Assembly: GCA_001794905.1 (NCBI GenBank)
Contig: MGLW01000015.1
Location: 1 to 40,788 of the forward strand
Reading direction: 5' to 3'
Length of the DNA stretch: 40,788 bases
Source of the DNA: Chlamydiae bacterium RIFCSPHIGHO2_12_FULL_49_11
Lineage (GTDB): Bacteria; Chlamydiota; Chlamydiia; Chlamydiales; 2-12-FULL-49-11
Below, one piece after another: positions 1 to 40,788 of this stretch. Below the pieces are notes generated by a model that was given only the letters and a program-made list of their open reading frames with translations, had not been told where the DNA came from and did not search any database. The first letter of the stretch is position 1; each line of letters opens with the position of its first letter. The translations under genes were made by a program, and so were the position numbers.

Positions 1-1
1 T

Positions 2-955
2 CCGCAAGACGGCCGCATGAAATTGAAGGTCGGGGGCAAAGAGATCGATTTCCGTGTGAGTACGATCCCTGTCGTATTCGGAGAAAGAATCGTTCTCCGT
101 ATTCTTGACAAGTCGCAGGTCGTGCTCGGTCTTGACCGGATTGGGATGCCGGTCGAGCTCCTCAAGGTAATGAAAGGAGTCGTCAGGCAAAATCAGGGGA
201 TCATACTCGTCACAGGGCCGACCGGAAGCGGGAAGACAACAACTCTCTACAGCTCACTTTTTGAAATCGACGCGCGCAAAGTGAATATCATGACTATCGA
301 AGATCCGGTCGAATTTAAACTTCCCAGCATGGCTCAAATCGGAGTGAATCCCAAGATCGGCCTCACCTTTGCACGAGGCCTTCGCCATATTTTGCGCCAA
401 GACCCCGACGTTGTCATGATTGGAGAAATCCGAGATCATGAGACGGCCGAAATCGCAACGCAAGCTTCCATGACCGGACATCTGGTGCTCAGTACACTGC
501 ACACCAACGATGCCCCCTCTGCCATTGCTCGCTTGATCGATATGGGGGTGGAGCCGTACCTTCTTTCCTCTTCGCTTCTGCTCGTGCTGGCGCAGCGTCT
601 TGTTCGCAAAATATGCGGTCGGTGTAGCGTTCCGTACGAGCCCGATGAAGAGGAAAAACGAGAACTCGGAATTGCAGCCGGAATACGGGGTAATTTTCGC
701 GTGGGAAAGGGATGCAGCGAATGTTACCATACCGGCTATAAGGGGAGGATCGGGCTGTATGAATACATGCCGATCACGCACGCCATAAAACATCAGCTGC
801 TCATTTCTCCCGATGCTTCGCGGCTCGGGCAGATCGCCCTTGAAGAAGGGATGGTGTCCCTGAGACAGCGGGGGATTGAACTCGTTCTCCGGGGAGAAAC
901 GACGATCGAAGAGGTGGTCCGCGTCACCCGTGCCATCGATGAAGAGTGGGTATAG
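2..955 (+). CDS. gspE: Type II secretion ATPase GspE, C-terminal part (5' end lies outside the window)
   Basis: Frame is open to the window edge. Walker [10 protein letters not shown], Walker B/Asp box [12 protein letters not shown], His box [13 protein letters not shown], tetracysteine CGRC...CSEC. Followed directly by gspF and pseudopilin genes. Confidence 0.93.
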
Positions 956-957
956 TT

Positions 958-2145
958 ATGGCGCTATTCGAATATGCACATATTACCGTGGAAGGACGGA
1001 AACAACGGGGGTTTATCGATGCGGACAATTTGGAAAACGCCAAAGATAAACTCCGCAGGCAAGGAGTCCTTTACCTTACCGTGCGTCTCTACAAAAAACT
1101 TTCCGAAAAGGCGCTCTTTCGAGGATCTAAACTTTTTGTCATTCATTTCACCCGCGAGCTTGCTCAGCTCTTGCAGTCGGGGCTTCCCCTTTACGAAACC
1201 CTTGTTACCCTGCGCGAAAAATATCAAAAAAAGAAAGAAGCGGCGCTCATCCTTGATTTTTGCGAGTATGTCAAAGAAGGGAAATATTTGTCCGAAGCTT
1301 TGAAAAAATATCCGAAGCTGTTTGATTCGATCTATGTCGCCATGGTCCAATCGGCGGAAACTTCCGGCACGCTGGATGTCGTTTTTTTTGAGCTATCGAC
1401 TATTCTGGAAAAAAATCTTGCGATCGAACGGGAAATCAAAAAAGCGCTCATCTATCCGGCCGCACTTCTTTCATTTGCGTTTTTTCTCTTGATGGGGCTG
1501 TTTTTTTACCTGATTCCTTCCATGAAAGACTTGTTTGAAGATAGGCCCATACACCCCTTGACACAATCCATCATCCGGATAAGCAATTGGCTCACCACGC
1601 ATGCCCTGCTTTTTTTTATCACGCTCTTTTCCACTGTGATTCTTGCCTGGCAGATTTTTCGGAGAGCGAAATTCAAAAATGCTTTTAAAAACTTCTTACT
1701 AAAAATACCCATCTGTAAGAAAATCATAACCGAATCGGTTGTGATGCGATTTTCTCGAACCTTTGCCCTTCTTCTAAAGAGCGGCATTGTAGCACTCGAG
1801 GCGCTCCGGCTGAGTAAAAAAGTGTTGAACTTCCCCCGGTTTGAGCGGGTATTTGATCGCATCGAAGCGGAGCTTTTGGAAGGGAAAGCCATGTCGGAAG
1901 GGCTGCGGGGGGAGTCGATCATCCCTCCGCTTTTTACGAGGATGCTTGCGACCGGCGAAAAAACCGGTTCGCAAGGAGAAATGCTGATGCATGTGGCGAA
2001 AATGTATGAGGACAATTTGAACAGGTCGATTGCCCAGTTTTTACAGTTTTTACAGCCCATGCTATTAGTAATACTTGCAATAATTATAGGCACGATTGTA
2101 TTATCGATTTTGTTGCCGCTTACAGATGTTTCAACGCTCAGTTGA
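958..2145 (+). CDS. gspF: Type II secretion inner-membrane platform protein GspF
   Basis: Two GspF/PilC-type repeats (ELAQLLQSGLPLYETL and FALLLKSGIVALEAL) and three hydrophobic TM segments. The ATG at 958 lies just after the gspE stop (953-955); the track's alternative GTG start is at 946. Confidence 0.9.
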   Translation: MALFEYAHITVEGRKQRGFIDADNLENAKDKLRRQGVLYLTVRLYKKLSEKALFRGSKLFVIHFTRELAQLLQSGLPLYETLVTLREKYQKKKEAALILDFCEYVKEGKYLSEALKKYPKLFDSIYVAMVQSAETSGTLDVVFFELSTILEKNLAIEREIKKALIYPAALLSFAFFLLMGLFFYLIPSMKDLFEDRPIHPLTQSIIRISNWLTTHALLFFITLFSTVILAWQIFRRAKFKNAFKNFLLKIPICKKIITESVVMRFSRTFALLLKSGIVALEALRLSKKVLNFPRFERVFDRIEAELLEGKAMSEGLRGESIIPPLFTRMLATGEKTGSQGEMLMHVAKMYEDNLNRSIAQFLQFLQPMLLVILAIIIGTIVLSILLPLTDVSTLS

Positions 2146-2162
2146 AACGAGGAGAAAAAAAC

Positions 2163-2594
2163 ATGGCGAAAAAAGCGAAAAAAAGGGCGTTGACACTCCT
2201 TGAAATCATGATTGTGATTTTTTTAATCGGAGTGATCAGTGCCGTTGTCGGCTACAATTTAAAAGGGACGACGGCGGAAGGCAAGGCATTCAAGACAAGT
2301 GAATCGGCAAAACGCATTCACGAAGTGCTCGCGCTTGAATGTGCAAGAGGTCTTGCAGGTACCGAGAATCTTACCGGAGACAACATCGAGATCGATCAAG
2401 TGCAGCGCGTCCTGGAAAAATCGGGACTCATCAAAAATCCGAAATCGATGATGAAGGACGGATGGGGAACGCAATTTAAAATCAGCCACAAAGACGATGA
2501 TTTCATCATTTCGTCCGATGCGTTTAAAAACCATTGTGTGGCCAAAGGCATGAATGATGAACAGATGCGTGAAAAATATCCGCACATGTTCTAG
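2163..2594 (+). CDS. gspG: Major pseudopilin-like protein (GspG-like)
   Basis: N-terminus KKRA/LTLLEIMIVIFLIGVISAVV is a prepilin-type leader with hydrophobic helix and Glu at +5. GGAG Shine-Dalgarno lies about 8 nt upstream of the ATG at 2163. Position immediately after gspF. Confidence 0.8.
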   Translation: MAKKAKKRALTLLEIMIVIFLIGVISAVVGYNLKGTTAEGKAFKTSESAKRIHEVLALECARGLAGTENLTGDNIEIDQVQRVLEKSGLIKNPKSMMKDGWGTQFKISHKDDDFIISSDAFKNHCVAKGMNDEQMREKYPHMF

Positions 2595-2946
2595 AGCTTT
2601 TACCCTGCTCGAACTCGTGCTTGTGATTGCCCTTCTTGCCATGGTAGGGGGGTGGATTGCCTCCTACAGCGGCAAAATGGTGGCGCAGTATAAGGTCCGG
2701 AGCACTAAAAAGCGGCTGTCTGCGGAGTTGCAATATGCAAGGCAGATGGCGGCGATTTACGGCATCACGATCGAAATCGATTTTGCGGAAGGGAAGAAGG
2801 GGCTGATCATGGTCGAAGATGTGCATGGACAATTTCCTCCGAAAATTGCTCTCGGAACCAAGCAGATTGTTTTGCCGGGTCTTTCTCTAGAAGATGCGCC
2901 TGCAAGCCGTATTGTAATGCGGGGAACGGATTTCCGTTGCCTGTGA
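2554..2946 (+). CDS. Second pseudopilin-like protein (prepilin-type N-terminal helix)
   Basis: N-terminus SRA/FTLLELVLVIALLAMVGG has an FTLLE methylation-type motif. Overlaps the gspG 3' end by 41 nt in another frame; the start (2554, 2557 or GTG 2569) is uncertain. Confidence 0.6.
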   Translation: MMNRCVKNIRTCSRAFTLLELVLVIALLAMVGGWIASYSGKMVAQYKVRSTKKRLSAELQYARQMAAIYGITIEIDFAEGKKGLIMVEDVHGQFPPKIALGTKQIVLPGLSLEDAPASRIVMRGTDFRCL

Positions 2947-2971
2947 AAAAAGCAAAAGGTAGAATATTTTT

Positions 2972-5473
2972 ATGAAAGCTTTTATTTTTATTTTGTGTTC
3001 GGTGCTGATTTCAGCACAGCAAATGACCTTGGCTCCCCGTCAACCCGAATGGGAATTTCGGGTGTCAGACACCCATCCGAACGGGAGCGACCGGGAAGGA
3101 TTATTTTTTGCCGAAGGAGAAGAGGGGGAATGGACCCCGGTCAAGCACTTGATCTTCTCACCTGTTGGGACGATTCTTCTCGAAGAAGACGTAGTGCAGG
3201 GCTCGGTTCCCGAAGCGCAGTTCTTGTGCCACGGGTTGTCCGTAGCATTTTATGATTCGGGCGCCGTAAAAAAAGTAGCCCTGTACCGGAACGGGATAAA
3301 AGAAGGGCCTCGAAAATCGCTATACGACTCGGGTAAAACCAAATCGGAAAAGACGTATGCAAACGGGAAAAAAGAGGGTGAAATCCGTAAATATTTTGAT
3401 ACGGGAGCCCTTTCGTACAAATCGGTATTTGTGGGCGGCTCCCCCGTGGAAGAAGAGCTTTTTTACCATCCCGGCGGCGAGCGTAAAGCTGAAGTTCACT
3501 ACAAAAACGGAGTGAAAGAAGGGCTTGCGTTTGAATGGGACGAAAAAGGAAAACTCAAAGCGCGCTACCGCTATCAAAGCGGAAAATTGGATTCGGCTCC
3601 CGAAGAGCCGGCGGCGATTTTTTATGACGAAAAGCAGGAAATTCGTTCTGTGCATAACTACAAAGCGGGAACGAAAAACGGGACGGAATATTTCTTTCAT
3701 GAAAACGGCATCCAGGCAGAAAAGAGAAATTATGCCGACGGAAAAATTCACGGAACCGTCGAGTATTTCTCTACGACTGGAAATAGTTTGGGTAAGGGAG
3801 AATTTGTCGAGGGAAAACCGGTAGGGGAACACAAATATTTTTACGAAAACGGAAAAGTGAAGTTGCATGGAAAGTATGCAACGCAGGAAAACGCCCTATC
3901 AGAAGTGATCGAATATGCGCCAAACGGCGTGATGACGGCCCGCTATTTCCTTAAACAAAATAACCCCGAAGGGCGATTCTTGCAATGGTATGATGACAAA
4001 CAGCCCAAGAGGGAATATTTTTACAAAGACGGAAAGTTCGACGGAGAGCAGAAAGAGTACCACGAAAACGGGAAACTGGCCGGCATCTACAATTTTAAAG
4101 ACGGGAAAAAACAGGGCAAATGTGCCAACTGGCACCAGAACGGACAAGTTGCTCTGGAATCGAATTTTCATGAAGACGTTCCCGTCGGCAACTGGTTTGA
4201 ATATTTCGCGGACGGAAAACGAAAGCTCGAACAATCCTTCGATGCGGACGGGAAGCTCGATGGGAAACTTGTCCAGTCATATCCAAATGGAGCGCTTCTT
4301 CTCGAAGCCCATTACACGAGCGGTGTCTTGGACGGCAGCTACGTGTCGTACGATGCGAAAGGGGTTCTTTTGCAGCAACTCCTATACCGTGACGGTACTC
4401 CTTCGGGTGAACTCAAAACTTACTATCCGAACGGAACCCTCAAGGAGCATTTTTCGGTGGTGAAGGGGAAGAAAGAAGGTCCTTATACGATGTATCACGA
4501 AAACGGTGCCGTTAAGGTGAAGGCTGTCTACTCTGCCGATCTTCTCGAAGGAGAAGTGGAAGGGTGGTTCGAAGACGGGCTTCGCTCATGCTTGCACCGC
4601 CACGAGCAGGGCAAATTGGTTGGGGCGCAGTTCGACTTCTTTCCCGCCTACATGCAGGGTGAAGCGACTGATGAAGTAGTGCAATCTTCCTCCCATTTTG
4701 ATACGAACGGACTTCGAGACGGGGAGCAGAAAACCTATTATCCCGGCGGTCGGTTGAAATCGGAATCCAATTTCAAACATGGCAAGCAGCTCGGATTTTC
4801 GGCGATTTATAATGAAGACGGACGCACGTTGGAATCGATGAACCATGTCAACGGGAAATTGAACGGTTCGTATTTCCGTTTGGAAAATGACGGCCGGCAA
4901 ATCTATGTCGACTATAAGGACGGGCGGAAAGAGGGCGTGTATACGATGCGGCTGAGTACCGGAAAGGGCGATGAGACCCTGTTACTTGCTGAGGGCAGCT
5001 ACCGGAATGGCAAATTGCAAGGTATCATTTCCGAATACCATCCGCAGACGCAAAAACTCATCGCAAAAGTCCCCTTTGAAAAAGGGCGGCGTGAAGGGGC
5101 AGCTGAGTATTATACCCCGCAAGGCGCCCTGCTCCTCATTACTCGGTTTGTTCAAGACAAACAGGAAGGGGAAGCGGTCGAATATTACCCCTCCGGAAAA
5201 GCGCGGCGCCTTTCGAGTTTTAAAGACGGAGTCCTCGATGGTGTCGTGACTTCGTATTTCGAATCGGGGAAGGTTGAGTCAACCACAAATTATTTTGCAG
5301 GCAAGTTGCACGGCCTTTCCAAAACTTTCAATGAAAGCGGAACGATCATCTTTGAAGGGGAGTATAAGGACGGGATGAAGCATGGCGTCTTTAATAAGTA
5401 CACCGATGACGGCGCCCCTAAACTGCTCCAGACCTACGAAAACGATACCCTGGTTTCAAAGAAAAATCTCTAG
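2972..5473 (+). CDS. Secreted MORN-variant (YwqK-type) repeat protein, roughly 30 tandem repeats of about 23 aa
   Basis: Signal peptide MKAFIFILCSVLISAQQ. Repeating Y/F-x-(N/D)-G-x-x-x-G-x-x-x-x-Y/F units run through nearly all 833 aa, e.g. YKNGVKEGLAFEWDEKGKL and YKDGMKHGVFNKYTDDG. Confidence 0.8.
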   Translation: MKAFIFILCSVLISAQQMTLAPRQPEWEFRVSDTHPNGSDREGLFFAEGEEGEWTPVKHLIFSPVGTILLEEDVVQGSVPEAQFLCHGLSVAFYDSGAVKKVALYRNGIKEGPRKSLYDSGKTKSEKTYANGKKEGEIRKYFDTGALSYKSVFVGGSPVEEELFYHPGGERKAEVHYKNGVKEGLAFEWDEKGKLKARYRYQSGKLDSAPEEPAAIFYDEKQEIRSVHNYKAGTKNGTEYFFHENGIQAEKRNYADGKIHGTVEYFSTTGNSLGKGEFVEGKPVGEHKYFYENGKVKLHGKYATQENALSEVIEYAPNGVMTARYFLKQNNPEGRFLQWYDDKQPKREYFYKDGKFDGEQKEYHENGKLAGIYNFKDGKKQGKCANWHQNGQVALESNFHEDVPVGNWFEYFADGKRKLEQSFDADGKLDGKLVQSYPNGALLLEAHYTSGVLDGSYVSYDAKGVLLQQLLYRDGTPSGELKTYYPNGTLKEHFSVVKGKKEGPYTMYHENGAVKVKAVYSADLLEGEVEGWFEDGLRSCLHRHEQGKLVGAQFDFFPAYMQGEATDEVVQSSSHFDTNGLRDGEQKTYYPGGRLKSESNFKHGKQLGFSAIYNEDGRTLESMNHVNGKLNGSYFRLENDGRQIYVDYKDGRKEGVYTMRLSTGKGDETLLLAEGSYRNGKLQGIISEYHPQTQKLIAKVPFEKGRREGAAEYYTPQGALLLITRFVQDKQEGEAVEYYPSGKARRLSSFKDGVLDGVVTSYFESGKVESTTNYFAGKLHGLSKTFNESGTIIFEGEYKDGMKHGVFNKYTDDGAPKLLQTYENDTLVSKKNL

Positions 5474-5489
5474 GGCGTGTCATCAATTT

Positions 5490-7211
5490 CTAAGAGTCTT
5501 CTAGCGGCCAAGAGATGTTCTGGGTATCCAGGAAGAGATCCGGCAAGGATCTCGTCTCTCTTGCCAAGGGGTTATCATATAGATTGACTTCACATTCTGT
5601 ATCTAATCCGCCAAACACTCCTTGAGGCAAATAGGAGATTTTATTTCCGTAAATGGCCACTTTTTGAAGTGTCGTGCAGCGTCCTAGATCGGGATGAATG
5701 AAAGCAATATTGTTGTACCGGAGATTCAAATCTCGAACCCCTTCAAGGAGCAAATGAATGCCGGAAGGTATTGCAGGAAGATCATGTTCTATGCCAAAAA
5801 TGACGAATCTTTCCCGGATGTTTAGTTTATTCCTATTTGTCGAGAGCCATGTTTTGATGTTTTGGACCTTTTCTTCCAATCTAGTAGCTTTGCCGGTGGC
5901 TGCGAGATTGATCGAATCGGATTGTGAACCTTCACGGTTGGCGGTATAGCGGAAGAACACCAAGAAGGAAAGACGGTCAAAATTACGGACAAGCTCCTCG
6001 ATCTGATCGGCAGATAGAGACTCTATATCGAGATGTGCAGAGGACACTCCGAAAGTGTTAACGACGTTTTGACTGACATTCGAGAGAGACTTGAAGACTT
6101 GCTTGAGCCGGTCGGTCAGCATTTTCATCTCGCCATCGACACTTTTTCGTCTGATTCTCGCGACGGTGCGGATTTCCTGTGCCCATAGTGAGGCAAAGGG
6201 ATACCGAGCTTGATTTTCCCTTTCTAAGAAGATATCCAGGCTTCTGCACGGCGCTTGAGGAGTGGCGGGCACGTCTTCTGAAGAAGATGCGGTGGCTGCT
6301 TGATGGATGGTGCGTGCGGGTTCTGGTGAAGGTGCGGCTACTTTCCTCTGTGAATTGAATCTTTCGAAGAGTTTTGCGTTTTGTGCTGATGTTTGAGTTT
6401 CCGTAAATGTTTCAAGAGGAATTCCGATCTCTTCAAGAACAGGATTCTCCCAGATACTGATTTCGCAATTGTCCCGTAACTGGGTAAATACCCCTTGAGG
6501 TAAATAGCGAAGTTTATTGCCATAGAGTCCCAGCGAAGCAATATCCCGACATTTTCCAAGGGCCGGATCAATAAATGTGATATCAGAATATCTTATATTT
6601 AACGTTCTTACACCGGAATAAAGAAGATCAATGTCGGCCGGAATCACGGAAAATTTTCCTCGTCTATGTTGGATATGTACCTCATCTTTGATTCCAAGTT
6701 TTTTGAAGTTATTTTGGTCCCTTAGCCACTCTTTAAGTTTGGTGATTTGCTCATCCAAACCGGTTGCCCCTCTAGTGATTTCTTTATACATCCTAGCTCC
6801 GGTGGTACCGGAAAAGTCGACGGTATAAAAGAATAGTTGGGCAAATGAAATATGGTCCAGATTTCGGCAAAACCTTTCCACTTGCTCCCCCGTCAGATCT
6901 TCCACTTTGAAATCGGCCGGTGCGATTCCAAACGTATTCACGGCATTTTGCTGTTCTCTTGATAAGGCATCATATGCACCTTGCAGCCACTCTATCAAAT
7001 GCTGCCGCTCATCGGCAGGAGATTCCCCTCTCTGGGAAGAGATATCGCGGAGCTGTTTTGCCCATTTGGAGGCGTATTCATATCGGGGTTGTTGCCCTTC
7101 CCCCAATTCTAAAAAAGTGTCAAGAGCAGGGAAAGCGTTATGGGCAGCCGGGGGAGCCGGGGAATAAGACTGGTATGAGGGGATTTGGGACTGGGGAAGA
7201 ATTGGTTGCAT
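5490..7211 (-). CDS. Leucine-rich-repeat protein made of two homologous modules of about 235 aa (effector-like, no signal peptide)
   Basis: Module A is aa 27-260 and module B is aa 322-551. They align along their whole length: LDxFLE, VNTFG, SF..FF.YT, then LRR units L.(I/L)RY..I.FI.P.LG.C..L....LYGNK..YLPQGVF. The linker is rich in Ala, Ser, Pro, Thr and Gln. Confidence 0.75.
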   Translation of the reverse strand: MQPILPQSQIPSYQSYSPAPPAAHNAFPALDTFLELGEGQQPRYEYASKWAKQLRDISSQRGESPADERQHLIEWLQGAYDALSREQQNAVNTFGIAPADFKVEDLTGEQVERFCRNLDHISFAQLFFYTVDFSGTTGARMYKEITRGATGLDEQITKLKEWLRDQNNFKKLGIKDEVHIQHRRGKFSVIPADIDLLYSGVRTLNIRYSDITFIDPALGKCRDIASLGLYGNKLRYLPQGVFTQLRDNCEISIWENPVLEEIGIPLETFTETQTSAQNAKLFERFNSQRKVAAPSPEPARTIHQAATASSSEDVPATPQAPCRSLDIFLERENQARYPFASLWAQEIRTVARIRRKSVDGEMKMLTDRLKQVFKSLSNVSQNVVNTFGVSSAHLDIESLSADQIEELVRNFDRLSFLVFFRYTANREGSQSDSINLAATGKATRLEEKVQNIKTWLSTNRNKLNIRERFVIFGIEHDLPAIPSGIHLLLEGVRDLNLRYNNIAFIHPDLGRCTTLQKVAIYGNKISYLPQGVFGGLDTECEVNLYDNPLARETRSLPDLFLDTQNISWPLEDS

Positions 7212-7264
7212 ATTGGTTCCTTTTTAATAATAATTTAACACAAAGTATATCAGAATTATTATTT

Positions 7265-7837
7265 CTAAGTCAAGGAAACGGTGTAAAAGGCGACATGGGT
7301 CGTGCCGGTGCGTTTGACGCGGTCCCGGATAAACCGTGAGGGGGGCTCGATGCAAGTTGCTAATACCGAAGGCATTTCAACGATAAGAAGGCTGCCCTCA
7401 TGGGTCCATGATCTATTCTTGTCCAGAATGGAAAGAAGTCTTTCATATCCCTGGCGGCCAAATGGATAGGGAGGATCGAGGAAGAGCAGATCAAACGGGG
7501 AGAAAGGGCAAGGCCCTTCTATGAGTCGGAAAGCGTCTTGATATAAGAAACGCGACCGGTCCTGAACTTTCAGAAGTTCTATGTTTTGACATAAGGCGTT
7601 TTTGGCTTCCCTGGACTTGTCAACAAAGAGGCAAAAGCGGCTGCCACGGCTGAGGGCCTCGAGTCCGATGGACCCTGAGCCTGCGAAAAGGTCGAGGACA
7701 TTTGCCCCCGCAATGCGCTCGCCTAGAATGTCAAAAATCGATTTTTTTAGCGACTGGGTGATAGGCCGCGTCTTTACCCCCTTGGGGAGCAGGATCGGCC
7801 TGTTTTTAAAAAGTCCGGCGAGGATGCGTGTTTTCAT
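7265..7837 (-). CDS. rsmD: 16S rRNA (guanine966-N2)-methyltransferase RsmD
   Basis: SAM-binding motif LDLFAGSGSIGLEALSRG, catalytic DPPY, RPI motif near the N-terminus; size of 190 aa fits. Confidence 0.88.
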   Translation of the reverse strand: MKTRILAGLFKNRPILLPKGVKTRPITQSLKKSIFDILGERIAGANVLDLFAGSGSIGLEALSRGSRFCLFVDKSREAKNALCQNIELLKVQDRSRFLYQDAFRLIEGPCPFSPFDLLFLDPPYPFGRQGYERLLSILDKNRSWTHEGSLLIVEMPSVLATCIEPPSRFIRDRVKRTGTTHVAFYTVSLT

Positions 7838-7849
7838 TTGATAAATGGT

Positions 7850-17526: not shown

Positions 17527-17975
17527 GGGGTTATGGTGCGCACTTTTTGTGCGGCGAGTTCGTTTTCGAGGTGTTCGAAACGGGCTTTCCATTCCTTACG
17601 TTCAAATTCAAGCTGGGAGATGGCTTTATGCAAGGCAATATTTGATTCTTCGAGTTTGAGAAGACCCTCTTCGATTTTGGTTTGCATCTTGCACAATTCG
17701 GCATGTCTTTCGGTGATTTTTACAAGAGTGTCGCGCAGCTCTCCCACTTCTTTTTTCTGGATTTGTTCCAGGCTGCTTTTGATCCCTTCCAGCCGGTGTT
17801 CAAGGTGGTCGAGGCTGAAATTGATCGACAACGTATCGTTCTTCACTTTGGCGATGTCGGTTTCGATTTCGGATTGAAATTGCTGTTGCTGCAGCGTAAT
17901 ATCGCCCGATTCTCTAGGACCGGGAGTGCACGAGAAGGCAACAAGGGCAATGCAAATACAACTAGTTTTCTTCAT
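17523..17975 (-). CDS. Coiled-coil lipoprotein downstream of pal (possible CpoB/YbgF-like role)
   Basis: Lipobox MKKTSCICIALVAFS/C. The remainder is heptad-rich helix (QQQFQSEIETDIAKVKND...LEHLENELAAQ). Overlaps the pal 3' end by 14 nt. Confidence 0.65.
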   Translation of the reverse strand: MKKTSCICIALVAFSCTPGPRESGDITLQQQQFQSEIETDIAKVKNDTLSINFSLDHLEHRLEGIKSSLEQIQKKEVGELRDTLVKITERHAELCKMQTKIEEGLLKLEESNIALHKAISQLEFERKEWKARFEHLENELAAQKVRTITP

Positions 17976-18645
17976 ATAACTTGAAAGTCACACGACGGTT
18001 TTTGGCCCAAGAATTTTCATTATGCCCGTTTGCTTCCGGCCGTTCCTTTCCGTAAGAAATCGTGTAGATCTGTTTGGAGGGAATCCCTTCTTTGATGAGC
18101 AGGGTACGTACATGATTGGCCCTTCGTGTGCCGAGCGCCAAATTGTACGCTTCGCTGGCCCTCTCGTCACAGTGCCCTTCAATAAATAGGGAAGTTTTCG
18201 AGTGTTTTTTCAAAAATGCGGCGATCCGGTGCACAGTGAGGTAATTTTCTTTAAGTTTGGGGACATATTTGTCGGTTTCGAAGTAGATCTTTTTGAATAT
18301 GGTGAGCTGATCCCGGGTAGGATTGTGAAAGCTGGCAATAGAGGGAACGGGCGAATTTTTAGATCCGGGAACGTGTCTCGATTGGGGCGCGTTGAAGTCG
18401 GTGTAGAACGACTGGGCGTCTTCTTCTTCGAGAACAATGACGTCGCTATTGATTTCCCCGAAAAATTCCTCTTTCGATTTTACTTGCCGCAATTCTCCTT
18501 CCGCGCTCCCTTTAACAGGAGTTTTGGAGAGGGTCTGCCCTGTTCCTGTGCGGATTGAATCGAACCAGCCCGCCACCATTGTAACGCAGCTTGTAAGGCC
18601 GAGCATCGATGCCAAAATCAAGAGCTGTAAAAACCATTTTCTCAT
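17962..18645 (-). CDS. pal: Peptidoglycan-associated lipoprotein Pal (OmpA C-terminal-like domain)
   Basis: Lipobox LASMLGLTS/C. OmpA-C motif LFIEGHCDERASEAYNLALGTRRANHVRTLL...ISYGKERP. Start taken at MRKW (18645); the track starts at 18663. Confidence 0.88.
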   Translation of the reverse strand: MRKWFLQLLILASMLGLTSCVTMVAGWFDSIRTGTGQTLSKTPVKGSAEGELRQVKSKEEFFGEINSDVIVLEEEDAQSFYTDFNAPQSRHVPGSKNSPVPSIASFHNPTRDQLTIFKKIYFETDKYVPKLKENYLTVHRIAAFLKKHSKTSLFIEGHCDERASEAYNLALGTRRANHVRTLLIKEGIPSKQIYTISYGKERPEANGHNENSWAKNRRVTFKLYEEN

Positions 18646-18705
18646 GATAAAAATGTATACCACGATTAGAAATATTTTCTCAATGGTGTTTTTTTAGGAC
18701 TGATA

Positions 18706-20046
18706 TTACTGCTGCATGCTGGGGTAATGGCACTTTCCCGAGTTTTGGGTAAGTCGAACCGGTTCTTTCCGTACGATGTCGGTGAGAAAGATGTCGTAAG
18801 TGGGAGATGTGGAGTTATATACAATATGCATGTTATCGCTCGCCCATTTGGGATTTTCCTTGTTTCCAAGGCCAAAAGTGACCTGAAGTTCTTCCTTAGT
18901 CCTAAAGTCATACACGAAAATTTGGCGCATGCCGCTCACCTTTGCACTGTAGGCAAGCTTTGTTCCGTCGGGAGAAAAATGGGGCGCCGTATTTTCGGTA
19001 TGGGTACGGGTGAGCACTTGAGGCGTCTGCCTTTTGCGGCTTGACAAGGCAAGTTCTGCGTCGATGAGGCAAATCCGCAGCGTTCCGAACTGGTCGGTGA
19101 CGAAAGCGACTTTAGTGGCATCGGGAGAAAGCGTCGGAGAAGCGATGGTCGCTTTCGGGAACGAATATGCCTGTACTGCCTTGTCCGTGGGGCCATTCGG
19201 GCCGAGCCGCTGCAGGTAGAGGTCGGAGCGGCCGAGGGCGTCCGAAATAAAAGCGATCACACCATGGTCGCGGGACATTTCGGGGAGGAGCTGGTTTCCT
19301 TGCAAGGCGATGAGTTCCGATCCTCGCCCTTCTTTTTTTGAGGCGATATAGATGCGAGGCTGTCCTTGTTTGTAACACACATAGAGAAAATGGTAATTGG
19401 GACTATTCTTTTTGTCGTAAATCAACGAGGGGGTGATCGAATAGCTGTTTTCAAACGTGACCTGCTCCTGATTTTGTCCGTCGTAGTCCATTTGCCAAAT
19501 TTCACTTTTCCATTTATCTTCGCTCAATTTCGGATCTTCGATCTGTCGTGCGAACAGAATCTTTTTTGCGACGATGCACTGTTTCTTCAACACTTCTTGA
19601 AAGAGCCGGTCCACCAGGTTGTTCATCTGTGCACATTGCATGCCCCGGCTTACGGCAATGCCGTGCTGCTGCAGGGCGGCCGTTCTTGCCGTATATACAT
19701 CGAGCACATGTAGTGTGACTCCATTTTGCTCGAGAACGGGAACGATGACAAAGTCGACGCCGAGCTTTTGCCACATCGTAGCATCGAATCCTTTGCTTTG
19801 CAAAGCGGAAAAGGCGAGGAATTGTTTGTTCTCCTCCACTTCAAGAAGGGTGATTTCGAAAGAGGTGTTACAGCCCTGCCGTAAAACCGTATCAAGGTTT
19901 CGCGCTATTTCGGATTCGTACGGGCGCATTTTTGCGAGATAGACGGTTGGGCATTCTCTTCTTGCACTTGAAGCAACATGAATCGTCATTTCCCTTTCGG
20001 AAAAGAGGGACGCAAACATAAAAAGGACGAAACTAAATTTTCTCAC
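18706..20046 (-). CDS. tolB: Tol-Pal system beta-propeller protein TolB
   Basis: Signal peptide, then repeated propeller blades with the (S/W)PDG signature (TLSPDATKVAF, HFSPDGTKLAY, PKWASDNMHIVY). Gene order is tolA-tolB-pal. Confidence 0.88.
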   Translation of the reverse strand: MRKFSFVLFMFASLFSEREMTIHVASSARRECPTVYLAKMRPYESEIARNLDTVLRQGCNTSFEITLLEVEENKQFLAFSALQSKGFDATMWQKLGVDFVIVPVLEQNGVTLHVLDVYTARTAALQQHGIAVSRGMQCAQMNNLVDRLFQEVLKKQCIVAKKILFARQIEDPKLSEDKWKSEIWQMDYDGQNQEQVTFENSYSITPSLIYDKKNSPNYHFLYVCYKQGQPRIYIASKKEGRGSELIALQGNQLLPEMSRDHGVIAFISDALGRSDLYLQRLGPNGPTDKAVQAYSFPKATIASPTLSPDATKVAFVTDQFGTLRICLIDAELALSSRKRQTPQVLTRTHTENTAPHFSPDGTKLAYSAKVSGMRQIFVYDFRTKEELQVTFGLGNKENPKWASDNMHIVYNSTSPTYDIFLTDIVRKEPVRLTQNSGKCHYPSMQQ

Positions 20047-20584
20047 TTTCCCCCACGAACGTGATGACCACTGTTTCTTCTTTTTCCGCTTGCCAGCCGT
20101 CGATCTGCATCAGAGGCAAGCAGGCGAGCAAGTAATCGACGTTCTGTTTGCTTTCAAAACTGACTATTTCGACTGTACCAATCATGCCATTTTTTTGTAC
20201 AGATATCTTTAATATGACTTTACCTTGCTCGGGAAAACGGAGAATATTGCTGAAAAAACCTTGGACAAGACGCATTTTTTCCTCCGGCGGCATCGCAGGT
20301 TGAGGCGGCGTAATATAAGGTTGGACCGCAACCTTAGCCTTTTTCTTGGGCGCAGGGGGGCGTGTTCTGGGAGCGGGCGTTTTCTTGACGGCAGCCATTT
20401 TTTTCGGATGGGGGGTATGATGCACGGCCTCTTCCGGAGGGGGAGCGGAAACTTCTTCTTCGATCAGGGTAAAGGTGATTTCGGGAATGACTTCGACAGC
20501 GGGAGGCAGCTCTTTATGGGAAAAGGCGACAATGAGGACAAGACAGTGGAGGGCAATATTGATACAAAGAGGGGCTGCTTTCAT
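20033..20584 (-). CDS. tolA: TolA/TonB-like energy-transducing protein
   Basis: N-terminal TM anchor, Pro/Lys-rich spacer (PAPRTRPPAPKKKAKV...PPQPAMPPEE), C-terminal TonB_C-like domain (GKVILKISVQKNGMIGTVEIV). ATGA overlap with the tolR stop. Confidence 0.7.
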   Translation of the reverse strand: MKAAPLCINIALHCLVLIVAFSHKELPPAVEVIPEITFTLIEEEVSAPPPEEAVHHTPHPKKMAAVKKTPAPRTRPPAPKKKAKVAVQPYITPPQPAMPPEEKMRLVQGFFSNILRFPEQGKVILKISVQKNGMIGTVEIVSFESKQNVDYLLACLPLMQIDGWQAEKEETVVITFVGESEKI

Positions 20585-20988
20585 CCTTGGTGCAACACGA
20601 CTTCAATTTTTTTCACTCCGAGCAAAGTGAGTGTATCTTTGACTTGCTGGAAAGTGGAAAAATAGCTGTGTTTATCCGGGATCACCTGCACGGGAGTGTC
20701 ACTTTCCACCATTTGCATCAGCGTTTTGAGAAGGGCTTGGAGTGCAACCGGATTTCCGTTCAGTTTGACCGTCTGGTCTTCCATGATGGCAATCCGCACC
20801 GGTGCGCTCGGAGAAGGAGCCTTGCCGCTCTTGCACACAGTGCGCGAGAGGTGCACTTCCTCGGTTTTGATGAGAGGGGAAACGATGATGAACAGTACGA
20901 GAACAACAAAGATGACGTCGAGTAGAGGCGTGAGGTTCACAAGGTCGCTCTCTTCTCCGATCCCGAATGGTGCGCGCCTTCTTCTCAT
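20581..20988 (-). CDS. tolR: TolR/ExbD-family protein
   Basis: LTPLLDVIFVLLVLFII TM motif typical of ExbD/TolR. 135 aa. Abuts the tolQ stop. Confidence 0.85.
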   Translation of the reverse strand: MRRRRAPFGIGEESDLVNLTPLLDVIFVVLVLFIIVSPLIKTEEVHLSRTVCKSGKAPSPSAPVRIAIMEDQTVKLNGNPVALQALLKTLMQMVESDTPVQVIPDKHSYFSTFQQVKDTLTLLGVKKIEVVLHQG

Positions 20989-21687
20989 CTATAGCACCCT
21001 GCGAAACTGGATTTCAATTGTCTCGATCATCTCAAATCCGAAATCGGAAAGGGAGGCGGCAAAATTATGGATGCGGACTTTGGCGATGTTGTGAAAAATG
21101 AGGGCGGGGATGGCGATCACCAGCCCCAGAACGGTGGTGGCAAGGGCCGTCGTCAATCCGCTCAGAACATTTTGATTGCCGATGAGCGAGCCGGCCTCGC
21201 CTAGGCTGGTCAAGCTGATCAAGATGCCCCATACGGTACCGAGAATTCCCAAAAAAGGGGCTAGTGTCACGATAGTTGAGAGCACCACCAGTTCTTTCTG
21301 GAGGATTTTGACTTCATTTTCGATGAGCGAAAGGGTGGAATCGTTCAGCATATCGATATCATCCTTGACGAGGAAAGTGGCATTTCCATTTTCGGACGGT
21401 TGAAAATAGTGGTTTTTTTCCAGGAGCCGGACCGCTTTCGTACGTATATTATGGTACACGGTGCTGAAACTCATCCCGCCGGAGACCGTCTCTCCGCTCA
21501 GGATATTGCCGAGATCCCGGACCGTTTGTACAAACCGTCTTTTGTGTCCTTCGAGGGTGCGGAGCTGGACCAATTTTTGCACAAAGATATACCACGTGAG
21601 GATCGAAAGGAAAAAAAGCGCGATAAAAATGCATTTTCCGAAGAAATCGGAAGACTGGTAAGCTGATAATAAAATATTGGACGACAT
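20989..21687 (-). CDS. tolQ: TolQ/ExbB-family proton channel protein
   Basis: Three TM segments, MotA/TolQ/ExbB motif LAPFLGILGTVWGI...L..TA.GL.IAIPA. Start taken at MSSNILL (21687). The longer track ORF (to 21786) would overlap the tatD start. Confidence 0.85.
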   Translation of the reverse strand: MSSNILLSAYQSSDFFGKCIFIALFFLSILTWYIFVQKLVQLRTLEGHKRRFVQTVRDLGNILSGETVSGGMSFSTVYHNIRTKAVRLLEKNHYFQPSENGNATFLVKDDIDMLNDSTLSLIENEVKILQKELVVLSTIVTLAPFLGILGTVWGILISLTSLGEAGSLIGNQNVLSGLTTALATTVLGLVIAIPALIFHNIAKVRIHNFAASLSDFGFEMIETIEIQFRRVL

Positions 21688-21713
21688 GTCCCCATCATAA
21701 AAAGAACTTTGAA

Positions 21714-22502
21714 ATGACGCAATTGGATTCTGAGCTTTTCGATTCTCATGCCCATCTTTCGGACGATTCCCTCTTTTCCGATGCACAAGGGGTCCTCCTT
21801 CGTGCGAGAGAGGCCGGCATCTCCAAAATCGTCAACGTATGCACCGATGGCCGGAGTTTGCAGCGAGGGCAAGAAATCCGGAAATTCCAACCCGATCTTG
21901 TTTTTAACGCTGCCGCAGTGCCGCCGCATTACTGCCATGAATCGTCTGAAGAAGATTTGAAAGGGATAGAATCGGCGATCCTCGCGAAGGAAGTAGTGGC
22001 AATCGGGGAGACGGGGCTGGATTATTACTACGGCAAAGAGCACCGCACAAAACAAATCAAACTTTTGGAAAGATATCTCGCACTTGCCGCTATGACGCAT
22101 CTGCCCGTTTTTTTTCATGTGCGCGGAGAAGGGGCCTTTTCGGAACTTTTTTCGCTCGTGCGGTACGCCCCGGTGAAGATGCTCATCCACTGCTTTACGG
22201 GAACCACCCTTGAGGCAAAACAGGCGCTCGATCTCGGCATAGACCTTTCTTTCAGCGGCATCGTCACCTTTAAAAAGTCGGAAGAACTGAGGTGTGTCGT
22301 AAAAATGGCCCCTCTTGACCGGATCCATGTCGAAACCGACTCCCCCTACCTTGCGCCGCAGACCAAGAGAGGAAAAACCAATGAGCCCTCATTTCTTCCC
22401 GAAATTCTCCGTACTATCGCAAGTCAAAAAGAGATCACTCCCCAAGAGTGTGCAAAAAAAACCTTTGAAAACAGTTGTAGGTTTTTTTCCATCTGTGATT
22501 AG
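21714..22502 (+). CDS. tatD: TatD-family metal-dependent hydrolase/DNase
   Basis: FDSHAHL N-terminal metal motif, GETGLDYYY, HCFTG, ETDSPYLAP. 262 aa. Confidence 0.9.
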   Translation: MTQLDSELFDSHAHLSDDSLFSDAQGVLLRAREAGISKIVNVCTDGRSLQRGQEIRKFQPDLVFNAAAVPPHYCHESSEEDLKGIESAILAKEVVAIGETGLDYYYGKEHRTKQIKLLERYLALAAMTHLPVFFHVRGEGAFSELFSLVRYAPVKMLIHCFTGTTLEAKQALDLGIDLSFSGIVTFKKSEELRCVVKMAPLDRIHVETDSPYLAPQTKRGKTNEPSFLPEILRTIASQKEITPQECAKKTFENSCRFFSICD

Positions 22503-22511
22503 ATATCAACT

Positions 22512-23375
22512 ATGAGTGGTTCCGTTGCTATTTCAAAAGTTCCTTCTGCGTTTATTTGGCGACGGCTCCATTCCCTCATGGGGTTTTCGTTTTTACTTTT
22601 TTTGATCGAACATTTGTTCACAAATTCCCAGGCAGCCCTCTTTTTCGGAGGCGGGGGCACGTGGTTTGTGAGTAGTGTCAATTTTTTGCGTGATCTTCCA
22701 TACCTGCATGTGATCGAAGTGGCGCTTCTCGGAATTCCGATCGCCTACCACGGTGTTTTAGGACTTTTATACACATTCGGAGGAACGTACAACAACCTCT
22801 CTTTTTCCCGCATTCATCCGGCACTCTCTACGACCCGCAACTGGGCCTATTCTTTCCAGCGATGGACGGCGTGGATCCTTTTTGTCGGAATTGTACTCCA
22901 CGTGGTTCAGATGCGCTTTCTCGACTATCCGTACAAATATATCGAAGGATCGAAGGCATACTACTATTGCAAACTCAAAACTGATCCCGAATTGGAAAAG
23001 ACGGCAGCACAGCTGGGCGTGACACTTTATAACGACCATGAAATCAGGCGGGCTCCTGCCTCGCTTTTTGCCGGCCTGCACAGCAGGACGCTCGATAAGG
23101 GAGAAGTAATGGCGCGATCGCCCTCTTTCGGAGCGATCGAACTCTTGAACGTACGACAGGCATTCCAGAGTGTGGTCATGGCAATTTTGTATACCGTTTT
23201 CGTGCTTGCCGCCGTGTTTCACGGGTTTAACGGACTCTGGACATTTTTGATCACATGGGGGCTCATCCTCTCCAGGAAGGCGCAAAGCCAATCTGTCTAT
23301 GTGTGTTACGGTTTCCTATTTCTTCTTCTTTTTTTGGGCCTCATGTCGATTTGGGGCACTTTTATCTTAAGTTAG
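22512..23375 (+). CDS. sdhC: Succinate dehydrogenase/fumarate reductase cytochrome b subunit (single large membrane anchor, type B)
   Basis: Five hydrophobic helices with conserved His residues (HSLMG, HGVLG, HVVQM, FHGFNG). Immediately precedes sdhA and sdhB. Confidence 0.8.
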   Translation: MSGSVAISKVPSAFIWRRLHSLMGFSFLLFLIEHLFTNSQAALFFGGGGTWFVSSVNFLRDLPYLHVIEVALLGIPIAYHGVLGLLYTFGGTYNNLSFSRIHPALSTTRNWAYSFQRWTAWILFVGIVLHVVQMRFLDYPYKYIEGSKAYYYCKLKTDPELEKTAAQLGVTLYNDHEIRRAPASLFAGLHSRTLDKGEVMARSPSFGAIELLNVRQAFQSVVMAILYTVFVLAAVFHGFNGLWTFLITWGLILSRKAQSQSVYVCYGFLFLLLFLGLMSIWGTFILS

Positions 23376-23378
23376 GCG

Positions 23379-25283
23379 ATGCAAAAAGAAACGCGAGTCG
23401 TTGTTGTGGGTGGCGGACTTGCCGGACTATCGGCAGTGATCCGGCTTTGTGAGCTGGGTGCTCACGTGACTCTTGTTTCCGTGACGAAAGTCAAACGTTC
23501 CCATTCGGTCTGTGCGCAGGGAGGAATCAATGTTGCCGTCAATCTGAAAGGGGAAAATGACCATCCGCACATTCACACCTATGACACGATCAAAGGGGGC
23601 GATTTTCTTGCCGACCAGCCGCCCGTCCTCGAAATGTGCCACAACGGTCCCCACCTCATTCGCATGATGGATCGGATGGGAGTTCCGTTCAATCGCACTT
23701 CTGACGGAAAAATCGATTTCCGCCGTTTCGGCGGCACCCTCTATAACCGCACGGCGTTTGCCGGAGCTTCAACAGGGCAACAGCTACTGTATGCTCTCGA
23801 TGAACAGGTGCGACGTTTTGAGGTTCAGGGAAAAGTGGTGAAACTCGAGCACCATGAATTTTTACGCGCCGTAATGGATGAAAACGGCACCTGTAGGGGC
23901 GCCGTATTTTACGATCTTTTCGACATGAAAATATTTTCTCTGCGGGCAGATAGCGTTGTAATGGCTACCGGCGGCAACGGCGTCATTTTCAAATATTCCA
24001 CCAATTCCACCATTTGTACCGGAGCGGCAAACGGCCGTCTCTACCGGCAAGGAGTCAAGATCGGCAATCCCGAATTTATCCAGGTGCATCCGACGGCGAT
24101 TCCGGGAAAAGACAAACTCAGGCTTATGTCCGAATCCGCGCGGGGAGAGGGAGGGAGGATATGGGTGTACGGCGACAGCTCCAAGACGATGAACGCTCCT
24201 GACGGGCGTACAATCCGCTGCGGAGAAACGGGAAAGCCGTGGTATTTCCTCGAAGAGTTGTACCCGGCTTTCGGCAACCTCGTGCCGCGAGATGTGGCTT
24301 CCCGCGCCATTATTTCGGTTGTGGATGCAGGCCTTGGCATTGACGGAAAAAAACAGGTGTTTCTCGATCTTACCCGGCTTGACACGCATACCCACCACAA
24401 ACTCGAAGCGATCCTCGACATCTATGAAAAATTCACGGGGGATAATCCGCGCCTTGTGCCGATGCGGATCTTTCCTGCCGTCCATTATACGATGGGGGGC
24501 TTGTGGGTCGATTGGCCGGCCACCGGTGATCCCGACAGATTTACCCGTTTTCGTCACATGACAAACGTGTCCGGCCTTTTTGCATGCGGCGAGTGTGACT
24601 ACCAGTACCATGGTGCAAACCGTCTTGGGGCCAATTCGCTCCTTTCGTGCATTTTTAGCGGATTTGTCACCGGCAATGAGGTCATGTGGTATACGCGCGC
24701 CTCAGAAACCGGTCCTCTTACCGATGCCCTTTTTAAAAACAGTGAAGTGAAAGAAGAAGCGTTCAAACAAGAATTGCTCGGCCGGAAAGGCAAGGAAAAC
24801 GTCCATATACTCCACGAAGAGCTTGCGGGCATCATGGTGTCGCATGGCACCGTGGTACGCTCCAACAAGGGGCTTTCCCATGCCATTGAAGGCGTGCTCG
24901 AGATCCGGGAACGTTTCAAGCACATCGAGCTGGGAGATAAAGGAAACCATCTCAATCAAACTCTCCAGTTTGCCAATCAGTTTGAATACATGATCGACAT
25001 TGCGCTGACCATTTTGCAGGGTGCGCTTTGCAGAGACGAATTTCGCGGCGCCCATTACAAACCGGAATTCCCGAAGAGGGATGACGAGAGGTGGCTCAAA
25101 AAAACCATCGCGACCTATGATCCCGAAACCCGACTTCCGAAGATAACGTATGAACCTGTTGACGTGCGGCATCTCAAACCTGTAGAAAGAGATTATACCA
25201 AAGCAACGAAGATCACGCCGGAATTGACAAATCTGCCGGCCAAAATTCCCCTTGTGACGGAGCTCGATTATGGCAGAAGTTAA
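23379..25283 (+). CDS. sdhA: Succinate dehydrogenase flavoprotein subunit
   Basis: FAD dinucleotide fold VVVVGGGLAGLSA, covalent-FAD His region RSHSVCAQGGIN, HPT and RGEGG motifs, C-terminal ESCG-equivalent region. Confidence 0.95.
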   Translation: MQKETRVVVVGGGLAGLSAVIRLCELGAHVTLVSVTKVKRSHSVCAQGGINVAVNLKGENDHPHIHTYDTIKGGDFLADQPPVLEMCHNGPHLIRMMDRMGVPFNRTSDGKIDFRRFGGTLYNRTAFAGASTGQQLLYALDEQVRRFEVQGKVVKLEHHEFLRAVMDENGTCRGAVFYDLFDMKIFSLRADSVVMATGGNGVIFKYSTNSTICTGAANGRLYRQGVKIGNPEFIQVHPTAIPGKDKLRLMSESARGEGGRIWVYGDSSKTMNAPDGRTIRCGETGKPWYFLEELYPAFGNLVPRDVASRAIISVVDAGLGIDGKKQVFLDLTRLDTHTHHKLEAILDIYEKFTGDNPRLVPMRIFPAVHYTMGGLWVDWPATGDPDRFTRFRHMTNVSGLFACGECDYQYHGANRLGANSLLSCIFSGFVTGNEVMWYTRASETGPLTDALFKNSEVKEEAFKQELLGRKGKENVHILHEELAGIMVSHGTVVRSNKGLSHAIEGVLEIRERFKHIELGDKGNHLNQTLQFANQFEYMIDIALTILQGALCRDEFRGAHYKPEFPKRDDERWLKKTIATYDPETRLPKITYEPVDVRHLKPVERDYTKATKITPELTNLPAKIPLVTELDYGRS

Positions 25284-26034
25284 ATTCACCCTCAAAATTT
25301 GGCGCGGTACGCCCCGGCATCAATATTTTGAGGAATTTGAAATCGTTCTCATACATGGAATGAATATCGTCTCTGTCCTCATGGAAATTCAAAAGAATCC
25401 GGTAAGCAAAGAGGGAAAACGAACCACTCCCGTCGTGTGGGAGATGGCTTGCCTGGAAGAAGTGTGCGGCTCATGTTCGATGCTGATCAACGGCCTCCCT
25501 CGCCAATCCTGTTCCACCCTTATTGAACCGCTTTTACATGAAACAGGCAAGGATGTCATTACGCTGGCTCCCTTTTCCAAGTTCCCTCTGGTGCGGGACC
25601 TTTATGTCAATCGTGACCGGATGTTCGAATCGCTCAAACGGGTTTCCGCATGGAATCCGATCGACACCACGTTCAGTCCCGAGTTCGGGCCCACAGTGTC
25701 GCCGAAAGAGCAAGATTCCATGTATACCGAGTCGACCTGCATGACATGTGGCTGCTGCCTGGAAGCATGTCCCCAGTTCTCCTCCTCTCGTCACTTCATC
25801 GGTGCCGCTGCCATTAGTCAAGTCAAGCTTTTCAACTCTCAGCCGATCGGCTCCCTTCTCAAGGGGGAGCGCCTCACGGCACTCATGGACAAGGGAGGCA
25901 TTTCCGAGTGTGGCAACGCACAAAACTGTGTTGCCGTTTGTCCCAAGCACATTCCTCTCACCGAATCGATCGCCGACATCGGCGGTGAGGCGTCCCGCCA
26001 CGCCTTCAAGCTGCTCTTTGGCCTTCCTAATTAA
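25270..26034 (+). CDS. sdhB: Succinate dehydrogenase iron-sulfur subunit
   Basis: 2Fe-2S cysteines (CLEEVCGSCSMLING...SC), 4Fe-4S CMTCGCCLEACP and 3Fe-4S CGNAQNCVAVCP. Confidence 0.93.
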   Translation: MAEVKFTLKIWRGTPRHQYFEEFEIVLIHGMNIVSVLMEIQKNPVSKEGKRTTPVVWEMACLEEVCGSCSMLINGLPRQSCSTLIEPLLHETGKDVITLAPFSKFPLVRDLYVNRDRMFESLKRVSAWNPIDTTFSPEFGPTVSPKEQDSMYTESTCMTCGCCLEACPQFSSSRHFIGAAAISQVKLFNSQPIGSLLKGERLTALMDKGGISECGNAQNCVAVCPKHIPLTESIADIGGEASRHAFKLLFGLPN

Positions 26035-26438
26035 GCGGCTAAGTCGTTTGCGATTTCGGAGAGGTTTTGGATGAAGTTGTGACGCAAGGTGTCGGCCTCG
26101 GCCCAATTATTGATGAGGGTGCGCATGATCACCTCGTTCTGATGCTTTTTTGCAAGGTCGGCCGCTTGGATGAGGGTTGTGTTATGAGGCGCCAGAGAGC
26201 TGAGTTGGAGAGGTTGTGTGACGATCCCTTTGACAATGTAAGCGTTATACCAAATATCGGATTCCTCATTTTCATCCAGGGCGGCAGTTGCAAAATGGTC
26301 GACCCGCCACACAGTCTCACTGAAGTGTTCCAAGTCCTGTTTCGTAATTTCTTGAGACCCTTTGGCTTTGTCGGTAAGTAGATGCACTTCTTTGATGAAG
26401 GCCAAAAGTTCTCTCTTCAATTCATATGCCGAGTTCAT
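26031..26438 (-). CDS. Hypothetical protein (135 aa), translationally coupled to the upstream SpoU-type methyltransferase
   Basis: The ATG at 26438 overlaps the methyltransferase stop in an ATGA unit. Helical, acidic, no recognised motifs. The stop overlaps the sdhB stop on the opposite strand (TTAA). Confidence 0.55.
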   Translation of the reverse strand: MNSAYELKRELLAFIKEVHLLTDKAKGSQEITKQDLEHFSETVWRVDHFATAALDENEESDIWYNAYIVKGIVTQPLQLSSLAPHNTTLIQAADLAKKHQNEVIMRTLINNWAEADTLRHNFIQNLSEIANDLAA

Positions 26439-34750: not shown

Positions 34751-35478
34751 TCACCTCGAGGCAAAATCAGCATATCAAGCTTCTCGAAGGGTTGCATAAA
34801 AAAAAGGAGCGTGACCGGCTCCGGCTTTTCCTTGTCGAAGGAAAAGAAGAATTGAAGCGGATTCCTCCAAACCTTATACACGAGATATACTGCCGGCCGG
34901 GTGTGACGGACAATGGGATCGAAATTGAAGAAACTCTATTTTCCACCCTCGTGTACCGGTCTACGTCAGACGTGCTTATTGTGTGCAAAACCTTTACCAT
35001 AGAACCGGCGCGTCTTGAAAAAGAAACCTTTCTCGTGGTAGTGGAAAATGTCGAAAAACCGGGCAATTTGGGAGCGCTCCTCCGCACCTGTGATGCGGCC
35101 GGCGTTGGCGGAGTGATTGCGACCGACCAGCAAACCGATCTTTTCAATCCGAATGTCGTGCGTGCCGCTCTGGGCACTCTTTTTACCGTTCCGATCGTGT
35201 GCATGAAAACCGAAGAGGCGCGTCGTTTTATCCGAGATCACCGCTTCCGTCCCATCATCACCTCGCCATCTGCCCTGCGTACCCATTACGAGGCCGATTA
35301 TACGGGAAAAATTGCCGTTGTCGTAGGAGGAGAGCATGCAGGATTATCGCCTCCCTGGATGCAAAATCGGGATGAGCTTGTTTCCATTCCGATGCAAGGC
35401 ACCGTCAATTCTCTTAACGTTAGCGTATCGCTGGGGATTATACTTTATGAAGCTTTCCGAAAAAGACATTCTCTATGA
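34747..35478 (+). CDS. TrmH/SpoU-family RNA methyltransferase
   Basis: SPOUT motifs VVENVEKPGNLGALLRTCDAAG, VVVGGEHAGLS, SLNVSVSLGIILYEA. ATGA overlap with the upstream stop. Confidence 0.85.
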   Translation: MITSRQNQHIKLLEGLHKKKERDRLRLFLVEGKEELKRIPPNLIHEIYCRPGVTDNGIEIEETLFSTLVYRSTSDVLIVCKTFTIEPARLEKETFLVVVENVEKPGNLGALLRTCDAAGVGGVIATDQQTDLFNPNVVRAALGTLFTVPIVCMKTEEARRFIRDHRFRPIITSPSALRTHYEADYTGKIAVVVGGEHAGLSPPWMQNRDELVSIPMQGTVNSLNVSVSLGIILYEAFRKRHSL

Positions 35479-36094
35479 GGATAACCACCTCCTCATTCTT
35501 TACAAAACGGGAGGCCTGCTTACGATTCCCGAGGGAAACATTACGGATTCGCTCCTGGGGAGGGGCAAAAAGTACCTGAAAGAGAAAAAACAAACATCGG
35601 GAAACGTATTTCTCTATCCTCCCCACCGCCTCGATAAACCCGTCTCCGGCATCGTGGTCTTTGCCAAGACCTCCAAGGCCCTGTCCAGGCTAAACGAACA
35701 AATCCGGGATGGAGTGTGGCAAAAAGAGTACCTTGCGCATGTCGATACCGTGCCGTCGAAAGTCAAAGGAAGACTCGTTCATTATCTCTTGCAACACAAT
35801 CATCGGGCCTATGTATATGATGCCCATAAAAGTGGGACAAAAGAAGCGGTGTTAGAGTACGAAGTGGTCGGACCGCATCTTATCCGTATCCGGCTCATAA
35901 CGGGGCGCTACCATCAAATCCGCGTACAACTCTCTGCCATCGGATCGCCCATCCGGGGGGACGCGAAGTACGGAAGCAAAACAAAGAAAGAAAAAATCGG
36001 ACTGGAACACGTGAAGCTCACCCTCTTGCATCCCGTGTCAAAAATGCCTCTAACCGTGTCTAGTCAGAAAAATATTCACGATATCGAGTTGTAG
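35447..36094 (+). CDS. RluA-family pseudouridine synthase (no S4 domain)
   Basis: ILYEDNHLLILYK, catalytic HRLDKPVSGIVVFAKT, GRYHQIRVQL. Start taken at MKLSEKD (35447). Confidence 0.82.
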   Translation: MKLSEKDILYEDNHLLILYKTGGLLTIPEGNITDSLLGRGKKYLKEKKQTSGNVFLYPPHRLDKPVSGIVVFAKTSKALSRLNEQIRDGVWQKEYLAHVDTVPSKVKGRLVHYLLQHNHRAYVYDAHKSGTKEAVLEYEVVGPHLIRIRLITGRYHQIRVQLSAIGSPIRGDAKYGSKTKKEKIGLEHVKLTLLHPVSKMPLTVSSQKNIHDIEL

Positions 36095-37462
36095 CTGTAA
36101 AACTTCGGCCTTTGCACCAAAATTGCCGGCAATAGCCTTTAAAGCGGCAAAATATTCTGTCTGTGTTGGAATATGATGAAGGGTATTTTGGATTTTTTGG
36201 CGAATGATCCCCCCAAATGTCTTCGGAACGCTGGCCGTTTCAAGGAACCTCGGAATAGTATTATGTCCGCGCGTCATATTGATGAGAATTGCAATAGCAG
36301 GTTGCCACCTTTCGGGTTCCTTCGCGCAACTAAATTCCAAGGCATAACGGTTTAATAACTCGTTGCACTCCATCTTTGCCCAATCCCGGTTCCATTCGGT
36401 GAAGGTTGCAAAGGCAGCGGGTTTTTTCAGTGGGGGAAGCATTTGGTCAATAGGATGGAGGTCCTCGGAGAACTTGAGCGAAATGTCAATCTTATATTCT
36501 TTCAAACTTGCGCATACCGAGCGGAGGATGACTTGCAAATGTAAAGGAACCGGCTTCTCCGTCCACTCCAAAGTTTGGGTATTCTCAACCAGTTTCCTGA
36601 GTTCCTGTCCCCGCTCTTCCTTGTCGTCCAGTGTCGGATCTTGTTCGATCAGATCGGCTGTAGCACAAAGTGCCGTGAGTAAATTGAGAAAGTCTCTTTT
36701 CAATGTCGACAACATTGTGACTACATGCGAATACTGCCCGGCTTCGATGGCCGGTTCCTCGTTTGATGATGAAGCAGCCGCAAGTCTGCGGTGCGGCGGC
36801 GTTCCGACTACATGCGGATTCTGCGAAGCTTCAACTTGCTGCTCGTTTGATGAGGAAGCAACCGCTTGTTCGGGAAGCGGCGGCGGCTCATTTGAGGCGG
36901 GTGTTTGTGCAATATGGCTTACTTCATGCCGGACGCATTGAAAGATATGTCCTGTAGGATCGTGCTTCTTTCCAAGAAGATCCAAAGTCCTTCCGATGAA
37001 AACGGTTCTTGGGGCTGCAAGTAAAATCCGGAAAGCGCCGCGTAGCTCTTCTTCTTTGGGATTCCAATTTTGGAGTTCCTGCATCAGCAGCAAGTGATTA
37101 TCATCTGAAGATACAGCTTGTGACAGCATTTCCATTATATTTGAAATAGGGGCGCGGGAAAAGGTGCCTTTGAGGCAACGGTCGGCAAAGGACGGCCGGT
37201 AGTTTGCCAGGTCATCATTGATTTGTTTTGCGAGTTCTCTATCGGATTGGTTTTGGAACTGGGAAAGGTGCCGGTTGATGAGAGGGATAGTTTGGGTGTC
37301 GAAAACATGAAATAGTAAGCGAAAAACCACGGCAACAAAGTGAATTATTTTTTGAAGCAGGGGAGGCGTCGCATACACAAGTTGTTGATCTACCTCATGA
37401 AGTGCATAAAGATGACCTTCTTGCAGGGCCTTTTGGATGGAAATTAAGCTCATAACAACCAT
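36050..37462 (-). CDS. Hypothetical protein (470 aa), effector-like, with an internal imperfect tandem repeat
   Basis: Long ORF with no signal peptide or TM segment. Central repeat ASSSNE(Q/E)..(E/I)..Q..HVV occurs twice with a period of about 29 aa. The 3' end overlaps the convergent rluA-like gene by 45 nt. Confidence 0.6.
   Translation of the reverse strand: MVVMSLISIQKALQEGHLYALHEVDQQLVYATPPLLQKIIHFVAVVFRLLFHVFDTQTIPLINRHLSQFQNQSDRELAKQINDDLANYRPSFADRCLKGTFSRAPISNIMEMLSQAVSSDDNHLLLMQELQNWNPKEEELRGAFRILLAAPRTVFIGRTLDLLGKKHDPTGHIFQCVRHEVSHIAQTPASNEPPPLPEQAVASSSNEQQVEASQNPHVVGTPPHRRLAAASSSNEEPAIEAGQYSHVVTMLSTLKRDFLNLLTALCATADLIEQDPTLDDKEERGQELRKLVENTQTLEWTEKPVPLHLQVILRSVCASLKEYKIDISLKFSEDLHPIDQMLPPLKKPAAFATFTEWNRDWAKMECNELLNRYALEFSCAKEPERWQPAIAILINMTRGHNTIPRFLETASVPKTFGGIIRQKIQNTLHHIPTQTEYFAALKAIAGNFGAKAEVLQLQLDIVNIFLTRHG
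36718..36866 (-). repeat. Imperfect tandem duplication of about 87 nt inside the 36050..37462 CDS
   Basis: On the plus strand, GACTACATGCGAATACTGC...CTCGTTTGATGATGAAGCAGCCGC is repeated as GACTACATGCGGATTCTGC...CTCGTTTGATGAGGAAGCAACCGC. Confidence 0.7.
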
Positions 37463-37553
37463 TATAAATAAAAAATCAATATCTAATCAAGATTGAAAAA
37501 TCGACTATAACAGGGTTTTACCTTGGATGGAGGTGGAGGGACGCGCCCAGAAC

Positions 37554-37569
37554 TTTTGACCGGTCAAAA
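37554..37569. repeat. Perfect 16-bp palindrome TTTTGACCGGTCAAAA at the left edge of the AT-rich islet
   Basis: Read directly. Lies 12 nt downstream of the ATPase stop (37581) and upstream of the 36050..37462 gene start. Confidence 0.9.
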
Positions 37570-37580
37570 ATTAGAGAGAT

Positions 37581-38840
37581 TTACAAAGACAGAAGCCATT
37601 TCCAAATAGGAGTGACTATAATTTGAATTCCATCCACTTCAATTAGGTCATGTTCGTTTTCGGTAAGGATTAAGCCCTTTTGTAGATTATAGGCCTTCAT
37701 CGCTTCAACAAGTCCACTAATTTCTCGTTTCTTTATTTCTTCATTAGAGAGATGTGCTGTCACTTGAATAGCTTCAACGATGTGATTTCCTTCTCTAAGG
37801 ACAAAATCACACTCTTTTTGATCTTTGTGAAAATAAACTTCTTTTCCCAATCTTTTTAGATGTAGAAATACAATATTTTCTAATAGACGACCTCTATCCT
37901 CGCTAATGCGAAATCCGGTAATACGAATAATTGCAGGATCGATCATATAACATTTTTTGTTATATTGAATTTGCTTTTTTAGAGAATGACTATAGCGATT
38001 TACAAAAAAACAGAGATAACATTGCTCTAAGTAGTTGCAATAATTTGCGATCGTATGCGGACTGCTGATACCTACAATTTTACCAAGTTTTGTATAGCTA
38101 AATTCTTTTCCGATATTGCTAGCAAAATAATAGACTACTTCTTGCAAAGATCTTTCATCGTTTATTTTGTAACGAGTTATAATATCACGATAGAGAATAC
38201 CATCAAATAGATCTTTCAAATATTCAGCCTTTTCGAATTTTACATATTCAGGAATTCCTCCATTATTCAGGTAATTAGAAAAGTGATGTAATATCATTCC
38301 GGTGTCATTCGTTGAAAGAGCCTTCTTAGAGAGAATATCCGGATATTTATGTAATATAATTTCTCTAAAAGAAAGTGGGTATACTTCTAGCTGAATATAT
38401 CTACCGGTTAAATGAGTGCCTAACTCTTTACTTAAGAGTTTTGCATTGGATCCTGTGATATAAATTTTTTTCCCCTGTTCATAGAGTCTTCGGATAAATC
38501 TTTCCCATCCCTCGATATTTTGAATTTCATCAAAGTAAAACGTTGATTGTTCACCAAAGAGTTCTATTAAAACTTCCAGCAGCATTTGAAAGTCTTCAAC
38601 CTTGAATTGAATCAATCGTTCATCATCAAAATTTAAATAATAGTCTGACTTTGCTAACTCTAATTGTGATATGCGTTGAATTGTAGATTTTCCTGACCTT
38701 CTGATCCCACTGATAATCATTATACTTGGATCATTTACAAAACGCATTAAAGTATCAGTTAGCGTACGAATAAAAAAATTCTTAGGAGACTTGTACTCCC
38801 GTTGATCGGCAATGACTTGTTTGAGTACTTCTCGTTCCAT
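37581..38840 (-). CDS. COG1373-type AAA ATPase with an HTH-like segment and a DUF4143 / PD-(D/E)xK-like C-terminal domain
   Basis: Walker A ISGIRRSGKST, Walker B TFYFDEIQ, HTH-like YTKLGKIVGISSPHTIANYCNYLEQ, C-terminal ECDFVL...VEAIQVT. AT-rich codon usage. Strong SD (AGAGGGAAAAATG). Confidence 0.8.
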   Translation of the reverse strand: MEREVLKQVIADQREYKSPKNFFIRTLTDTLMRFVNDPSIMIISGIRRSGKSTIQRISQLELAKSDYYLNFDDERLIQFKVEDFQMLLEVLIELFGEQSTFYFDEIQNIEGWERFIRRLYEQGKKIYITGSNAKLLSKELGTHLTGRYIQLEVYPLSFREIILHKYPDILSKKALSTNDTGMILHHFSNYLNNGGIPEYVKFEKAEYLKDLFDGILYRDIITRYKINDERSLQEVVYYFASNIGKEFSYTKLGKIVGISSPHTIANYCNYLEQCYLCFFVNRYSHSLKKQIQYNKKCYMIDPAIIRITGFRISEDRGRLLENIVFLHLKRLGKEVYFHKDQKECDFVLREGNHIVEAIQVTAHLSNEEIKKREISGLVEAMKAYNLQKGLILTENEHDLIEVDGIQIIVTPIWKWLLSL

Positions 38841-38866
38841 TTTTCCCTCTTTCAGCTTTATACTTT

Positions 38867-38894
38867 ATTATACTTTAAAACCGTGTGTTGTCAA
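38867..38894 (-). promoter_or_regulatory. Near-consensus sigma70/66-type promoter for the ATPase gene
   Basis: On the minus strand: TTGACA (38894-38889), 16-nt spacer, TATAAT (38872-38867). This is about 27 nt upstream of the ATG at 38840. The -10 lies within a perfect 10-bp tandem duplication TTATACTTTA x2 (38858-38877, plus strand). Confidence 0.6.
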
Positions 38895-38935
38895 TACATG
38901 GTTTATCAAGTAACCGTGCGTTACCAACACATGGT
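38879..38935. promoter_or_regulatory. Two direct copies (33-bp spacing) of a 24-25 bp imperfect palindrome, AACCGTG-N11-CATGGT; candidate operator pair
   Basis: Copy 1 is AACCGTGTGTTGTCAATACATGGTT (38879-38903) and contains the -35 hexamer. Copy 2 is AACCGTGCGTTACCAACACATGGT (38912-38935). 20 of 24 positions are identical. Confidence 0.6.
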
Positions 38936-39125
38936 GTACGCCAAGCATCTAGACGCAAGCAAGTTGAGTTAAAATTGAAATGAATAAAAGGCCCACTGAA
39001 CGGATACAAACCGGATTACGGTACTTGAGGAGATTGGAATATATTTTTCAAATCTTTATTTACAATGAATAAGAAAAATGTAATGGTGCTTTTACTTTTT
39101 CAAAAGAAAACTTGGAGACGTTTTT

Positions 39126-39704
39126 ATGAGGATATTTCATATTTTTGCCTTTTTGTGCACATTCGTGATATGTAAACATTGTGAAGCTGCAGGCAGATTC
39201 TCTGTGAGCAAAATGGATTTTCAGTTTCATGGCATAGAATCTTTAACAATGTTTTTAGATCAATTAGAAACGACATCTTCAGATATTATATGCATCAAGT
39301 CGCTTACGAGCGAAATGAAAGAATGCATCTTCCGCATGTTCGAGCATAAATTTCCTTTTATCTATTCAGAGTTGGTGATTCCGGAGTTGCTGATTTTATC
39401 GAAATTTGAACTCTCCAAACTCAAAATTACATGCATCTCTCCTTCTGTTCGCAATGTTGGGCTTTTCCTGCCATGTTCAAATAGTAGCGATCAAGAAGAT
39501 ACCGACAATCAAACTCATGGATATGTAGAATTTGAAGGGAAGACTTCAACCCATGGTAACACAAGCATATATGCAGGAATCGGCATTGTCAGGGAAGGAG
39601 AAGACGGTTCTAAAGCAGATTTCTCCTGCGGGGGTCAAGTGAAGCGGAATATTGAAGGAGAAGTTGAAGGGGAAGCAACACTCAAAGGAAAATTTTCCTT
39701 CTAA
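39126..39704 (+). CDS. Secreted hypothetical protein (192 aa) with a C-terminal Phe
   Basis: Signal peptide MRIFHIFAFLCTFVICKHCEAA, GGAG SD upstream, Gly/Glu-rich beta-strand-like tail ending KGKFSF. The stop TAA abuts the ATG of the next gene. Confidence 0.6.
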   Translation: MRIFHIFAFLCTFVICKHCEAAGRFSVSKMDFQFHGIESLTMFLDQLETTSSDIICIKSLTSEMKECIFRMFEHKFPFIYSELVIPELLILSKFELSKLKITCISPSVRNVGLFLPCSNSSDQEDTDNQTHGYVEFEGKTSTHGNTSIYAGIGIVREGEDGSKADFSCGGQVKRNIEGEVEGEATLKGKFSF

Positions 39705-40601
39705 ATGAATCAAGCAAAACGCATCACACTACTTGCATCACTTGTTACAATAAGTGTCATTATATTGCTGGTTTACGTGCACCAATATTTTCACAATCAA
39801 AGATTGGCGACAATTTCACTTAAAGTGTCCACTTGGCATACGCCTGTTATTGTTGTAAATCGAGAAAACAAGTCGTTCTCTTTTTTATTAGACACGGGAA
39901 TGCGTTCGGATCTTTGTTTGAATGCAACAATAGAAGATGATTTTCCAATTCAAAAAACTGATACCCAAGGATTCATAACCAATATTCTTGGTAATGCCCA
40001 TCAAAAACACTTTTTTTATTTACCCCAATTGCAGCTGGAAACTCTCGTGATTAAGAACATACAAGGATTTTCCGAGGGTGCTGAGGCTGAAGAAGCAAAT
40101 CTTCCCATGAAATTTATTTGTCAAAAGGAGCACGATCATGTGGAGCCTCAAGCCACAATAGGGATGGGAATTCTTTCTAGATACAATTTTTTTCTTGACC
40201 TACATTTGGGGGAAATCTCGTTCTTTCATAAAGGGGTTGTCCCAAAGGATATATTAAAGAGGCGGTATCTAAAAATTCCTCTTATCTTTGAAGGAAAGAT
40301 ACCCATCGTTGAGCTAGATACCAATTTCGGCAAGAAAAAATTCATTATCGATACGGGTACTACGGTCTGTATCATTCCAAAAAAAATGCAACCGGCATAC
40401 CTGAATGAGTCATCGGAAGATGTTGAGATGTTCGATATGAACCTGCGATCCGGCAATTTTCATTTGGGAAAGCATCGATTTTTTCTGTTTGATGCCGATT
40501 TTAGCAAGGTGAATGCCGATGGTCTTATTGGGATGGATTTTTTATGCAAGTACGATCTGTTTTTCGATAATATCAAGCACTACTTATATTTGACGATCTA
40601 G
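39705..40601 (+). CDS. Membrane-anchored protein with two tandem retropepsin-like (clan AA) aspartic protease domains
   Basis: N-terminal TM segment ITLLASLVTISVIILLVYV. Domain 1 has FLLDTGMRS (DTG at 39891-39899) ... ATIGMGILSRYNFFLDL. Domain 2 has FIIDTGTTV (DTG at 40350-40358) ... DGLIGMDFLCKYDLFFD. Confidence 0.75.
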   Translation: MNQAKRITLLASLVTISVIILLVYVHQYFHNQRLATISLKVSTWHTPVIVVNRENKSFSFLLDTGMRSDLCLNATIEDDFPIQKTDTQGFITNILGNAHQKHFFYLPQLQLETLVIKNIQGFSEGAEAEEANLPMKFICQKEHDHVEPQATIGMGILSRYNFFLDLHLGEISFFHKGVVPKDILKRRYLKIPLIFEGKIPIVELDTNFGKKKFIIDTGTTVCIIPKKMQPAYLNESSEDVEMFDMNLRSGNFHLGKHRFFLFDADFSKVNADGLIGMDFLCKYDLFFDNIKHYLYLTI

Positions 40602-40613
40602 AAACCGCATGCA

Positions 40614-40788
40614 CTACTTTACCAGCAGTTGATAGGCATTCCAGGCGGCGCCTCGAAGAAGTTGGTCTCCGACAATCCATAGGTTGATGCTGCAGGGGTT
40701 GCTTTTATGGAGTCGTGGCGGGCTGACCCAGACCGTTTCTTTTCCTTGCGCTTTCAACGGAGTAGGGAGGGGGTCAATCCGGAGGGAG
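40614..40788 (-). CDS. asd: Aspartate-semialdehyde dehydrogenase, C-terminal 57 codons (rest lies outside the window)
   Basis: Not in the ORF track because it is under 60 aa. My translation of the minus strand gives ...NLWIVGDQLLRGAAWNAYQLLVK*, matching the conserved Asd C-terminus (NLWVV.DNLRKGAA.NAVQIAE). The frame is open to the window edge. Confidence 0.6.
   Translation of the reverse strand, partial: SLRIDPLPTPLKAQGKETVWVSPPRLHKSNPCSINLWIVGDQLLRGAAWNAYQLLVK

Follow-up and report, generated by a model that had tools for sequence, protein, structure and literature searches.

An AT-rich islet beside a putative asd gene of Chlamydiota: a PDC-S01-type ATPase gene next to a gene pair for a tail-bearing protein and a membrane-anchored aspartic protease

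Does the AT-rich islet found beside a putative asd gene in this Chlamydiota contig form a single self-regulated module, or does it bring together accessory genes that work apart? A first-pass annotation had proposed the former, with an NTPase sensor or regulator (the DUF4143 ATPase) coupled to an exported protease pair; the pair would then execute, e.g., within a new multi-gene defense or stress system. From the window (the whole stretch of DNA analyzed, 40,788 nt), we tentatively favor, at a little under an even chance, an islet in which two accessory units lie adjacent but independent of each other, the pair comprising a protease and its putative substrate. Sequence comparisons mostly do not support the coupled-module reading. 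The analysis is built on computed base composition, domains, promoter and palindromes, gene pairing, tail pattern, and protease fold.

RESULTS

An AT-rich block of three genes

37463-40613 (3151 bp), no strand: AT-rich block, bounded by a hypothetical gene (470 aa, at its start) and by the asd stop, based on GC and GC3
40614-40788, minus strand: 3' end of the convergent neighbor, named asd in the first-pass annotation and putative here, outside the islet

The AT-richness reported earlier for 37.47 to 40.60 kb was borne out by a GC content of 0.356 in the block versus 0.489 ± 0.035 in 500-bp windows over bases 1 to 37000. The 500-bp windows ranged from 0.32 to 0.39 between 37.5 and 40.5 kb versus 0.41 to 0.56 elsewhere, and GC was back to normal after 40613. 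GC3 was 0.264 for the ATPase gene, 0.373 for the 192-aa partner gene, and 0.388 for the protease gene, versus 0.551 ± 0.036 (minimum, 0.446) for the remaining 36 window ORFs, which places the islet genes 4.5 to 8 SD under the mean, with the ATPase gene at 8 SD. The ORF survey of the block gave three plausible genes and no more (419 aa on the minus strand, 192 aa and 298 aa on the plus strand), in agreement with the earlier count, and domain, motif, and N-terminus evidence upheld the identity proposed for each. The coordinates given for them were all correct, including the TAA/ATG junction at 39702-39707 and the 12-nt gap between the end of the protease stop (40601) and the start of the convergent asd stop (40614). 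The 3' end of the putative asd gene translates to ...NAYQLLVK-stop, with a 211-aa partial product read from locus L001. No tRNA, Rfam match, or flanking direct repeats were found at the block (37463-40613).

The ATPase is a PDC-S01 family member

37581-38840, minus strand: PDC-S01-type ATPase, 419 aa, with an AAA_14 P-loop, a winged-HTH-like segment inside DUF4143, and a PD-(D/E)XK-like C-terminus
38682-38708, minus strand: Walker A, G45-IRRSGKS-T53, with G45, R47, G50, K51, and T53 invariant in a four-sequence alignment
38526-38531, minus strand: Walker B, D104-E105, both invariant in the same alignment
38025-38099, minus strand: HTH-like segment of DUF4143, residues 248-272, SYTKLGKIVGISSPHTIANYCNYLE, within the DUF4143 match
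37758-37814, minus strand: nuclease-like core, E343-C-D345 ... I-Q359-V-T361, with E343 and D345 invariant

The view that this gene combination matches no named module proved wrong for the ATPase, which is hit by the PADLOC model PDLC04787 (PDC-S01) with an E value of 6.7e-117 over profile positions 9-408 of 412. Pfam matches were AAA_14 (E = 5.6e-34), DUF4143 (E = 3.7e-23, residues 218-360), and, weakly, Mrr_cat (0.0018). The protein is full length in an alignment of four sequences, including those of the window, Treponema, Methanomethylovorans, and the pair locus L036, in which G45, R47, G50, K51, T53, D104, and E105 are invariant, as are T263, Y267, and E272 of the HTH-like segment, which may bind DNA. 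The canonical E-x-K appears as IEVK in the L036 ATPase; the position reads IQVT in the window, VQVC in Treponema, and IQVT in Methanomethylovorans, so that nuclease activity is uncertain.

DUF4143 has been assigned to the PD-(D/E)XK superfamily (PMC3424549). PDC-S01 is a single-gene candidate defense system, an ATPase fused to PD-(D/E)XK, which is the fourth commonest defense call in prokaryotes, has been transferred repeatedly between domains, and has tens of thousands of occurrences that lack proteases (PMC12988326). In a published test, the sole one found, four of eight candidate systems reportedly protected Escherichia coli against T4, T5, or T7, PDC-S01 not being among them (bioRxiv 10.1101/2024.09.26.614923). 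The window ATPase resembles PDC-S01 (COG1373, "ATP-binding protein") in its full-length HMM match, in its AAA_14 plus DUF4143 architecture, and in being AT-rich and foreign-looking. Its best relatives on sequenced plasmids (38 to 39% identity) are from Treponema, an archaeon, and Bacteroides, and the closest of them lie within a type I restriction-modification operon and beside a viperin gene and an IS element. It differs in lying between housekeeping genes with no other defense gene in view, and in the Q-V-T that its subfamily carries at the expected E-x-K. Altogether, the GC3 of 0.26, the distant plasmid relatives, and the mobility of the family between domains make it very probable, on sequence grounds, that the ATPase gene is foreign and was acquired horizontally.

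The intergenic control elements point toward the ATPase gene

38867-38894, minus strand: sigma-70-type promoter, TTGACA-16-TATAAT, 12/12 consensus, ~26 nt before the ATPase start codon
38879-38905 and 38912-38938, no strand: two 27-nt imperfect palindromes, 33 nt start to start, the first a putative operator

The region between the ATPase and partner genes spans 285 bp (38841-39125). Its promoter (38894-38867, minus strand) is the sole 12/12 sigma-70 match in 37400-40788, where matches of at least 9/12 were not enriched (13 versus 10.5 ± 3.2 in shuffles). The first palindrome covers the -35 hexamer; the repeats recorded here are a direct repeat, D1, of 81% identity and a 24-nt inverted repeat, I1. 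The motif is confined to loci of the same organism. A repressor could bind at the two palindromes. No plus-strand promoter comparable to the 12/12 one was found for the partner-protease operon in the scan of 37400-40788. Thus, the shared control region proposed earlier does hold a promoter and palindromes, but both face the ATPase gene only.

The partner carries a conserved C-terminal tail

39126-39704, plus strand: tail-bearing partner, 192 aa, with a signal-like N-terminus, a domain remnant, a linker, and a C-terminal tail
39126-39188, plus strand: signal-like N-terminus, a hydrophobic segment
~39249-39410, plus strand: sphingomyelinase/EEP-like remnant, from the alignment with long homologues
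39510-39701, plus strand: conserved C-terminal tail, residues 129-192, with four amphipathic beta strands, DxDGN-type turns, and a terminal Phe

The whole 192-aa partner was without family in Pfam, NCBIfam, or PADLOC. Its long homologues carry a ~300-aa, neutral-sphingomyelinase-like cargo domain; the window partner aligns with just the first ~55 residues of their EEP-like domain and no longer has Glu at the catalytic position (DIICIKSL versus D(V/I)xC(I/V)QE). The tail measures ~60 aa, alternates strictly between polar and hydrophobic residues, and ends in F or W; its HMM matched the window partner with an E value of 9e-20 and gave zero further matches in the window. AF2 drew it as four 12-residue strands (pLDDT, 58 to 70) within a poor model of the whole partner (pLDDT, 42.6), and searches of Pfam and PDB with the tail returned no match. 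We regard it, on its sequence pattern, as an undescribed beta-strand element. Signal-like N-termini occur in most long or mid-length partners; in a short class (108 to 162 aa, N-terminus MSI(E/D)xIS), no signal peptide was seen.

The protease is modeled as pepsin-like

39705-40601, plus strand: membrane-anchored single-chain bilobal aspartic protease, 298 aa, from Pfam, AF2, Foldseek, and alignment
~39723-39779, plus strand: N-terminal TM helix (KD, 2.7; AF2 helix 3-29)
39891-39899, plus strand: DTG motif of the N-lobe
40350-40358, plus strand: DTG motif of the C-lobe

Pfam matches were weak (gag-asp_proteas and Asp_protease_2 in the N-lobe, RVP in the C-lobe), as were PADLOC PDC-M08B matches in the C-lobe. 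The AF2 model reached a pLDDT of 92.2 and a pTM of 0.87, and its top Foldseek match was a putative endopeptidase of Bacteroides fragilis (9iy9; E = 1.3e-11), with further matches to plasmepsins, renin, and pepsins (TM, 0.55 to 0.63 over ~340 to 350 columns). Among 91 homologues, conservation reaches at least 90% at D63, G65, D216, T217, and G218, and the window protease keeps every near-invariant position listed for this family, both DTG motifs included. Its closest homologue, in a search among billions of proteins, was merely 26% identical. This confident model presents a single-chain, bilobal, pepsin-like protease behind an N-terminal membrane anchor; of 140 representative proteases, 113 have a hydrophobic segment at the N-terminus. 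Held in the inner membrane by its helix, the enzyme would expose its catalytic domain on the periplasmic side.

Bacterial pepsin homologues of family A1 include shewasin A and shewasin D (PMC4814920). The window protease is like family A1 and 9iy9 in its single bilobal chain with one catalytic Asp per lobe and in its structural matches over the whole catalytic region (Foldseek E = 1e-9 to 1e-11). It departs from A1 in a shorter catalytic region (~270 versus ~325 residues), in having no Pfam pepsin (PF00026) match, in lobes that each match retroviral-type families near or just above thresholds, and in a membrane anchor that replaces the propeptide.

The pair recurs across Chlamydiota

Partner and protease genes abut (TAA then ATG) and are translationally coupled, with a GGAG ribosome-binding site kept at the pair. 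Protease homologues were found in genomes (22 loci) and in metagenomes (16 loci), and a profile search gave 472 clusters at E < 1e-30. Among ~25 informative loci, i.e., Chlamydiota/PVC loci with readable sequence upstream of the protease, a tail-ending gene lies directly upstream in 19 by HMM and in 4 more with divergent or half tails. The pair, read earlier as tightly coupled, is kept in ~23/25 loci, and in most loci the junction is a 4-nt overlap or a spacing of at most ~35 nt. The tail is constant across loci, the N-terminal cargo is variable and can be as small as ~45 residues, and several loci combine 2 to 4 tandem or fused proteases with a single partner. Neighbors are often of mobile or defense type (transposases, Phd/YefM, Schlafen/Fic-like, AbiEii), and the same sequences were recovered from ~10 independent assemblies. 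By sequence, the pair appears as a two-gene cassette spread across environmental Chlamydiota. It is AT-richer than its flanks in 12/12 other genomes, which makes AT-richness a family trait and no proof of recent transfer here. Horizontal acquisition, suggested earlier for the whole islet, is well supported for the ATPase gene.

An adjacent DUF4143 ATPase was found in only one of the ~23 other pair loci, L036. At L036, the ATPase, partner, and protease genes form one AT-rich block beside dapA; the ATPase adjoins a P4-type integrase and an AbiEii gene, belongs to another PDC-S01 sub-model, has the other orientation, and is 22% identical to that of the window. A DAP-pathway gene is next to both blocks, dapA in L036 and asd in the window.

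DISCUSSION

We propose a model of two units. Unit A (37581-38938) would be a self-sufficient one-gene cassette belonging to the PDC-S01 family, under its own consensus promoter, possibly active in phage defense. A dimeric DNA-binding protein seated on the palindrome pair that overlies the -35 box would probably throttle ATPase transcription, and the ATPase itself may be this protein through its HTH, i.e., by autoregulation. In unit B (39126-40601), the first product would be exported by Sec and end in the tail of four beta strands, and the second would be an aspartic protease of pepsin shape that has both catalytic Asp residues and an inner-membrane tether. The protease would recognize its cognate partner by the tail and cut at or near this element, resulting in maturation, release, or sorting of the N-terminal cargo, a neutral-sphingomyelinase-like phosphodiesterase in the long homologues that is truncated in this genome. 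The tail might be used for docking or for insertion into a membrane. Our best guess is a protease in the periplasm that processes, or otherwise handles, the tail-bearing partner. Short partners without a signal peptide would not meet a periplasmic protease via Sec, and the window partner, minus most of its cargo domain, maybe leaves nothing to mature.

C-terminal tags paired with an adjacent processing enzyme are found in sortase/LPXTG, exosortase/PEP-CTERM, and T9SS CTD/PorU systems. The pair shares with these a cargo that varies ahead of a C-terminal element that does not, as well as a membrane-associated protease whose gene lies beside that of its single presumed target; it differs in a tag that is a 60-aa beta-strand domain without their TM helix or signature motif, and in an enzyme that is an aspartic protease with putative cleavage. 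Trimeric autotransporter anchors contribute four strands per chain, and beta-pore-forming proteins have amphipathic hairpins. The tail resembles both in its four ~12-residue strands with strict in/out alternation, and its hydrophobic-x-F/W ending resembles the outer-membrane beta signal; unlike trimeric autotransporters, the partner has no YadA_anchor or autotransporter Pfam match and no preceding coiled coil. A precedent for a membrane protease processing such a partner is APRc (RC1339) of Rickettsia, a retropepsin-like enzyme which in vitro cleaves two autotransporters, OmpA and OmpB (PMC4140852). Both are membrane-tethered clan AA aspartic proteases of obligate intracellular Gram-negative bacteria, with a proposed role in the processing of exported proteins whose C-terminus is a beta domain. 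However, APRc is a single retropepsin domain that must dimerize and has several TM segments, whereas the window protease holds two lobes in one chain behind one N-terminal helix, with a putative substrate encoded directly upstream that ends in four strands and no autotransporter barrel.

The single module of the first-pass annotation now seems improbable. By repeating the three-gene composition in one AT-rich block, L036 may link units A and B, and we roughly estimate from typical PDC-S01 frequencies that chance adjacency in ~16 informative loci would arise in a few percent of cases; the genes moreover diverge from a common intergenic region with putative operators, the pair often sits among mobile and defense-type genes, and the protease C-lobe has its PDC-M08B matches. 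Yet ~22 other pair loci have no such ATPase within reach, the two ATPases differ in sequence, sub-model, and orientation, and that of L036, next to an integrase, may be island cargo. PDC-S01 is by definition a single-gene system, only the ATPase is served by the promoter and operators, the GC3 of the units differs (0.26 for A versus 0.37 to 0.39 for B), and a cytoplasmic ATPase has no obvious means of communication with a periplasmic protease.

Two other explanations concern the pair. Operon-encoded protease inhibitors are known, such as staphostatins with staphopains and AprI/Inh with serralysins, and within a composite islet, the tail protein could likewise be dedicated to the protease, as its inhibitor, its chaperone, or its membrane adaptor, with a tail that blocks or docks onto the enzyme. 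We hold this to be unlikely, though the strongest competitor of the substrate model: conservation in the partner is limited to the tail, which stays intact here despite loss of the enzyme domain, translational coupling suggests stoichiometric co-production, and the short partners without signal peptides are reminiscent of cytoplasmic "safety" inhibitors. Nevertheless, the ~300-aa domain of the long forms would be superfluous for an inhibitor, a single partner faces 2 to 4 proteases in some loci, and the tail is unlike any known inhibitor family in Pfam and PDB. The pair could also be a decaying remnant with a truncated, non-functional partner, its AT-richness reflecting relaxed selection on weakly expressed, fast-evolving genes and not transfer. 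The shortened EEP-like domain without its catalytic Glu, the AT-richness in other genomes, the distance to the nearest protease homologue, and the plus-strand promoter result would fit such decay, which we rate the least probable of the readings: both ORFs are intact, the tail still scores well against the family HMM, the protease keeps both DTG motifs and all listed near-invariant positions, translational coupling and the ribosome-binding site are preserved, and the independent assemblies gave identical sequences.

An AT-rich islet beside asd

The first-pass annotation had described an AT-rich islet of three genes next to asd, and this description proved accurate at base resolution. GC stays at 0.32 to 0.39 per 500-bp window from 37.5 to 40.5 kb, and the block 37463-40613 has a GC of 0.356, compared with 0.489±0.035 for the rest of the window. 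GC3 of the three islet genes is 0.264, 0.373, and 0.388, whereas the other 36 ORFs average 0.551±0.036 and none falls below 0.446, which places the islet genes 4.5 to 8 SD under the window mean. All three ORFs were recovered as annotated, as were the TAA/ATG junction at 39702-39707, the divergent intergenic region of 285 bp, and the gap of 12 nt to the convergent asd stop. The identical sequence is present in a groundwater metagenome contig (ENA ERZ4903070 k141_1237894). The genes of the islet and its flanking gene are the following:

37581-38840, minus strand: ATPase
39126-39704, plus strand: partner of the protease, 192 aa, with a C-terminal beta-strand tail of ~60 aa (residues 129-192)
39705-40601, plus strand: protease, 298 aa
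36050-37462, minus strand: gene of 470 aa, GC3 0.473 (second-lowest outside the islet), one hydrophobic segment at residues 35-53

The ATPase belongs to a candidate defence family

Pfam searches on the ATPase gave AAA_14 (5.6e-34), DUF4143 (3.7e-23), and a weak Mrr_cat match, and PADLOC-DB assigned it over its full length to the candidate defence family PDC-S01 (profile PDLC04787, E 6.7e-117, 388.8 bits; residues 21-418 aligned to profile positions 9-408 of 412). This family is classed as a "putative defence candidate" that consists of one gene, an ATPase fused to a PD-(D/E)XK member (PMC12988326), and DUF4143/COG1373 is listed within the PD-(D/E)XK superfamily (PMC3424549). As PDC-S01 requires, a P-loop ATPase is fused here to a PD-(D/E)XK-superfamily domain in one polypeptide. 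The family is reported to be the fourth most common defence call in prokaryotes and to have been transferred multiple times between Archaea and Bacteria (PMC12988326). In the only experimental screen of PDC-S01 that we found, it was not one of the four of eight candidates protecting Escherichia coli against T4, T5, or T7 (bioRxiv 10.1101/2024.09.26.614923), and the defence label is therefore still hypothetical. The islet ATPase thus adds another example to a candidate defence family that is very widespread and still awaits validation.

In the ATPase, the Walker A and B motifs and the aspartate of the nuclease core (D345) are conserved, D345 being invariant throughout, and no solved structure was detectable by sequence. 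The E-x-K position of the PD-(D/E)XK core reads Q-V-T/C in this subfamily (37758-37814, minus strand, and homologues at loci L058 and L059), while the ATPase of another homologous locus, L036, retains I-E-V-K. To judge from these residues, the nuclease of the subfamily may be inactive or may rely on a shifted lysine.

The control region of the ATPase holds a single 12/12 sigma-70 match, TTGACA-16-TATAAT at 38894-38867 on the minus strand, ~26 nt ahead of the ATPase start codon. Two imperfect 27-nt palindromes, mutually 81% identical, lie at 38879-38905 and 38912-38938, and the first covers the -35 hexamer, which in the predicted arrangement is the classic layout of a repressible promoter. Since the HTH predicted at residues 248-272 of the ATPase is the only DNA-binding candidate within the islet, it can reasonably be inferred that the ATPase would regulate its own expression. 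The palindrome motif was found only in contigs of this organism and was absent from all foreign loci checked. With such a clean promoter-operator layout, this ATPase could be a handy case for studying how genes of this kind stay in check. TTATACTTTA occurs twice in perfect tandem at 38858-38877, across the ATPase -10 box and the start of its leader. For the partner-protease operon, no convincing plus-strand promoter was found.

A pepsin-like protease with retropepsin-like sequence

Pfam matches of the protease are weak, divided between its two halves, and all to retroviral-type families, with scores of 25.8 bits for RVP (cut-off, 20.7), 28.6 for gag-asp_proteas (28.2), and 28.0 for Asp_protease_2 (24.3). 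The protein carries two DTG triplets, the catalytic signature of the retropepsin type. Word-indexed searches recovered next to nothing for these rapidly evolving proteins: the protease retrieved four relatives only, at no more than 26% identity, the partner one match, and a 20-sequence profile of its tail three. Exhaustive profile searching with the protease yielded 4763 clusters at E≤1e-3, or 472 with the threshold set to 1e-30. These relatives are mostly ~300 aa long; among the top 148, tandem fusions of 450 to 846 aa account for 33. In a 91-sequence alignment, D63-x-G65 and D216-T-G218 are each at least 90% conserved, and the AlphaFold2 model built on it (pLDDT 92.2, pTM 0.87) consists of a helix at residues 3-29 followed by an all-beta body. 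Foldseek against the PDB gave as top match the putative endopeptidase 9iy9 of Bacteroides fragilis (1.3e-11), followed by plasmepsins, renin, and fungal pepsins (TM 0.55-0.63 over ~340-350 columns), while viral retropepsins fit one lobe only. Altogether, the Pfam, conservation, AlphaFold2, and Foldseek results identify the protease as a compact, single-chain, bilobal aspartic protease with a pepsin-like architecture and a retropepsin-like sequence.

Retropepsins (MEROPS A2/clan AA) have one domain per chain and build their active site as homodimers, whereas this protease has two nonidentical lobes in one chain. Its match to monomeric pepsins extends from end to end, and it shares with pepsin family A1 the bilobal single chain and one catalytic aspartate per lobe (D63 and D216). 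Each lobe scores as retroviral type while the whole folds like a pepsin. The pepsin profile PF00026 gave no match to the protease at E≤0.1, and a PDB sequence profile search returned nothing beyond marginal ASPRV1 and DDI1. The N terminus is hydrophobic in 113 of 140 protease representatives, and the predicted signal-anchor would tether the protease to the membrane. Literature searches on retropepsins or aspartyl proteases in Chlamydiae, and on PF13650/PF13975, returned nothing relevant.

Two further observations concern the C-terminal part of the protease. The last ~40 residues of the C-lobe weakly match PADLOC PDC-M08B (E 0.0016 in the window and 7e-6 in L036, at 7800-8747), a ~127-aa component of a multi-gene defence candidate; the match probably reflects no more than the shared retropepsin motif GxxGxDFL. 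Moreover, one protein record (P0090, 412 aa) consists of the protease with a C-terminal extension of 115 aa. The final ~40 residues of this extension bear a weak likeness to half a tail (whole-protein E 8e-4, domain E 0.007), and the protein may be a protease-tail fusion.

The partner and its tail

The 192-aa partner matched no family in Pfam, NCBIfam, or PADLOC. Its tail shows strict polar/hydrophobic alternation in four segments, set apart by D-x-(D/E)-G-N and G turns, and terminates in hydrophobic-x-F/W. AlphaFold2 predicted four 12-residue strands in the tail, the only part of the partner model with a pLDDT above 55; the model, built on a 4-row alignment, has an overall pLDDT of 42.6, and a fold search with it at this low confidence gave no match at E≤0.001. 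The tail itself has no match in Pfam or the PDB. The tail domain is undescribed, and the partner-protease cassette otherwise resembles bacterial clan AA proteases and dedicated processing pairs.

Partners differ in what precedes the tail. Long partners (456-497 aa) have a signal peptide and an Exo_endo_phos (EEP)-superfamily domain whose best match is the neutral sphingomyelinase SMPD3 (5uvg, E 2.4e-5); beta-hemolysins match weakly, and PF03372 stays just under threshold. Mid-length partners carry other small domains. Short partners (108-162 aa; loci L020, L023, L026, L031, L036, and L052, and protein records P0154-P0156) have no signal peptide and consist of an N terminus of the form MSI(E/D)xIS or MNIEPI, an acidic stretch, and the tail. 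Two variant partners (L033:31-456 and L047:7492-7869) have only the first two tail strands (…IEISVGFEDTRGNQYEVKVAYEKD…), strands 3 and 4 and the terminal aromatic residue being replaced by an acidic low-complexity C terminus.

The pairing with the protease was examined by scanning one genome per GTDB species and the JGI metagenomes with the protease alignment, which recovered 38 loci, mostly from Chlamydiota. The gene directly upstream of the protease ends in a homologous ~60-aa tail in 19 loci, significant by tail HMM, and in a further 4 with divergent or half tails; 2 of the ~25 loci with readable upstream sequence have none. Every tail match adjoins a protease, and the window holds exactly one tail. 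In most loci the partner and protease genes share 4 nt, adjoin directly, or are separated by no more than ~35 nt. The gene pair is conserved over several environmental Chlamydiota families, and we found no trace of it in the literature.

Several loci carry more than one protease unit. Four proteases follow one long partner in a row at L051:3984-9361, tandem paralogues also occur at L015, L044, and L047, and fused forms at L027, L030, and L045 and in protein record P0006. The fused proteins, made of two or three units, are up to 846 aa long, and each array has only one tail-bearing gene.

A composite islet and alternative readings

We propose, as the best-supported reading, which we hold tentatively and regard as quite possible though short of probable, that the islet is composite: an autonomous, probably autorepressed PDC-S01 gene would stand beside a periplasm-facing mini-pepsin that cleaves its cognate tail-bearing partner. 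The mini-pepsin would recognize the partner and then cleave it, the nearest functional precedent for such processing being APRc and the autotransporters of Rickettsia (PMC4140852). If the protease matures its neighbor, intracellular bacteria would have a novel system dedicated to processing exported proteins, among them sphingomyelinase-like candidate effectors, and the pair would offer a bacterial model of the long-postulated route by duplication and fusion from retropepsins to pepsins. The short partners without signal peptide, the loci where one partner is accompanied by more than one protease, and the missing cargo in the window lie outside the reach of this processing model. That the tail is instead an inhibitor or adaptor of the protease seems to us rather unlikely. 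As for the window partner, a signal-like N terminus is followed by only the first ~55 EEP-like residues and then by an intact tail; its EEP domain is incomplete and the catalytic glutamate is replaced. That the pair is a decaying remnant is nevertheless improbable in our judgment. A bolder proposal, which we consider unlikely, makes the pair a new Chlamydiota-wide device for protease-dependent export or activation, and the protease an intermediate between retropepsins and pepsins. The four-strand tails would oligomerize into a membrane-inserted beta barrel acting as outer-membrane anchor or pore, and the cut by the mini-pepsin would release or activate cargo, e.g., sphingomyelinase-like effectors; autotransporter processing and protease-gated pore formers are loose analogues. 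Type V proteins have a Sec signal peptide and a C-terminal aromatic beta-signal; signal-like N termini and hydrophobic-x-F/W ends occur in the window partner and the long partners, and the short class has no signal peptide. Type V autotransporters have a C-terminal beta-barrel translocator domain, whereas the tail is predicted at four strands only, and the window partner, the long partners, and 20 tails gave no Pfam match to the type V translocator profiles Autotransporter and YadA_anchor. If true, this proposal would amount to a new sorting or activation principle, and the protease family would be a surviving link between retropepsins and pepsins.

The first-pass annotation had coupled the ATPase to the pair in one functional module. 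This coupling found little echo elsewhere, a DUF4143 ATPase adjoining the pair in 1 of ~16 loci with enough flanking sequence, the single case in the whole set of loci. At that locus (L036:285-9925) the gene order is AbiEii toxin, DUF5681 protein, P4-type tyrosine integrase, DUF4143 ATPase, partner, protease, dapA, and MORN-repeat protein. The same three genes thus again form one AT-rich block (5.0-9.0 kb), which starts right after the integrase and is followed by dapA, a suggestive resemblance to the window arrangement given that asd, too, belongs to the DAP pathway. However, the L036 ATPase is 22% identical to that of the window, scores best with other PDC-S01 sub-models (PDLC04790 and PDLC04789), lies on the strand of the pair whereas the window ATPase diverges from it, and directly adjoins an integrase, with AbiEii further upstream; the L036 protease and partner fall in the most distant subgroups. 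A true three-gene module of ATPase, partner, and protease is accordingly improbable. An orthologous three-gene locus shared by L036 and the window was rejected, as the 460-aa flank of L036 is the P4-type integrase, unrelated to the 470-aa gene, and the differing ATPase sub-models and very distant L036 protease also count against it. We read the ATPase and the pair as separate accessory units that came together in variable regions.

Horizontal transfer and genomic surroundings

Horizontal acquisition, which had been proposed for the islet as a whole, holds well for the ATPase and less so for the pair. For the ATPase the case is strong because composition, patchy cross-domain phylogeny, and family behavior all point to transfer. 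Among 72,556 plasmids, its nearest relatives reach no more than 38 to 39% identity and come from Treponema, the archaeon Methanomethylovorans, Bacteroides, and Sulfuricurvum; the Treponema copy lies between hsdR and a methylase gene in a type I restriction-modification operon, and the archaeal copy has a viperin gene and an IS element nearby. As to the pair, partner and protease GC3 is under the mean of neighboring genes in 12 of 12 other genomes (24 of 25 genes), so that low GC is a trait of the family. It is equally compatible with frequent intra-phylum transfer and with relaxed codon selection, and low GC alone is a poor sign of recent transfer for this cassette family. The neighbors of the pair elsewhere are heterogeneous and often accessory or mobile, including transposases, a Phd/YefM antitoxin, a Schlafen/Fic-like protein, a RecD-like helicase, an Ank-RING protein, and a MORN-repeat protein.

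No tRNA or Rfam match was found in scans of the whole window, and flanking direct repeats as insertion scars were rejected, as only short chance-level pairs were seen. No integrase adjoins the islet, the nearest being an XerC/D-like gene with Phage_integrase matches at 28769-29659. In loci L021 (6540-12950) and L015 (994-8869), which represent two other chlamydial genomes, the pair lies 1 to 4 kb from an orthologue of the window ABC-F gene (27151-28842), in L021 also beside SpoU-like and XerD-like genes, whereas the counterpart block of the window (26435-29659) is 10 kb from the pair. The position of the pair is hence not conserved, and its synteny with the ABC-F block is loose.

The 470-aa gene flanking the islet matched no family in Pfam or NCBIfam. 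All recovered contigs with this gene also carry the ATPase, and no islet-free variant was seen. The 3' end of the 470-aa gene shares 45 nt (36050-36094) with a convergent RluA-like gene. Two adjoining Ser/Thr protein kinase genes (Pfam Pkinase; 364 and 450 aa) occupy 29750-32271 on the minus strand, upstream of the string nrdR, dksA-like, lspA, CinA, SpoU, and RluA.

Follow-up and report, generated by a model that had tools for sequence, protein, structure and literature searches.

A putative single-chain, two-lobed retropepsin-like protease encoded with a conserved partner in Chlamydiota

Introduction

Can two fused retropepsin-like lobes make up a small pepsin-like enzyme in a bacterium, and if so, what might it act on? 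Two classes of aspartic protease are still distinguished, monomeric pepsins with two lobes and retropepsins that act as homodimers (PMC12239564), and the duplication-and-fusion step between the two is a hypothesis whose support is mainly structural (PMC2761423, PMC4140852). The question is raised by a gene near the end of the 40,788 nt stretch of DNA analysed here, referred to as the window. An earlier note, made from the letters of the window alone, had read the product as a membrane-anchored, covalently fused pseudo-dimer of two retropepsin domains and a candidate surface or host-directed protease. Here, we examine the gene, the family to which it belongs and the gene immediately upstream of it.

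Results

The gene and its N-terminal anchor

The gene and the hydrophobic segment at the start of its product are located as follows.

39705..40601, + strand: bilobal retropepsin-like gene, 298 aa, OGN62706.1 (ORF listing, exact-sequence look-up)
39723..39779, + strand: N-terminal hydrophobic segment, residues 7-25 (Kyte-Doolittle, model)

In an exact-sequence look-up, OGN62706.1 was found under the NCBI name "hypothetical protein" of Chlamydiae bacterium RIFCSPHIGHO2_12_FULL_49_11, a source that agrees with the obligate-intracellular-type genome that had been presumed. The 298 aa open reading frame contains all of the motifs quoted in the earlier note, namely FLLDTGMRS, FIIDTGTTV and the C-terminal Gly motifs. 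An identical protein is carried by 7-10 independent contigs, and the family HMM matches it over its full length (E = 5.5e-79). No nucleotide separates the ATG of the gene from the TAA stop of the partner gene upstream. A promoter/terminator scan found no + strand promoter-like site above background in the 285 bp intergenic region upstream of this operon, and an Rfam scan of the whole window returned no match.

The hydrophobic helix proposed for the N-terminus stands: I7-V25 has a hydrophobicity of 2.7 (Kyte-Doolittle, 19-residue window) and residues 3-30 are a helix in the AlphaFold2 model. A hydrophobic segment was found by the same scale at the N-terminus of 130 of the 161 family members, and 106 of those 130 have an excess of positive charge on its N-side. 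As the hydrophobic region is long and has no small-x-small site, residues 7-25 most likely serve as a signal anchor that stays uncleaved. On its N-side, this segment is preceded by K5 and R6, which predict an N-in, C-out topology that would place the protease domain in the periplasm.

Two homologous lobes

The model, profile matches and motifs divide the remainder of the protein into two lobes.

39801..40232, + strand: N-lobe, residues 33-176, retropepsin-like beta domain (model, Pfam stretch 54-125, hhalign)
39891..39899, + strand: N-lobe catalytic motif D63-T64-G65 (FLLDTGMRS; GAC ACG GGA) (sequence)
39951..40037, + strand: long N-lobe beta hairpin, residues 83-111, tip L95-G96-N97 (model strands 83-92 and 98-111)
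40158..40175, + strand: N-lobe hydrophobic-hydrophobic-Gly and helix motif I152-G-M-G-I-L157 (sequence)
40260..40598, + strand: C-lobe, residues 186-298, the more canonical retropepsin-like domain (model, hhalign, Pfam)
40350..40358, + strand: C-lobe catalytic motif D216-T217-G218 (FIIDTGTTV; GAT ACG GGT) (sequence)
40521..40544, + strand: C-lobe motif G273-L-I-G-M-D-F-L280 (sequence, family alignment)

A psi-loop motif consists of hydrophobic-hydrophobic-Asp-Thr/Ser-Gly and a downstream hydrophobic-hydrophobic-Gly (PMC4814920, PMC2761423). These elements are present in both lobes, as L-L-D63-T-G with T-I-G153 and as I-I-D216-T-G with L-I-G276. When the lobes were compared as single sequences the similarity was modest (BLASTP E = 7e-4), but profiles of the family N-lobes and C-lobes aligned over 109 columns with 97% probability and E = 3.1e-11 (hhalign). 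In that alignment, D63 pairs with D216 and helix motif with helix motif, and the identity between the lobes is 15%. Judged from these profiles, homology beyond chance is confirmed, and the derivation of the two lobes from an internal duplication is supported. The earlier claim of two homologous domains therefore holds for the homology; the equal size of about 115 aa that went with it does not, as the N-lobe is about 144 aa and the C-lobe about 113 aa.

In the model, the N-lobe includes a flap hairpin and a low-confidence insert. The hairpin, residues 83-111, is a candidate for a single flap over the active site, and its counterpart in the C-lobe is short, an asymmetry like that in pepsin. G96 at the tip is at least 90% conserved in the family alignment, and a G-N tip is found in 99 of the 205 family units.

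Clan AA membership and predicted fold

Three clan AA profiles match the whole protein above their Pfam cut-offs: gag-asp_proteas (28.6 bits, cut-off 28.2), Asp_protease_2 (28.0 bits, cut-off 24.3) and RVP (25.8 bits, cut-off 20.7). For the single window sequence, these scores exceed the cut-offs only just. Clan AA matches were found in both halves; RVP matches the C-lobe at residues 200-234, and Asp_protease_2 matches the isolated C-terminal half. Among 23 family members, 21 matched Asp_protease_2, with a best E of 1.1e-13. Neither the window protein nor any of the 23 matched PF00026 (pepsin A1). Sequence matches in the PDB include DDI1 and ASPRV1, and those to A1 enzymes have E values of 0.013-0.03. 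An NCBIfam scan of the whole protein and of each half gave no match at E <= 10. TIGR02281, one of the profiles proposed as a check in the earlier note, and TIGR03698 were thus absent, and the protein is therefore not of the APRc type.

The AlphaFold2 model is confident (pLDDT 88.9, pTM 0.84). Foldseek returned 544 PDB matches at E <= 0.001, with aspartic proteases at the head. The best was 9iy9 (E = 4.6e-11, TMq 0.62); plasmepsins, renin (TMq 0.64), fungal pepsins and others came next, with alignments of about 345 columns that span both lobes. Conglutin gamma was at rank 46. Against viral structures, single-lobe matches to phage, retroviral and caulimoviral aspartic proteases were obtained, and one 203 aa target, probably a tethered retroviral protease dimer, aligned across 274 columns.

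From the superposition of the whole fold and the pTM, we infer that D63 and D216 share one active site. Its model and its profile matches make it very probable that the protein is a single-chain bilobal aspartic protease of clan AA. With two lobes, one Asp in each and a flap on the N-lobe, but no match to PF00026, it would be pepsin-like in its working without being filed under A1.

The Chlamydiota family and the fate of the Asp pair

A search with the single sequence found only 4 homologs, and a profile was needed to reveal the family, for which an exhaustive profile search gave 472 representatives at E <= 1e-30. Homolog and genome searches showed that it is expanded in host-associated Chlamydiota; the genome scan used one strict peptide pattern from a 4-sequence alignment, and the genome counts are underestimates. 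Uncultured organisms are the source of all members found here, and one member is already named "retropepsin-like domain-containing protein". In a literature search that covered retropepsins in Chlamydiae, PF13650, bilobal or pseudo-dimer bacterial retropepsins and 9IY9, neither the family nor the architecture turned up.

The traits of the family are a full-length profile match, an N-terminal anchor, the lobe pair, G-M-D-F-L in the C-lobe and a partner gene directly upstream. All are found in the window protein, which departs from the usual family pattern only in its N-lobe, where the motif is DTG instead of DLG and the helix-motif Arg is replaced by Met. Across 205 family units, the N-lobe motif is DLG in 130, DTG in 21, DSG in 7 and DIG in 7, while the C-lobe motif is DTG in 151 and DSG in 9. 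With D-L-G the usual N-lobe motif, the family as a whole does not share the classical Thr-Thr fireman's grip. The consensus for the N-lobe helix motif is I-G-R-x-I-L, which resembles the retroviral G-R-N/D-L-L motif; the window protein has IGMGIL, without the Arg. The C-lobe GLIGMDFL is the most conserved stretch in the family alignment, with G276, M277 and F279 invariant.

Both Asp residues are kept in 161 of the 205 units, both are lost in 25 and one is lost in 19. Their joint loss (Fisher p = 4e-17) is the pattern expected of a working catalytic dyad, and strong selection would appear to act on the pair. Single-unit proteins keep both Asp in 129 of 138 cases (93%). Of 33 multi-unit proteins, none has two fully intact units and 30 keep one that is fully live; dead and live units thus occur together in these proteins. 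In the three two-unit loci (L001, L011 and L014), it is the dead unit that adjoins the partner gene.

The upstream partner gene

The gene that ends where the protease gene begins encodes a small protein with a distinctive C-terminus.

39126..39704, + strand: partner gene, 192 aa, reduced member of a secreted EEP-like family (synteny, alignment)
39126..39191, + strand: predicted signal peptide of the partner, MRIFHIFAFLCTFVICKHCEAA (sequence; homologs have signal-like N-terminal segments)
39510..39701, + strand: C-terminal Gly-rich module of the partner, residues 129-192 (conservation in 14 partners, model)

Partner homologs lie directly upstream of the protease gene on the same strand, with a gap or overlap of <=35 nt, in all of the 13 other chlamydial loci that have enough upstream sequence. 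In the reverse test, 3/3 partner homologs precede a gene of the protease family (E = 1e-79 to 1e-99). The partner-protease order is thus found at 16/16 informative loci in divergent chlamydial lineages, and so tight a one-to-one pairing would be difficult to account for if the two genes had no functional link. We conclude that the protease family has a conserved operon partner in this gene. A neighbouring AAA_14/DUF4143 ATPase was also considered as a component of the module and rejected as an inconsistent neighbour.

Versions of 192 aa and 151 aa of the partner exist, and the signal peptide, which is predicted to be cleaved, is missing from NCBI's 151 aa gene call. In the window partner, SSDIICIKSL aligns with NADVVCIQEV of longer forms. 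These long homologs score 21.6-23.7 bits against PF03372 (Exo_endo_phos), below the cut-off of 24.5, and some have precomputed PF03372 matches and EEP-family source names; the long homolog searched against the PDB gave no sequence match. The 192 aa window partner itself has no Pfam match. Activity as an EEP enzyme is improbable for it, because only the N-terminal part of the EEP-like long form is kept and K-S replaces the Q-E motif.

The C-terminal module consists of four amphipathic beta strands of about 12 residues, with tight turns of the D/E-G-N type and Phe as the last residue. It is conserved across 14 partner proteins, nearly all of which end in F or W, and a second flavour of the module lacks the terminal aromatic residue. 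AlphaFold placed the strands at residues 129-140, 146-157, 163-174 and 180-191 (pLDDT 75-80); outside the module the model is poor (pLDDT 57). Foldseek found nothing significant for the partner model in the PDB, the best matches being the EEP-fold protein Tdp2 (E = 0.09) and OmpX (E = 0.4). An anchor of the trimeric autotransporter type was considered for the module but not adopted: there is no coiled-coil stalk, no YadA_anchor match was obtained, and the second flavour has no terminal aromatic residue.

Discussion

Proposed function

We consider it probable, though well short of assured, that the protein is a periplasmic mini-pepsin held in the inner membrane and co-operonic with its partner, which it most likely binds and cuts. 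It would be targeted by Sec and anchored by one N-terminal helix, and its periplasmic part would be a pepsin in miniature, made of two duplicated retropepsin-like lobes in one chain. D63 and D216, one from each lobe, would form a single active site in the cleft between them, probably with the long N-lobe hairpin as sole flap, so that the protein could act as an aspartic endopeptidase without needing to dimerise. The two-gene operon would supply first the EEP-like protein with its signal peptide and then the protease, which may bind and cut the partner in the periplasm, either to mature it or to release it from its C-terminal module. Catalytic activity is predicted here from the conserved residues, and the partner is a putative substrate. 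The processing of secreted, beta-barrel-anchored autotransporter surface proteins by APRc in vitro (PMC4140852) offers a precedent, by analogy, for cleavage of the partner.

A fuller version of this proposal, in which the two genes form a hard-wired module of cargo and protease, seems doubtful to us. The mini-pepsin would recognise the four-strand module of the partner and then cleave the partner or hand it on, dead units would serve as receptors or regulators, and the family would be an intermediate between retropepsins and pepsins. Within such a scheme, the four-strand module might serve as an outer-membrane anchor that oligomerises, or as a tag for sorting.

It is unlikely that the protein is an active protease with a broad or host-directed role (surface, effector or periplasmic housekeeping) and a neighbour that is merely co-transcribed. 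The evidence for activity serves this explanation equally well, and it fits with the expansion of the family in host-associated Chlamydiota. APRc is in the outer membrane despite predicted alpha-helical membrane segments and cuts several proteins (PMC4140852), and it is also reported to bind immunoglobulin (PMC8649778). However, the pairing with the partner at 16/16 informative loci argues against a neighbour without a role, and a single N-terminal signal anchor predicts an inner-membrane protein that faces the periplasm. The signal-anchor topology and the invariably co-encoded, Sec-secreted partner point to a periplasmic enzyme with a dedicated partner instead of the surface or host-directed protease suggested in the earlier note.

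Less likely still is a pepsin-fold binding protein that holds, chaperones or inhibits the co-encoded EEP-like protein, with the Asp residues kept for structural reasons. Dead units are common (25/205 lack both Asp), the N-lobe motif is the non-canonical D-L-G in most of the family, and conglutin gamma is among the structural matches. As a dead unit adjoins the partner in L001, L011 and L014, the conserved interaction could be binding rather than cleavage. Against this, both lobes of the window protein carry the canonical DTG, the two Asp residues are retained by 93% of single-unit proteins and are lost jointly, and a fully live unit is retained in 30/33 multi-unit proteins.

Chance resemblance of the motifs, or an open reading frame that is not a real gene, is very improbable: the scores for the sequence taken alone are low (about 26-29 bits in Pfam, a modest BLASTP match of one half to the other, no NCBIfam match), but this explanation is refuted by the family search and family-level profile results, including Pfam on the 23 members and hhalign of the lobes, by a confident model with hundreds of Foldseek matches to aspartic proteases, and by the identical protein on independent contigs.

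Significance

The Chlamydiota family is previously undescribed, and it would, as far as our literature search showed, be the phylum's first described family of aspartic proteases; the bilobal architecture itself is already present in many bacteria. Here is a large natural family in which the fused lobes are still alike and retropepsin-like, while the whole molecule already resembles a small, one-flap pepsin. The duplication-fusion scenario is therefore open to study in real proteins, and, on the fuller version of the proposal above, the family would be a living example of the long-postulated intermediate between retropepsins and pepsins. As a candidate substrate or partner is encoded in the same operon, function is directly testable. 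The recurrent tandems of dead and live units offer a clean example of how pseudoenzymes evolve in nature. The importance of the gene is limited by an architecture shared beyond it and by the uncultured origin of all members found here.

Comparison with known systems

APRc (RC1339) of Rickettsia conorii also belongs to clan AA and to an obligate intracellular Gram-negative bacterium, and it too has an N-terminal membrane part with a protease domain predicted to lie outside. However, APRc has one lobe and is an obligate homodimer, whereas two lobes are fused here, and it has three predicted transmembrane segments compared with one hydrophobic segment. It also autoprocesses, and no dedicated partner gene has been described for it. 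APRc is active near pH 6 (PMC4140852).

Each lobe of the window protein is of the same type as the homodimeric retropepsin-like enzymes, among them HIV-1 PR, DDI1, ASPRV1/SASPase, Pseudomonas RimB and RloA-C. The engineered tethered dimer of HIV-1 PR follows the same design principle as the two fused lobes. The natural enzymes are single lobes that dimerise (PMC12239564), whereas the window lobes are fused, diverged and asymmetric.

Proteins with two lobes in one chain are not confined to Chlamydiota. Two D[TS]G lobes were found in 13 of 15 distant matches from other phyla, which carry generic NCBI names such as "aspartyl protease family protein" and "retroviral-like aspartic protease family protein" (e.g. 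P0030, P0032, P0037 and P0043). The earlier reading of a fused pseudo-dimer is supported by the superposition of both lobes, but the fusion is no special feature of this genome, as it is known from several phyla. Like the window protein, these proteins have a single chain, a signal or anchor sequence and two retropepsin-like D-T-G lobes. They differ in that they match only at E = 1e-4 to 1e-9, often have an added PDZ domain or a lipoprotein signal, and as a rule have canonical DTG in both lobes. No EEP-like partner gene was seen beside the distant matches at five loci (L018 and L021-L024). Amuc_1434 of Akkermansia, which is about 50 kDa and pepstatin-sensitive, might also be a tandem-lobe protein.

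The best structural match, 9iy9, is a Bacteroides fragilis protein labelled "putative endopeptidase" and "Exported protein" and released in 2025, and it appears to be a solved structure of the two-lobe type. It shares the DTG and LGMDF(I/L) motifs with the window protein, although the similarity in sequence is marginal (profile E = 0.0015). When N-lobe and C-lobe HMMs were used to score the distant tandem lobes, the C-lobe HMM, as the more canonical of the two, tended to win on either lobe. Some PDZ-type tandem proteins have the GMDFL-type lobe in first position, a hint, at the level of sequence, of more than one fusion event.

TAXI-I xylanase inhibitor and conglutin gamma are non-catalytic proteins with a pepsin fold that is used for binding. 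The dead units of the family resemble them as bilobal folds with lost catalytic residues. Both are, however, plant proteins derived from A1 enzymes and unrelated in sequence, and the window protein keeps both catalytic motifs.

There is also a parallel in overall design with the A1 enzymes (pepsin, renin, plasmepsins, shewasins A and D), of which the shewasins are pepsin-type enzymes functional in bacteria (PMC4814920). In both, a single chain is predicted or known to form two lobes with one Asp in each and a flap on the N-lobe only, and the model superposes on A1 structures over both lobes (TMq 0.55-0.64, E about 1e-9). Here, however, the catalytic unit is shorter (about 265 aa, against about 325 aa in the A1 enzymes), a prosegment is absent and a membrane anchor is present, and the N-lobe motif is D-L-G in most of the Chlamydiota family. 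Similarity between the lobes of pepsins is limited to the psi-loop motifs (PMC2761423), whereas in the window protein the lobes can still be matched to retropepsin-type profiles and to one another (E = 3e-11).

Gene, lobes and clan membership

The ORF proposed in the earlier note and all of the motifs quoted from it are present in the sequence:

39705..40601 (+), protease ORF, ATG to TAG, 298 aa (ORF listing)
39891-39899 (+), codons GAC ACG GGA of the N-lobe motif F-L-L-D63-T-G-M-R-S (sequence)
40350-40358 (+), codons GAT ACG GGT of the C-lobe motif F-I-I-D216-T-G-T-T-V (sequence)
residues 152-157, N-lobe motif I-G-M-G-I-L (sequence)
residues 273-280, C-lobe motif G-L-I-G-M-D-F-L (sequence)

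An exact public match, OGN62706.1, is named "hypothetical protein" and comes from a groundwater metagenome-assembled genome (MAG); the identical protein was found on 7-10 contigs assembled independently. As OGN62706.1 belongs to Chlamydiae bacterium RIFCSPHIGHO2_12_FULL_49_11, the guess that the DNA derives from an obligate-intracellular-type genome was right.

When the two halves of this single sequence were compared using BLASTP, the match (E = 7e-4) was confined to the G-M-G-I-L / G-M-D-F-L motif. Profile-profile comparison of the family N-lobes and C-lobes gave 97% probability (E = 3.1e-11, 109 columns), in an alignment that pairs D63 with D216 and also lines up both helix motifs. From these family-level profiles, and despite the weak single-sequence signal, we conclude that the internal duplication is real. 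A Pfam scan of the protease returned gag-asp_proteas (28.6 bits), Asp_protease_2 (28.0 bits) and RVP (25.8 bits), each barely exceeding the curated cut-off, with matched stretches in both halves, and Asp_protease_2 was matched by 21 of 23 aligned family members (best E = 1.1e-13). Through these retropepsin-type profiles, the protease is assigned to clan AA. The two fused, homologous retropepsin-like lobes of the earlier note are therefore upheld. Of the profiles that it named for a check, Asp_protease_2 and gag-asp_proteas match; TIGR02281 does not, as the NCBIfam scan of the protease returned no match. Profile searching of an indexed protein database returned 28 clear relatives; of 1.84 billion cluster representatives screened exhaustively with HMMER, 472 matched with E <= 1e-30 and 4763 with E <= 1e-3.

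The N-terminus, MNQAKR-ITLLASLVTISVIILLVYV, includes a 19-residue hydrophobic window (Kyte-Doolittle 2.7). Among family members starting with Met, 130/161 have an N-terminal hydrophobic segment, in agreement with the membrane anchor described previously. Because these segments carry net positive charge on their N-side (106 of the 130), they are predicted to be N-in signal anchors that place the lobes in the periplasm. In the window protein, cleavage is disfavoured by the length of the hydrophobic region and by the missing small-x-small site. The ENA cluster representative of the protease, P0001, is 274 aa and lacks the anchor (window 39705-39776 affected).

Predicted structure

An AlphaFold2 model built with a 23-sequence alignment (mean pLDDT 88.9, pTM 0.84) has a helix at residues 3-30 followed by beta-rich lobes at 33-174 and 188-297. 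When this model was used to query the PDB with Foldseek, 544 matches were returned at E <= 0.001. The top match (E = 4.6e-11, TMq 0.62) was 9iy9, a 2025 release described as a Bacteroides fragilis "putative endopeptidase". Next came plasmepsins, renin (TMq up to 0.64), cardosin, fungal pepsins and others, and the pepsin-type alignments extend over approximately 345 columns and include both lobes. Predicted viral structures gave one-lobe matches to phage, retroviral and caulimoviral aspartic proteases, and one 203-aa target aligned over 274 columns; its length, equal to that of such dimers in the PDB, suggests an engineered tethered HIV-1 protease dimer. As the superpositions cover both lobes, the predicted lobe arrangement is that of pepsins and of retropepsin dimers. 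This confident model and its two-lobe matches to pepsin-family enzymes agree with the fold and fusion first proposed, and we consider fold and clan membership very probably correct.

A long hairpin with the tip L-G96-N97 is conserved in the N-lobe (residues 83-111), and G96 is at least 90% conserved. Its C-lobe counterpart in the model is short and preceded by a low-confidence loop. Pepsins carry a single flap, on their N-lobe, and the N-lobe hairpin here is a candidate flap.

Partner gene and surrounding genes

The partner gene and other features of the window are:

2972-5473 (+), 833-aa MORN-repeat-variant protein (Pfam MORN_2, 181.8 bits)
29750-30844 and 30919-32271 (-), two adjacent eukaryotic-type Ser/Thr kinase genes (Pfam Pkinase, E = 2e-22 and 6e-20)
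33216-33698 (+), signal peptidase II gene (Peptidase_A8; gene table of identical contig L026)
36050-37462 (-), ORF of 470 aa, annotated as a gene on several contigs, no Pfam match
37581-38840 (-), AAA_14 + DUF4143 ATPase gene, divergent from and upstream of the partner-protease operon
38894 to 38867 (-), promoter-like site of the ATPase gene, a perfect TTGACA-16-TATAAT with the -10 ending 27 nt before the ATG
39126..39704 (+), partner ORF, 192 aa, N-terminus signal-peptide-like, MRIFHIFAFLCTFVICKHCEAA (sequence); closing TAA abuts the protease ATG

The 450-aa kinase-domain protein has a long N-terminal region without a match. The signal peptidase II gene, which shares a housekeeping cluster with nrdR and a zinc-finger gene of dksA/traR type, encodes the window's other aspartic-type peptidase and has no bearing on the bilobal protease. 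AAA_14-type genes are also found near the partner-protease pair in two of the fetched loci, L029 and L001; a phmmer check ruled out this ATPase as a consistent neighbour.

Iterative searching of every ORF in the fetched loci detected a partner homolog directly upstream of the protease-family gene, on the same strand and with a gap or overlap of <= 35 nt, in 13 other loci, which are all of the chlamydial loci with enough upstream sequence. Conversely, all three partner homologs found by database search have a protease-family gene immediately downstream (E = 1e-79 to 1e-99), so the pair is present in 16/16 informative loci (L001, L004-L012, L014, L015, L020 and L029-L031). The public call for the window partner, OGN62705.1, is 151 aa and lacks the signal peptide (window 39126-39248 affected); public gene calls shorten both partner and protease, and homologs back the longer N-terminal forms.

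Partners range from approximately 150 to 500 aa. The long forms comprise a signal peptide, a helical region with QTFENTLRPWN and a domain with NADVVCIQEV and GD(F/L)N-type motifs, which some sources call endonuclease/exonuclease/phosphatase (EEP) family and which scores 21.6-23.7 bits against Exo_endo_phos, below the 24.5 cut-off. The window partner is a reduced form that lacks the second half of this domain, and its SSDIICIKSL aligns with NADVVCIQEV such that K-S replaces Q-E; for both reasons, EEP activity is unlikely in this form. Common to all 14 upstream partner ORFs compared is a Gly-rich C-terminal module of approximately 60 aa, with four amphipathic strands, D-x-(D/E)-G-N-x-(S/T) turns and, in nearly all, a Phe or Trp end. 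A second flavour ends in a polar tail and is also followed by a protease-family gene. In the window partner, the module was modelled as four 12-residue strands (pLDDT 75-80) and the remainder poorly (mean pLDDT 57); a structural search with this model returned no significant relative.

The aspartate pair and the proposed role

Motifs were counted in 205 aligned units drawn from the best 150 representatives and the first matches. The C-lobe motif is DTG in 151 and DSG in nine; the N-lobe motif is D-L-G in 130, DTG in only 21, and DSG and DIG in seven each. The window protease, with DTG in both lobes, is thus in a minority state. Because the N-lobe motif is mostly D-L-G, the Thr-Thr "fireman's grip" cannot, on these alignments, be a general family feature. 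In retroviral proteases its chief role is dimer stabilisation, and it may be less needed in covalently fused lobes.

Both catalytic Asp residues are present in 161 units, both are absent from 25 and one is lost in 19. Losses in the two lobes are strongly correlated (odds ratio 48, Fisher p = 4e-17), though the test counts related sequences as independent and the p-value is indicative only. Proteins with a single unit, as in the window, retain both in 129/138 cases. None of 33 proteins with two or three full units per chain (examples are P0005-P0009 and P0044-P0064) has two fully intact units, and in 25 a dead or half-dead first unit precedes a live one; in many members, two or three complete bilobal units share a chain or are encoded by adjacent genes. 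Such a pattern would be expected if purifying selection kept a working catalytic dyad while duplicated units turned into pseudoenzymes. In the two-unit loci L001 (6970-8869), L011 (3173-4843) and L014 (3158-4783), the unit adjoining the partner gene is the catalytically dead one. That position, together with D-L-G in the family N-lobes, would suit a non-catalytic binding or chaperone role, but the Asp pair is conserved and lost together across the family and the window protein itself is DTG/DTG. We consider real catalytic activity likely.

On the account we favour, the protease would be an inner-membrane-tethered, periplasm-facing, single-chain aspartic endopeptidase, with D63 and D216 as its catalytic dyad and the N-lobe hairpin closing over the substrate. 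The co-translated, secreted partner could be a dedicated substrate or client, probably recognised via the conserved C-terminal beta module and cut for maturation or release; that it is a substrate we suggest only tentatively. The closest functional precedent is the membrane-associated, retropepsin-like APRc of Rickettsia, which cleaves the autotransporters OmpB and OmpA in vitro and is active at approximately pH 6 (PMC4140852). The surface or host-directed role suggested in the earlier note, or a broader protease role, has no specific support, and the tight gene pairing argues against an irrelevant partner; the note's emphasis on a surface or host-directed role was probably misplaced.

Distribution and tandem relatives

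When one genome per GTDB species was scanned with the pattern [IAL]DG[ILV][LI]GMDF, full-length members were found almost solely in Chlamydiota MAGs (Parachlamydiales, Simkaniaceae, Rhabdochlamydiaceae, "Chlamydiia" and others), with a few in unclassified MAGs or those labelled Verrucomicrobiae. In other phyla (e.g. Pirellulales), matches were weaker, partial and mostly to the C-lobe. All family members looked up are of metagenomic origin, and one already carries the NCBI name "retropepsin-like domain-containing protein". Full-length protease- or partner-family members also lie on loci with the MAG labels Snodgrassella sp. (L025, JAGGIK010000030.1), Verrucomicrobiae (L008 and L011) and Anaerolineae (L031). 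Members in MAGs of other phyla could be mis-binned chlamydial contigs or genuine occurrences.

Beyond the family, profile searching reached proteins of Planctomycetota, Pseudomonadota and others, with names such as "aspartyl protease family protein", "retroviral-like aspartic protease family protein" and "predicted aspartyl protease". In 13 of 15, two D[TS]G motifs are separated by 120-160 residues, so that retropepsin-like tandems within one chain are, by their motifs, widespread in bacteria and already in databases; 9iy9 appears to be one. Several carry an extra PDZ domain or lipoprotein signal. These distant proteins and the chlamydial family may go back to one ancient fusion or to several, and the independent fusion suggested in the earlier note is a possibility only. 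The canonical C-lobe HMM tends to win on either lobe of the distant proteins, and some of the PDZ type have their GMDFL-type lobe in first, not second, position.

Comparison with known systems

Our literature search found no paper describing single-chain tandem bacterial retropepsin-like proteins. Recent work still treats pepsins as bilobed monomers and retropepsins as homodimers (PMC12239564). PMC2761423 and PMC4140852 present the duplication-fusion origin of pepsins as a hypothesis. Akkermansia muciniphila Amuc_1434 is a pepstatin-sensitive protease of approximately 50 kDa with DTG and LLG motifs (PMC6982040), a size that fits the bacterial type with two lobes and PDZ; if it is of the tandem type, activity has already been proved biochemically for one such single-chain retropepsin-like protein.

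Clan AA aspartic proteases, including the single-chain tandem form, are already present in databases. Apparently undescribed are the chlamydial family itself, the D-L-G/D-T-G asymmetry and dead-live tandem units of its members, and the obligatory partner gene. The family is real, testable and apparently unpublished, and touches an old evolutionary question as well as chlamydial envelope biology; its weight is tempered by a basic architecture that is not unique, by evidence that is computational throughout and by uncultured organisms.

The protease resembles pepsin in being a bilobal monomer with one Asp per lobe and one predicted flap, but has no PF00026 match and so falls outside family A1 by sequence. 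Nor is it of the APRc/TIGR02281 type, judging from the lack of an NCBIfam match and from its two lobes and one hydrophobic segment, where APRc has one lobe and three segments. The nearest structural relative of its model is the uncharacterised Bacteroides protein 9iy9, and the annotated proteins closest to it in sequence bear the generic name "aspartyl protease family".
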